In this document: in pieces, positions 1 to 64,000 of the stretch
Layout: the number at the start of each line of letters is the position of its first letter
How positions within the stretch are numbered: position 1 is the stretch's first letter
NCBI GenBank assembly: GCA_027491085.1
Contig: JAIXWW010000020.1
Coordinates: 72,586 to 136,585, forward strand
Reading direction: 5' to 3'
DNA: 64,000 nt
Origin: Bacteroidota bacterium
Lineage (GTDB): Bacteria; Bacteroidota; Bacteroidia; UKL13-3
Notes under the pieces: generated by a model
The model's input: the letters and a program-made list of their open reading frames with translations, nothing else
What the model was told of the DNA's origin: nothing
Database searches by the model: none
Made by a program: the position numbers and the translations under genes

Positions 1-2
1 TA

Positions 3-170
3 ACTTCAATTATTGGTCCTTTGGTTATGACCAATTTGTTTGCCTATACTACTGCTAAAGATTCTTTATTCTTTTTACCAGGAGCTCCCTTTTTTTTAGC
101 AGCGTTACTAATTTTAATTAGTGGTTATTTTGCTTTCAAAACCTTATCAAAACATAGGCTTAGCAAATAA
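3..170 (+). CDS. 3' end of a polytopic membrane transporter gene (MFS-like); 5' part lies outside the window
   Basis: Frame 3 is open from the window edge to TAA at 168-170. The translation TSIIGPLVMTNLFAYTTAKDSLFFLPGAPFFLAALLILISGYFAFKTLSKHRLSK* shows two hydrophobic helices and a basic tail, like the last TMs of MFS permeases. It is absent from the ORF track because there is no start codon in the window. Confidence 0.4.
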   Translation, partial: TSIIGPLVMTNLFAYTTAKDSLFFLPGAPFFLAALLILISGYFAFKTLSKHRLSK

Positions 171-291
171 TTGAATGATAAAATAAAAGTTTAAACCAAA
201 ACTTATAAAGAAATAAATTATTTGCAGGCTTTTTATTTCAAAAAAATAAATATTTTGCAGTACAAAATTTAACTAAAAAATATTCAAAATT

Positions 292-708
292 ATGGCAGCA
301 CCAAATGTAGGCGATGTATTTACACACAATATTAAATACACACAAGAGCAAGTAAATTTATATGCACAAATTAGTGGAGATACCAACCCATTACACACCA
401 ATTCTGAGGCAGGAAAAGCAAGTATTTTTGGACGTAATATTATTCATGGACATTTTAGTGCAAGTGTGTTTACTAAAATATTTGGAGCATTGTATTATGC
501 CGAAGGACATATTTACATGAAACAAAATAATACTTTTTTAAAACCAATGTTTGTTGATACAGATTACCAAGCTGTAATTACTGTAAAAGAAATTTTCCCT
601 GAAAAAAACCGCGTACTGTACGAAACCAAAATTGTTGATGTGGCTACAGGTGCAGATACATTGGTAGGAGAGGCCTTATTAATGAATAAATTACAATATG
701 TTTGGTAA
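292..708 (+). CDS. MaoC-like (R)-specific enoyl-CoA hydratase / hot-dog fold dehydratase
   Basis: 138 aa. YAQISGDTNPLHTNSEAG fits the hydratase-2/MaoC motif [YF]-x(1,2)-[LVIG]-[STGC]-G-D-x-N-P-[LIV]-H-x5-[AS]. Size matches a single hot-dog domain. Confidence 0.8.
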   Translation: MAAPNVGDVFTHNIKYTQEQVNLYAQISGDTNPLHTNSEAGKASIFGRNIIHGHFSASVFTKIFGALYYAEGHIYMKQNNTFLKPMFVDTDYQAVITVKEIFPEKNRVLYETKIVDVATGADTLVGEALLMNKLQYVW

Positions 709-822
709 ATAAAAAGGCCAAATTATTAATTTAAAACCGCTTAATAACATTAAATAATACTGCTTAAGTATTGAATATTTTGTTATTGAGCGGTTTGTTT
801 TTTTTATAAATAAATTCACATT

Positions 823-2910
823 ATGATAAAATCTATTTTTAAATTTTTATTTCTTTTTTGTAGCTTACATACTGCTATGGCGCAACAAAACCTTACTATT
901 GACAACCTTTGGCAGCTAGGCCGTGTGGCTGATGCTCAAGTTTCGAATGATGGAAAAACCGTGATTTATGGTGTAAGAAATTACAGTATTAAATCCAATA
1001 AAAGCACTAACATCATTTACAGTATTACCATCAATGGGGAGAATAAAACTGCATTGACTGATGGCGATTTCAATGCATTTGGTGCACGATTCACTCCTAA
1101 TGGAAATAAAATTAGTTTTTTGAGTGCTAAAAGTGGTGATGTACAACTTTGGGAAATGAATTTGGACGGAAGTAATAAAACCAAAGTAACTAATTTTAAT
1201 GGAGGAATAAGTGGTTATAAGTATTCACCAATAATGAAATACATAGCTTTTACTGCAGATGTGAAATTGGATAAAGAAGTAAAAGAAATTTACCCTGATT
1301 TGGATAAATGCAATGCAAGAATTATTGATGGATTATTTTATCGTCATTGGGATAGTTGGCACGATTATGCATACAGTCATTTATTTATTATACCTTATTC
1401 AAATGGAGAAACCAATGGCGATGCATTAGATATTATGAAGGATGAAAAATTTGATTGTCCTTTACAACCTCATGGTGATGATGATGAATTTAATTGGAGT
1501 CCTGATGGAACAAAATTAGCTTACAATAGCAGGAAATTAACCGGAACTGCTGAGGCCATTTCAACCAATAGTGATATTTATATTTATAATTTAATTTCAA
1601 AACAAACTTCAAATATTTCATCAATCAATGAAGGGTATGACAGAAACCCGCAGTTTTCGCCTGATGGAAATAAAATACTTTGGTTAAGTATGCAAGGCAA
1701 GGGAAATGAAAGTGATTTGAACAGATTGGTTTGTTTGGATATTTCAAATCCTAAAGAAATCAATTATTCAAAAGCACCAATTATTGAAATAACTGGCAAA
1801 AGAAATTTTGATTATCCTGTAGAAAATTTCCAATGGAGCAACGATAATAAAAGCATTTATTTTACTGCTCCATACAAAGGAACTAAACAATTATTTGAAT
1901 ACAGTTTTACAGTAAAAAAAGGTCAAGATAACATTACTAAAATATCGAATACCGAAACTGATTATGGTTCATTTTGTGCAATTACAAACAATAAAAAAAC
2001 AAATTTTGTAATCAGTAAAATGAGCATTTCATTGCCAACAGAACTTTTTGTTATTGATCCAAAAAGTAAAACAGAAAAGCAAATTACTTTTACCAATAAG
2101 GCTATTTTAGATGAAGTTAAAATGGGTAGAGTAGAAAAAAGAATCACTAAAACTACTGATGGTAAAGACTTGCTGAGTTGGGTTATTTATCCGCCAAACT
2201 TTGACGCTACTAAAAAATATCCAACTTTACTTTATTGTCAAGGTGGACCTCAAAGCGCATTGACTCAGTTTTTCAGTTACCGATGGAATTTTCAATTAAT
2301 GGCCGCTAATGGTTATATTGTTATTGCACCTAACAGACGCGGAATGCCAGGACATGGAAGTGATTGGAACGATGCCATTACAGGCGATTATGGTGGACAA
2401 TGTATGAAAGATTATTTAAGTGCCATTGATGATATCAGTAGTGAGCCATACGTAGATAAAGATAAGCTAGGCGCTGTAGGAGCAAGCTTTGGTGGCTTTT
2501 CTGTTTATTGGCTAGCAGGTAATCATAATAAAAGGTTTAAAACGTTTATAGCCCATTGTGGTATGTTTAACATGGAAAGTTGGTATGGAACCACCGAAGA
2601 AATGTATTTTGCTAATAACGATAATAAGGGACCCTATTGGAGTCAAACGGATCATCCTAATAACTTTGATGCATCCCCGCATAAGTTTGTTCAAAACTGG
2701 GATTCACCCATTTTAGTAATACATAATGAAAAGGACTTTAGGGTACCGCTAGGACAAGGAATGGAAGCATTTACTGCGGCACAAATAAAAGGAGTTCCAA
2801 GTAGATTTTTATACTTCCCTGACGAAAACCATTGGGTTACCAAGCCTCAAAATAGCGTGCTTTGGCAACGGGTATTCTTTGATTGGTTGAGTAAGTATTT
2901 AAAAGATTAG
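823..2910 (+). CDS. S9 family serine peptidase (prolyl oligopeptidase / acylaminoacyl-peptidase type), secreted
   Basis: 695 aa with a signal peptide and an N-terminal beta-propeller-like region. The C-terminal alpha/beta hydrolase has the GASFGGF nucleophile elbow (GxSxGG), EKDFRVP (Asp) and DENHW (His). Confidence 0.85.
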   Translation: MIKSIFKFLFLFCSLHTAMAQQNLTIDNLWQLGRVADAQVSNDGKTVIYGVRNYSIKSNKSTNIIYSITINGENKTALTDGDFNAFGARFTPNGNKISFLSAKSGDVQLWEMNLDGSNKTKVTNFNGGISGYKYSPIMKYIAFTADVKLDKEVKEIYPDLDKCNARIIDGLFYRHWDSWHDYAYSHLFIIPYSNGETNGDALDIMKDEKFDCPLQPHGDDDEFNWSPDGTKLAYNSRKLTGTAEAISTNSDIYIYNLISKQTSNISSINEGYDRNPQFSPDGNKILWLSMQGKGNESDLNRLVCLDISNPKEINYSKAPIIEITGKRNFDYPVENFQWSNDNKSIYFTAPYKGTKQLFEYSFTVKKGQDNITKISNTETDYGSFCAITNNKKTNFVISKMSISLPTELFVIDPKSKTEKQITFTNKAILDEVKMGRVEKRITKTTDGKDLLSWVIYPPNFDATKKYPTLLYCQGGPQSALTQFFSYRWNFQLMAANGYIVIAPNRRGMPGHGSDWNDAITGDYGGQCMKDYLSAIDDISSEPYVDKDKLGAVGASFGGFSVYWLAGNHNKRFKTFIAHCGMFNMESWYGTTEEMYFANNDNKGPYWSQTDHPNNFDASPHKFVQNWDSPILVIHNEKDFRVPLGQGMEAFTAAQIKGVPSRFLYFPDENHWVTKPQNSVLWQRVFFDWLSKYLKD

Positions 2911-2946
2911 TGTAATAATTATTTGTTGGCGAAAAACTTTTCTATT

Positions 2947-3540
2947 TTAAAGTTTTTCGCCAGCTTCAATTCTAGTATTGATAAAATTCTCTTTAGGAGG
3001 AATTGGACAAGTATAATTGCTGTTATACAAGCAATATGGATGATAAGCTAAGTTGAAATCAATATCTACTAAGTTGTTTTTAGGAATTTCTATATCTAAA
3101 TAACGGCCTCCACCATAAGTTTCACTTCCAGTAGTTAAATCGGTAAAACAAATAAGTAAGTAGTTCTTATATTCCTCTTTTTTATTGACTGCTTCTAAAA
3201 CTGTAAGCTCGTAATTATTACCATTTAGAGTAAAACTAATTTTACCATATTGCTTATAGGGCTTACTGCTATTATGCGAGTGAGGCAATTCAAAATGAGG
3301 CATATCGGCATACTTAGTTAAAGTAGCAGTTACTTTATAATTTGGGTTTACTTCAAAAAACTTTAAACCAGTAAATGTTTTCAATTTATTGGTGTCAAGT
3401 GGTGTGGTTTGAGCATCAAAAAAAGTGTGGTTAGTACTGTTTCTATGTGCTAAAATAGAATCTAAATAAGCTTGATCAATTCCATTGCAAGCTGTTAAAA
3501 ACAATGCCGCAAAAACTAATAATTTATTTACAATTTTCAT
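2947..3540 (-). CDS. DUF1684-like lipoprotein
   Basis: 197 aa with lipobox LTAC. The C-terminal AYHPYCLYNSNYTCPIPPKEN resembles the conserved DUF1684 signature. There is a 0-nt gap to the upstream gene, so it is the last gene of a three-gene minus-strand operon. Confidence 0.7.
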   Translation of the reverse strand: MKIVNKLLVFAALFLTACNGIDQAYLDSILAHRNSTNHTFFDAQTTPLDTNKLKTFTGLKFFEVNPNYKVTATLTKYADMPHFELPHSHNSSKPYKQYGKISFTLNGNNYELTVLEAVNKKEEYKNYLLICFTDLTTGSETYGGGRYLDIEIPKNNLVDIDFNLAYHPYCLYNSNYTCPIPPKENFINTRIEAGEKL

Positions 3541-4479
3541 TTAATGAATCTCGTACTCTTTAACCTGCTGAACCACAAATTTATTAGCACCATTGGTCCC
3601 ATTGTGAACAAATACTACTAATTTTAAATTTTGTCTATTCCAAGTTTCGTTGGGTGCAAATTGGTAATCGTATGTTTTTTCAAAAACACGCCCAGGTACA
3701 ATGCTTGCTTTTAATTGCGAACCAGTAGTTGGGGTAATCATTCTGCGTAAAATATGGTTGTGTAAATAGATTTCATTTACCATAGCGCCATCTTCTTGGC
3801 AATCAATTAAACTATCTTCAATAATAGCTATACTTACAAATTGAGAATCGGTAGAAGCCGAGGTATAAGTTAATTTTACATTTATTCTAATGGTATTAGC
3901 ATCTACATAATATACTCCTTTTGTTCCAAAAGTATCAATGTTTACAATAGAAGTTGTAAGTAGTTTTTCAGATGTTTTACCGGGCCATTTATTATCATTA
4001 ATCAATATTGCACTTTCACTTGGACTAAATAAAGTTCTATTAATGGAACCAATTGGTAATTGGCTTGTTCCACCTAGCATGGTTAATAAATCAGCAGCTT
4101 CTTCAGTTCTAAAATCATATTTACTATTATGGTCATCACCTGGTTTTTTAAATGGACTGGTTAATGTAGCTAACAATCCCTTACCTGGATGCATGGCCAT
4201 AACAAATACTCTTCCTGGGTAGTCTGACATTAATTTTTTAGCCACACCTTGTGCACGCGGGCAGTTAGGGCATTTAACACCAGTAAAATCTTCAATTAAT
4301 ACATTAGTAGCCTGAGCAGCAGGAATGGTATTGGTAATATAAGTGGTATCAAATACACTTCTTTCCGGTGTAAAATTTAATCCTGGAGGTGCTTCCTCAT
4401 CGCAAGATGCCAATGCAAAAATACTCAATGCAATTATTTGCAACGCTTTGATGCTTTTTATTTTATTTAATATTTTCAT
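3541..4479 (-). CDS. Omp28-related / thioredoxin-like outer membrane lipoprotein
   Basis: 312 aa with lipobox LASC. It has the FTGVKCPNCP CxxC motif in the context typical of Bacteroidota Omp28-related lipoproteins. Confidence 0.6.
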   Translation of the reverse strand: MKILNKIKSIKALQIIALSIFALASCDEEAPPGLNFTPERSVFDTTYITNTIPAAQATNVLIEDFTGVKCPNCPRAQGVAKKLMSDYPGRVFVMAMHPGKGLLATLTSPFKKPGDDHNSKYDFRTEEAADLLTMLGGTSQLPIGSINRTLFSPSESAILINDNKWPGKTSEKLLTTSIVNIDTFGTKGVYYVDANTIRINVKLTYTSASTDSQFVSIAIIEDSLIDCQEDGAMVNEIYLHNHILRRMITPTTGSQLKASIVPGRVFEKTYDYQFAPNETWNRQNLKLVVFVHNGTNGANKFVVQQVKEYEIH

Positions 4480-4490
4480 ATTTTTATTTT

Positions 4491-6176
4491 TTAAAAATTA
4501 GTTTGTAATGTAACCCTAACTCCACTAAATGCTGGTTCCACGCGGCAAACACCACCTGTACAATTCACACCTTCTACTTGCTTGATAAATCCAGCTGTCA
4601 TCCTGGTAGTTTTGTATGTATAACTTCCAAATACATTCCAATAATGCACTAAATCATCACTACTAGAAGCAGTATTTCTTTTTACCCTATTCACATTTAC
4701 CATATCGCCAACACTAAATGAATAATGTGGTGCTATATTTAACTCCACTGTTGCATTTATAAAATCACCTAAATCTTGAGCGGTATTTAAATACTGAGCT
4801 TCTACTCTTAATGAACGAGTAGGAGTTAATTTATAAGTTATTTCTCCAAAATAAGTTTTAGCCGTTACGTATTCATACTCTTTAGTTTTCTGTTCAAATA
4901 ACTGTTGGTTATAATTAATGTACTGAAAACCCAACATGGCTTTGAACTTTTTATTAAACTTATGCGATACATCTATATAATGTTCTCTAAAATAACGTGT
5001 GGTGTCAGTACTAAAATCAAACGGATTGATTCTAGTAGCATCAAAATCGTTTTTACCTGTAACCACACTGGTATTGATATTAATGGTAGTTTGATGTTTT
5101 TTGAAATAAGCAGCTTGAGGTTTAATGGTAAATTCCATACCTAATGCATTTTCGCCTAATTCTTGCACCACTGCATTGTAACGAGCCAATAATCTATAAG
5201 TATTTTGACGCGTTAAACTTGGTAAATAAGCAATCATTCCCAAATTTAAGTTTTCTAAAGGTGAGGTTCTAAGCGAAAAACTTTCAATGCGTTTGTATTG
5301 TGCATTGATACCTAAACCTTTGGTTGAAAATGATAAACTGGTATAATAAACACGACCATCTTTTAACTCCATTCTATCTAATTTAGGGTTAAAAATAGCC
5401 TCTTTACTTTTTTGGCAATACTCTGTATATAAGCTGAATTTTTTATAGCTTAAAGTATTGTAAACATTACCTAAATACACATTGTAAGTTGGTATAAATC
5501 TGTTTACAGCATCATAATTATTTATAGTTCCCACTATGGTATTCATGGTGCCTTGGTCAATGGTTCTGTTTACACCACTGGCTCCTAATTGAAAATTCAA
5601 ATCTTCGTTCACTTCAATTCTGTGCTCAATATTCACTCCTTTTATTACTTCAGGGCGCACATCAAACCTGAATTTTTGTAAACCGGTAAAAGCTTTGATT
5701 TGGGTATTTTCGCTTGGCGTGTAAATAACCCTTGCACCATTTATGGCAAAATCTAAACCTAAGTTTCTATCTTCAAAAGCTCTAAAAACCATACCTGTTC
5801 CAAACTGGTCGTAAAAATAACCAACGGTTACATTGAATTTATCAATGTCTTTACTAACACTCCACATACCAATTCCGCTTTTGGTAAAAGCCTCACTTGG
5901 GTTAAATAAAGGCGAGTTGTTAAACACATCGTAACGAAGGTTAAACTTAAAGCCTTTCAATTTGTAACTTAAAAATAACCAAGCATCAGCACTTGATAAT
6001 TCGCGCTTGTATTGAGTAGTATTGGTTCCAATTTTAGGGTCGTTTACATAAAATTGGTTGGTGTTTTGAAAGTTCCCCGAAAATTCGCCTTTGTCTTTTT
6101 TGTCATCGCTCTCCTGAGCGCTTATATAAGTAAGGCAAGATAAGGAAGTAAATAAGGTAAGTAGTACTTTTTTCAT
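4491..6176 (-). CDS. Outer-membrane beta-barrel protein (DUF6029-like; family assignment from memory only)
   Basis: 561 aa with a signal peptide, amphipathic beta-strand periodicity and the C-terminal ...LQTNF aromatic terminus typical of OM barrels. It is the first gene of the operon with 3541-4479 and 2947-3540. Confidence 0.5.
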   Translation of the reverse strand: MKKVLLTLFTSLSCLTYISAQESDDKKDKGEFSGNFQNTNQFYVNDPKIGTNTTQYKRELSSADAWLFLSYKLKGFKFNLRYDVFNNSPLFNPSEAFTKSGIGMWSVSKDIDKFNVTVGYFYDQFGTGMVFRAFEDRNLGLDFAINGARVIYTPSENTQIKAFTGLQKFRFDVRPEVIKGVNIEHRIEVNEDLNFQLGASGVNRTIDQGTMNTIVGTINNYDAVNRFIPTYNVYLGNVYNTLSYKKFSLYTEYCQKSKEAIFNPKLDRMELKDGRVYYTSLSFSTKGLGINAQYKRIESFSLRTSPLENLNLGMIAYLPSLTRQNTYRLLARYNAVVQELGENALGMEFTIKPQAAYFKKHQTTININTSVVTGKNDFDATRINPFDFSTDTTRYFREHYIDVSHKFNKKFKAMLGFQYINYNQQLFEQKTKEYEYVTAKTYFGEITYKLTPTRSLRVEAQYLNTAQDLGDFINATVELNIAPHYSFSVGDMVNVNRVKRNTASSSDDLVHYWNVFGSYTYKTTRMTAGFIKQVEGVNCTGGVCRVEPAFSGVRVTLQTNF

Positions 6177-6366
6177 GCGATTGCAATATTATAATTGTGA
6201 GGCAATAAAAAAAACTGTAAAATATTGGATTTTAGTTTTCTGTTTACTTAGTGAATGGACTCATTAAAGGAAAAGTAAAATGCGATTTCGGAACTGAAAG
6301 GCTGGTTAAAAGAAAGTAAAAAAACACTAAATGAAAGCAATTTTTTTAAAAAAGCATAGATATAAA

Positions 6367-6576
6367 TTTACTTTATGTTGAGTGTTTTTTACTTTATGCT
6401 CAGTATAAAAGAATTTATGCTGAGTATATTTTGCTTTATGCCCAATGTAATTTACTTTATGCTGTGTGTGTTTTACTTTATGCTTAGTATAAAAGAATTT
6501 ATGCTGATTATTTTTTACTTTATGACTAGTATAATTTACTTTATGCTAAGTATATCTTGCTTTATGCCTGATATAA
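6367..6576. repeat. Tandem array of ten 21-bp units, consensus TTTACTTTATGCTNAGTATAA
   Basis: The (C/A)TTTATG core recurs at exactly 21-nt spacing, starting at 6371, 6392, 6413, 6434, 6455, 6476, 6497, 6518, 6539 and 6560. Units 2-3 and 6-7 are near-identical, giving an 84-nt higher-order repeat. Confidence 0.95.
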
Positions 6577-6703
6577 TACTCACCCAGCTGGTTCGGATTT
6601 GCAATCCGAATAAACTATTAATAGAATTTGCAATCCGTTTTTTAACAACCTATCCATTAAGCAAAAATATTAATTGGAATGAGATATTTCGCATTACAAA
6701 TGC

Positions 6704-6943
6704 TTATAGGTAGTAAAGTACGGTTTGCAAAACCGCACTGGCGGGTATCTTTTGTATTTCATTATCCAAATTAAAGCCACCTATTTGGTGTCTATCAAAT
6801 GTTGTGTATGGGTGTCCATAGGTCATACCATCTACCTTGTGTCTTCCTCTAAATAGTTCTTGAATATCCGTACAAGAAGGAGGTTGAGCTATAAGTTTAA
6901 TACTAAAAATGAATAATAGTAAAAGTAACAAATTTCTTTTCAT
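6704..6943 (-). CDS. Small secreted hypothetical protein
   Basis: 79 aa with an N-terminal signal peptide (MKRNLLLLLLFIFSIKLIAQ). It lies 6 nt downstream of 6950-7597. No recognisable domain. Confidence 0.4.
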   Translation of the reverse strand: MKRNLLLLLLFIFSIKLIAQPPSCTDIQELFRGRHKVDGMTYGHPYTTFDRHQIGGFNLDNEIQKIPASAVLQTVLYYL

Positions 6944-6949
6944 GATATT

Positions 6950-7597
6950 TTATTTTTTTATAATTGTCCAATTGATATTATTTATTTTATCTTGGATATA
7001 AAATAACCCAAATTCTTTACAGTAATAACCTTTTCCTATATTATAATTATCAAATTCATGAAATTCATAAAATACATTTTTGAACATTACATTATTAATA
7101 ATTGTATCTCCAATATATTTTTTATATTTTTTATCATCAACAACACAATCACAAAAAATAACGTGTAAATCATTATTAAAGTGAAATTCTATCATATTGT
7201 AATAATCATTATCAGGTCTTGTATTGCTGTTTACCTCTATAAATAGTTCTTTTCCATGCTTAAATTGAAAACTACCATTTCCTTTAATGCAAGTATATTT
7301 TGCTCCATAGGTTTCATAGCAGTTGTAATTTGGTAAACAATCTTTACTGCTATAATAATCTTTGCAATACCAACTGCTATCTTTGGCTTGTCGAACAAAC
7401 ACAAGTGTATCTCCTTTATTGCTAGCATAGCTTATTGTATCAAACTGTTTTTTTAAGTAAGGTACTTTACTTTTTGAAGTGCTATCTAAGGTTTGATAGT
7501 TATAGGTTTGATCGCCACAAGGAGTGTTGTTTTTGTCTTTCAGGCAGCTTTGAGTAAATACAATAAGTAGTAAAATAACAAGTACTTGTTTTTTCAT
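6950..7597 (-). CDS. Hypothetical lipoprotein (Cys/Tyr-rich)
   Basis: 215 aa with a signal peptide and lipobox-like TQSC. No recognisable domain. Confidence 0.5.
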   Translation of the reverse strand: MKKQVLVILLLIVFTQSCLKDKNNTPCGDQTYNYQTLDSTSKSKVPYLKKQFDTISYASNKGDTLVFVRQAKDSSWYCKDYYSSKDCLPNYNCYETYGAKYTCIKGNGSFQFKHGKELFIEVNSNTRPDNDYYNMIEFHFNNDLHVIFCDCVVDDKKYKKYIGDTIINNVMFKNVFYEFHEFDNYNIGKGYYCKEFGLFYIQDKINNINWTIIKK

Positions 7598-8144
7598 AAT
7601 TTTTTATGGTTTTAAAGTTTAACAAATGTTAGAATAATTAATTAACAAAAACATACCCATAAATAGATATTTTTATAAAAACAAACATTGGTTATTTTAA
7701 TTGTAATTACAATAAATAATTTTTTAATGTGGCAAATAAAATTTATTGCATTTATTACCAATAAATTAACTATAAAAAACGCCTGAATTTTTATGGTTAT
7801 TTATAACCAAATTTGGTACTTTATAACCATACGTTTTTAATGATAATTAATATGGAATAAACAAGAAAAACCCACCTAATGAGTATTTTATTACTTACTA
7901 GGTAGGTTTTAAAAAAAAATCATCAAGAATTAAATTTTATTCAAGTTTAAATAAAGCTAATCAATTAACCGCAGTCGCTCGCATCTTGCGAGTGATTTTA
8001 TATTAGGCTTCCCGCCATTTATTTAACTTTATGATGTTAGCCGGAGGCTTATCAATACTTTCACTGGCAGGACACTAGCGAATGACGGAAAAAAATAGCG
8101 TTTTACTTTAAATCTATCAACGGACAACAATCAACCAACAACTA

Positions 8145-10184
8145 CTAACCCCCAACTACTTCATCCAACTTTTTCTGCAATGCAAACATTTCATCGCGCA
8201 AGCGAGCAGCCTCCATAAAGTCCATGTCTTTTGCCGCTTTTTGCATGCGTTTTTGCGTTTCGGCTATCATTTTGTCTAGTTTAGGTTTGCTCAAATATTC
8301 CAAAATTGGATCAGCAGCCAAATTCAACTCTTCTGGTTCTACATAAGCTTTTGGTTCAGGAGCTAAAATGGTTCTTGCATCGGCCAATTCAGTTTGTTTT
8401 AAAATTTCCTCACGACTACGTTTGATAGTAGTAGGAGTGATGCCATGTAAAGTATTATATGCAATTTGTTTGTCACGTCTTCTGTATGTTTCATCTATAG
8501 TACGTTGCATACTGCCTGTAACTCTATCGGCATACATAATTACTTTGCCTCTATCATTCCTTGCAGCACGGCCAATGGTTTGCGTTAACGATTTGTCGTT
8601 TCTTAAAAATCCTTCTTTATCAGCATCCATAATGGCTACCAAACTTACCTCAGGTAAATCCAAACCCTCACGCAATAAGTTTACACCAATCAATACATCA
8701 AATATACCCAATCGTAAATCGCGTAAAATATCAACCCGGTCTAAGGTTTTTACATCGCTATGAATGTATTGGCATTTAATATTTAATTTGGTCATGTATT
8801 TACTCAACTCTTCGGCCATGCGTTTGGTTAACGTAGTAACCAAAATTCTATCACCCATTTTAATGCGCTCATCTATCTCGTCTAATAAATCATCCACTTG
8901 GTTTAAACACGGACGTACCTCAATGGTTGGGTCTAACAAGCCCGTAGGGCGAATGACTTGTTCCACCACCACACCTTCAGCTTGCCTAATTTCATACTCG
9001 GCAGGAGTAGCGCTTACATAAACAGTTTGCCCAATCATACCCTCAAACTCATTAAACTGCAAAGGTCTATTATCCATTGCCGAAGGCAACCTAAAACCAT
9101 ATTCCACCAAGTTTTCTTTTCGGCTTCTATCGCCACCATACATGGCGCGCACCTGAGGAATACTCACATGACTTTCGTCCACCATTAAAATGAAATCTTT
9201 TGGAAAATAATCTAAAATACAAAATGGCCTATCGCCCGGATTTCGTTTATCCATGTATCGACTATAATTTTCAATACCGCTGCAATAACCTAACTCACGC
9301 ATCATTTCTAAATCAAAATTGGTACGTTCTTCTAATCTTTTTGCTTCTAAGTGTTTACCAATCGATTTAAAATATTCAATTTGCGCCACCAAATCATCTT
9401 GAATTTCCCGCATGGCATCATGCAATTGTTCTTTTGGTGTAACATAAATGTTTGCCGGAAAAATAGCGCAATCTTGAACCGACTCTTGTTTTTTACCACT
9501 AACAGGGTCAATGATATCAATGCTTTCTATTTCATTTCCAAAAAATGAAATGCGAAAAGCAAAATCGGCATAAGCTGGAAAAACATCCAATACATCGCCT
9601 TTTACCCTAAAGTTACCTCTGTTAAAATCAGCTGTGGTGCGGCTATACAACGAATCGACCAAAGCATACAAAACAGTATTGCGTACAATTTTTTGTCCGA
9701 CATGTAAACGAACAATGCTGCTTTCATAATCTTTAGGATTACCTGCACCATAAATACAACTTACCGAAGCTACTACCAATACATCTCTTCTGCCTGAAAG
9801 CAAAGCAGAAGTTGTAGAAAGCCTCATTTTTTCTATTTCTTCGTTAATGGCTAAATCTTTTTCTATATAAGTATTGCTCGATGGAATAAAAGCCTCAGGT
9901 TGGTAATAATCGTAGTACGAAACAAAGTATTCAATTCTGTTTTCAGGAAAAAACTGTTTAAACTCGCTGTAAAGTTGCGCCACCAAAGTTTTATTATGAC
10001 TTAAAATTAAAGTTGGCCTTTGCACTTGAGCTATTACATTGGCCATGGTAAAAGTTTTACCACTACCTGTAACACCCAATAATACTTGGCTTTTATCGCC
10101 ACGGTTTAATCCTTCAACCAATGCTTTAATGGCACTTGGTTGATCGCCTGTTGGCACATACTCGCTTGTTAACTTAAATTCCAC
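8145..10184 (-). CDS. uvrB: Excinuclease ABC subunit B
   Basis: 679 aa with the GVTGSGKTFT Walker A, helicase motifs and a C-terminal UVR domain (FMEAARLRDEMFALQ). It ends with tandem stops TAG TAG. Confidence 0.97.
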   Translation of the reverse strand: MEFKLTSEYVPTGDQPSAIKALVEGLNRGDKSQVLLGVTGSGKTFTMANVIAQVQRPTLILSHNKTLVAQLYSEFKQFFPENRIEYFVSYYDYYQPEAFIPSSNTYIEKDLAINEEIEKMRLSTTSALLSGRRDVLVVASVSCIYGAGNPKDYESSIVRLHVGQKIVRNTVLYALVDSLYSRTTADFNRGNFRVKGDVLDVFPAYADFAFRISFFGNEIESIDIIDPVSGKKQESVQDCAIFPANIYVTPKEQLHDAMREIQDDLVAQIEYFKSIGKHLEAKRLEERTNFDLEMMRELGYCSGIENYSRYMDKRNPGDRPFCILDYFPKDFILMVDESHVSIPQVRAMYGGDRSRKENLVEYGFRLPSAMDNRPLQFNEFEGMIGQTVYVSATPAEYEIRQAEGVVVEQVIRPTGLLDPTIEVRPCLNQVDDLLDEIDERIKMGDRILVTTLTKRMAEELSKYMTKLNIKCQYIHSDVKTLDRVDILRDLRLGIFDVLIGVNLLREGLDLPEVSLVAIMDADKEGFLRNDKSLTQTIGRAARNDRGKVIMYADRVTGSMQRTIDETYRRRDKQIAYNTLHGITPTTIKRSREEILKQTELADARTILAPEPKAYVEPEELNLAADPILEYLSKPKLDKMIAETQKRMQKAAKDMDFMEAARLRDEMFALQKKLDEVVGG

Positions 10185-10456
10185 AACGCAAATTTAAGCT
10201 ATTTTGGGTTTTGTATTTGTTAAGATAATTCAAATAATTTATGTTCAATAAGGAAAAGTTTCTATAACAATGTTTGTGTTAAATTGTGAAACAATTTTAA
10301 GTAACAATTTTAAATTCATGATTGGTTTAATTGCAGTCCAATTAAATTGCAGCAAGGCATTATTGATTGTTTAAAATAACAATAAGGGCTATATCTAATG
10401 CAAATTCTTAAATTAAATAAAATGCTTTTGGAAACATTTGCTAAAATAGTTTACAT

Positions 10457-10490
10457 AAAAAAAATAGCACATGTTGAATACATGTGCTAT
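10457..10490 (-). terminator. Rho-independent terminator of 10518-11735
   Basis: An 11-bp perfect stem ATAGCACATGT / ACATGTGCTAT (10464-10490) has a 5-nt loop. On the minus strand it is followed by a U-run (plus-strand A-run 10457-10463). Confidence 0.8.
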
Positions 10491-10517
10491 TTTCAAAAGT
10501 GTTTAATTGTTGAGATA

Positions 10518-11735
10518 TTAATTATTTAATTCGTATCGTGTTTGTTGTTCATCAATAAAAGTTTTTAAAGCATCTATCTTTCTTTCTTCTTTATTACTTA
10601 AATCTAAAGTGGCAGTTTTTACCAGAATTGCTTTTGCTTTTGCATAATCATTTGTCCAAGTATAGGCTTCAGCTAAATTCCAAATAGTAGCAAATGTAAC
10701 ATCATTATTTACTCTCGATTTTTTATCGCTTGGTGTTGATTGTTGCATAGCAAGATTCCAAAGTTCAATTGATTTTAAAAGCTTGGTTTTAGCTTCTTCT
10801 GGAAAGTCAATAATTTGCATATAAGCTTCTGCTGCAGATACATAAGCGCTAGCATAGTCAGCGTAATCAAACTTTTTACCTTCTACATTATTTAAAACTG
10901 TTTTTCTTTCTGTAACAGAAAAGCCACATTTTTTATTTAAAAGTTCATTGGCTTTTTTCATGCTTTTTTCAATACAAGGAGTTTCTAACGAAGGAAGTAA
11001 ACTAGCATTATCCTGAATTACTCTTTCAGCTTTTTCTTTATATTCTATATCGCCAGAAGTCCAAGTGCTATATGAATTTGTTTCTTCTACAGCAGCTTCC
11101 CAAAGAACTGTATTTCTGTCGGGAGATAAAATTTTTATTGTAATTGGGTGACGATAATTGAAGCTAGCACGATAAGATACTTTATTGGTTGAGTAGTTTT
11201 TCATTTCAGTTAATTTTACTGGCTCGTATTCAAAACCATGTGCAATAAATTGAACAATAACAGCATTCTCGCTAGATTTTTTGTAACCATCAAGAATGAT
11301 ATAAGTTGTTGCTAATAAATTAGCATCAGCAACATTTCTAATAAATGGTTTAGCCACAGATTCTTTAGATACATACTCTTGCGTTGGTTTGGTATTTTGA
11401 CCCAAAAGTGTTTTCTCAGCTAGTTTAGTTCCAAACGATTTATTCTTATAATCTTCTTTTTCTTTTGCATATTTTTCGGCAGATTCTTTTTTTTCTGCTG
11501 CATATTTTTGATTTGCTTCTTGGTTTTTTGAATCGTATTCTGCTTTTTTAGCTTTGTCTGCTTCAACGTATTCTAACACTACTTCACCTTTATATGATGT
11601 ATACTTTTTGTCAAGTGGGTTAAGTGGAAGTTGTTTGTATTTAAACTTAATATCCTCATCTTTTATTTTCTGTGCATTTAAAAAATTACATGTTAGCAGT
11701 AATGATAAGATTAGTAGTTTTGTTCTTGTTTTCAT
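10518..11735 (-). CDS. Secreted hypothetical protein with a Lys/Glu-rich N-terminal region and a helical-repeat-like C-terminus
   Basis: 405 aa with a signal peptide. No catalytic motif recognised. Confidence 0.55.
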   Translation of the reverse strand: MKTRTKLLILSLLLTCNFLNAQKIKDEDIKFKYKQLPLNPLDKKYTSYKGEVVLEYVEADKAKKAEYDSKNQEANQKYAAEKKESAEKYAKEKEDYKNKSFGTKLAEKTLLGQNTKPTQEYVSKESVAKPFIRNVADANLLATTYIILDGYKKSSENAVIVQFIAHGFEYEPVKLTEMKNYSTNKVSYRASFNYRHPITIKILSPDRNTVLWEAAVEETNSYSTWTSGDIEYKEKAERVIQDNASLLPSLETPCIEKSMKKANELLNKKCGFSVTERKTVLNNVEGKKFDYADYASAYVSAAEAYMQIIDFPEEAKTKLLKSIELWNLAMQQSTPSDKKSRVNNDVTFATIWNLAEAYTWTNDYAKAKAILVKTATLDLSNKEERKIDALKTFIDEQQTRYELNN

Positions 11736-11937
11736 ATTATTTTTTTAGTATTATATTAATGCATTATAATTTAATTTCCAATATTGACAAAATTATTTTA
11801 ACGTAAATAAAAAATACTGAGTATTATTTAACTGCTAACAATACTAAAAAATATTAAGCAATCTAGTTTATTTGAATTTTTGAAATTAAATCGTTGAATT
11901 CTGTTTCCAATAGGTTTTATAGTTATTATTAATTTAA

Positions 11938-12648
11938 TTGCCTAAAAATGTTTCCATCATGAAAATAAAAAACTTTAAAACCATTGTTTTTACTATTGCC
12001 ATAGGTATAATAGGTGTTCAAAAATCCGTTGCACAAATTGGGGCGGGCATTGGTTTTTTTATTCCATCTACCGGTTATGTAGCCAATGTTTTTGGACCTT
12101 TAAGTTTGCGCGGTGTTGGTTTTTCTATCAATAAAGTTTTTACAATGCAATCAGGTTTTACCGTTTACAGTATGCCTGGCAATGCTGTAACTCATCTGCC
12201 ATTCAAAGCCAAAGAACCACTTTTTGGCGCTTCCACCACACTATTGGTTCCTTTAGAATTTGGCTTAGGAACTCGTATTGGTGATATATCCATTTCGGCC
12301 AGTGCCGGTGGGTTTATGTTTTATAATTTTACACACAGGTTAGATAAAGGAAACTTTGATAGAGCCATTAGCGAATACGAAGGTTGGGATGTAACCAATG
12401 CTGATTTGAACTATACCAACAGGCCTGGCTATGGTTTTATTACAAGTTTTGAAATTGAATATCATTTAAATAAAAAACTAGGTATTTATATTCAATATTC
12501 TTATTTGGACGGAGAATCGGTATTGGATCTAAATGGAAAATATAAAGGTGGAAATTTAGGTGGAAATATTATAGAAAAAACTGCTGCCTTTAACGATGCT
12601 CGTTTAAGTATTAAAGGATCAGAAGTGAGTGTTGGAGTGCACTTTTAA
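11938..12648 (+). CDS. Small outer-membrane beta-barrel protein (hypothetical)
   Basis: The track start is TTG at 11938, and ATG at 11959 (MKIKNFKTIVF...) is the more likely start. It has a signal peptide ending AQ, Gly/aromatic-rich strands and a C-terminal ...VGVHF. Confidence 0.55.
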   Translation: MPKNVSIMKIKNFKTIVFTIAIGIIGVQKSVAQIGAGIGFFIPSTGYVANVFGPLSLRGVGFSINKVFTMQSGFTVYSMPGNAVTHLPFKAKEPLFGASTTLLVPLEFGLGTRIGDISISASAGGFMFYNFTHRLDKGNFDRAISEYEGWDVTNADLNYTNRPGYGFITSFEIEYHLNKKLGIYIQYSYLDGESVLDLNGKYKGGNLGGNIIEKTAAFNDARLSIKGSEVSVGVHF

Positions 12649-12677
12649 ATTTTCTTAAAAGTTTATTTCAAAAAAAA

Positions 12678-12702
12678 GGAGCAAGTTTAACTTGCTCCTT
12701 TT
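12678..12702. terminator. Bidirectional rho-independent terminator between convergent genes
   Basis: Stem-loop GGAGCAAGT-TTA-ACTTGCTCC, flanked by an A-run on the left and a T-run on the right. Confidence 0.8.
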
Positions 12703-12722
12703 AAATAGTTATTTGGTTTAAA

Positions 12723-13244
12723 TTATTTAACCAATGCTTTAATTTTTTCTTCTAAAGTAAACTCGTCACCTTCTAAATAACCAGTGTGGCTGTAAACAAT
12801 ATTTCCTTCTTTATTTAATAAAAAAGTATGAGGAGGATTTACCACATTCATGGCGCGCATCATGTCACTATTTACATCCAATAATACATCAAATGGCCAA
12901 GCTTGTCCGTCTACGTAAGGTTTAACTTTCATCACGTTTCTTGCATTGTCAATAGAAACTGCAACAACTATTACATCGTATTTTGATTTCCACTCTTCAT
13001 AAAGTTCGTTAATGTTATTTAACTCTTTTTTGCAAGGTGTACACCAAGTAGCCCAAAAGCTAATAATTACAATTTTGCCTTTCTTAGAATAATCTTTAAC
13101 ATTCACTACTTTACCATTTACATCTTTTAAATTTAAATCAGGTAAAGTTTGTTTTTGATCTTGTGCAAATGCCACATTTAAAGTTAAAAAAGCAAATAGT
13201 GCAAAAACTAATTTTATGGCTGTGGTTTTGTTAAAAAATTTCAT
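12723..13244 (-). CDS. TlpA-family thiol:disulfide oxidoreductase (periplasmic thioredoxin-like)
   Basis: 173 aa with a signal peptide and the FWATWCTPCKKE CxxC active site. Confidence 0.85.
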   Translation of the reverse strand: MKFFNKTTAIKLVFALFAFLTLNVAFAQDQKQTLPDLNLKDVNGKVVNVKDYSKKGKIVIISFWATWCTPCKKELNNINELYEEWKSKYDVIVVAVSIDNARNVMKVKPYVDGQAWPFDVLLDVNSDMMRAMNVVNPPHTFLLNKEGNIVYSHTGYLEGDEFTLEEKIKALVK

Positions 13245-13396
13245 GGTAGTTTCGTTTTATTGAGTTGGTAAATTAAATTTATATAAAGCACATATCAAAG
13301 TTACTGCCAAAAATTATTTTTTAACGCTTATCAAAAATTATTCAATTTTTTGGCAAGCATTTTGTAATCTTGAAGAAAAAATAAATAACTAAAACC

Positions 13397-13981
13397 ATGA
13401 AAAAAATAATCATCGCATTAAGTGCCATTGGCGTTTTACTAAGTTCAAGCTGTGGCAATAGAAAAATTGAGAGAGTTGACCCTAATTTGGCAACTGATAT
13501 TAGCGGTCGTTGGAATGATACTGATAGCAAATTGGTAGCTGAAGAGATGACAAAAGATGTGTTAACAAAACCATGGATTGGTAACTTTGAAAAGGCATCT
13601 AATCGTAAGCCAGTTGTAATTATTGGTAGTGTTCGCAATAAAACCAGCGAGTTTATTGATGCAACAGGATTTATTAAAAATATGGAAGTGGCTTTTATTA
13701 ATGAAGGAAGAGTAAGTGTAGTTCAAAGTGCAGACGAGCGTAATCAAGTTCGTGATGAACGTAACGACCAACAAACTTTTGCTAGCGAGGAAAGCAAAAA
13801 GAAATGGGGTAAAGAAAGAGGTGCTGATTTCATGATGAATGGCGTGATAACTTCTATTACCGATGAATATAAAAACCGCAAATCAGTGGCCTATCAAATA
13901 AATTTAGAATTAACCAATCTTGAAACGAATGAAAAGGTGTGGATTGGTCAAAAACAAATCAAAAAATTAGTTAAAAACTAA
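13397..13981 (+). CDS. LpoB-like (COG3417-type) lipoprotein
   Basis: 194 aa with lipobox LSSSC. The central KPVVIIGSVRNKTSEFID...INEGRVSVV pattern matches LpoB/Cj0091-type lipoproteins. Confidence 0.55.
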   Translation: MKKIIIALSAIGVLLSSSCGNRKIERVDPNLATDISGRWNDTDSKLVAEEMTKDVLTKPWIGNFEKASNRKPVVIIGSVRNKTSEFIDATGFIKNMEVAFINEGRVSVVQSADERNQVRDERNDQQTFASEESKKKWGKERGADFMMNGVITSITDEYKNRKSVAYQINLELTNLETNEKVWIGQKQIKKLVKN

Positions 13982-14010
13982 AATACAATAAATTCGAGTA
14001 TAATTTAAAA

Positions 14011-14042
14011 AGAATGTTCTGGTTTAACAGAACATTCTTTTT
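14011..14042 (+). terminator. Rho-independent terminator after 13397-13981
   Basis: Stem AGAATGTTCTG / CAGAACATTCT (14011-14038) followed by TTTT. Confidence 0.75.
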
Positions 14043-14071
14043 AATTACCTATTTTATTTACTAAAAATAAA

Positions 14072-15469
14072 TTGCATAAAACTAAACTTCATATATTATT
14101 CTTTTTGGCTTTAGGCTTTTTAAGTTCCTGCGCTACCTATTATCAAAAACAGGCCGATTTGATGCAATCTGTTTATGATGGAAGATTGGATAAGGCCGAA
14201 ACTTTAATGAATGATGCTAAATGGCAAAAACCACTTAGAAATAAGCTTTTATTTTATTTAAACAAAGGAACTATACTTTGGATGAATGGTAAAAATGAAG
14301 AAAGCAATAAGTATTTTTTGCAAGCTGATTTATTTGTAGAAGACTATAGAAAAAACTATGCTACAGTAATTGCAAGCACTTTAATAAATCCTAATTATAG
14401 CACTTATAATGGTGAAACATTTGAGCAAGTATTAATCCATTATTACTTAACCATAAATTTTGTTCAAATGAATGATTTTGACAATGCCTTGGTAGCTTGT
14501 AAACGAATGATTGAAACAAGTCAGCGTTTAAATGACTTAATGGGTAATAAAAACAAATACAGGCGTGATGCTTTTGCGTACAATCTTTTAGGAATGATTT
14601 ACGATGCGCAAGGTGATTACAATAATGCTTTTATAGCCTACCGTAATGCATTTAATATTTATAAGGAAGACTACAAACCTCAATTAGGAACAGATATTCC
14701 TACGCAATTAAAGAAAGATATTTTACGTACCGCCAAATTAATTAGTTTTAGTGAAGAGTTGGCTCAATACGAAAACGAGTTTAATAGAAAAGCTGAACTA
14801 ATACCAGAAGGATTTGCGCCTTTGGTATTTTTTTGGAATAATGGTTTAGGTCCCATTAAAGATGAGAATTCAATTAATTTTGTTATCTATCCTTTGGCTA
14901 ATGGATATGTTAATTTTGTTAATGCTGATTTGGGATTAAGTTTTCCAATTTATGTGGGAAGTGCTGATGATCGAAAAAATTTGTCGGCTTTGAATATAGT
15001 GCGTGTTGCATGGCCAAAGTATGTTACTCGTACTCCATTATTTCAAAATGCTGTTATAAAGGATAGCTTAAATCGTCAATTTAAACTTGAAGTGGGTGAA
15101 GATATTAATGCCATTGCCTATAAAAGTTTAAATGATAGAATGCTAAAAGAAATTAGTGAGGCTATATTAAGATTAGCTTTTAAACAAATAGCAATTAGTG
15201 CAGCAAAAAAAGAAAATGAAGCTGCTGGAGCTGCCTTAAGTATATTAGGTGCTGTGAGTGAAAAGGCAGATACCAGAAATTGGCAATTATTACCCTATTC
15301 AATTAGTTATACAAGAGCATTTTTACCTATAGGCAAACAAAATTTTGTTCTCGAAACCCAATCAAAGGATACCGTAGAGAGAAATACTTTTTTTGTTGAT
15401 ATGAAGGAGGGTAAAACTAATTTCCAAGCTTTTCAAACACTTCAATTCACTGGGTTTTCAGATAGATAA
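14072..15469 (+). CDS. TPR-like lipoprotein (COG3014 / Cj0089-like)
   Basis: 465 aa. The predicted start is TTG, with no in-frame ATG near the N-terminus. It has lipobox LSSC and TPR-like helices (YNLLGMIYDAQGDYNNAFIAYRNAFNIY). Confidence 0.55.
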   Translation: MHKTKLHILFFLALGFLSSCATYYQKQADLMQSVYDGRLDKAETLMNDAKWQKPLRNKLLFYLNKGTILWMNGKNEESNKYFLQADLFVEDYRKNYATVIASTLINPNYSTYNGETFEQVLIHYYLTINFVQMNDFDNALVACKRMIETSQRLNDLMGNKNKYRRDAFAYNLLGMIYDAQGDYNNAFIAYRNAFNIYKEDYKPQLGTDIPTQLKKDILRTAKLISFSEELAQYENEFNRKAELIPEGFAPLVFFWNNGLGPIKDENSINFVIYPLANGYVNFVNADLGLSFPIYVGSADDRKNLSALNIVRVAWPKYVTRTPLFQNAVIKDSLNRQFKLEVGEDINAIAYKSLNDRMLKEISEAILRLAFKQIAISAAKKENEAAGAALSILGAVSEKADTRNWQLLPYSISYTRAFLPIGKQNFVLETQSKDTVERNTFFVDMKEGKTNFQAFQTLQFTGFSDR

Positions 15470-15510
15470 ACGATTGTTTACTTAATTTTATCCATGAAAA
15501 AGTCGACCGC

Positions 15511-15598
15511 TGCTAGCGGGCTTTATATATCGAAAAATTGTATTGTTAGTTAAAAATTTATTTTACTTTTTCAACAATAGCTTTGAAAGCATCAGGAT
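15511..15598. repeat. Direct repeat copy 1 (88 bp): an orphan copy of the rplT 3' end plus spacer
   Basis: Base-for-base identical to 16301-16388 (offset 790 nt). On the minus strand it would encode ...[12 protein letters not shown]. Confidence 0.95.
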
Positions 15599-15608
15599 TA
15601 TTTGAGTT

Positions 15609-16187
15609 TTAATCCTCTTTTTTATAGCCTTCGTAAAAATACGATTGTTCAATGCCTTTAAAAATTACTTCTCTATTATTAATATCGTTGGTTAAATTAG
15701 CTTTTAAAAGTGTTTTTAATTCTAAATCGTTAATAGGGCTGCGTTCCATGGCTTGCATATACAATGTTTTATCAACATGTTGCCAATTAACCACTTGTAG
15801 TAATTGTTTTTTTAAAATCATATCAAGCCAAATTCTAGTGGTGCGTCCATTGCCTTCTAAAAAAGGGTGAGCTATGTTCATTTCTATGTATTTGGCTATT
15901 ATTTCTTCAAAAGTAGTTTGGGGCATTTGTTCTATTTTGGCTAATGCCTCCACAAGGTATAAGGCATTGGCAAACCTGAAGCCACCTTTACTTATATTTT
16001 GAGTACGTATTTGCCCCGCAAAAGGATATAAGCCATTAAAAAGGTAAGTATGTATTTGCTGCAAACCCAAAGTTGTACCTATTTCAATATTATTTATATA
16101 TCCACTATCAAACAAACGATAGGCATTTTCTAGACTTTGTTTATCTATATTTTTCATGTTTTGCTTTAAAGGATGTCCATTTGGCAT
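15609..16187 (-). CDS. fic: Class III Fic-domain AMP-transferase (NmFic-like, single domain, self-inhibited)
   Basis: [12 protein letters not shown] matches the Fic core HxFx(D/E)GNGRxxR. The C-terminal SYFYEG matches the inhibitory helix motif (S/T)xxxE(G/N) placed as in class III. The likely true start is ATG at 16157 (MKNIDKQSL...), giving about 182 aa. Confidence 0.9.
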
Positions 16188-16214
16188 TTAATGTCGCTGC
16201 TTACTGCTTTTAGG

Positions 16215-16245
16215 CAAATATATTTTTTACTTACTCAGCAACCAA
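16215..16245 (-). promoter_or_regulatory. Candidate Bacteroidota sigma-A promoter for fic
   Basis: The minus strand reads TATATTTG (16222-16215), matching the -7 consensus TAnnTTTG. TTG elements lie 16 and 20 nt upstream. Confidence 0.4.
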
Positions 16246-16280
16246 ACATAAAAATTTACAGTTGTATTAATAAAAACCAC

Positions 16281-16312
16281 CAAATAAAAAAGCCCACTAT
16301 TGCTAGCGGGCT
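16281..16312 (-). terminator. Rho-independent terminator of the thrS-infC-rpmI-rplT operon
   Basis: On the minus strand, AGCCCGC (16312-16306) pairs with GUGGGCU (16297-16291) including one G:U, followed by UUUUUUAUUU. The proximal arm lies inside repeat copy 2. Confidence 0.75.
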
Positions 16313-16388
16313 TTATATATCGAAAAATTGTATTGTTAGTTAAAAATTTATTTTACTTTTTCAACAATAGCTTTGAAAGCATCAGGAT
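16301..16388. repeat. Direct repeat copy 2 (88 bp): the genuine rplT 3' end, spacer and proximal terminator arm
   Basis: Identical to 15511-15598. It overlaps the last 41 nt of rplT (16348-16388). Confidence 0.95.
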
Positions 16389-16692
16389 GATTCATTGCTA
16401 AATCAGCTAATACTTTACGGTTTAAACCTAAACCTTTTTTAGCTGCTAAACCAATAAATTGACTGTAGCTTAAACCATATTGACGAACACCTGCGTTGAT
16501 ACGCACGATCCAAAGTGCACGGAAATTACGTTTTTTGGTTTTTCTATCGCGGTAAGCATAGTTTAGACCTTTGTCTATAGTATGTTTGGCGACTGTTAAT
16601 ACATTTTTTCTAGCTCCCCAGTAACCTTTGGCTAACTTTAGGAGTTTTTTTCTGCGCCTTCTTGAGGCTACTGAATTGACTGAACGTGGCAT
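16348..16692 (-). CDS. rplT: 50S ribosomal protein L20
   Basis: 114 aa with the canonical [26 protein letters not shown]... sequence. Confidence 0.97.
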
Positions 16693-16783
16693 AATTTAAT
16701 TTTAGTTTTTTGAACCTAAGCGATCACTTCGGTTAAGTGTGATTCTTTGGGGCTTTTGTTCGGGTTAATACTTGTTTTAAACC

Positions 16784-16850
16784 GAGGTTGGGTTGGTTTA
16801 TTGTTAAATGGTTGGATTGTTAAATTGTTAGAAATTAAATCCTAGCAACT
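16784..16850 (-). other. 67-nt G-free (mRNA-sense) tract in the rpmI-rplT spacer
   Basis: The plus strand has no C from 16784 to 16850 by hand count. The minus strand reads ATTTAATTTCTAACAATTTAACAATCCAACCATTTAACAATAAACCAACCCAACC. Confidence 0.9.
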
Positions 16851-16862
16851 GACAACCAACAA

Positions 16863-17063
16863 CTACTTACCTATTCCCAATAAATTTTTAATCAACCCCA
16901 TGTCTGGAGTGCTAATGTAACCACCTTTGGTTAAGTTACGTTTGCGTTTAGTTGATTTTTTAGTTAAAATGTGACTTTTATAAGCTGAGCCTCTTTTAAT
17001 TTTACCACTTGGAGTGGTTTTGAAGCGCTTTTTAGCCGCACTGTTTGTTTTTACTTTTGGCAT
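16863..17063 (-). CDS. rpmI: 50S ribosomal protein L35
   Basis: 66 aa, starting [15 protein letters not shown]... Confidence 0.95.
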
Positions 17064-17104
17064 TTTAATCTCCGATTCTTTTTATACTTTACAATTTATC
17101 GATG

Positions 17105-17683
17105 CTATTTTTTAGGCTTAGGACTCATTATTAAATTCATCTTTTTACCTTCTAATTTTGGCAACATATCTACCTTACCCCAATCAGAAAGTTTTTGAGC
17201 AAATTGTAATAACAATACCTCTCCTCTTTCTTTGTACACAATAGAACGGCCTTTAAAAAATACATAAGCTTTTACTTTATGTCCTTCTTTTAAAAACTCT
17301 TCGGCATGTTTTAATTTAAAATCAAAATCATGGTCGTCAGTGTTGGGTCCAAAGCGTATTTCTTTAATATCCTGCTTTATTTGATTAGCTTTTGCTTCTT
17401 TAGCTTTTTTTCTGCGTTCAAACAAAAACTTTTTGTAATCAATTACTTTACAAACAGGCGGTTCTGCGTTTGGCGAAATTTCAACCAAATCTAATTCTTG
17501 TTCATCTGCAATTTCTAATGCACGCTGAATTGAATATACGCCTGGTTCAATACCTTCAGCAATTAAACGTACTTCTTTAGCACGAATTTGCATGTTGATA
17601 TTAAATTCTCCTTCACCTGGTTTCATTGGAAGTCTTCTTCCGCCAGGAACGTATGCCGATTTTTTTTTAGGTGGTAATGCCAA
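17105..17683 (-). CDS. infC: Translation initiation factor IF-3
   Basis: It has IRAKEVRLI near the N-terminus and the KVIDYKKF... C-terminal domain. The start is uncertain: the track start is TTG at 17683, and the ATG alternative at 17626 gives MKPGEGEF... Confidence 0.92.
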
Positions 17684-17689
17684 TCTTTT

Positions 17690-19654
17690 TTATTTTTTTA
17701 TTGTTAGTTGTTCTTTTAAATAATTTATAAAATCATCCAATTTCATTTTACCCAAATCTTCGCCTCCGTGCTTACGCACAGATACGCTGTCTTCGGCCAT
17801 TTCTTGCTCACCTATGATAAGCATAAATGGCGTTTTTTTGGTTTCGGCATCACGAATTTTCTTTCCTATTTTTTCGTTTCTGTCGTCAAATGAGCCGCGA
17901 ATATCATTTATTTTTAGCAAATCCAAAACTTTTTGTGCATAGTCATGATACTTTTCACTAATTGGTAACAAAGCAAATGGCTCAGGAGTTAACCAAAGTG
18001 GGAAATTTCCTGCACAATGTTCAATTAACACAGCCACAAATCTTTCCAACGAACCAAATGGTGCACGGTGAATCATAACTGGTCGGTGTTTTAAATTATC
18101 GCTTCCGGTATATTCTAGTTCAAAACGCTCAGGTAAGTTATAATCTACCTGAATAGTTCCTAATTGCCATTTTCTACCAATGGCATCTTTTACCATAAAA
18201 TCTAACTTAGGACCATAAAACGCAGCTTCGCCTAATTCAACCACAGTGGTTAAACCTTTTTCGGCTGCCGATTCGATAATAGCACTTTCGGCTAATGCCC
18301 AATTTTCGTCAGAACCAATGTATTTGGTTTTGTTTTCAGGATCGCGCAATGAAATTTGAGCAGTAAAATCTTGGAAATCTAATGCTTTGAATACATAAAG
18401 TACCAAATCAATTACTTTACAAAACTCTTCTTTTACTTGGTCAGGACGGCAAAATAAATGCGCATCATCTTGAGTAAAACCGCGTACACGGGTTAAACCA
18501 TGTAATTCGCCTGCTTGTTCGTAACGGTAAACAGTTCCAAACTCAGCATAACGCACCGGTAAATCTTTGTACGATTTTGGCGATGCTTTATAAATTTCGC
18601 AATGATGCGGACAGTTCATTGGTTTTAAGAAAAACTCTTCGCCTTCGCGCGGAGTGGCTATTGGCTGAAACGAATCAGCACCATATTTTTCGTAATGGCC
18701 AGATGTAATGTATAAATTTTTATTTCCAATATGCGGAGTAATAACTGGTAAATAACCAGCTGCTACTTGTGCTTTTTGTAAAAACTGAACTAAACGCTCG
18801 CGCAAGGCAGCGCCTTTAGGCAACCATAATGGTAAACCCATACCTACTTTTTCAGAAAAAGTAAATAGTTCTAATTCTTTTCCTAATTTTCTATGGTCGC
18901 GTTTTTTTGCTTCTTCAAGCATTAACAAATGCGCATCTAACTCCGCTTTTTTAGGGAAGGTAATTCCGTAAATACGCGTTAATTGCTTATTTTTTTCGTT
19001 TCCGCGCCAGTATGCACCTGCTACAGAAGTAAGTTTCAAGGCCTTAATAAATCCAGTGTTTGGAATATGTGGTCCGCGGCATAAATCGGTAAAATTTCCT
19101 TGCGTATAAAAAGTAATGGTACCATCGGCTAAATCCTGTAAAAGTTCTAACTTGTACTCATCGCCTTTTTCGGTAAAATAGCTAATGGCATCTGCCTTGC
19201 TCACTTCCTGGCGGTTGTAAACACTGCTTTGCTTGGCTAATTCCATCATTTTATCTTCAACCTTTTTCAGGTCTTCTGTCGAAAATGATTGTCCGTTAAA
19301 ATCAACATCGTAGTAAAAACCACTTTCTAAAGCAGGACCAATTCCAAATTTAACACCTGGATAAAGGGCTTCTAAGGCTTCGGCCATTAAATGTGCCGAT
19401 GAGTGCCACATGGTTTGTTTTCCTTCTAAATCATTCCAAGTTAAAAGGGTTAAAGAAGCATCATCGTTAATTGGGCGCGTAGCATCTACAGTTTGCCCAT
19501 TTACTTTTGCTGCTAATACATTTCTAGCCAATCCTTCACTAATTGATTTGGCCACGTCTAAGGCGGTTGCTCCCCGTTCATACGAGCGAACGGAACCGTC
19601 TGGTAAAGTTATATTTATCATAAGGGCGGGCAAGATACACTTTTGATTTTGCAA
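17690..19654 (-). CDS. thrS: Threonine--tRNA ligase
   Basis: It has a TGS domain ([11 protein letters not shown]), an editing domain and a class II catalytic core. The track start is TTG at 19654, and ATG at 19621 (MINITLPDG) is more likely. Confidence 0.97.
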
Positions 19655-19814
19655 ATGGAAAGTAATTTTTTGTTAATTGGCAACTGGCGGACGGCAACTA
19701 GCCGCTGGCTGCTAGCTTATGTCCGTTGTTGTGTCTCCTGACAAACAACTGGATGCAAGATATTTCTGTTGATATCCTGATATTCTATAATTTTATCAAA
19801 TAAAATTTTCAACA

Positions 19815-20510
19815 ATGCATTTCTCCGAAATATTAAACATACTTTTGATATTAAAACAATCACAAATGAAAGCCATTGTATCGTATTTTCTTATTTCAAT
19901 GTTTGTAATGTGTTACTTAGTTAGCTGTAAAAATGAACAGAAAGATACCATAGAAACTGTATTTTTCACTCAAGATTCACTTTACAAAATAACATTCGAC
20001 AAACCATTGGAATTTGATACTTTTTATGCTTGGGAAGATATTGATGACAACAGTGCTTCGCATGAATACAAATATAGATTTTCCAAAAAAAGTTACCCAA
20101 GTCAACAAGAAACTGGTTTTTTATGGACTTCATTTGCAGATTCTACCTATCGATTTACAATTATGCATAACAGAAATTTCTATTGGAAAACATTAAGAGA
20201 TTTCAATAATGATAGTTCTATTGTTCAACTGAAAAATAGATTAGAATATCGAACTCTTATAGGTGAAATAACAATAGATTCATTAGAAGTAAAAAAAATT
20301 GTAATAAATAATCAAGCTTACGCAATTTCCAAATATAAGCAGAACGAAAATTACAAAAATGGTTATTGGACTTATTACCTTTTTGCTTACACTGTTGTTG
20401 ATAGTAATTTCATTTCTTTCACAGTTGATTGTAGATCTCAAAATTGTAATGGTTTTATAGATAGATTTGAGAAAACGATAAAATCAATAAAAATTGAGAG
20501 ATTTAAATAA
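19815..20510 (+). CDS. Hypothetical lipoprotein
   Basis: The likely start is ATG at 19866 (MKAIVSYFLISMFVMCYLVSC, a lipobox). No recognisable domain. Confidence 0.5.
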   Translation: MHFSEILNILLILKQSQMKAIVSYFLISMFVMCYLVSCKNEQKDTIETVFFTQDSLYKITFDKPLEFDTFYAWEDIDDNSASHEYKYRFSKKSYPSQQETGFLWTSFADSTYRFTIMHNRNFYWKTLRDFNNDSSIVQLKNRLEYRTLIGEITIDSLEVKKIVINNQAYAISKYKQNENYKNGYWTYYLFAYTVVDSNFISFTVDCRSQNCNGFIDRFEKTIKSIKIERFK

Positions 20511-20665
20511 AACTAAATTAGCTGATTATGAAAGTTGATATTACACTTTCGAACCTTTCTATTTTAAAAACAGGCAAAGCTAAAGCCATTCGCTTTAGTA
20601 CATTGGAAAGTTTATGCAAAGCTTTGGATTGCCAACCAGCCGATATTTTGGAGTTTAGTAAATAA
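20494..20665 (+). pseudogene. Truncated and frameshifted YozG/XRE-type small HTH regulator remnant
   Basis: 20528-20665 encodes MKVDITLSNLSILKTGKAKAIRFSTLESLCKALDCQPADILEFSK*, the C-terminal two-thirds of ~65-75-aa YozG-like HTH proteins. The preceding helix (LRDLNKTKLADY) is in another frame (20494-20529), and the first ~12 residues are missing. Confidence 0.55.
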
Positions 20666-20670
20666 AAAAA

Positions 20671-20696
20671 AGCGGAACTTTTTGGTTCCGCTTTTC
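20671..20696. terminator. Bidirectional rho-independent terminator
   Basis: Stem AGCGGAAC / GTTCCGCT flanked by an A-run and a T-run, between convergent genes. Confidence 0.8.
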
Positions 20697-20718
20697 GTTT
20701 TATTTAAAATAAATGATA

Positions 20719-21549
20719 CTAAGGTAAGCTAGCTTTAAATGCCATGTATTGCGCATCAAAAGTTTGACCAACCTTACTTCCATAACATTCCCAAACAGCA
20801 GTAATATCAGCTACACGTGTAGCTGGATTTGGATGAGTGCTTAAAAATGCTGGTGTGCTGCCGCTTTGCCCACTGGCAATTAACTTTTCAAAAAAGTATT
20901 TAGCACCTCTTGCATCATAACTGGTTCCATTTAAATACTTAACCGAAAATTTATCAGCTTCAGTTTCATCAGAACGACTAAAAGATAAGCCTAATAAGGT
21001 ATTAGCAAGTGTTGTTAATGCTCCTTGATTTCCTCCTGTTAATACACCAATCAAAGCGCTTGCACCATATTGTTCTACCATTTGGCCTGCACTATGGCGT
21101 TTATCTGCATGTGCAATTTCATGACCCATAACACCGGCTAATTGCGTTTCATTGTCCAAATACTTAATTAAGCCTGTGTATACATATATATATCCACCAG
21201 GAGTACAGAATGCATTTAATACGTCATCTTTTTTAATAATTTTAACTCTCCATGCGAATTCATCTTTGTAATAAACGCCACCGCTATCAAGTATATTTTT
21301 TGTTATTCTATAAATGTTTTTGTAAGCAACTGGGTAAGAAGCTGAATCTAAAATAGGATATTCAGTTGGATTTTTTTCAATTTCACTTACGGTTGCTAAA
21401 CCCATTTGTTTGTCTTGGTCTAGGCTAATTAATAAATTAGTTACTGTACTAGGTGCATATTTTCCTGCACATTTGTCTGATGTTCCCTCTTTACTACAAG
21501 AAGCAGTAATTAATAGAATGGCGAAAATGGAGATTGTAATTTTGTTCAT
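20719..21549 (-). CDS. M48-family zinc metalloprotease lipoprotein
   Basis: 276 aa with lipobox TASC, the HEIAHADKRH (HExxH) motif and a downstream E...D typical of M48. Confidence 0.85.
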   Translation of the reverse strand: MNKITISIFAILLITASCSKEGTSDKCAGKYAPSTVTNLLISLDQDKQMGLATVSEIEKNPTEYPILDSASYPVAYKNIYRITKNILDSGGVYYKDEFAWRVKIIKKDDVLNAFCTPGGYIYVYTGLIKYLDNETQLAGVMGHEIAHADKRHSAGQMVEQYGASALIGVLTGGNQGALTTLANTLLGLSFSRSDETEADKFSVKYLNGTSYDARGAKYFFEKLIASGQSGSTPAFLSTHPNPATRVADITAVWECYGSKVGQTFDAQYMAFKASLP

Positions 21550-21837
21550 GCTTGTAAAATTAAGTTTCGCAAATTAACCTTTTCAATTCTATTTTTGTAT
21601 GGGTGGGCAATTAAATTTTAATCTTTACTGTTAAGTTTTGTTTTAAGGACTTTAATTTGCTTATCAATATCATATTTTAAGTTGATTTGATAACGATTTG
21701 CCACACTTAAAAATCATCTTTAATAATGATTATTGAATTCTGTTTGGAATAATTTTATTACCAAATTCGTAGTTATAATTCTATACAGCAACCAGGCTTT
21801 AATACTCAGAGCGTAGTGAGATTAGAGTTTTGAATTT

Positions 21838-23613
21838 ATGAAAAACAATAAAATTTTAGACCAATCTATTTTTACCCTTTTTAGTGCATTATTGATAATA
21901 TTTATTTTTACCAGTTGTAATAATAATACAAACAAAAATGAGCCTATTATCCATGTTAAAACTGATTCTGTTTTTATTTACCCTTGTAAAAACAAAACTT
22001 TTAATATTCCAAAATTTAACCCAACCGGAAAATATTATTATCTGTGTAAAGTTTGGGGAGTTTTAAATTATCATCCTTTGCCTGAAAATGAAAATATTGA
22101 TTTATCTAATTTACAAAATCTTGCAGGTCTTGATAACAAAAATTTTAGGCAATATTTAATTAACTTACTAAAGCCAGTTGTGGTGAGTTATAATGCAAAG
22201 CAATTGCTTGAAAAAAGTGAAGATTCATTAAACAATGTTTATACCTTGTTAAATAACAATTGGTTAAATGATACTATTTATTTAAACAAAGAAATTACTA
22301 CCAAACTAAAGTATTTGGTTTTGGGTATTGATGGCCGAGAAATAAAACCCGATGTATTGAACCAAAGTAAGGAGGGTGTTATACAATATAATATTCCGCA
22401 CGATGATTTTGGAGAAGAATTTCCCAAAGCAAATTTGCGTTTACTTGGTTTATTCCATTATTGGAATTTGATTAATTATTTTTATCCCTACAAAAACTTA
22501 ATTGATAAAAGTTGGGATGAGGTTTTGTATTTTTCTATAAACGACTTTTTATTGGCTAAATCGCCTATTGAATATGATAATGCCATTTTAAAACTGATAG
22601 CCAACTTAAATGATGGAAACTCGAAAGTAAAGGAAACAAGCGTTTTAACTAGGGTTTATGGTAATTTTGTTCCTAATTTTAGAATGAAAAAAGTGGGCGG
22701 TAATTACTTTATCAGTGCAATCCGTTCATTTGATTTGGATAATTACGGATTAAAAATTGGTGATAAATTATTAGCAATAAATGGAATACCACTTGGCGAT
22801 TTGGATGATGCTATATCTCCTTTTGTGGCTGGTGGAAATGCTTTTTCAAAACAACGAGAAATAAATAAGCTTATTTTAGTGAGTAAAAATGAATACAACG
22901 ATTTAAAAATTGAACGCCATAAAACTGTTTTTACCAAGCAAGTGCAGTATTACGATTATGGTATATTAGCTGAGTTTGGACGAATACAAGAAAAAGAATG
23001 GGAAAATAAATTAAGTGTAGTTTGGTACCCAAATAACGTGGCATATTTAAATATGAATCACTTGTTTGATGATAATTTTTTACCAAATATGCATGAGGTA
23101 ATGAAAAGTAATTCGTTAATCATAGACTTGAGAGGTTTTCATAATGCTGTAGTTGAATCAAAAATGCTAAACTATATTGTTGAAACAGAAAATTGTTCAG
23201 TCAATTCTATTTATCCCGATGTTTATAATCCGGGCGTGTTAAGGTTTACTAAAGATAAAGTGCATGAATTGGTTATAGATGGAAAAAAATATGATCATCA
23301 AATAATAATAATTGTAGATGAAACTACGCAAGGTTTAGGTGAATATATTGTAAAAACGTTGCAGTTTAATAATAATGTAAAAGTAATAGGCTCCACTACA
23401 GCCGGTACCGATGGCAAGGTTTCGTTTTTTGTTTTTACGGGTAATATTGGAGTAGAGTTTAATTCAACAGGGGTTTGTTATTATAATTTTGAACAAACAC
23501 AGCGTGTAGGTGTTAAATTAGATAAATTGCTAGCTTATCAAATTGATACTACTGGTAATGGAGAAGATTTATTTGTAAAAGAAGCCTTACAAATGTTGAA
23601 AGTAAAACCATAA
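21838..23613 (+). CDS. PDZ-domain protein, putative S41-family (tail-specific-like) peptidase
   Basis: 591 aa lipoprotein (FTSC) with a PDZ-like LKIGDKLLAINGIPLGDL segment. The C-terminal IIDLRG...IGSTTAGTDG resembles the S41 fold. Catalytic residues were not confidently identified. Confidence 0.5.
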   Translation: MKNNKILDQSIFTLFSALLIIFIFTSCNNNTNKNEPIIHVKTDSVFIYPCKNKTFNIPKFNPTGKYYYLCKVWGVLNYHPLPENENIDLSNLQNLAGLDNKNFRQYLINLLKPVVVSYNAKQLLEKSEDSLNNVYTLLNNNWLNDTIYLNKEITTKLKYLVLGIDGREIKPDVLNQSKEGVIQYNIPHDDFGEEFPKANLRLLGLFHYWNLINYFYPYKNLIDKSWDEVLYFSINDFLLAKSPIEYDNAILKLIANLNDGNSKVKETSVLTRVYGNFVPNFRMKKVGGNYFISAIRSFDLDNYGLKIGDKLLAINGIPLGDLDDAISPFVAGGNAFSKQREINKLILVSKNEYNDLKIERHKTVFTKQVQYYDYGILAEFGRIQEKEWENKLSVVWYPNNVAYLNMNHLFDDNFLPNMHEVMKSNSLIIDLRGFHNAVVESKMLNYIVETENCSVNSIYPDVYNPGVLRFTKDKVHELVIDGKKYDHQIIIIVDETTQGLGEYIVKTLQFNNNVKVIGSTTAGTDGKVSFFVFTGNIGVEFNSTGVCYYNFEQTQRVGVKLDKLLAYQIDTTGNGEDLFVKEALQMLKVKP

Positions 23614-23656
23614 AAGTGCAAAGCCTTTTACTAAAAAATGGTAACATTGCGCAAGC

Positions 23657-24385
23657 ATGTTAACCAAAACCAAAGCCATTGTTATAAAAACCATAGATTA
23701 CAGCGAAAACAGTGTAATCTTAAAATGTTTTACAGAGCAATTTGGCTTGCAATCATATCTTATTAATGGTGTAAAAAATAAAAAAGGAGCTATAAAACCA
23801 TCACATTTGCTGCCTTTAAATTTATTGGATTTAGACGTTTACCATCAATTAAATAAAAACTTACAACGTATAAAAGAACTTAAATGTCAGCCCATTATAA
23901 ATAATATTCATTACGATTTATTAAAAAGCAGTATTGGCATTTTTATGGGCGAAGTGTTAAATAAAACCATTCAGGCCGAAAACCAAGCCGACAAAAACCT
24001 GTTTGAGTTTTTGTTTACATTTATTCAATATTTAGATTTAACACAGCAAAGTTTGGCAAATTTTCCGGTGTATTTTATGTTACAATTAAGCCAGTATTTA
24101 GGCTTTAACCCTAAGCTTAATTACAGTGCCGAAAACAATAGCTTTGATTTGGAAGAAGGTGTATTTAAACCAAGCGAAAAAGGCGATATAAAAGTGGTTG
24201 AACCTCATTTAGCAGAATACTGGTATAAGTTGTGCTCCATACATTTAGATGCATTTAGTACGCTAGAAATAAATAAAACTTACCGAAACGAACTGCTCAA
24301 TCATGTAATGCTCTATTTTAAAATTCATTCCGATGGTTTCAATGAATTGAAATCGAATAAAGTGCTGATGGAAGTGCTTGTGTAA
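23657..24385 (+). CDS. recO: DNA repair protein RecO
   Basis: 242 aa. The N-terminal OB-fold pattern MLTKTKAIVIKTIDYSENSVILKCFT and the overall length are typical of Bacteroidota RecO. Confidence 0.8.
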   Translation: MLTKTKAIVIKTIDYSENSVILKCFTEQFGLQSYLINGVKNKKGAIKPSHLLPLNLLDLDVYHQLNKNLQRIKELKCQPIINNIHYDLLKSSIGIFMGEVLNKTIQAENQADKNLFEFLFTFIQYLDLTQQSLANFPVYFMLQLSQYLGFNPKLNYSAENNSFDLEEGVFKPSEKGDIKVVEPHLAEYWYKLCSIHLDAFSTLEINKTYRNELLNHVMLYFKIHSDGFNELKSNKVLMEVLV

Positions 24386-24555
24386 ATAAATTAGAAATAC
24401 AAATTACGAAATTCGAAAGTATTCTGAGTTAATAAAAAAAATGAACGTTGAAGTTTGAAAAAATCTTTCTCTTTTAGATAAATATATTTTAGATAATAAA
24501 ATTTTCAACTTAATATTACAGAAACAAAACAATAACATTTTTTTAAGCTTCACAC

Positions 24556-25890
24556 TTGCAGACAAATTATATAAAAAACATATTTTATTTATGTTTAAGT
24601 TTAGTAGTTATTTTACTTATTATTAGTCAATTACAATTTTTAAATTTAGAGAAAATTGGGCTAAAAAAAGTAGATATACTAGCCGATATTAGGAAAGACA
24701 CTACTCAGAAAATTACCCAAAAAGTAAAAGTTAAAAAACAAAGAGACAATACTATAGCAGCAGACTTTATTGGTTTTGAAGATTTTTCGGAAAATAAATC
24801 AGGTATAAAAGCATTTGCCTTGGCTGTAAAAAAAATTAAAACCGACAAACAAAAAGTACGCATTGGTTTTTTTGGCGATTCGTTTATTGAGGGCGATATG
24901 CTTACCAGCGATATTAGAGATAGTTTACAATATTTATATGGTGGCAGTGGGGTAGGATTTGTGCCCATTACTTCAACTGTGGCGGGTTTTAGAGGAACCG
25001 TTTTGCACGAATTTGAAAATTTTGAAACGTATTCAATAGTGGGCAAACGTTCGGTAAATATTACTTTAGGAATTTCAGGAACTTGCGATGTTCCTTTGCC
25101 AGACAATAAATTACATTATACTTTGCCTTATCGCAATAAAGCTTACGATCATTTTGCGCAAGCTACCTTGTTTTACAATAATAAATCGGCTGATAGTTTA
25201 AATTGTAAATACCAAGTGAACGATTCGAATGTGAGAATAAAGCTAATTCCAAACTCAGGAGTGGCTACTGCTGTTATTAAAAGCAATTATGCACGTAATT
25301 TATCATTTGAATTTGCGCCAAGTAGCCAATTGCAACTTTATGGGGTAAGTTTTGAAAATAAAGAAGGAATTTACTTAGATAATTTTGGTATGCGTGGCAA
25401 TTCGGGTGTTGGGTTAGGTTATGTAAATACCAGTTTTTACAGTGCATTTAATAAAATTCAAGATTATAAATTGATAGTGCTTCAATATGGTTTAAATGCT
25501 TTAAGCGAAAAAGATACCAATACCATTTGGTACAAACAAAGCATGAATGTAACCATTAAAAATTTAAAACAATCTTTTCCAAATGCTACTATTTTATTGG
25601 TAAGTGTTAGCGATAGAAGCACTAAAATTAATGGAAAATTTGTAACCATTCCTAATTTACCCAATTTTGTAAACATGCAGCGCAAGTTGGCTATTCAAAA
25701 TAAAATATTGTTTTGGAATATGTTTGAGGCAATGGGAGGCGAAGGAACCATGGTAGAATGGGCCCAACGTAAAAAACCATTAGCCAATAAAGATTATACG
25801 CATTTAACTTTTAGAGGTGGTAAACAGCTTGCAACCTTGTTTTGCAAAGCATTAATTAGCGAGGTAAATAAAAATGGAAAGAAGAAGTAA
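24556..25890 (+). CDS. SGNH/GDSL-type hydrolase or acyltransferase, membrane-anchored
   Basis: 444 aa with an N-terminal TM and the block I motif RIGFFGDSFIEGD. The start codon is uncertain (TTG in the track). Confidence 0.6.
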   Translation: MQTNYIKNIFYLCLSLVVILLIISQLQFLNLEKIGLKKVDILADIRKDTTQKITQKVKVKKQRDNTIAADFIGFEDFSENKSGIKAFALAVKKIKTDKQKVRIGFFGDSFIEGDMLTSDIRDSLQYLYGGSGVGFVPITSTVAGFRGTVLHEFENFETYSIVGKRSVNITLGISGTCDVPLPDNKLHYTLPYRNKAYDHFAQATLFYNNKSADSLNCKYQVNDSNVRIKLIPNSGVATAVIKSNYARNLSFEFAPSSQLQLYGVSFENKEGIYLDNFGMRGNSGVGLGYVNTSFYSAFNKIQDYKLIVLQYGLNALSEKDTNTIWYKQSMNVTIKNLKQSFPNATILLVSVSDRSTKINGKFVTIPNLPNFVNMQRKLAIQNKILFWNMFEAMGGEGTMVEWAQRKKPLANKDYTHLTFRGGKQLATLFCKALISEVNKNGKKK

Positions 25891-27052
25891 AACACTGTTT
25901 GTTTTTATTTTGCTTGCAATGGCTGTTAATAATTTGATGGCTCAAAGTGTAGTTCCATTTGTAAACGATGAAAAAAATACAATTGGTAATGCCCAGTATT
26001 TGCAATCGTTTTATAAAAAAATGGCTTTAGTTGACGATAGCAATGCACAAGTTCATATTTTGCATATTGGTGATTCGCACTTGCAAGCCGATTTTTTAAC
26101 TGAGCAAACGCGTAAATTATTTAATTCTGAAGCTGCTCGCGGATTATTGGTGCCTTATAAAGTTGCCAAAACCAACTCAAGTTACATATACACTTCCAAA
26201 ACTTATAGCAATTGGGCTGGAAAGCGCTGCACTAAACTCGAAAATCCATTGCCAATAGGAATAGGTGGAATTACAGTACAAACTACTGATGATAGCGCCC
26301 GAATAATTATTACCACCAAAGACGAAAAAGGATTCAATTGCTTTAAAATATTTCATCAAAACGATGAGACAGCTTTTGATTTTGATGTGTATGATAATAC
26401 CGGAAACTCCTTATTGCCGCAGGCTTATATTCAAAATAAAAAATACTTCGAAACGGTATTTTACTCAAACGAATTGATTTATTCGGTTACTGTAAAAAAT
26501 AAGAAAACCAATAATTCACAATGGCAAAGTTTAATTTATGGTTTTTATGCAGGCAATGGTAAAAAAGGAGTTATTTATAATAGTCTTGGTGTCAATGGTG
26601 CTGAATATAGGCATTATAACGAAGCACAATATTTTGCCGAACAAAGCCAAGCTTTGACGCCTGATTTAATCATTATTTCGCTTGGAACCAACGAAGCCGC
26701 AAATTCAAAATTTGATGAACTAACGTTTTATAATCAAATTGATAAATTGGTAAACGATTTACAAAACTATAATCCCAATGCCACCATTTTACTAACCACT
26801 CCAGCTGATAATTATAGAAAACGTAGGTACCCCAATACCGTTATAAAAAGAGTAAGTGAAACCATTGTAACTTATTGTTTAGAGCATAATATGCCTTATT
26901 GGGATTTATATAAAATAAGTGGTGGTTATAAATCTGCCAAGTATTGGAAAAAGTATCGGTTATTTGCCAAAGACTTCTTACATTATAGCCGCCAAGGCTA
27001 CGAAGTACAAGGAACTTTATTGTATAACGCATTAATGAATAATAGGAAATAG
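25874..27052 (+). CDS. SGNH/GDSL-type hydrolase or acyltransferase, secreted
   Basis: 392 aa with a signal peptide and the block I motif ILHIGDSHLQADF. It overlaps the upstream gene by 17 nt. Confidence 0.65.
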   Translation: MERRSKTLFVFILLAMAVNNLMAQSVVPFVNDEKNTIGNAQYLQSFYKKMALVDDSNAQVHILHIGDSHLQADFLTEQTRKLFNSEAARGLLVPYKVAKTNSSYIYTSKTYSNWAGKRCTKLENPLPIGIGGITVQTTDDSARIIITTKDEKGFNCFKIFHQNDETAFDFDVYDNTGNSLLPQAYIQNKKYFETVFYSNELIYSVTVKNKKTNNSQWQSLIYGFYAGNGKKGVIYNSLGVNGAEYRHYNEAQYFAEQSQALTPDLIIISLGTNEAANSKFDELTFYNQIDKLVNDLQNYNPNATILLTTPADNYRKRRYPNTVIKRVSETIVTYCLEHNMPYWDLYKISGGYKSAKYWKKYRLFAKDFLHYSRQGYEVQGTLLYNALMNNRK

Positions 27053-27134
27053 TCAATTAGTAAAAATCCATTACCGTTCGGCTTTAGCCAACGGAAATCT
27101 CCAAATCTCCAAATCAACAAATCAAAAATATAAA

Positions 27135-33677: not shown

Positions 33678-36623
33678 ATGCTATTAAACTGCCATACCTA
33701 TTATAGCTTTTGCTATGGCACATTTGCCATTGAAACCTTATTGCAACAAGTGCAACAGAACGGATACAATACTTTTGTTCTTTCTGATATTAACAATACT
33801 TCAGCTTGTTTAGATGCCATAAGACTTGCACCAAACTATGGTTTAAAACCAATTGTTGGTATTGATTTTAGAAACAATGCGCAGCAACAATACATTGGCA
33901 TAGCCACCAATAACGAGGGTTTTAAAGAATTGAACGAACACCTTTCATTGCATTTGCATAGCAATACGTATTTTAATGAAATAGCACCTGCATTTAACCA
34001 TGCTTTTGTGGTATATCCTTTAAGTAATTACAAAGGTTGGCCGCTGCGCAATAACGAGTTTGTAGGTATTAGTATAAAAGAGTTAAGTAACTTAAATTTT
34101 TTAGCTATAAAACAAAAAACAAATAAGTTGGTGGCTTTACAAACGGTTTCATTTGCCAATAAACAAGCGTTTAATGCGCATAGGTTATTGCGTGCCATTG
34201 ATACCAATAATTTATTAAGTAAACTTCCCATAACCCAGCAAGCAAAAGGCACAGAAATGATGTTGAGTAAATCCGAAATGTATGCAGCTTATGCAGCCTA
34301 TCCTCATATTATTGCCAATACCGAACATATTTTAAACAGCTGCCAAATACATTTTGATTATGGAAAATTAACCAATAAAAATTTAGCATATTACACCGAT
34401 AGCATTGCCACCGATATAAGTTTGTTGCGCAGTTTATGCATGGAAGGCTTACCATACCGTTATCCCAATCCTTCTGCACAAGTGTTACAGCGTATAGAAA
34501 ATGAGCTAGAGGTAATAAGCAAGCTTAAATTTGCATCTTATTTTTTAATTAATTGGGATATTACAAGGTTCGCTAGAAATAAAGGTTTTTATTATGTAGG
34601 TCGAGGTAGTGGAGCCAATAGCATTGTAGCCTATTTACTGCGCATTACCGATGTAGATCCCATTGAATTAGACTTATATTTTGAACGATTTATCAATTTG
34701 CATAGAAGCAATGCGCCCGATTTTGACATGGATTTTTCGTGGACAGATAGAGACGATATAACGGCTTATATTTTTAAAAGATTTGGAACGGAACGTACCG
34801 CTTTATTGGGTGCTTACAATACTTTTCAGCACGATGCAGTAACACGTGAGTTAGGAAAAGTATTTGGCTTACCACCTAACGATATTGATAAATTACAACG
34901 CACCACCGACATCAATAGTTTAGATGAAATAAGCCGTTTGGTAATTCGGTATAGCCATTTAATTAAAGGTTTTCCTAGCCATTTAAGTATTCATTCAAGC
35001 GGAATTATTATTTCTGAAAAACCAATTTCGTGTTATACTGCCACGAGTTTACCACCAAAAGGTTATGCCACTACTCAGTTTAGTATGCTAGAAGCCGAAG
35101 ATATTGGATTATATAAATTTGATATTTTAAGCCAGCGTGGATTAGGAAAAATTAAAGATACCATTGATATTGTAAAGCAAAATAAAGGCATTGATATAGA
35201 TGTACACCATGTGGCTGCTTTTAAAACAGATGAGAACATAAAAGCATTGCTTCGCAAAGGCAATACCATTGGGTGTTTTTATGTAGAATCTCCAGCCATG
35301 CGAATGTTGCTTGCCAAGTTACGAGCCGATGATTACTTACGTTTGGTAGCTGCAAGTTCTATCATTAGGCCGGGTGTGGCCAAAAGTGGTATGATGCGCG
35401 AATATATTTTACGATACCGTCATCCAGAATTGCGTGAAAAAGCACGCGCGGCTTTGCCTGAATTATACGACATTTTAGAAGAAACTTATGGTGTAATGGT
35501 GTACCAAGAAGACGTGATAAAAGTTGCACATTTATTTGCCGACCTTACACTTGCCGAAGCTGATTACCTGCGCAAAGGCATGAGTTGGAAGTTTAAAAAA
35601 CGCAATGAGTTTGAAATGGTAAAGCAAAACTTTTTTGCCAATTGTTTAAAAAAAGGTCATCAATTACATACCATAACTGATATTTGGAACCAAATAGAAA
35701 GCTTTGCCAATTTTGCTTTCTCCAAAGGGCATTCGGCTAGTTATGCGGTTGAAAGTTATCAGGCATTGTTTTTAAAAGCATATTATCCGCTTGAATACAT
35801 GGTGGCTACACTTAATAATGGTGGCGGATTTTACCGCAAAGAATTGTACTTGCACGAAGCTAGAATGCATGGTGCCAATATTCATTTGCCTTGCATCAAT
35901 CATAGCGATGCTTTTTGTACCATTGAAGGCAATACCATTTATTTGGGTTTGGCTATGATAGCCGAGTTAACCGAACATACTTTGCAAGCTATTTTACAAG
36001 AACGTTTGCAAAATGGTAACTATAAAAACATGCACGATTTTATAGCCCGGGTTCCTTTATCGTTAGAGCAAATGCGGCTTTTGGTAAAGGCAGGAACTTT
36101 TAATTTTACTGGGCGAAATAAAACCGAATTGCTTTGGGAAATACACAGCATCATATCGCCACACATCAAGAAAACGAATAAACAAGAGCTGTTTAAAGTT
36201 AGCTTGCCTAAGTGGGAATTACCTGCTTTTAACCATTCAAAAATAGATGAAGCTTTTGATGAAATGGCCTTATTTGGTTTTTCGTTAGCTTCGCCATTTG
36301 GTTTATTAAAACAGGCGTTGCCAAACAATTTTACAGCCAACGAAATGCCTAAATACATAAACCAAACCATTAGCATAGTTGGTTATTGGGTAAATACCAA
36401 ACGTACCTACACCAGCAATGGCGATAAAATGTACTTTGGTACTTTTACCGATTTAGAAGGCAATTGGATTGATACCGTTCATTTTCCGCCAAGTGCCAAA
36501 CAGTTTCCATTTACTGGTCCGGGTTGTTATTTAATTACAGGCAAAGTAGTAAACGAATACGATTTTATGAGCATAGAAGTAAGTGAACTAAATCGTTTAC
36601 CAATGGTAGATAGAGAGGCTTAA
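33678..36623 (+). CDS. dnaE2: Error-prone DNA polymerase III alpha-type subunit (DnaE2-like)
   Basis: 981 aa, shorter than replicative DnaE. It has an N-terminal PHP domain (MLLNCHTYYSF) and pol III alpha core motifs (FDMDF, KFDILSQRGL, FSKGHSASYA). It starts 3 nt after the dinB stop. Confidence 0.85.
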   Translation: MLLNCHTYYSFCYGTFAIETLLQQVQQNGYNTFVLSDINNTSACLDAIRLAPNYGLKPIVGIDFRNNAQQQYIGIATNNEGFKELNEHLSLHLHSNTYFNEIAPAFNHAFVVYPLSNYKGWPLRNNEFVGISIKELSNLNFLAIKQKTNKLVALQTVSFANKQAFNAHRLLRAIDTNNLLSKLPITQQAKGTEMMLSKSEMYAAYAAYPHIIANTEHILNSCQIHFDYGKLTNKNLAYYTDSIATDISLLRSLCMEGLPYRYPNPSAQVLQRIENELEVISKLKFASYFLINWDITRFARNKGFYYVGRGSGANSIVAYLLRITDVDPIELDLYFERFINLHRSNAPDFDMDFSWTDRDDITAYIFKRFGTERTALLGAYNTFQHDAVTRELGKVFGLPPNDIDKLQRTTDINSLDEISRLVIRYSHLIKGFPSHLSIHSSGIIISEKPISCYTATSLPPKGYATTQFSMLEAEDIGLYKFDILSQRGLGKIKDTIDIVKQNKGIDIDVHHVAAFKTDENIKALLRKGNTIGCFYVESPAMRMLLAKLRADDYLRLVAASSIIRPGVAKSGMMREYILRYRHPELREKARAALPELYDILEETYGVMVYQEDVIKVAHLFADLTLAEADYLRKGMSWKFKKRNEFEMVKQNFFANCLKKGHQLHTITDIWNQIESFANFAFSKGHSASYAVESYQALFLKAYYPLEYMVATLNNGGGFYRKELYLHEARMHGANIHLPCINHSDAFCTIEGNTIYLGLAMIAELTEHTLQAILQERLQNGNYKNMHDFIARVPLSLEQMRLLVKAGTFNFTGRNKTELLWEIHSIISPHIKKTNKQELFKVSLPKWELPAFNHSKIDEAFDEMALFGFSLASPFGLLKQALPNNFTANEMPKYINQTISIVGYWVNTKRTYTSNGDKMYFGTFTDLEGNWIDTVHFPPSAKQFPFTGPGCYLITGKVVNEYDFMSIEVSELNRLPMVDREA

Positions 36624-36746
36624 TTATGAATGTTGAATTTTGAATTATGAATGAGTTCGGAATGCGGAATGAGAGATGTGAAATGTAAGATGTGATATGT
36701 GAGATGAGTTAGATGAACTTCGATTCTACACAAAACAAAAAATGAA

Positions 36747-37134
36747 GTCATGTTACAAGCATCTTCCTTGTTTACAATAAATGAAAGCAAATAAAAACAG
36801 TCTTCGTCATGCAGCGCATCTCCTTTGTTCTGCAACCATTATTCCATTAACAAGTATGAGTTCGGAATGCGTTCCGATAGCTATCGGAATGACAAAAGTG
36901 CGAAATGAGAGATGGTAGTTGAGATATGAGAGTTGAGAAATGTGAACTGTGAACTGTGAGGTATCTGTTATTCATTTCTGCTTAATAATAAAAAACCGAA
37001 TCAGTCATGCAGCGCATCTCCTTTGTTCTGCAACCATTACTCTATTAACTAACTTGGTTGCCAAGGAAAGGAGATTCCTGCTGAATGACCAATAATGCAG
37101 TCATGCTGCAAGCATCTTTTTGGTTTTAACTAAC
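36747..37134 (+). repeat. Four same-orientation copies of a small hairpin box (GTCATG..GCATCT-CCTTTGTT-like)
   Basis: The copies are at 36747-36780, 36806-36841, 37004-37039 and 37100-37134. The two middle copies are identical over 36 nt. Confidence 0.85.
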
Positions 37135-37284
37135 TTTATTACATTAACCCTTTTTTTAAGAATATTACTAATTAAACAACTTTTTAAATTACCAATAAGT
37201 GCTTTATTTGTATTCATAATTTCCTTTATAATCATGGCAATTAAGATTAAATTCTTTTGTTAGTCAGGCTTAATCAATCAATAT

Positions 37285-39114
37285 ATGAAAAGTAAAATTG
37301 TTTTAGTTCTATTTTTATTAACTACAGCTATGCTGTTTGTTAAGTGTAATAATGGTGTTTTAAATCCTACTGTTAAATTACATCCAAACGATCCTTTTAA
37401 AAATACAATGGTCACTAGTCAACTATTTGAAATTGATGCCAGTCAAGATAATGTTATCGAGGGTGAAGATGGAACCATTTTAGTTTGCCCCAAAGGTTGT
37501 TTTATAAATAGCAATGGTAGCCTCGTTACTTCAAAAGTAAATATTGAATTGGCGGAGGCTTTAAGTGTCGAAAATATGCTACTTTCTAATTTAACAACTA
37601 CTTCAAATGTTAATCCATTAGAAACGGATGGTATGATTTATTTTAACGTTACAGCTAATGGCGAACAACTTGCTGTAAATAAAAATATTCCTGTTCATAT
37701 TGAAATTCCCACCAGTGAGAAAAAAAACAATATGATGGTTTATAAAGGAATTAGAGATGAAAAAGGCAATATGAATTGGATTGAACCAATTGAATTGCCA
37801 AAGCAATTAATTACAGTTGATTTATATGAATTGGATTTTACACCAGAAGGATTTAGGAATCAAGTAAAAAAAGAAATACCATTTAAAGGTTATAAGGAAG
37901 CCACATCACAGTTAGTAGATAGTTTATATTATCTTTTTGGTTTCAATTTAAATTCAAATAATGAAACTGAATCAAGAATTAAAAGTGATACAATTCAAAT
38001 AAGTCCTGATATACCAAACGAGCCATATTATAACGAAAAGCAAGAAGCGCAAGTTGAGGATAAATCAGCAATAAATCATACAGAATCTTTAAAGGATACC
38101 GGTGGTATTATGGGAATTAATCCTGCTATTATACAAGTCATAAAATCGGATAAATATCAAAATACACTTATAGCAACCAAAGATTTTGAAGCAAGGCTTA
38201 AGGTTATTTTTAAAACATGTAATGATAAAGTGCTTGAGTTGTATATAAATAATTTAAACAAAAACCTTTATGAAATAGATGAAATGGCTGCTGCCATGTT
38301 GGCTAATACCAATTATCAACAAGCATTTATTGATTTTGCAAGTCAAAAACTTACCAAAGTACCTGAAGCCGATAAATATGCAGACATGTTAAAAGGTTAC
38401 TATAAAACACAATTAGCAAAAGTAAAATCAGCTTTACAAGCCACTGCTAATAAATTTAAACAAGAACAAGCTAAGAAAGAAAAGGCTGCTCAACAAACTT
38501 TAACAGACTACAAAAAATTATTGTGGAAACGCGAAAAATATAGAATGGAAACTTATGGTTTTGATTATACTGAAACAGGTTGGATAAACATTGATAGAGG
38601 CACTTTACCCAAAGAGTGGAGCAGTCAACCATTAATGGTAAATATTACAAATAGCAAGCAACTAGATAGGGTTTACGCTTATGTAATTTATACTTCTATA
38701 AAAAGTTTGTATAGGTTAAATACCCAAAATAATGAGCAGTTTTATGTAGGTAATAATGATGAAAAACAAATGCTAATGCCAAATAATAAAACAGCGGTTG
38801 TAATAGCAATTGGTTATAAAAATGAAGCACCTTGGCTTGCTATAAAACAATTCGAAACTGTTTCAGAATCAGTTATATCTTTAACTTTGGAGCCAAGTAA
38901 TGCTAGCCAAGTAAATCAAACAATTAGCAGTTATGACCAATATGCTAAAGAAAATAAAATAGAAGCAGATTTAGTTTTTATGGATAAATTGTACAAAGAA
39001 GAAAAACGCAAACAATCATTAAATGAATCAATTGCACTTTTGAATCGGTTATATTATTTTGTTTACCCATGCGGGATTCTGCCACAAGCTAATGATCAAA
39101 GTTATTATAAATGA
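37285..39114 (+). CDS. Large hypothetical lipoprotein with a central coiled-coil-like region
   Basis: 609 aa with a signal peptide and lipobox-like FVKC. No recognisable catalytic motif. Confidence 0.55.
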   Translation: MKSKIVLVLFLLTTAMLFVKCNNGVLNPTVKLHPNDPFKNTMVTSQLFEIDASQDNVIEGEDGTILVCPKGCFINSNGSLVTSKVNIELAEALSVENMLLSNLTTTSNVNPLETDGMIYFNVTANGEQLAVNKNIPVHIEIPTSEKKNNMMVYKGIRDEKGNMNWIEPIELPKQLITVDLYELDFTPEGFRNQVKKEIPFKGYKEATSQLVDSLYYLFGFNLNSNNETESRIKSDTIQISPDIPNEPYYNEKQEAQVEDKSAINHTESLKDTGGIMGINPAIIQVIKSDKYQNTLIATKDFEARLKVIFKTCNDKVLELYINNLNKNLYEIDEMAAAMLANTNYQQAFIDFASQKLTKVPEADKYADMLKGYYKTQLAKVKSALQATANKFKQEQAKKEKAAQQTLTDYKKLLWKREKYRMETYGFDYTETGWINIDRGTLPKEWSSQPLMVNITNSKQLDRVYAYVIYTSIKSLYRLNTQNNEQFYVGNNDEKQMLMPNNKTAVVIAIGYKNEAPWLAIKQFETVSESVISLTLEPSNASQVNQTISSYDQYAKENKIEADLVFMDKLYKEEKRKQSLNESIALLNRLYYFVYPCGILPQANDQSYYK

Positions 39115-39122
39115 AATAAACC

Positions 39123-39656
39123 ATGATGAAGTTGAAAAAATGCTTACTAAGTTTAATATTAATTGTTTTTATAATTAGTTGTACTCAAACCGATATTTAT
39201 TCGTTTAAAACTTTTAATAAAGAAAGCACTGATAGTATTATTTTTGGTGTATTTGCTGGTATGGCAACTCCCAATTATTCTACAGTATTTAAATATTCAA
39301 AAAATGAATTGTATGTCGATACGGTAGATTCTTATTATTTTAAATCAGCATCAAGTAATCCTAATAATTATACTTGGGTAAAATTACCTTTGAGTGATAG
39401 CACAATTTCAAAAAATCTATTAACCTCAGTCCCGTTTCATTATTATAAAGTAGATTCAATATTTGGTAGTCCAGATAACTTAGACCAAGGAGGTGCTTTT
39501 ATTATTTTTTATAAATTTAACATCAAAACAGAAATTAAATTAGATAATTTTAGAAACAAAATACCTAAAGATTTGGAACCCTTATTAGATAGTATAAATT
39601 TAATAGTTCAGAAATTGAGAAAAGGAAATAAAGTAAATCAAGGAGAGTATAATTAA
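39123..39656 (+). CDS. Hypothetical lipoprotein
   Basis: 177 aa with lipobox IISC. It starts 8 nt after the upstream gene, so it is probably co-transcribed. Confidence 0.5.
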   Translation: MMKLKKCLLSLILIVFIISCTQTDIYSFKTFNKESTDSIIFGVFAGMATPNYSTVFKYSKNELYVDTVDSYYFKSASSNPNNYTWVKLPLSDSTISKNLLTSVPFHYYKVDSIFGSPDNLDQGGAFIIFYKFNIKTEIKLDNFRNKIPKDLEPLLDSINLIVQKLRKGNKVNQGEYN

Positions 39657-39712
39657 ACAAAAATCAAATGAATCTTTAGAATTCAATATGAAAAAAAAAC
39701 TAAAATACAAAA

Positions 39713-39745
39713 AGCCCAACTCCTTGTTTGGAGGTTGGGCTTTTG
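39713..39745. terminator. Bidirectional rho-independent terminator
   Basis: Stem AGCCCAACTCC / GGAGGTTGGGCT with flanking A- and T-runs, between convergent genes. Confidence 0.75.
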
Positions 39746-39783
39746 TAAAGTGTATTGAAAGTTTAATTTCGAAATTAATTTTT

Positions 39784-41001
39784 TTATCCTTTTGCCATCA
39801 AAGCCATGTAAAAACCATCAAATCCAGTTGCTGAAGGCAATACTATTTCTTCTTTTTCTAAACTAAAATGACTGTTATTGGCTAAAAATGTAGCCACTTG
39901 GTTTTGGTTTTCGCTAGGCATAATGCTGCAAGTTACGTACAACATTTTTCCGCCTTTTTTAACCATTACATGGTATTTATCTAAAATTTCTTGCTGTGTT
40001 TTTTTGATATTTTCAATAAAATCAGCTTGTAGTTTCCATTTAGCATCGGGGTTACGTTTTAATACACCCAAGCCGCTACAAGGCGCATCAATCAATAACC
40101 TATCGGCAAAGTCTTTTAACTCATTCACTGTATTGGCTTCAATTAAACGTGTTTCTACATTGCTTACATCCGCTCTGCGTGCACGTTTGCGCAATTCGTC
40201 TAGTTTCCATTGCTCCACATCCATGCTAATCAGTTTACCTTTGTTTTGCATCAATGCAGCCACATGTAAACTTTTTCCTCCTGCACCTGCACATGCATCA
40301 ATAACACGCATATTAGGTTCATTTAAATCTAAAAAAGCGGCTACTTTTTGACTGGAAGCATCTTGCACTTCAAAATGACCTTCTTTAAAAATTTCGGTTT
40401 TAAATAAATTGGTTTTGTTTAAAACCAATAAAGCATCAGGGTATCCTGCTATTTCTTCTGTTTCAACTTTTAAATCGGCTAAGTTTTTAACTAATTCTCT
40501 TTTGGTAGATTTTAAAGTGTTTATCCTAATTACAAAAGGTGCTTTTTGGTTTAAAGCAGTCATTTCTGTTTGCCAGTTTTCGCCTAATTCGGCCGTACCC
40601 ATATTATCCAACCAATCAGGTACCGATTGATTAATTTTAGGAATATCAAGCGCTTGTTGTCTGCGCTGCATAACAATGTGGTAATTGATGCCATCAAACT
40701 CAGGCCAAGCTGGTAAATCAACTCCTTTAATCATAAAATGAATGGCTAAAATAGCAAACATTTGATGTTGTTTCAAAGGGCGCATGTCTTCATGGCCAGT
40801 TAAACAAAATTGGTACAAACGTATCCAACGCACAATATCGTAAGTGTTTTCGGCAATAAAAGCCCTGTCGCGCGAACCCCACGTATGGTTTTTACGTAAA
40901 CTTTGCTCTATTACTTTATCAGCATATTTTTTTTGATTGAATATAACATTTAAGTTAGTAACCACTTCATTAACTAAAGGGCGGTGTAATTTTTGATTCA
41001 T
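39784..41001 (-). CDS. RsmB/NOP-family SAM-dependent RNA (cytosine-C5) methyltransferase
   Basis: 405 aa with the SAM motif DACAGAGGKS and the catalytic DAPCSGLGVLKRNPD and TCS motifs. Confidence 0.85.
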   Translation of the reverse strand: MNQKLHRPLVNEVVTNLNVIFNQKKYADKVIEQSLRKNHTWGSRDRAFIAENTYDIVRWIRLYQFCLTGHEDMRPLKQHQMFAILAIHFMIKGVDLPAWPEFDGINYHIVMQRRQQALDIPKINQSVPDWLDNMGTAELGENWQTEMTALNQKAPFVIRINTLKSTKRELVKNLADLKVETEEIAGYPDALLVLNKTNLFKTEIFKEGHFEVQDASSQKVAAFLDLNEPNMRVIDACAGAGGKSLHVAALMQNKGKLISMDVEQWKLDELRKRARRADVSNVETRLIEANTVNELKDFADRLLIDAPCSGLGVLKRNPDAKWKLQADFIENIKKTQQEILDKYHVMVKKGGKMLYVTCSIMPSENQNQVATFLANNSHFSLEKEEIVLPSATGFDGFYMALMAKG

Positions 41002-41080
41002 GTAATTTTTGTTTGTTGAAGATTAGCTGACCCCATAGCCAACTAAATTTTATAAAGTGCCAAAGGTAAGCAAAAGCCCC

Positions 41081-41308
41081 ATGATTTTGAAAGTTAATTA
41101 GTTGATGGGTTTGCGGGTTTATAGGTTGATGAGTTGATTGGTTGATAAGTTTATAGGTTGACGAGTTTATGGGTTGACGGGTTGCGTGTTTACGAGTTGA
41201 TTGGTTAATAAGTTAATAGGTTTATGAGTTGATTAAGGAAACAGTTCAGCAATTTAACCATCTAACAATTCAACAGTTCAACAATTTAGCAATTCAACCA
41301 TCCAACAA
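41081..41308 (-). other. Bipartite strand-skewed spacer between hpt and the RsmB-like gene
   Basis: On the plus strand, 41081-41241 has only 5 C (all in CG) and 41242-41308 has only 4 G. In mRNA sense this is a GT-rich trailer followed by an AC-rich tract. Confidence 0.9.
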
Positions 41309-41839
41309 CTAAACTACCACATAAATCTGATCCAAGTTTCGGCCATAGCCATCGTAATCTAAGCCATAACCAACCACAAATTTGTTTTCAATTTCAAAGC
41401 CAACATAATCAATTTCAAAATCCTCTTTAAAAGCTTCGGGTTTAAAAAGCAACGTTAATATTTGGATACTTGCCGGTTTATGGTCTTTTACCAATTCTAA
41501 TATTTTTTTTACGGTATTGCCTGTATCTACTATGTCTTCAATAATAATTACATGGCGATTTTCAATGCTATTGTTTAGCCCAATAAGGGTTTGAACTTGG
41601 CCTGTACTTTCTGTGCCTTGGTAACTTGCTAATTTTATAAACGAAATTTCGCAAGGCGAAAGAAATGCTTTCATTAAATCGGACGTAAACATAAACGAAC
41701 CATTCAATACCGATAAAAACAACGGATTTTTGCCATGAAAATCAACAGTTAATCTGTTTGCCAACTCAATAACGCGGGCTTCAATGCTGTGGTGGCTAAT
41801 AAATGGCTCAAATTGTAGGTCTTTAACTTTGATGGTCAT
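41309..41839 (-). CDS. hpt: Hypoxanthine phosphoribosyltransferase
   Basis: 176 aa with the PRPP-binding loop VIIIEDIVDTGNT. Confidence 0.93.
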   Translation of the reverse strand: MTIKVKDLQFEPFISHHSIEARVIELANRLTVDFHGKNPLFLSVLNGSFMFTSDLMKAFLSPCEISFIKLASYQGTESTGQVQTLIGLNNSIENRHVIIIEDIVDTGNTVKKILELVKDHKPASIQILTLLFKPEAFKEDFEIDYVGFEIENKFVVGYGLDYDGYGRNLDQIYVVV

Positions 41840-41931
41840 GTTTGGTAAAATGCTTAAAATAAAAAGTTTGCAATAATAGTTTTCCTTTAGTTGAATTAAA
41901 AGCTACTATAAATATTTAAAATAAAGTATTT

Positions 41932-43044
41932 TTGGCCACTATGAATGTGCTTGCCATTGTATCTTATCCTTTTTTACCCGCTACCACAGGTGGAGAAATT
42001 TGCACTTTTGGGCTGCACAATGAGTTGGCTAAAACCAATGAAGTTACCGTTTTTACAGTGGAACCTTATAGCGAAAAATTTAGTAAACCTAATTTTGAAC
42101 TATTGGCTAAAATGCCCTTTAAGCCAAGTAGGTATATCAATATTTTTGTTTTTTTTACCATTAAGAAGTTAATCAAAGAAAAACACATTGATTTACTTTT
42201 TTTTGAGCAAACTTGGTATGGTTGGTTACTTTGGTTATTGAAAATATTCACCCATAAAAAAATATATATTAGGGCTCATAATATTGAACATTTAAGGTTT
42301 AAAAGCATTGGTAAAACTTGGTGGAAACTGCTGTTTTACTACGAAAAATGGACTTATAACGCAGCATATAAAGTGTTTTTTTTAACAGAAGAAGACAGGC
42401 AAAAGGCGGTGGAGGTTTTTAAATTAGCTGTTAGCAAAACACAAGTAATTCCTTATGGTATTGATTTAGCACAAATTCCAGTAAGAGAAGAAAATGCAGT
42501 GGACAATGTAAAACAACGCCATCACATCAAATCAGAAGAAAATATATTGTTGTTTTATGGCACCATGGGTTATAAGCCCAACAATGATGCCGTTTTATAC
42601 TTATTAGAAAAATTGCAACCTGCCTTGCAAAAGCATCCTCAGTTTCATTATAAAATAGTGGTTTGTGGAAAAAATTTACCATTAACCATCGAGCAAAAAA
42701 TCAAAGCGAATCCTAGTATTATTTACGCAGGATTTGTAGAAAATTTAAATGAATACATTGATGCAGCTAAAGTGGTGTTAAATCCTGTTATAATTGGTGG
42801 TGGCGTTAAAACTAAAGCCATTGATGCTTTGTCAAGAAATGCCAATTTAGTTTCAACCGAAAGTGGTGCCATTGGAATTGAAAAAAGTGTTTGTGGTAAT
42901 AAGTTAATGATAGTTCCTGATAATGATGTGAACATTTTTGCGCAAGTTATTATCAAAACATGTGATGCGCCTTTAACCAATATTCCCAATCAGTTTTACC
43001 AAACTTATAACTGGGGTAATATTATTAAACGATTGGAGTTGTAA
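41932..43044 (+). CDS. GT4-family (GT-B fold) glycosyltransferase
   Basis: The likely start is ATG at 41941 (MNVLAIVSYPFLPATTGGE). The C-terminal GGGVKTKAIDAL resembles the E-x7-E region of retaining GT4 enzymes. Confidence 0.75.
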   Translation: MATMNVLAIVSYPFLPATTGGEICTFGLHNELAKTNEVTVFTVEPYSEKFSKPNFELLAKMPFKPSRYINIFVFFTIKKLIKEKHIDLLFFEQTWYGWLLWLLKIFTHKKIYIRAHNIEHLRFKSIGKTWWKLLFYYEKWTYNAAYKVFFLTEEDRQKAVEVFKLAVSKTQVIPYGIDLAQIPVREENAVDNVKQRHHIKSEENILLFYGTMGYKPNNDAVLYLLEKLQPALQKHPQFHYKIVVCGKNLPLTIEQKIKANPSIIYAGFVENLNEYIDAAKVVLNPVIIGGGVKTKAIDALSRNANLVSTESGAIGIEKSVCGNKLMIVPDNDVNIFAQVIIKTCDAPLTNIPNQFYQTYNWGNIIKRLEL

Positions 43045-43106
43045 TAGTGAAGTAGGTTTAAAATTTTAAATAAAAATCCTTTTAAATTTAATAATTTGCG
43101 CACGTT

Positions 43107-44513
43107 TTGCAAATGAATCCAACCCTAGAATTACCCATATTTACTGAGTTACAAAAATGTGCCGATAAACTTGGCCTAGAAGTTTATGTTATTGGTGGCT
43201 ATGTGCGCGATTTAGTGCTCAATCGCAACTCAAAAGATATTGATGTGGTAGTGGTTGGCGATGCATTACCTTTGGCTAAAGCTTTTGCTAACTTGCACAA
43301 GCAAAGCGATTTTGCAGTTTTTAAAAACTTTGGTACTGCCATGGTTAAAACAGCAGATTGGGAAGTAGAGTTTGTGGGTTCCCGCAAAGAAAGTTACAGA
43401 ACCGATAGCCGTAAACCAACCGTAAGTCCTGGAACTTTAGCAGACGACCAAAATAGGCGTGACTTTACTATAAACGCTTTAGCAATAAGTATTAATAAAA
43501 ATACTTTTGGTCAGTTTGTTGATCCTTTTGGTGGATTGGATGATATAAGCAATCAACTCATTAAAACACCACTTGCACCTGATATTACCTTTAGCGATGA
43601 CCCTTTACGCATGCTACGTGCCATTAGGTTTGCTTCGCAATTAGGTTTTACTATTTTACCAGAAACTTTTGAAGCTATTCAGAGCAATGCCGAACGTATC
43701 AAAATTATTTCATACGAGCGCATTAGTGAGGAATTGAACAAAATTTTGTTATCACCAAAACCATCCGTTGGGCTTAAATTATTGTTTGAAAGTGGTTTGT
43801 TAAAACTTGTTTTTAAAGAACTTCAAAACATGCATGGTGTAGAAGTTAAAAATGGCAAAGCCCATAAAGATAATTTTTACCACACCATTCATGTAGTAGA
43901 TAATATTTGCGAGGAAACCAATAACCTTTGGTTACGTTGGGCAGCCTTATTGCACGATATTGGCAAACCTGCCACCAAACGTTTTATTGAAGCTGAAGGT
44001 GGTTGGAAATTTCATGGGCATGAGGACAAAGGAAGCCGCATGGTTCCTAGTATTTTTAACAATTTAAAACTGCCTCAAAACGAAAAAATGCGCTATGTGC
44101 AAAAGCTAGTTGCTTTGCACCATAGGCCAAAAGCATTGGCCGAAGATGGGGTAACAGATTCAGCAATTCGTAGGTTAATCGTAGATGCAGGTGATGATTT
44201 AGAAGATTTATTTACCCTTTGTAGGGCGGATATGACCACGCGTTTTGCTGAAAAAATTGCTTTGTATAAAAGTAATTTAAACAAGGTGCAACAATTGGTA
44301 AAAGAGGTCGAAGAACGCGATGAATTGCGCAATTGGCAACCTCCTATTACTGGCGAAATGATAATGGAAACATTCCATTTACAACCGTGTAAGGAAGTGG
44401 GTTTAATAAAAAATCAAATAAGGGAAGCCATTTTAGACGGTAAAATAAAAAACGATTACACAGAAGCATTTACTTACATGAAAACCATCGCAGCTGAGTT
44501 GGGAATTAGTTGA
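43107..44513 (+). CDS. cca: CCA-adding tRNA nucleotidyltransferase with HD domain
   Basis: The likely start is ATG at 43113. It has the PolyA-pol head GGYVRDLVLNRNSKDIDVVV, RDFTINAL and HD residues (LLHDIGKP). Confidence 0.8.
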   Translation: MQMNPTLELPIFTELQKCADKLGLEVYVIGGYVRDLVLNRNSKDIDVVVVGDALPLAKAFANLHKQSDFAVFKNFGTAMVKTADWEVEFVGSRKESYRTDSRKPTVSPGTLADDQNRRDFTINALAISINKNTFGQFVDPFGGLDDISNQLIKTPLAPDITFSDDPLRMLRAIRFASQLGFTILPETFEAIQSNAERIKIISYERISEELNKILLSPKPSVGLKLLFESGLLKLVFKELQNMHGVEVKNGKAHKDNFYHTIHVVDNICEETNNLWLRWAALLHDIGKPATKRFIEAEGGWKFHGHEDKGSRMVPSIFNNLKLPQNEKMRYVQKLVALHHRPKALAEDGVTDSAIRRLIVDAGDDLEDLFTLCRADMTTRFAEKIALYKSNLNKVQQLVKEVEERDELRNWQPPITGEMIMETFHLQPCKEVGLIKNQIREAILDGKIKNDYTEAFTYMKTIAAELGIS

Positions 44514-44715
44514 TAGTTCATAGTTTACAGTCCATGGACCATGGCTGATAGACCTTAGTTCATGTTGGATAGTTTGTTGTATCTATTTTCTATAAAACAA
44601 TAATTTTTATAGTCTATCAACTATCAATAAACTATGTTCTATCGTCTGTTCACTATCAACCATCAACTAACTATGGTTTATCGTCCATCAACTGACGACT
44701 TACAACCAAAAACTA
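44514..44715. other. Convergent-gene spacer built from GTTGATAG / CTATCAAC word families
   Basis: The left half is GT-rich and the right half AC-rich on the plus strand. The two stop codons sit in mutually reverse-complementary 10-mers (44509-44518 GTTGATAGTT; 44711-44720 AACTATCAAC). Confidence 0.85.
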
Positions 44716-45417
44716 TCAACCATTCACCACTTCGTTATTTTCAACTGTAAAAAATGTTGTTCCTGTGGCTTGGCGTTGGGTAAAATAATCTCTGTAAATT
44801 GGGCTAAATGCTGTTCGGTGTTCCATCACTTCATTATAAGTTTCGGTTAAACCTATCAATAGTTCTGTAACTTCACGTACCGCAAATTCACCGCTTTCTT
44901 GTGCTGTAATGTAATCAGCCAAATGGTTTTGAGAAACATAGTTTTTAAAAAGTGGATTGGCTTTACGATTGACCAAAATTCGAATACCACAAACTTTCGC
45001 TATGCTAAGGTCCAATACATCATCAAACATATAACAAACCTCATGTTTTTCAATATTGTGTTGTTTGCAGAAATGATCTAAAGCAATCACCTTATCAATT
45101 ACTTTGTAATAAGAAGCATTGAAACGTTCTCTTGTACAAAAGTAGAATGCCATTTCGTTTTTTTCGCCAGAAATTATAGCGCAAGCAGGCATGGCGTTAT
45201 TATGTAAGAAATAATTAAATCTTAACATATTTATTCCCATACTATCGGCCTCATTAAAATTTGAACTTTTGTTTTCGTTTTTAACTGCATTGTTAAATAC
45301 GCCATCCCAATCAAAAATAAACGCTTTTATACCCTTTAGTTTTTCGCTAATTTTATCTGCATCTGTTAGAAATATACCACCTATTTCGCTAAATATTTTT
45401 TCAATATTATTATTCAT
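44716..45417 (-). CDS. HAD-superfamily hydrolase (KdsC-like subfamily, longer than typical KdsC)
   Basis: 233 aa with FIFDWDGVFNN, matching HAD motif I DxDG. Confidence 0.5.
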   Translation of the reverse strand: MNNNIEKIFSEIGGIFLTDADKISEKLKGIKAFIFDWDGVFNNAVKNENKSSNFNEADSMGINMLRFNYFLHNNAMPACAIISGEKNEMAFYFCTRERFNASYYKVIDKVIALDHFCKQHNIEKHEVCYMFDDVLDLSIAKVCGIRILVNRKANPLFKNYVSQNHLADYITAQESGEFAVREVTELLIGLTETYNEVMEHRTAFSPIYRDYFTQRQATGTTFFTVENNEVVNG

Positions 45418-45689
45418 TTTTATTGTTATTTAAAGTTGGCAATATAGTAAGATTATGATACATCAAATAGCGTCAAAACATATTTTAATTACGTGTTTAT
45501 TGTCGCATTTATTTTCAATTATTAACAGCTAAAAAACAGTGTGTCTAATTTGAAAAAAATACCTAATTGCTTTGTTAGTAAAGGTTTTAAGAGGTTTATT
45601 AATATTTTTTTGTTTTAAACCTAGCTTATCCACTTTTAGGCGGATGTAGTTCGTTTTTAAGAGCAATTCTGCATCTTATATTCGTTGTA

Positions 45690-46868
45690 ATGATACTTAT
45701 TAATAAATACGAACCTGCCATAAATATTGATGAAGCATTTGTACAATATCAGCATCAATATGAAGAGTTGAAAAAAATATTCAGCTTTATTGATTTGCCA
45801 GAAACTATTGTTGAAGCTGAGCAGTTAAACAGTGCTATTTTACGTAATTATTATGCCAATGCAATTGATCACAATTTGTTAGAGGTAAAAACGGTTAAAT
45901 ACATCATTAATAAAAATATTCGTCCAACAGGTGCTGCTGAAAGAGCTGTTTTTCAATACCACAAAGCTGAGCAATATTTATTCAATAGTGTTAATGAGCC
46001 GTTATCTTTATCAATGGTTTATCAGTTAGAAAATATTTTATTAACTGAACTATACAATCAAAATGCAGAATCCAATTTGTTTAACAATAAAATATTTAAG
46101 CAACCTGAAAGATTGCATCCTGAAACGGAATTAGAGTTGGATAACTTATTCGAATTTTTAAATGTTGATACCGAATTTCATCCAATTATTCAAAGTTGGA
46201 TGTTACATTTTAAAATATTGTCATTGCCAATGTTCTCTGAATCAAAAAACAAGTTTGCATCATTATTGCAAAATTTTTGGTTACGTAAACATAATATGGA
46301 TTTAAATGGTCTTTTAAGTATTGAACACGAGTTATACACCAAGAAAAACGAATACTTAACCTATTTTTTAGAGAATAAAAACGATAATGAACTAGGCCAA
46401 GAGCAACATTTAAATGAACAAATAACTTTTGGTTTAAGATTACATGCAAATCAATTAACCCGCATGTATCAATTGCTTCAATCTTATTTTCGTAAACAAG
46501 TTGATTACGATAAATTAAAGCCTCGTCAAAAAAACATCATGAACTTTGTTTTTGAACGTGGTTACAAATTGAAAGAAATAGATGATTCAATTTTAAATAA
46601 GCGTCAAAAATTGATCATGTTTATTATACAACACAGAGGTTTTGTGAGCACAAAAGAATTGGTAAGCGAATTTGAATGTAATCGTAAAACTATCCAACGT
46701 GATTTTACACATTTACTAGAATTGAATTTAGTAAAGGTTATTGGACAGGGAAGTGCTTTAAAATATTCATTAAATTTAGATAATCATAAGCAGGATTCAA
46801 TTACCCAATACCAGTCGAGCTATTTGAAGAATAGTGATGAAACAATGCAAATTGGATTCGATAATTAG
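45690..46868 (+). CDS. Fic-fold protein with a degenerate active-site motif fused to a C-terminal winged-HTH
   Basis: 392 aa. HPIIQSWMLHFKILSLPMFSESKNKFASLL aligns by eye with the canonical HPxxxAxxxHxxFExIHPFxDGNGRxxRLL, but His, Asp, Gly-Asn-Gly-Arg and the final Arg are all replaced. The C-terminal FVSTKELVSEFECNRKTIQRDFTHLLELNLV is DeoR/MarR-like. Confidence 0.6.
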   Translation: MILINKYEPAINIDEAFVQYQHQYEELKKIFSFIDLPETIVEAEQLNSAILRNYYANAIDHNLLEVKTVKYIINKNIRPTGAAERAVFQYHKAEQYLFNSVNEPLSLSMVYQLENILLTELYNQNAESNLFNNKIFKQPERLHPETELELDNLFEFLNVDTEFHPIIQSWMLHFKILSLPMFSESKNKFASLLQNFWLRKHNMDLNGLLSIEHELYTKKNEYLTYFLENKNDNELGQEQHLNEQITFGLRLHANQLTRMYQLLQSYFRKQVDYDKLKPRQKNIMNFVFERGYKLKEIDDSILNKRQKLIMFIIQHRGFVSTKELVSEFECNRKTIQRDFTHLLELNLVKVIGQGSALKYSLNLDNHKQDSITQYQSSYLKNSDETMQIGFDN

Positions 46869-46879
46869 AATAAAAAAAA

Positions 46880-46905
46880 GGAACTTTTAAAATTTTAAAA
46901 GTTCC
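46880..46905. terminator. Bidirectional rho-independent terminator
   Basis: GGAACTTTTAAAATTTTAAAAGTTCC flanked by A8 and T8. Confidence 0.8.
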
Positions 46906-46916
46906 TTTTTTTTATG

Positions 46917-47138
46917 TTACAACTCATCTTCGTTGTAAAAATAGTCATCATTGGTAGGGTAATCAGGCCAAATTTCTTCAATACCTTCAAACGGTTCTCC
47001 ATCATCTTCTATTTCTTGTAGGTTTTCTATAACCTCCAATGGTGCGCCACTTCTAATACCATAATCAATTAATTCATCTTTGGTTGCAGGCCATGGTGCA
47101 TCGTCTAAATAGGAAGCAAGTTCTAGTGTCCAATACAT
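46917..47138 (-). CDS. DUF2795-like small acidic protein
   Basis: 73 aa. LASYLDDAPWPATKDELIDYGIRSGAPLEVIENLQEI fits the DUF2795 pattern. Confidence 0.7.
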   Translation of the reverse strand: MYWTLELASYLDDAPWPATKDELIDYGIRSGAPLEVIENLQEIEDDGEPFEGIEEIWPDYPTNDDYFYNEDEL

Positions 47139-47293
47139 ATTATTATTTGTTTTTAAATTTTATGCGAAAATAAATTTTATTCGCACTTAAGCAACCACAA
47201 AATTTTTATATAAAAAAATATTATTTTTATTTTAAACCATATTGAAAAATTGCTATCAGACCTTCAAAATTAATTATAAAAAAATATAAAATC

Positions 47294-48097
47294 ATGAAAC
47301 GTAAATTATTATTAGCCGCTATGGCTATTGGAACTTCGGCATTAATTTTCACTTCTTGCAAAAAAAGCAACGAAACCGATTTTGATACTGAAAGTACTGT
47401 AGATCAGAGTAATTCAGAATCAAGTTTTGATCAAGTATTTAAACAAGTGGATGAAGCTGCTACCAACAGCTCACTTGGAAAAATGGGTCCTGCTATTACA
47501 ATCGACTCACTTTCAACTCCTAAAAAAATGACAATTGACTACGGAACTGGAACTATTTGTAACGATTTAAAAACCCGCAGTGGTAAAATAATTGTTACTT
47601 ACACTGGAAAATACCGCCAAGAAGGAACGGTAATCAATGTAACTTTTGACAATTTTGTTCAAAATGGCAAACAAATTAGTAATTCGAGCACCAAAACCAT
47701 TACCAATAATGGCAGAAATGCCGCAGGATTTTTAAATTGGACAATTTCTGTAAATGCTTCTATTATTTTAGAAAGTGGACAAACCATTTCGTGGAACTCA
47801 ACCAGAAATAGGACATGGATAGCAGGAGAAAGCACTCCTAAAGATTGGACCGATGATAAATACGAAATTACAGGAACAACTTCGGGAGTAAACCGCAAAG
47901 GTTTAAACTATACTTGTAATATTACATCGCCTTTATTAGTTGATTTAAGCTGCAATTTACGTAGAATTACAAAAGGTGTAGTAGAACTTACACCAGAAGG
48001 CAAAAAAACACGCACCATAGACTTTGGAAATGGTGAATGTGATAATGAAGCTACTTGCACTGTAAATGGAAAAGTATTTAAAATTGGTAAATTTTAA
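47294..48097 (+). CDS. Hypothetical lipoprotein
   Basis: 267 aa with lipobox FTSC. No recognisable domain. Confidence 0.5.
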   Translation: MKRKLLLAAMAIGTSALIFTSCKKSNETDFDTESTVDQSNSESSFDQVFKQVDEAATNSSLGKMGPAITIDSLSTPKKMTIDYGTGTICNDLKTRSGKIIVTYTGKYRQEGTVINVTFDNFVQNGKQISNSSTKTITNNGRNAAGFLNWTISVNASIILESGQTISWNSTRNRTWIAGESTPKDWTDDKYEITGTTSGVNRKGLNYTCNITSPLLVDLSCNLRRITKGVVELTPEGKKTRTIDFGNGECDNEATCTVNGKVFKIGKF

Positions 48098-48120
48098 TTA
48101 AACCATTTTTTATAAAGAAA

Positions 48121-48153
48121 AGCCGCTAAACTTAATTGATTAGCGGCTTTTTT
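48121..48153. terminator. Bidirectional rho-independent terminator
   Basis: Stem AGCCGCTAA / TTAGCGGCT followed by TTTTTT, with an A-run upstream. Confidence 0.8.
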
Positions 48154-48157
48154 AGTT

Positions 48158-48772
48158 TTACCTTAAACGAACTGGGAAATTGATATCAATATCGCTTTCG
48201 TCAGATTTTGAAGTGCTTTTTGGCACTCCATCATAATGACTCAAAACCATATTTAATGTTCCCAATAAAGGCAATGCATAACTTTGATTACTTTTGGTTG
48301 ATAAGTTAAAACTTAGCCCAACAGGAAGTTTTGGATTATTATCATCAAAATCTAAAATTTCAGTACTAAACTTTCCAATTAAACCCGCACTTGGCGTATA
48401 AAAAAACTGATGCTCATTTTTTTTCTCTTCAATTTCAAACGAAACGGTATCGAAAGGGTTTTTAGCTTTATCTAAAATAAGTACTTGACAACGGTATGCT
48501 ATTCCAGTATCCAAAACCAAAGTGTCAATAGTTGGTGCATTACCTCCATCGCCATCTAAATCTTCCCATTTGTAATTAAATTGGTACTTTAAATTAGTAG
48601 CATCATTTTGGTTATAACCATTAATAATAACAGTAGTTAATACCTCTTGAGGATTTGTAGCTACCGGATTTTTAGGATCATCTTTTTTGCATGATGAAAA
48701 TGCTAAGATTGTTGATATTGTTAAAATTGTTAAATGGTTGTTTTTTATTGTTGTATTATTAAATGGTTTCAT
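48158..48772 (-). CDS. Hypothetical lipoprotein co-transcribed with the TonB-dependent receptor
   Basis: 204 aa with lipobox FSSC. It is the last gene of the 51714-48158 minus-strand cluster. Confidence 0.5.
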   Translation of the reverse strand: MKPFNNTTIKNNHLTILTISTILAFSSCKKDDPKNPVATNPQEVLTTVIINGYNQNDATNLKYQFNYKWEDLDGDGGNAPTIDTLVLDTGIAYRCQVLILDKAKNPFDTVSFEIEEKKNEHQFFYTPSAGLIGKFSTEILDFDDNNPKLPVGLSFNLSTKSNQSYALPLLGTLNMVLSHYDGVPKSTSKSDESDIDINFPVRLR

Positions 48773-48855
48773 TTTTATTAATGTTAGATTGTTGAACTGT
48801 TAGATTGTTTGATTGATATATTGTGTTTTTTTCCAAAAGCTAGCTGCCAGAGGCA

Positions 48856-51183
48856 TTAAAAAGGAATACTCAGTTTTATAAAAATATTTCTTCCAGTATC
48901 TAAAGCATAATACCTGTATCTACTTAGGTAATCTCGGTAACTGGTATTGAATATATTTTGAACTCCAACGCTCCAATTTATTTTAGCTTTAGTAAATTGG
49001 CTCGCACCAAATACCAAATCAAAAAGTTGGTATGAGGCTGGAGTAGCTGCAAAATCAATACCTTCAGGTACTCTATTTTGCTTAAATACATATTGGTAAT
49101 TGATTTGTACAAAAGCACTTTTTAATTTTTTTAGTTTGGTTAATTGCCATTCAATTCCACTATTAACTCTATTAGCTGGCATAAAAATTAAAGGCGTGTT
49201 TTTACTTATATCGTTTGCATATAAAAAGGTATAAGCAGCATTTATACTTAAGTTTGTGTGTAATTTATAACTTAAATTGGTTTCAAAACCTTGTAAAAGT
49301 GCATTGGTTTGCACATAATTAAACACAGGAAAAATACCTCTAAAGCTGGTATTAAAAACATTGCTTGGCAGCCTATAAATGAAGTTATTTATTAAATTAT
49401 TATAAGCTGTAAAGTCAAACTCAAATTTAGCTCCAACATATTTTAAAGTTACTTCTGCATTATAACTTTGCTCTGGTTTTAAATTAGCATTTCCTTGCTC
49501 AAAAGTTGCTACAGCAGCATGCAATCCATTGGCATATAATTCATTTATACTTGGTGGGCGCCAAGCAGAACTTAAGTTGGCTGTTAACTTCCATTTGGTA
49601 TTAAATAAATAGCTTACACCAACTGAACCAGCTGTATTATTGTAGTTTAAAACATTACTCAAAACTTGGTTATTTTGATTGATATAACGGGTTAAATCCA
49701 TCAAATCATAACGCAAACCAGCTTCAGCTTGCCAATGTTTTTTATTCCATTTTTCAATTACATAAAAACCATAGTTATTGCTGATGAAATTAGGAATAAA
49801 AAATTGTTTTCCAGTTGCATAATTTCCTTGATTGGCGTAACAAAAACCAACTAAACCTTTGAAACCAAACACTTTTTTATGCTCCAGTTTTAAGTTAAAC
49901 TGATTGGTGGTTAAAGTTAAATTGTAAGTTGGTTGATCTTTTAAATTACTGTTAGCATTTAAAAAACTTAGCACATCAAACTCTTGTCGGTTATTAATTT
50001 GTTGGCTAAAATCTACACATAATTTATTGGCATTTTTAAATGAATAAATCCATTTAAAAGCTTGAATAAAATGCGTTATATCTTGCCTTGGGCGACCAAT
50101 TTCGTAAGTAAAATCATTAATTACACTTGGTTTACCTCTAGCAATGGTATTTTCTAAATCGGTTCTGTTATGCACATGTGCCGAGCGTAAAATTCCCAAG
50201 CTCGATTGAAAATAACTCGCCATGTATTCAAATGTATTTTGTTTTAATTGGTATTGCACAGCCGCATTTATCTCAAACTCTGTAAATGCTGTATTGCTCA
50301 ACACGTATTCAGGCGTTTGTGAATCGCCAGCTTTTCTATTACTGGTTTGTAAACGCCAACTTAGGTTTTGCTTTTTAAAATGATTGCCTTCTAAAAATAA
50401 ACTATTAGCTAATTGCCAATTATTGCTAAAACCATTTAAACTGTACATACCAGCAATTCCATTTTGAGTTTTAAAATCTTTAGCCGACATTTTAATAACA
50501 CCACCAATTGCCTCTGGCCCATATTGCAAGCCACTTGCACCTTTAATAACTTCTAATTTATTAATGGCAAATGGATCAATTTCTGGCCCGTGGTCAGCAC
50601 CCCAATTTTGTCCTTCTTGTTTCACGCCATTATTTAAAGTAACAATTCTATTGCTGTGCAAACCTCTAATTACAGGCTTTGAAACACTTGGTCCACTATT
50701 TAACAAAGTTACACCAGCAGTATTTTTAAGCATATCGCCCAAGGTTTGTCCACGTAAAATATCCAGTTTTTTACTATCAATTGTTACATGATTTTGTAGG
50801 TTATAATCGCTAAGTTTGTAACTCTTGTCAGTGTTAATTACAACATCATGCAAATGATTTTCTTCCGATGCTAGCTCAATTTTTAAACTGGTTTTTAAAG
50901 GTAAAACCAAACTTAACACAATGGGGTGATAACCCAAATAGCTTACCTCTATTTTATAGTTAGTTAAAGCCAAACTATTAAACTGAAAATAACCACTTCC
51001 ATTGGTATAGGCTATGTGTTTTTTAGACAATAAAACTACTTTAGCATTAACCAAAGGTTTTTGGGAAACACTATCCATAATAACCCCATTAATATTGTAA
51101 TTATTTTGTTGCTGCGCAATACTATTACCTGTAGAAACAAGCATAAACAAGCATAAGGCAACAAATGCTTTTAAATTTATCAA
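48856..51183 (-). CDS. TonB-dependent receptor with an N-terminal carboxypeptidase-regulatory-like domain
   Basis: 775 aa with plug motifs (VIRGLHSNRIVTLNNGVKQEGQNWGADHGPEID), a long beta-barrel and the C-terminal ...LSIPF. Confidence 0.9.
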   Translation of the reverse strand: MINLKAFVALCLFMLVSTGNSIAQQQNNYNINGVIMDSVSQKPLVNAKVVLLSKKHIAYTNGSGYFQFNSLALTNYKIEVSYLGYHPIVLSLVLPLKTSLKIELASEENHLHDVVINTDKSYKLSDYNLQNHVTIDSKKLDILRGQTLGDMLKNTAGVTLLNSGPSVSKPVIRGLHSNRIVTLNNGVKQEGQNWGADHGPEIDPFAINKLEVIKGASGLQYGPEAIGGVIKMSAKDFKTQNGIAGMYSLNGFSNNWQLANSLFLEGNHFKKQNLSWRLQTSNRKAGDSQTPEYVLSNTAFTEFEINAAVQYQLKQNTFEYMASYFQSSLGILRSAHVHNRTDLENTIARGKPSVINDFTYEIGRPRQDITHFIQAFKWIYSFKNANKLCVDFSQQINNRQEFDVLSFLNANSNLKDQPTYNLTLTTNQFNLKLEHKKVFGFKGLVGFCYANQGNYATGKQFFIPNFISNNYGFYVIEKWNKKHWQAEAGLRYDLMDLTRYINQNNQVLSNVLNYNNTAGSVGVSYLFNTKWKLTANLSSAWRPPSINELYANGLHAAVATFEQGNANLKPEQSYNAEVTLKYVGAKFEFDFTAYNNLINNFIYRLPSNVFNTSFRGIFPVFNYVQTNALLQGFETNLSYKLHTNLSINAAYTFLYANDISKNTPLIFMPANRVNSGIEWQLTKLKKLKSAFVQINYQYVFKQNRVPEGIDFAATPASYQLFDLVFGASQFTKAKINWSVGVQNIFNTSYRDYLSRYRYYALDTGRNIFIKLSIPF

Positions 51184-51261
51184 AATAAAAAAAGTAAAAA
51201 ATTAAAGATAAGATGCCATTAGCATCCGAATATTTTGAACTATTTAGGAATAAATAGTTCG

Positions 51262-51714
51262 CTAAATTAAAAGGCTTGCAGGCGGGCCTTTGTTATTTAA
51301 AAGTACGGTAATTTGATTTTGAACATTGGTAATTTTTTGTTCAAAATAATGGGTTTTGAATACATCAATGAAGTAAAAACAGCTACTTGATAAAGCAATA
51401 TTTTTGATGAAATGATATTGACTTACAAAGCATTTTTCGGCACTTTCCGTCACATGTTGTTTGTGTTCGCAATGTTTAATTAATAAGTCTTGGCAATAGT
51501 TTTGGTCTAAATTACAATGATGGTGATGCTTTTCTGAATCATTATTTATCGCCACAAAATGTTCCTCTTCCAAATGCTTATGAAAAGCATGGAAAGGAAT
51601 AAGCGTATCTATAAAAATAGCTGCTAATAACAAAGAGCAATATTTAATAACCGATTTCAAAAAAAGTCCTGCGAAAGTATAGATTATTATTACAAAAATA
51701 TTTCCGTTTAACAA
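51262..51714 (-). CDS. Small His/Cys-rich membrane-anchored hypothetical protein
   Basis: 150 aa with N-terminal hydrophobic helices. The rest is His/Cys-rich: HAFHKHLEEEHF, EKHHHHCNLDQNYC and IKHCEHKQH. Confidence 0.4.
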   Translation of the reverse strand: MLNGNIFVIIIYTFAGLFLKSVIKYCSLLLAAIFIDTLIPFHAFHKHLEEEHFVAINNDSEKHHHHCNLDQNYCQDLLIKHCEHKQHVTESAEKCFVSQYHFIKNIALSSSCFYFIDVFKTHYFEQKITNVQNQITVLLNNKGPPASLLI

Positions 51715-51957
51715 AAAAGTTCATCAAACTTAAATAGTAGTTTTGCGAGCGTTTAATATTATTACACTTCACTAAAATCGTTCAGCACAAATCCTTTAAA
51801 TCTATAACATCAATCATTGGTAAAGCAATTCCGCTAACTTTTTTAAAATTCAACCTTCAAAATCATTTAGCTGAATTGTAATTTTTTTGTTTAAGTATAA
51901 ATTAAGTATGTTTAGCTAAGTAAAATTTGTAAATTGCTCAGCATTAATGGTTAAACT

Positions 51958-54900
51958 TTGGTGCTAACTCTACTAAATAAGTCAATTATTAAAACTGTGA
52001 ATGCTTTACTTAAAAGCTTACTAATAGTGCTGTTATTGAGCAGTTTTAGTGTTGCTTCTTGGGCAATAGGTGATACCAAATTTCAAATAAAATTTATTGA
52101 AAATAAAGGTCAATGGACACCTGAAGTTTTATTCAAAGCCGATATTCCCGGAGGGCATTTATTTGTATCGAAAAACTGTTTAACTTACTACTTAATTGAT
52201 AAAAAAGCCGTTCACGACCATCAGCATGGACATAAAATTAAACAAGCCAATGCTCAGGTGGTGAAGGTGTTTTTTGAAAAAGCAACCATAAATGACATTG
52301 AAGTTTCGAAACATTTACCGTTTGAAGAGTACTACAATTTTTTTATTGGCAGCCAAAATAATTGGCAGAGTAAAGTGAGGGCTTATGGACAAATAGTTTT
52401 AAAAAACATATATAAAGGAATTGACTTGGAAATAAACAGTAATGGTTATTATGCCAAATCAAATTTTATAGTGAAACCAAATGCTGATCCCAATCAAATA
52501 AAATTAAAGTATGAAGGTGCTGATTCTATTTTTAAAGAAAACGAGGATTTGGTGGTTAAAACTTGGGTTGGAACTATTGTAGAACAAAAGCCAGAATCGT
52601 TTCAACGTTTAAGTAATGTTTCAACAAGTATTTATTCATCATATAAATTTGAAAAAAATGTTTTAAGCTTCAATATAGGTGAATACCAAAAAGACAGAGA
52701 ACTTATTATAGACCCTACTTTAATATTTGGAACTTATGTAGGTTCTGTTTCCGATAATTTTGGTTTTTGTTCAGCATTTGATTTAAATGGAAATGCCTTT
52801 GCAGGTGGAACTGTTTATGGTGCTAATTTCCCGAAAACAACTGGTCGATTTCAAGCCACATTTGCCGGAGGATTTGGAGGAGGAAATGAATATGCAAGGG
52901 ATTGTATTGTTGCTAAGTTTTCACCAGATGGAACAACCATGCTTTGGGCTTCTTATTTAGGTGGTTCTAGTAATGAACAGCCTCATAGTATGAGTGCAAA
53001 CAGTGTTGGAGATTTGGTTGTAATGGGTTCTACCTATTCTAGTAATTTTCCAGTTAATGCAAATGGTTTTGATAATTCGTTTAATGGTGTTTCTGATATT
53101 TTTATCAGTAAATTAAGTGGTGATGGAACTACATTAAATGGTTCTACCTTTTTGGGTGGTGCTGCTCGTGATGGAATTTCTGGAAATGAAGAACTTGGTT
53201 ATCCAGCCTCTAATGGTATATTATGTTACAATTATTCTGATTGGTACAGAGGTGAAGTTATTTTAGATAGGTTTGATAATATTTATATATCGAGTGTTAC
53301 ATCATCAAAAAATGCCGACTTATTACCTCTTCCCAATGCATTTCAACCAACTTATGGTGGTGGGAATATAGATGGGTTGATTGCTAAATTTAATACTAAC
53401 CTTACCAATTTAAATTTTTGTACCTATGTTGGTGGCTCGGGCGATGATGCTTGTTATGCAATAATAATAGATATACTAAATAATTTATATGTAACGGGTG
53501 GAACTACTTCAAGTAATCTGCCTGGTGCTTCGATTACTTATCCATACAATGCCGATGTGGATGGATATATATTAAAAACCAATACCAGTGCTTTTGGTAC
53601 GCCAACTACCGTATATGTTGGTACTTCATCCTACGATCAATCATTTTTAATTCAGGTAAATGATAGGGGCGATGTTTATGTTATTGGGCAAACTACGGGC
53701 TCCATAAATGTTTCGCCAGGGGTTTATAATGTTCCAAATGGCAAACAATTTATTAAGGGATTTGATAGAAGTTTATCAACTGAAATAGTATCAACTACCT
53801 TTGGTAAACCTGCTGCATTTCCAAGTTTGTCTCCAACTGCTTTTGTGATTGATAAGTGTGATAGGCTTTATTTTAGTGGTTGGGGTGGAAATGTTAATTT
53901 AATAAACAATCCAAATTTAGACAATACCAATGGATTGCCTACCACTACCAATGCATTCCAACGTACTACAGATGGCAGCGATTTTTATCTGATGATTTTA
54001 GGTGATGGCTTAAAGGAACTTTCTTATGCAAGTTTTTATGGTGGACCAAAAAGTGCCGAACATGTAGACGGAGGAACAAGCCATTTCGATAAAAATTTTA
54101 TTATATACCAAACAGTATGTGCAGGTTGTTGGGGTAATAGCGATTTTCCAACTACTACAGGTGCTTGGAGCAATGTCAATCCAGGTAGAAATAATAAATA
54201 TATAGGCAGCGCTGGATGTAATATTGGGGTGTTTAAATTTAATTTAGACGCTTCCATTTACCCACCCGAATTTAGAGATACCATATTGTACGTGAATGCA
54301 GGCGATACACTCGATTTTTTAGCAAACATTATTGATAAGGACAATGATTCTATTTCGGTTTTAGCCAATGGAAAAATATTAATGCCGGGCATTAATCCAG
54401 CTATTTTTACTGTTGAAAGTAGATCAAAAGGTTTAACCCAAGCTAGGTTAAAATGGGCAACTTTATGTAAAGACTTTGTGAGTGATACTTTTTTAGTAGA
54501 TTTAAGTTTAGTGGATGATGCTTGCCCTGTTTCAAAAACAGGTTCTGGTAAAATAAAAATTATAGTATTGTCACCTCCCATTCCAAGTCCATTTTTAGCT
54601 TGTCTTTCATCTGTTGATGATAATACTGTGAATATAAAATGGAATGCATACGCTACTAAGCCTGCTACATTTGGACATTTGAAATTATTAAAAAGTATAA
54701 ACAATGGGCCATTTGTGGTTATTGATACCATTGCCGATTGGCAAACTATAAACAGGTTAGATTTAAATGCCTTAAATCATAAGATTTTACAAACTCAATA
54801 CAAACTAGTTAGTGTAAATAATTGCGGCATTATTGGTGATACAAGTAGGATAATTAGCAGTATTTACGTAGGAGATACCATTAAGAATCCTAGCTTTTTA

Positions 54901-56346
54901 GATGTTGCTGATACTGTCATCAATATCATTCAAACCGATACTTTAGACGCTCAATTTTTTGTTTCTTCTATCGACCCAAAAGATTCATTGTTTTTATCAC
55001 TTTCGGGCTCTTTATTGGATTTTAGTAATATAACTTTTACCCAATTGAATGGTTTAGGACAAGCTATAGTTGGTTTTAAAATGATTACTGATTGTGATAC
55101 TGAGTTGAAATCATACGTGTTATATTTTAAAGTTAGAGATAATCAATGTCCTCAACCACGCGAAAAAACAAAGGTAATTACTGTCAATGTGTTGCCAATT
55201 AGTAGTTTGCCAGTGCCAGATATTAACTGTCCAATAAGAATTAATAATCAATCAGTAAAAGTAACTTTACCACAATTTAGTAGTACTAAGTATTTTAAAA
55301 AATTGAAATTAGTTAGGTATAACGAAAGTAATTTTGCTACCATAGTAGGGGAATATCCTACCTTACCTACCGATTTAATTATTACCGACAATAATGCTAC
55401 CAATAATAGAGTCATCAATTATTGTTACCAAACAATTAGTTACGATGTGTGTGATCATCCTGTTGATAGTTCTAATAGAGCTTGTATGCAAATAACAGAT
55501 GGTAATTATCCTCAAAAATTAACATGGTATACAGTAACAGTTAAGGATGATAAAGAAGTAAAATTGGTTTGGAATAAATCGAAAAATGATAGCAAAGCAT
55601 TTTTAAATTATTCAATATATAAAATGCAGGATAGAAATGGAAACGGTTTTAACTTTATTGGTAGTGTTAATAATATTAGCGATACGTCTTTTATTGATAA
55701 GGATGTAAAGGTTGATGACCATTCGTATTGCTATAAAGTAACCAATTCAAACGCTTGCGGAATTGAAAGTATCAATAACGACTCGGCTTGCAGCATTTTA
55801 CTTAAAGGTGTTTCTGAAAAATTAGCACATACGCTTGAATGGCAAGATTATAATTATTGGACATTAGGTGCTCAAAAATTTGATTTACTAAGGTCCAATG
55901 CTTATGACCCTACTTTTAGTAATATTTTACCTAATAGTACTAAACAATTGGTAGTACAGGATACTAAGTTAGATTACAATGTTGGGTTGTATTATTATCA
56001 AACAATAGCCTACCAAAATCCTAATATTGGCAATGCCACTAGCGAGTCGAATATTATTGAATTGGTACAAGCACCTTATGTTTATGCACCAAATGCTTAC
56101 ACTGCAAATGGTGATAACTTAAATGATGTTTGGAAAGTATCGCATGCTTTTGTAAAAGAATATAACCTTAAAATATATAACCGTTGGGGGCAATTGATTT
56201 TTGAAACCAACGATAAAAACAAACCATTTAATTTAAATATTGGTACCCTAATTATAGCAAATGATGTGTATGTTTATTTAATTGAATACAATGGATGGAA
56301 TGGCGAGAGCAATACTTTAAAAGGAAATTTTACTGTTTTGAAGTAA
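51958..56346 (+). CDS. Giant surface protein with SBBP beta-propeller repeats and a T9SS type-B (gliding-motility-associated, CHU_C-like) C-terminal sorting domain
   Basis: 1462 aa. The repeats YVGGSGDDACYAI...LYVTGGTTSSNLPGA are SBBP-like. The C-terminal APNAYTANGDNLNDVW...LKIYNRWGQLIFE...GNFTVLK matches the PNAFTPNGDGxND...NRWGxxVF signature. TTG start in the track. Confidence 0.85.
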   Translation: MVLTLLNKSIIKTVNALLKSLLIVLLLSSFSVASWAIGDTKFQIKFIENKGQWTPEVLFKADIPGGHLFVSKNCLTYYLIDKKAVHDHQHGHKIKQANAQVVKVFFEKATINDIEVSKHLPFEEYYNFFIGSQNNWQSKVRAYGQIVLKNIYKGIDLEINSNGYYAKSNFIVKPNADPNQIKLKYEGADSIFKENEDLVVKTWVGTIVEQKPESFQRLSNVSTSIYSSYKFEKNVLSFNIGEYQKDRELIIDPTLIFGTYVGSVSDNFGFCSAFDLNGNAFAGGTVYGANFPKTTGRFQATFAGGFGGGNEYARDCIVAKFSPDGTTMLWASYLGGSSNEQPHSMSANSVGDLVVMGSTYSSNFPVNANGFDNSFNGVSDIFISKLSGDGTTLNGSTFLGGAARDGISGNEELGYPASNGILCYNYSDWYRGEVILDRFDNIYISSVTSSKNADLLPLPNAFQPTYGGGNIDGLIAKFNTNLTNLNFCTYVGGSGDDACYAIIIDILNNLYVTGGTTSSNLPGASITYPYNADVDGYILKTNTSAFGTPTTVYVGTSSYDQSFLIQVNDRGDVYVIGQTTGSINVSPGVYNVPNGKQFIKGFDRSLSTEIVSTTFGKPAAFPSLSPTAFVIDKCDRLYFSGWGGNVNLINNPNLDNTNGLPTTTNAFQRTTDGSDFYLMILGDGLKELSYASFYGGPKSAEHVDGGTSHFDKNFIIYQTVCAGCWGNSDFPTTTGAWSNVNPGRNNKYIGSAGCNIGVFKFNLDASIYPPEFRDTILYVNAGDTLDFLANIIDKDNDSISVLANGKILMPGINPAIFTVESRSKGLTQARLKWATLCKDFVSDTFLVDLSLVDDACPVSKTGSGKIKIIVLSPPIPSPFLACLSSVDDNTVNIKWNAYATKPATFGHLKLLKSINNGPFVVIDTIADWQTINRLDLNALNHKILQTQYKLVSVNNCGIIGDTSRIISSIYVGDTIKNPSFLDVADTVINIIQTDTLDAQFFVSSIDPKDSLFLSLSGSLLDFSNITFTQLNGLGQAIVGFKMITDCDTELKSYVLYFKVRDNQCPQPREKTKVITVNVLPISSLPVPDINCPIRINNQSVKVTLPQFSSTKYFKKLKLVRYNESNFATIVGEYPTLPTDLIITDNNATNNRVINYCYQTISYDVCDHPVDSSNRACMQITDGNYPQKLTWYTVTVKDDKEVKLVWNKSKNDSKAFLNYSIYKMQDRNGNGFNFIGSVNNISDTSFIDKDVKVDDHSYCYKVTNSNACGIESINNDSACSILLKGVSEKLAHTLEWQDYNYWTLGAQKFDLLRSNAYDPTFSNILPNSTKQLVVQDTKLDYNVGLYYYQTIAYQNPNIGNATSESNIIELVQAPYVYAPNAYTANGDNLNDVWKVSHAFVKEYNLKIYNRWGQLIFETNDKNKPFNLNIGTLIIANDVYVYLIEYNGWNGESNTLKGNFTVLK

Positions 56347-56349
56347 TAT

Positions 56350-57138
56350 TTAAAAATTCAGAATTAATCCAATAGAATAAACACCTAAATCAGTATCGGT
56401 ATATTTATTTTGATAAGATTTTAGGTTTCCAAAGCTGTCAAATTCAATAGTTTTTGGATCAACCACTTTTGAGTAATTGCCAAAATTTTTCAGGTATCGC
56501 AATTCCATTTTTATACCTTTTGATAAATTTAATTTTATACCTCCTCCATAACCATAAATTTGTGTTGCATCTCCCTCCAAGTTTTTAGTGTTGGTTTGTT
56601 TATTATTTTGTGCATCATAGAAGGTAATATTTTGGCGGGTATAAAAGAATCTTCCACCCCAAAATGCAGTCCCAAAAATTGTTATCGGCCAATTAGGGCC
56701 TAACTCCAAATCGGCATAAGGATACCAGCCGTATGCATTGCTGTTAATGGCTACATCTACATTGTTTGCTTGGCTAATTTTTTTACCCCCAAAATATAAG
56801 TAATCAAAACCTAAACCAGTATAAAGTGCAATGGGCGCATCTTTTATTAAGTTAAATCCTAATTTGATTCCAAATCCAAAACCATTTTCCATGATATCAC
56901 TTTGGTTTAAAGTGGTACCATAATTTAATGAGGCTCCTAATTGAATACTGTTGTTGTCGTCAATAGCAATAGGAGGTACTGCTTGGTTAGATGAAGATAC
57001 AGCAGAGTTTGTTTGGTTGTTAATGCTTGTATCGCTTTTGTAATTAGGGTTTATTTTGCCAGCATTGGTGTTAGGGTTACGCTGTGCAAATAACCCTACA
57101 ATGATTAAGTTTAAAAAAACTGTTATTAAAAGTCTCAT
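56350..57138 (-). CDS. Small outer-membrane beta-barrel protein (hypothetical)
   Basis: 262 aa with a signal peptide, Gly/aromatic-rich strands and the C-terminal ...GLILNF. Confidence 0.55.
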   Translation of the reverse strand: MRLLITVFLNLIIVGLFAQRNPNTNAGKINPNYKSDTSINNQTNSAVSSSNQAVPPIAIDDNNSIQLGASLNYGTTLNQSDIMENGFGFGIKLGFNLIKDAPIALYTGLGFDYLYFGGKKISQANNVDVAINSNAYGWYPYADLELGPNWPITIFGTAFWGGRFFYTRQNITFYDAQNNKQTNTKNLEGDATQIYGYGGGIKLNLSKGIKMELRYLKNFGNYSKVVDPKTIEFDSFGNLKSYQNKYTDTDLGVYSIGLILNF

Positions 57139-57180
57139 TAATTTATTTTTTTGAATGCTTATCTAAAACTATACCACAAA

Positions 57181-58302
57181 TTAAAACCAAATTGTAATAT
57201 TGGTGATTAGTAAATTACTTTTATTGCTCGGCTTACTATCAGCATTTATATAAACATTGCTTTCCGATAAGTAATTTCGGGCCTCTAATCTAAATAATGC
57301 ATTTTGACTAACCTTTTTAGTGAAACAAATAGCCGAACTAAAAGTACTAAATCCCTTCATGCCAGTAATTGGTTTAATCATTACCTCATTATTATCTTTA
57401 AAATACTCTACTCTTCCCGCAAAAAATGCATTTTTATTATACTTAACTTTTGCTATAAAATTGGCTTGCCACCAGTTATTAAAATATTTATTTCCAGTTA
57501 TGGAATCATTGCATTGTTGATAGCCTAAATAAACACAGCTGGTAAACGAAAATTTACCATCAGGATTATAAATGGCATATAAATCGGTAAAATACCTGTT
57601 ACCATAATTTGGATTTAACTTGGAGCTTTCATCTCCCACATAAGTATTCCAATTAAGTAAAAGTTTATTATTGGGTCGGTATTCAATTTGAGTTCCAAAT
57701 GAAAGTGGATTGTTAACATCTGATATTTGTTGCCAACCATTTAGTAGGTATAAATAAGCGATTATTTTTTTTCCAAAAGGAACTGAAACTTTGGCACCAG
57801 ATAGGTAATAAGGCACATATTCAGGGGCAAAAGAACGTGTGTACATAAAATGATCTTTTGAAATAGCCGACTCATTAGTATAAGGCGAACCAATTACGCC
57901 TGCATCAACCCAAATTTCTTTATTCTTAAATAATTTTAAACCTACATTGGCTTCTATCAAATTTTTTAAAGAACCACTTTCACTTACATAATTTGAGTTA
58001 ACATAACTTCCAAAACCAGGGATTATTCTTGCCCTAACCTTATCGTTTTTATATTTTAAATCAACATAAACTAAGTTAATATTTACTTCGTTGTGCCTTG
58101 ATGATGAAACAGCATAATCTCTATCAAAGCTCTTTGGTTGGTTAAAATCAAAGCCATAATATACATCTACATAGCCCGAAACATTTAACTTTCCGTTTTC
58201 GGTACTATCCATTTGTTCTACCATACCCGTATTGCTCACTTGCGCATAATTTTTTAAACCAATAGCTATAAACATAATGGTGAGGAGTAAACTTTTTTTC
58301 AT
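57181..58302 (-). CDS. Porin-like outer-membrane beta-barrel protein
   Basis: 373 aa with a signal peptide, alternating strand pattern and the C-terminal ...ITIWF. Confidence 0.6.
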   Translation of the reverse strand: MKKSLLLTIMFIAIGLKNYAQVSNTGMVEQMDSTENGKLNVSGYVDVYYGFDFNQPKSFDRDYAVSSSRHNEVNINLVYVDLKYKNDKVRARIIPGFGSYVNSNYVSESGSLKNLIEANVGLKLFKNKEIWVDAGVIGSPYTNESAISKDHFMYTRSFAPEYVPYYLSGAKVSVPFGKKIIAYLYLLNGWQQISDVNNPLSFGTQIEYRPNNKLLLNWNTYVGDESSKLNPNYGNRYFTDLYAIYNPDGKFSFTSCVYLGYQQCNDSITGNKYFNNWWQANFIAKVKYNKNAFFAGRVEYFKDNNEVMIKPITGMKGFSTFSSAICFTKKVSQNALFRLEARNYLSESNVYINADSKPSNKSNLLITNITIWF

Positions 58303-58389
58303 GGCAATTAATTATAGGGTTTCTATAAAACACAAAAAGCGACCTTTAACCAGTCGCTATTTGTAAGTAAAATTTATATTATCGATCAT

Positions 58390-59952
58390 TTATTGTTCAA
58401 ATTCAACTTTGAATTCAACCCTACGATTTTTAGTTTTTCCTTCTTTTGTAGAATTATCATAAGCAGGTTTTGTATCTCCAAAACCTTCAGAACGCACTCT
58501 TTCAGTTTTAACACCTTTGCTTTCTAAGTATTTTTCAACTGCTGCCGCTCTGTCTTGTGATAATTTTAAGTTTTTAGCCGCATCACCAACATTATCGGTA
58601 TGACCTAAAATGTATAATTTGTAAGTTGGATTTTCTGCCATTATCTTAGCTACGTTATTTAAAATAGCAAATGAATTAGGTTTAATAATAGATTTGCCAG
58701 TTTCGAACTGAACACCTTGTAATGCTTTTTCAAATAATTGTTTAACTGCAGCTTTAATTTCTGGGCAACCATTATTTGCAGCTACACCAGCTACTTTAGG
58801 GCAATTATCTAGTTTGTCTTCAATGCCATCGTTATCTGTATCAGGACAACCTCTGAATGCTGCAATACCAACAACGGTAGGGCAAGCATCTTCGCTATCT
58901 TGAATTCCATCGTTATCTGTATCAGGGCAACCTTTGAATGTTGCAATACCAGCAACGGTAGGACAAGCATCTTCGCTATCTTGGATACCATCATTATCAG
59001 AATCAGGGCAACCTTTAAATTTAGCAATACCAGCAACAGTTGGACATTTGTCTTCACTGTCTTGAACTCCATCGTTATCAGAATCAGGGCAACCTTTAAA
59101 ATTAGCTACACCAGCTACTAGTGGACAAGCATCTTTATTATCAGCTATTCCATCTTTATCACTATCAATTGAACAACCTGTGGTTGGGTTAACTAAATCA
59201 CCAGCAGGTGTATTTGGACACTTATCTCTTTTGTCACCAACTCCGTCACCGTCTGTATCAATAACTTTACCTAAATTCATTGTTACACCAATAGTATGAA
59301 ACCAAGCTTGGTCATATGTTAGTTGTTCATATAATGGTAAACCTTCTACTTTATCATTATTTGTCCACATGTAATTTGATTGGATATTCATGCCAAATTT
59401 TTCAGTTAATTTAACATTTACCCCTAAACCAGCAGGAACAGTAAATTCATATAAACCACCTTCGTCTAAACCAAAAATCCCAAAATCTTCCATTCTAGTT
59501 TTTGGCATGTTTATTCTTCTTGCGCCTAAACCTAAAGTAACATAAGGGGTAAACATAGCATTATCTTTTTCTAAAAATTTCCAACGAGGGGTAATTTCAA
59601 ATCCTAAAGTTTGACGGTAAAAATTACCTGTGGTAGTGCTACCTATTACGTTAGGTTTGTCAAAATATCCCCATTCTCCAAGATATCCTCTTGCCGAAAT
59701 ATCAAATTGGTTACTTAAATACCTAGTTATTGTTAAATAACCAATACCTGGTGTGTTTTGTGATACACCTCCACCATTATTTGCCACATCATGTGGTGTT
59801 AAATCAAATTTAAAAAATCCATTTCCCAAGTCGCCTGAGTATTCAGAGATACCAACACCAAGACCAATTTGCCAAGGCATATCTTTGGTTTGAGCCTGAC
59901 CATATTGGCCAAAACAAGTTACTAATAGTGCACCTAATAAAAGTTTCTTCAT
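58390..59952 (-). CDS. OmpA-family protein with an N-terminal beta-barrel, thrombospondin type-3 repeats and a C-terminal OmpA peptidoglycan-binding domain
   Basis: 520 aa with DxDxDGxxDxxD repeats (CPDSDNDGVQDSEDKCP...). The OmpA_C motifs are ILGHTDNVGDAAKNLKLSQDRAAAV and NRRVEF. Confidence 0.9.
   Translation of the reverse strand: MKKLLLGALLVTCFGQYGQAQTKDMPWQIGLGVGISEYSGDLGNGFFKFDLTPHDVANNGGGVSQNTPGIGYLTITRYLSNQFDISARGYLGEWGYFDKPNVIGSTTTGNFYRQTLGFEITPRWKFLEKDNAMFTPYVTLGLGARRINMPKTRMEDFGIFGLDEGGLYEFTVPAGLGVNVKLTEKFGMNIQSNYMWTNNDKVEGLPLYEQLTYDQAWFHTIGVTMNLGKVIDTDGDGVGDKRDKCPNTPAGDLVNPTTGCSIDSDKDGIADNKDACPLVAGVANFKGCPDSDNDGVQDSEDKCPTVAGIAKFKGCPDSDNDGIQDSEDACPTVAGIATFKGCPDTDNDGIQDSEDACPTVVGIAAFRGCPDTDNDGIEDKLDNCPKVAGVAANNGCPEIKAAVKQLFEKALQGVQFETGKSIIKPNSFAILNNVAKIMAENPTYKLYILGHTDNVGDAAKNLKLSQDRAAAVEKYLESKGVKTERVRSEGFGDTKPAYDNSTKEGKTKNRRVEFKVEFEQ
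58800..59230 (-). repeat. In-frame tandem 81-bp (27-aa) coding repeats encoding TSP3 units
   Basis: The CCATC(G/A)TTATC anchor recurs at 58826, 58907, 58988, 59069 and 59150, an exact 81-nt period. Confidence 0.9.
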
Positions 59953-60239
59953 ATTACTTAATCATTATTTAAGGTGCAATATAGTTTACAAAATCAAACT
60001 AAAACAGTATTTGAGATTTTTTAATACCATAAAATTAAAAATAATAGAGTATTTGAATTGCCGATTATTTTTATAAACTAAATTTAATAAAATTTACAAA
60101 ACACGCAAAAAAATAATAATCAGCGCATTAGAGAGTAGAGTTTTGTTTTAAAATTAAAAAAATAAATAACCATCAAATCTGTTATTGCATTAGGCTTTTT
60201 TTAGCTTGATTTGAAAAAAAATATTTTTCATTTTAATTT

Positions 60240-61013
60240 ATGATGCAAGTAATTATTTTAGGTAGTGGAAATATGGCATTTGCTATTTTAACTTCATGTT
60301 TGAATACAGACGTTGAAATTGTAGGAATATTTTCAAAAACCAAGGAAAATAGTATTGCTTTGGCAAATAATTTTAATGTAAAAGCCTACCAGAGTATAAG
60401 TGAAATACCAACCAATGCCGATTTATACCTGCTTTGTATAAACGATGATTCAATTAATGAGGTGGCCAATAATTTGCCAATAGTAGACGGTTTAGTAGTA
60501 CACTGCTCAGGTTTAAAGCCAATATCAGAACTCAATAAACAAATCAATCAAGCTGTTTTTTGGCCAATTGAAAGTATCAATAAAAATTCATTTAGCGATT
60601 TTAAAAACACTCCTATTTGTATTGAAGCAAATAGCGAAGAAAATTATAGAATAATAGAGGCATTTGCCGATAGGCTTTCAAAAAATGTAAATAAAATAAG
60701 CAGTGCAGAACGTCAATATTTGCACTTGGCAGCTACCATTACCAATAATTTTAGTAATCACTTAATTGCATTGGCAAAACAAGAGTTAGATTTCCAACAC
60801 TTAGATTATACCATTTTAAAGCATTTATTAACTAAAGCAATCAATAATTCGTTTAACTTTGAACCTAGCAAAATTCAAACAGGACCAGCAATAAGAAACG
60901 ATATAAGCACCATGCAAAAACACTTAAATTTATTACAAAACACTCACACAAAAGATTTGTATGAATTAATGAGTAAAAGTATATTCGAATTAAAAGAAAA
61001 CAACTATGCGTAA
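60240..61013 (+). CDS. Rossmann-like / DUF2520-domain protein
   Basis: 257 aa with an N-terminal VIILGSGNMAF dinucleotide-binding-like loop. The C-terminal QTGPAIRNDISTMQKHL fits the DUF2520 signature. Confidence 0.65.
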   Translation: MMQVIILGSGNMAFAILTSCLNTDVEIVGIFSKTKENSIALANNFNVKAYQSISEIPTNADLYLLCINDDSINEVANNLPIVDGLVVHCSGLKPISELNKQINQAVFWPIESINKNSFSDFKNTPICIEANSEENYRIIEAFADRLSKNVNKISSAERQYLHLAATITNNFSNHLIALAKQELDFQHLDYTILKHLLTKAINNSFNFEPSKIQTGPAIRNDISTMQKHLNLLQNTHTKDLYELMSKSIFELKENNYA

Positions 61014-62262
61014 ACTATTAGTTATACTATTCCTATTTTGTTCCTTATCTAGTTTTGCTAGCCGAATATTAATTCCAATGGATGAAGGACAAAAAAATCA
61101 TTTGAAGGCATATGGATTGGCATTTTGGATTTTACAAAAAGACATTGAAGTAGATTGGCTTTTAAACTACAAAGCAGGCAGTTTTATGTTTGGTTATGAC
61201 CAAGTTTATGAACGAGAACTAAAGATTAGAGGCATTAGTTATGAAATTATTAGCGAAGCTCAAGTTTCAGAAATATTATTACAAATAGCTAAACCCGATG
61301 TTAATATGGAGTTAGTAAAACTCTATAAAGCTCCTAAAATTGCTGTTTATTCTCCTAAAACCAAACAACCTTGGGATGATGCAGTAACCATGGTTTTAAC
61401 TTATGCAGAAATTCCTTACGAAGTTGTTTTTGATGATGAACTATTGAGCGATAAATTAGTAAAGTACGATTGGCTTCACTTGCATCACGAAGACTTTACT
61501 GGTCAATATGGTAAGTTTTATGCGCAGTTTGCCAACACTGCTTGGTATCAGGCTGAAGTTAAAGAAAATGAATCTATGGCAGCTAAACATGGTTTTAAGA
61601 AAGTATCAGAACTTAAATTAGCAGTAGCAAAAAAAATAAGAGATTTTACTTTAGGTGGCGGATTTTTATTTGCTATGTGCAGCGCTACAGATACCTACGA
61701 TATTGCCATGGCAGCTGATGGAATTGATATTTGCGAAAGCATTTTTGATGGCGATCCTGCCGACCATGATGCTAATGCTAAACTTGACTTTAGCAAAACT
61801 ATTGCCTTTAAAGATTTTAACTTAGTTATGAATCCTTATGAGTACGAATATTCATACATAGACGCAACACCTGATACTAGACCCGTAAATGAAGAAAACG
61901 ATGTGTTTTCTTTATTTGAATTTTCAGCAAAATGGGATTTAGTACCAACTATGTTATGTCAAAACCATACCAGCACAGTTAAAGGTTTTATGGGGCAAAC
62001 TACTGCTTTTAGAAAACAGTTTATTAAAAGTGATGTATTGATATTAGGTGAAAGTAAACAACTGAAAGAAGCAAAATATATACATGGTAGTTTAGGTAAA
62101 GGTACTTGGACTTTTTATGGAGGCCATGATCCTGAAGATTATCAGCATATGGTTGGTGAACCACCAACCGATTTAAACTTACATCCAAATTCGCCAGGTT
62201 ACAGACTTATTTTAAATAATATATTGTTCCCAAGTGCTAAAAAGAAAAAGTTAAAAACGTAG
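61006..62262 (+). CDS. Conserved secreted protein of unknown function (possible class-I glutamine-amidotransferase-like fold)
   Basis: 418 aa with a signal peptide. GGFLFAMCSATD resembles a nucleophile-elbow Cys. It overlaps the upstream gene by 8 nt. The family was not verified. Confidence 0.45.
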   Translation: MRKLLVILFLFCSLSSFASRILIPMDEGQKNHLKAYGLAFWILQKDIEVDWLLNYKAGSFMFGYDQVYERELKIRGISYEIISEAQVSEILLQIAKPDVNMELVKLYKAPKIAVYSPKTKQPWDDAVTMVLTYAEIPYEVVFDDELLSDKLVKYDWLHLHHEDFTGQYGKFYAQFANTAWYQAEVKENESMAAKHGFKKVSELKLAVAKKIRDFTLGGGFLFAMCSATDTYDIAMAADGIDICESIFDGDPADHDANAKLDFSKTIAFKDFNLVMNPYEYEYSYIDATPDTRPVNEENDVFSLFEFSAKWDLVPTMLCQNHTSTVKGFMGQTTAFRKQFIKSDVLILGESKQLKEAKYIHGSLGKGTWTFYGGHDPEDYQHMVGEPPTDLNLHPNSPGYRLILNNILFPSAKKKKLKT

Positions 62263-62268
62263 TATAAT

Positions 62269-62655
62269 TTGATACTAAATAAAATCCATCATATCGCTAT
62301 TATTTGTAGTAATTATGCTGTTTCAAAGCAGTTTTATACTGAAGTTATTGGCTTAGAAATTTTGAATGAAACTTACAGGGCAGAGCGAGATTCCTATAAG
62401 CTTGATTTGGCCTTAAATGGAGTTTATATTGTTGAATTATTTTCGTTTCCTAATCCGCCCAAAAGACTAAGCAGGCCTGAAGCTACCGGACTTAGGCATT
62501 TGGCATTTGAGGTAAATAATTTAACGGAAGTAGTTTGTAAAATGAATTCCCTTAACATTGATATTGAACCAATAAGAATTGATGAATTTACCAATAAAAA
62601 ATTCACTTTTATAGCCGACCCTGATGGTTTACCCATTGAGTTTTATGAAAAGTAA
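62269..62655 (+). CDS. VOC-family (glyoxalase I-like, YaeR-type) metalloprotein
   Basis: 128 aa with IHHIAIICSNYAVSKQFY... and ...GLRHLAFEV... paired beta-alpha-beta-beta-beta modules. TTG start in the track. Confidence 0.8.
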   Translation: MILNKIHHIAIICSNYAVSKQFYTEVIGLEILNETYRAERDSYKLDLALNGVYIVELFSFPNPPKRLSRPEATGLRHLAFEVNNLTEVVCKMNSLNIDIEPIRIDEFTNKKFTFIADPDGLPIEFYEK

Positions 62656-62665
62656 ACCTAAAAAA

Positions 62666-63778
62666 TTAATAAGAAAATGCAAATACAGCATTGATGTCTT
62701 TTAACTCAATGGTGGTGGTTCCATCACTAACATTACAAGTAAATAAAACCTTCACTTTAATTATTTTTTTACCAGTAACCATGTCTTTGTAATTAGTAAT
62801 TTCTTGAATAACAAAACCTGTAAACTGCTCTAAATACTTTGATGAATAATAAGTTCCATCTGGAGCAGTATAATCAATAATTACCTTGTTAAACTGAAGT
62901 GTATCTCGAATAGGTATTAAACTGTATGAAAAATTTGAAACACAATTCTTATTAGCTGATGTAGCTAAATTTTTTGATACAAGTGTGGTATCATTTGTAA
63001 TTTTATTTATAGCCAATAAATCTACTTTATATACCCCTTCATTAGCAAATGCAGGTAAGTCAAAATAATTGCCTTTCGGAAATGAATTGGTTTGATTCAA
63101 ATATTGCCAAACAAATTTGTGCGTACTTGAATCTGCATTGATAACATTGCATCTAAATACATTATTACCAATATTTTGGTAGGTATAGTCTATATAGCCA
63201 TTTAAGTTGTTACCATCAATGTATACAGGTGTTTCTATGGTTGAAGAGCAATTTACGTCTTTAAAATCTGCCGTTAGTTTAATGTTTTTCTTACCATCCG
63301 TTTTAAATATAAATTCAGGATCAGTTGCCAAACTACCAAACCCATCACCAAAATCCCATTTATAATCTACATTACCAATACCTACTGATTCATTTTTTAA
63401 AATAATTTTATAAGCACTTGGTGGCAATACATCTTTGTAATAACTATAAATATTGCCTTGCTTGAATACTGAATCTAAAAGCCAATTGCTGCTATTTCCT
63501 ATTTCAAAATTACGAATTGTAATACTTAATTTTTCTTTGCAATTAGCACATGTGCTAACCAATGAACCTGTGTAAGTATTTATATTTAAACTATCTTTTC
63601 CATTATCAGTTTGCATAATGAAATTATTGTTACCAGCTTCAATTAAAACAGATTTATTATTGATTATTCCTTTGGCATAAAACTCAGCAGTACCAATATA
63701 TCCAATTGGATCTTCTTTGGTTTTACAACCTGTTGTTAAAATAGCAAAACTGATAATGAAATATATTATTGAACGCAT
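62666..63778 (-). CDS. Lipoprotein with a PKD-like domain
   Basis: 370 aa with lipobox TTGC. YKWDFGDGFGS is the PKD-type WDFGDG motif. Confidence 0.55.
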   Translation of the reverse strand: MRSIIYFIISFAILTTGCKTKEDPIGYIGTAEFYAKGIINNKSVLIEAGNNNFIMQTDNGKDSLNINTYTGSLVSTCANCKEKLSITIRNFEIGNSSNWLLDSVFKQGNIYSYYKDVLPPSAYKIILKNESVGIGNVDYKWDFGDGFGSLATDPEFIFKTDGKKNIKLTADFKDVNCSSTIETPVYIDGNNLNGYIDYTYQNIGNNVFRCNVINADSSTHKFVWQYLNQTNSFPKGNYFDLPAFANEGVYKVDLLAINKITNDTTLVSKNLATSANKNCVSNFSYSLIPIRDTLQFNKVIIDYTAPDGTYYSSKYLEQFTGFVIQEITNYKDMVTGKKIIKVKVLFTCNVSDGTTTIELKDINAVFAFSY

Positions 63779-63784
63779 GAAATA

Positions 63785-64000
63785 TTATTTTATAATGTAT
63801 TGTAAACCTAATTTAACTCCTCTGTTTTTATAGTTAGCCGTTTCATTGGTTGAAACATCATTTAAACCATAAACATAGGCAGCATTTACAGCTAAATGTT
63901 TGGTAAATCTAAATTGGTAATTTAGGGTAAATTGAATATCAGATTTAATAATTCCATTACTGTAATTATTGGTGCTTTTGTTTACGATTGTATTGTTTTC
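63785..64000 (-). CDS. 3' end of an outer-membrane beta-barrel (porin-family) protein gene; 5' part lies outside the window
   Basis: The minus-strand frame is open from the window edge to TAA (63787-63785). The translation is ...FTLNYQFRFTKHLAVNAAYVYGLNDVSTNETANYKNRGVKLGLQYIIK*. Confidence 0.45.
   Translation of the reverse strand, partial: ENNTIVNKSTNNYSNGIIKSDIQFTLNYQFRFTKHLAVNAAYVYGLNDVSTNETANYKNRGVKLGLQYIIK

Follow-up and report, generated by a model that had tools for sequence, protein, structure and literature searches.

The gene fic, for a predicted AMP-transferase of the Fic family, lies directly behind the ribosomal-protein gene rplT in an uncultured freshwater member of the Bacteroidia, between two direct copies of a segment that we call 'D'. 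The explanation we favor, at roughly 70% probability, is that the flexible locus bounded by rplT and a TPR-protein gene holds fic as an accessory islet of one gene, and that the D copies there are homogenized and recombination deletes units. D, a segment of ~110–123 nt, begins inside rplT ~45 nt from its end and takes in the 3' spacer and the rplT terminator. By 'the window' we mean the whole stretch of DNA analyzed, 64 000 nt in length. Its relevant features are these:

14072..15469, + strand: convergent TPR-protein gene (ORF; Pfam TPR), conserved, which borders the variable locus on the distal side.
15494..15602, − strand: distal, orphan copy of D, non-coding; rplT 3' end, spacer and first terminator arm; perfect core 15511–15598.
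15498..15519, − strand: degenerate terminator at the orphan copy (terminator scan; fold −8.1 kcal/mol, z −0.3).
15609..16157, − strand: fic, predicted class III Fic AMP-transferase of 182 aa, NmFic equivalog (longest ORF up to 16187).
16215..16246, − strand: predicted fic promoter; TTTG at 16243–16246 and TATATTTG at 16215–16222.
16284..16392, − strand: proximal copy of D; genuine last ~45 nt of rplT, 3' spacer and terminator; perfect core 16301–16388.
16289..16314, − strand: intrinsic terminator of rplT, AAAGCCCGCUAGCAAUAGUGGGCUUU followed by a U-run (terminator scan; fold −18.4 kcal/mol, z −3.9).
16348..16692, − strand: rplT, ribosomal protein L20 (ORF; Pfam Ribosomal_L20, 5.8e-42), the last gene of thrS-infC-rpmI-rplT.

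The two cores agree at 88 of 88 positions, with no mismatches, at an offset of 790 nt. Within the 64-kb window the 88-mer is present at these two places and nowhere else, and none of 100 shuffled sequences contained a match; the repeat stands as the first-pass annotation described it. With the same spacing of 790, the pair stretches to 109 nt at 94% identity (15494–15602 and 16284–16392), and it is the sole dispersed repeat of its kind of at least 40 nt within the window. The proximal core spans the last 41 nt of rplT and 47 nt downstream; the ORF and its Pfam match bear out the claim that this is the genuine end of the gene. The distal core is an orphan that begins, as claimed, 10 nt from the fic stop, and the ORF coordinates agree. 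Beyond the proximal copy, the conserved rplT flank runs on to ~16270, and the fic module that is homologous among relatives begins at ~16263. Exact matches to the core are carried by JGI contigs; a scan of metagenome contigs for the core gave 0 matches, and the genome-contig scan for the repeat yielded five species representatives only.

The 114-aa L20 protein is identical in the 22 contigs examined by exact protein look-up. The terminator behind it folds on the + strand, too. A good terminator had been assigned to the proximal copy alone, and the fold energies listed above concur: at the orphan copy, GCGGTCGAC stands in place of the second arm and a 5-bp hairpin (CCGCU/AGCGG) remains. At the same position, a conspecific genome, L005, has ATAGTAGGC. 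Weak Rfam matches of leader models to the terminator hairpin were all under their gathering scores, and were rejected. The abrupt stop in identity noted at first, within the hairpin loop, holds for this genome alone; at all other loci the terminator hairpin is duplicated whole, up to 123 nt in total. A site-specific crossover in the loop, which the identity end had suggested, was discarded on this account. The TPR gene is syntenic in L002–L007 and L010, and the orphan copy of D may act as terminator for it and for fic both.

Between the repeats, the strand of fic holds no other ORF of 40 aa or more, and the gene calls of relatives concur; opposite-strand ORFs, which mostly overlap fic, were not counted as genes. 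By the same measure (same strand, at least 40 aa) there is no separate antitoxin gene between the repeats. The start codon of fic is most likely the ATG at 16157 (182 aa), rather than that at 16187, judging from three features of the comparisons: nucleotide homology across genera begins at 16157–16166, most homologues are of 182–185 aa, and ATA replaces the upstream ATG in L008. Upstream are the two boxes of the predicted promoter, which we take to be of the Bacteroidetes −33/−7 type. The promoter block, ...ACTGTAAATTTTTATGTTTGGTTGCTG.GTAAGTAAAAAATATATTTGCC, is kept in all relatives that have fic. The earlier statement that fic is without an antitoxin gene and has a promoter of its own is upheld, the promoter being a predicted one assigned by its likeness to the established Bacteroidetes consensus.

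From its sequence, the fic product is an NmFic orthologue—class III, and an equivalog. The profile search proposed in the first-pass annotation found Pfam Fic in the ORF 15609–16187(−) at 3.9e-14, and NCBIfam NF046029 (ProtAdlyltaseNmFic; cut-off 230 bits) gives 299.5 bits over profile positions 1–177 of 177. The match to NmFic in the PDB (3s6a) has an E-value of 4.7e-94 and is full length, and that to PADLOC PDC-S04 (PDLC04842) has an E-value of 7.5e-92, over positions 17–195 of 202. In the Fic core, HPFxEGNGRxxR, residues H97, P98, F99, E101, G102, N103, G104, R105 and R108 are invariant among 17 homologues. In the PDB alignment, SYFYEG (residues 172–177 of 182) pairs with SYYYEG in NmFic, which accords with the class III assignment proposed at the outset; S172, Y173, Y175, E176, G177 and Y178 are likewise invariant (17 homologues). 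An exact look-up of the window's Fic protein matched no record.

NmFic, the Neisseria meningitidis enzyme (NF046029; PDB 2G03/3S6A/5CGL), is ~75% identical to the window's Fic over the full length. Both have the HPFxEGNGRxxR core and the SxxxEG C-terminal helix, both are without an antitoxin gene, and the positions equivalent to the auto-AMPylated tyrosines of NmFic, Y183 and Y188, are kept. NmFic is auto-inhibited by way of its SxxxEG helix. By homology, the fic product would be expected to AMPylate GyrB once de-repressed. GyrB AMPylation, auto-AMPylation and tetramer-based control have been described for NmFic (PMC12894286), and in N. meningitidis its gene is a single-gene flexible genomic island (PMC8627216). 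Unlike NmFic, the window's Fic comes from an uncultured freshwater member of the Bacteroidia, and its activity, target and defence role are predicted from NmFic alone. The family to which it is assigned, PDC-S04, is a candidate phage-defence family, judged by sequence; the single published defence test of PDC-S04, in the native host, showed no activity (bioRxiv 10.1101/2024.12.20.629700). Our literature search found no paper on a repeat-bounded NmFic setting behind rplT.

The arrangement rplT-D-fic-D occurs in seven assemblies: the window and six independent assemblies from related uncultured freshwater Bacteroidia (L002, L005, L007, L008, L110 and L111). The left junction is about alike, ~45–50 nt before the rplT stop, in all seven. 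These assemblies bear directly on the thought that the 88-nt duplication is an artefact of mis-joining or of repeat collapse or expansion in assembly. Several short contigs do stop right after fic, as expected at a repeat. Long contigs, however, read through both copies in seven assemblies that are independent, as are their samples, and copy-specific substitutions vary between assemblies. The probability of an artefact is virtually nil, and the check for assembly duplication that had been advised is settled by the six other assemblies with two copies.

Downstream of rplT, at least seven structural alleles can be distinguished, each taken from a different assembly and mostly confined between rplT and the TPR gene; those of L001, L008 and L009 have other downstream flanks in place of the TPR gene. 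L005, the conspecific (97.4% identity), has the same rplT-D-fic-D order as the window and is collinear with it at 95–97%. It carries a three-copy D array with two units in tandem. A third, partial copy of D, of 54–59 nt, adjoins the TPR gene. The window, L002 and L007 equal L005 minus a 721-nt lipoprotein unit, the orientation of which is opposite to that of the fic unit. L003, L004 and L010 equal L005 minus fic and one D, and are without fic. L009 equals L008 minus exactly 1675 nt (the insert and one D), and so is the empty site of L008. Comparison with relatives had been proposed as a way to find an empty site or a precise deletion, and both L009 and the three fic-less alleles answer to it. 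Between the proximal D and fic there are ~20 nt, 147 nt or a gene of 223 aa, depending on the locus. The cargo of the other units (lipoproteins of 116/128 aa, and proteins of 223, 146/154 and 341 aa) gave no informative family matches. Lineages that have fic are interspersed among lineages without it, and the two flanks give conflicting trees, a pattern that points to recombination. In this clade, fic is found at rplT only. Elsewhere in the window there is a 1.6-kb window-specific insertion at 10219–11847. It was considered as an insertion sequence or recombinase gene, and this was rejected: there was no Pfam or PADLOC match and there were no clear terminal repeats, the one match being a weak, sub-threshold one to NCBIfam GLPGLI.

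How old is the duplication? The first-pass annotation read the locus as a recent Campbell-type integration, in which a ~790-bp circle carrying fic and homology to the rplT 3' end recombined here shortly before sampling, leaving the 88-nt repeats as a fresh scar. The geometry, cargo plus one repeat, suits this, as does the 100% identity of the copies, and the deletion alleles imply that circles could form. Against it, the conspecific L005 shares rplT-D-fic-D, and about the same junction recurs in five more assemblies, with fic genes that, where compared, are 16–25% apart at four-fold sites. Lineage-specific changes are present in both copies of D, and fic at rplT is the only fic in the clade. 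With the same duplication in seven assemblies, the recent landing of a circle is very unlikely, and that part of the first account is not supported; a recent re-integration in this particular genome could still have occurred.

Between lineages (five compared), fic differs by 0.16–0.25 at four-fold sites and by ~4–5% overall, a disparity that indicates purifying selection, and its divergence is comparable to that of the flanks. The same geometry in six assemblies with fic genes this far apart shows the duplication of D to be old; by this comparison it arose once, in an ancestor of the freshwater Bacteroidia clade. Since then, the same comparison shows, fic has been inherited with its flanks under purifying selection. 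An old vertical locus, with diverged and non-repeated flanks, had been named at the outset as the contrary finding. The first part describes what we see, for the locus is old and largely vertical; the second does not, for the flanks have kept their repeats, and the unit is polymorphic.

If the duplication is old, the identity of its copies calls for another source than recency. Orphan and proximal copies of the same genome are 0–3 of 88 positions apart in four of the five genomes compared; in L007 the orphan copy has drifted, with 8/88, and so homogenization of the copies is not universal. Orthologous orphan copies differ from one another at 1–3 of 88 positions (P ≤2e-4 under drift at the four-fold rate). 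L110, a divergent lineage, has 15 derived columns common to both copies against 1 and 3 private ones, and the shared columns take in indels and compensatory hairpin changes. These patterns show that the copies of D evolve in concert—presumably through gene conversion or unequal exchange, with the constrained rplT copy as template. Concerted evolution, then, and not recency, accounts for the 100% identity in the window. Selection on the sequence of the orphan copy, as terminator or 3' UTR, could be partly responsible for its conservation.

Direct repeats that run outward from within the 3' end of a housekeeping gene are a classic signature of integrative elements, and D can be read in this way. 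The copies would be the attL and attR of a tyrosine-integrase element that inserted at the rplT 3' end and carried a replacement end; the integrase and most of the cargo would since have been lost, leaving fic by attR, and other units would have accreted in tandem. Both copies of D begin ~45 nt ahead of the rplT stop and run past the gene end, L005 has its three-copy array, and the variable stretch between the proximal D and fic fits progressive decay. Integrases of ICEs and IMEs target the 3' ends of rpsI, rpmG and rplL, and leave CIMEs (1.2–13 kb) and tandem microCIMEs (PMC7563491). Like the CIMEs and tandem accretions of Streptococcus (ICESt3/IME), the window's locus has repeats that include a ribosomal-protein gene 3' end, small cargo without a recombinase, and tandem arrays. 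Unlike them, it belongs to another phylum, rplT is absent from the targets listed in PMC7563491, no cognate integrase-bearing element was found, and D is far longer than typical att cores. The search for a CIME-type integrase covered ~13 genomes. At the 10 loci examined on that flank, the ±10 kb around rplT contained no integrase, nor did the 10 window ORFs tested include one, which bears out the early remark that no recombinase lies nearby. The same 10 loci held no additional copies of D, and D had 0 matches in IMG/VR viral contigs. Left boundaries differ by unit (−45 in rplT versus +22 after the stop), no fixed crossover core could be mapped, and units of 0.7–0.8 kb are below the size of described cargo-carrying CIMEs. 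A decayed integrative element is an unlikely origin.

A second site-specific reading makes fic an integron-type cassette and D its attC-like site, with an unlinked integron integrase serving the array at rplT. The one-gene units, of 0.7–0.9 kb, recall those of integron cassettes and CALIN arrays; 0.7–0.8 kb, the size here, fits, and L005 has a tandem pair. The same fic family, moreover, sits in attC-like arrays elsewhere (L037, L039 and L044, all metagenomic), as one-ORF units in one orientation with repeats of ~130–207 nt, the ends of which pair as ..TAAC...GTTA... An attC site is an imperfect palindrome, ~57–140 nt in length, with paired R''/R' ends (AAC...GTT). D is not of this kind. It contains 45 nt of rplT coding sequence, forms as single-stranded DNA no structure beyond the terminator hairpin of 26 nt and a small one that spans the rplT stop, and is without a long imperfect palindrome or AAC...GTT termini. 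The lipoprotein unit, in addition, gives the array mixed orientation, and no IntI was found among the ORFs tested or within ±10 kb. That fic here is an integron cassette is highly improbable. As a separate observation on the family, the fic ORF lies between unrelated direct repeats in 7/60 other loci versus 3/120 control genes, and some of these bracketed loci are attC-like cassette arrays. A mobile-element envelope shared around fic across genera was sought and rejected: nucleotide homology is limited to the ORF.

More generally, the rplT terminator region might be a chromosomal site of cassette acquisition. An unlinked recombinase would read D, or a 54-nt core of it, and fic would be a widely travelling defence cassette. 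The repeated finding of fic between long direct repeats of local origin in unrelated genomes would then reflect a general mechanism of insertion that duplicates 50–200 nt of its target. All copies of D have in common a 54-nt core from ACAATACAA to TTTTTTATT, which in such a scheme ends at the terminator U-run. We consider this scheme quite unlikely.

In the accessory islet that we favor, the copies of D may serve as homology arms, and recombination of D with D, or with the partial 54–59-nt copy at the TPR gene, would delete units; the alleles are observed and the mechanism is what we infer from them. Deletion of this kind could have produced the exact empty sites, the fic-less alleles and the loss of the lipoprotein unit from this genome. 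A lost unit might also be regained, either from an excised circle through one crossover or from a relative's linear DNA through two. Further points count against the favored explanation: a duplication of >100 nt around the insert is not expected from simple homologous replacement, an eight-base patch in the window's distal hairpin arm is not accounted for by simple recombination, and neither a circle nor an excision junction nor polymorphism inside one population was seen directly. The locus resembles minimal mobile elements (MMEs) or flexible genomic islets, a concept of Saunders and Snyder (2002) as defined in PMC8627216, in its two conserved flank genes, strain-variable content and lack of mobility genes. 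Exchange at MMEs is ascribed to homologous recombination, and at our locus the flank trees are incongruent. What the MME definition does not include is that long direct copies of one flank, evolving in concert, border the units here, and these repeats permit intramolecular deletion and circle formation.

What does the locus teach us? It is a clean natural case of a ~110–123-nt copy of the 3' end of an essential gene that concerted evolution has kept near-identical in lineages ~20% apart at neutral sites. Such repeats can make one accessory gene precisely losable, and may allow it to be regained without a dedicated recombinase. The case also urges caution: perfect direct repeats around cargo are usually taken as a mark of recent insertion, and here that is wrong. 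For the family, it adds a flexible locus of the Bacteroidia as a home of an NmFic orthologue, which is a candidate for a single-gene enzyme of defence or growth control, in parallel with its island status in Neisseria. And it links fic genes to repeat-bounded, cassette-like units, a connection that is possibly general.

The exact 88-mer that the first-pass annotation had placed at 15511-15598 and 16301-16388, at an offset of 790 nt, has no third occurrence in the 64 kb, and shuffled windows give 0 matches to it. With one mismatch allowed, the pair spans 109 nt at 94% identity (15494-15602 and 16284-16392, spacing 790), and is the sole dispersed repeat of its type in the window. We call this repeat ‘D’; it comprises the rplT 3' end, 3' spacer and terminator, and has a proximal copy beside rplT and an orphan copy beyond fic. 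Tandem repeats also occur: an intergenic array of about ten 21-nt units (6365-6574; consensus ~TTTACTTTATGCTGAGTAT), and four to five 81-nt repeats, 27 codons each (58760-59164), within a 520-aa ORF (58390-59952). The locus is arranged as follows.

Gene layout around D in the window, in minus-strand order
thrS, infC, rpmI and rplT: minus strand; rplT at 16348-16692
Proximal D copy: minus strand, after rplT; last 41-45 nt of rplT, 47-nt spacer and strong intrinsic terminator
fic leader: minus strand; ~130 nt between proximal D and fic
fic: 15609-16157, minus strand
Orphan D copy: minus strand; 10 nt past fic
TPR gene: 14072-15469, convergent; its end adjoins the orphan D copy

Checks of repeats, gene order and folding bear out the annotation's factual statements, including that a good terminator stands only beside the rplT copy. 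Folding energies are -18.4 kcal/mol (z -3.9) for the proximal hairpin and -8.1 (z -0.3) for the orphan-copy hairpin, the latter being weak because its second arm is GCGGTCGAC, not ATAGTGGGC. The abrupt end of identity in the hairpin loop is true of the window, and is a local peculiarity, since all other loci duplicate the whole hairpin. Five of eight bases of this second arm (15498-15506) are unlike those of the conspecific locus L005 (GCGGTCGA versus ATAGTAGG); the changes give perfect small palindromes, CCGCTAGCAGCGG and GTCGAC, for which a template-switch or quasi-palindrome mutation is a possible origin.

The gene between the copies had been assigned to the class III, NmFic type, and by sequence comparison it is a bona fide NmFic orthologue. 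Its product matches Pfam Fic, contains the 12-residue Fic core motif, scores 299.5 bits against the NCBIfam equivalog NF046029 ‘ProtAdlyltaseNmFic’ (cut-off 230), and matches NmFic crystal structures over the full length (E 4.7e-94, ~75% identity), its C-terminal SYFYEG lying opposite SYYYEG of NmFic. NmFic auto-AMPylates two tyrosines (PMC12894286). Across 17 homologues, both matching tyrosines and the inhibitory-helix residues are invariant. Translation most likely begins at the ATG at 16157, giving 182 aa: cross-genus nucleotide homology starts at 16157-16166, homologues are mostly 182-185 aa long, and the ATG upstream reads ATA in the related locus L008. A TTTG ... TATATTTG block upstream of fic, which we take to match the Bacteroidetes -33/-7 consensus and to be a putative promoter, is kept in all fic-carrying relatives. 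Upstream of this promoter, L002, L007 and L008 have a ~60-nt stretch with a stem-loop that is deleted in the window and L005; in L002 (6410-6557), L007 and L111, the rplT terminator is separated from the fic module by 147 nt that carry a small terminator-like hairpin of their own. PADLOC places the product in PDC-S04 (7.5e-92), a candidate single-gene defence family for which the only native-host test found in the literature reported no activity (bioRxiv 10.1101/2024.12.20.629700).

Contigs encoding an identical L20 protein provided ten loci from MAGs and metagenomes of uncultured freshwater Bacteroidia. In these and further loci, the content of the space downstream of rplT differs.

Structural alleles downstream of rplT
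Window, L002, L007: fic alone
L111: fic; the contig stops inside the distal D copy
L005: fic and a 128-aa lipoprotein gene
L003, L006, L013, L004, L010: lipoprotein gene alone
L008: a 223-aa gene and fic
L009: nothing extra
L001: other genes

Copies of the rplT-terminator region flank every unit. The terminal copy of fic units begins ~45-50 nt inside rplT; that of the lipoprotein unit is 54-59 nt long and begins 22 nt past the rplT stop. Both are present in L005, which is thus a three-copy array; the L008 repeat measures 123 nt. A tendency to local duplication is evident at this locus: in L004, three copies of a 65-71-nt sequence (region of 7151-7215, 7388-7452 and 7804-7868) lie upstream of the lipoprotein gene, swelling its unit to ~1.5 kb (~1.3 kb in L010). 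The L008/L009 lineage lacks the TPR gene; downstream of the rplT locus (about 12900-20300 in L116/L117, equivalent to L008/L009) are a NUDIX/NrtR-like regulator, an M48 peptidase, an 1803-aa DUF4011/AAA_11/AAA_12/MTES_1575/WGR helicase and, in L117 additionally, a Gp49/HTH (HigBA-like) pair, a neighbourhood that looks defence-like.

The annotation had read the geometry as what Campbell-type integration of a ~790-bp circle carrying fic would leave, with cassette-like capture or local duplication as alternatives. The comparison speaks against recent arrival. All seven fic-carrying assemblies, the divergent L110 included, have the fic 3' end joined to the orphan copy at about the same point; fic module identity is 91-94%, divergence paralleling that of the adjacent TPR/LpoB block; and L005 (~97.4% identity to the window) is collinear across rplT-D-fic-D. 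The common junction, the divergence of fic and the collinearity of L005 together show that the duplication is old and arose once. Across five of these assemblies, fic divergence is 16-25% at four-fold sites against only 4-5% overall, a sign of purifying selection.

Deletion between repeats can turn an L005-like arrangement into most of the structural alleles. Recombination between proximal and second D would remove fic (L003, L004, L010); between second D and the 54-nt copy, it would remove the lipoprotein unit (L002, L007, the window). The lipoprotein gene is ancestral here, according to outgroups. An empty site, which the annotation had proposed seeking, is found in L009: it aligns with L008 to the left and right of a clean gap of 1675 nt, which corresponds to the insert together with one D. 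In each flank tree, lineages with and without fic are interleaved, and the topologies of the two conflict, indicating that the region has undergone recombination. Excised circles or linear DNA may re-enter via D, the orphan copy acting as a portable right-hand homology arm.

The copies of D evolve in concert. Between lineages, orphan copies should differ at ~14-18 of 88 positions at the four-fold rate, and differ at 1-3 (P <= 2e-4), the exception being L007 (7-8 differences from other lineages). Within a genome, orphan and proximal copies differ at 0-3 of 88 (8 in L007). In L110, D differs by one rplT codon, by an insertion of 2 nt, by a deletion of 3 nt and by terminator-stem changes that compensate each other; 15 derived alignment columns are common to both its copies, versus 1 and 3 private ones, the hallmark of gene conversion or unequal exchange between them. 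The rplT copy, strongly constrained (four-fold divergence 0-0.06), would be an effective template for the orphan copy, and selection on the latter as a terminator may add to its conservation.

How did the first, >100-nt duplication arise? Integrative elements target 3' ends of ribosomal-protein genes and leave CIMEs in tandem (PMC7563491), and the best candidate, an improbable one in our estimation, is a relic of such a decayed element. It would be compatible with the later inheritance, concerted evolution and deletions; its defining partner, an element with an integrase at that site, was looked for up to 10 kb either side of rplT in 10 loci, without success. These flanks contain neither an integrase domain nor extra D copies, and ten mid-sized window ORFs include no integrase, in agreement with the annotated lack of a recombinase near fic. 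D is absent from IMG/VR, and Rfam returned nothing informative on the D/terminator region. Other explanations were rejected: D as attC (the fold is not attC-like), a common element envelope around fic (outside the clade, homology is limited to the ORF), and assembly artefact (independent assemblies have the two-copy structure). Elsewhere in the window, a 1.6-kb segment (10219-11847) is missing from all relatives, L005 included; its 405-aa ORF (10518-11735, minus strand) has a weak sub-threshold NCBIfam match only, with no Pfam or PADLOC match, and the segment has no clear terminal repeats.

In other organisms, 7 of 60 non-redundant fic loci have the gene flanked on either side, at no more than 350 nt, by a direct repeat of at least 30 nt, versus 3 of 120 control ORFs from the same loci (Fisher p = 0.017); all three controls are in one locus, L037. 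L037, L039 (2776-3804) and L044 (900-2232) consist of single-ORF units that all face the same way, with 130-207-nt repeats between them whose ends pair as TAAC...GTTA. L037 (1-6546) has at least seven single ORFs, fic among them (3001-3564), most followed by a ~185-207-nt direct repeat beginning ..TAACATTGGTTTGGCAA and ending ..GCCAAGCC..CGTTA. With their paired AAC/GTT termini, these repeats resemble attC, and the three loci look like integron-type (CALIN-like) cassette arrays carrying class III Fic; the L037 stretch examined contains no integrase. The other bracketing repeats, from other genera, are unrelated and locus-specific, 49-220 nt long and close to the ORF, the downstream copy often 0-50 nt past the stop.

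Locus-specific repeats bracketing fic
L086, 2908-3603: 49-nt repeats; second begins 3 nt past the fic stop
L072, 1337-2099: 77-nt repeats; second overlaps the fic stop
L024, 4197-5682: ~100-nt hairpin units around fic
L016, 5711-6856: 92-nt hairpin units around fic
L032, L040: locus-specific direct repeats

Metagenomic contigs, among them those of L024, L025, L028, L110 and L111, often break within a few hundred nt past fic, consistent with repeats or strain variation adjoining the gene in several genera. The survey is suggestive of cassette-like behavior of NmFic-type genes, short of a claim about mechanism.

In N. meningitidis, NmFic itself constitutes a single-gene flexible genomic island (PMC8627216). 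The rplT-fic locus behaves like such a flexible islet, or minimal mobile element, and adds direct repeats of the 3' end of an essential gene, which are long and evolve in concert. Neither a fresh insertion nor a new class of element, rplT-D-fic-D is a genuine, neat instance of something already known, with an instructive variant.
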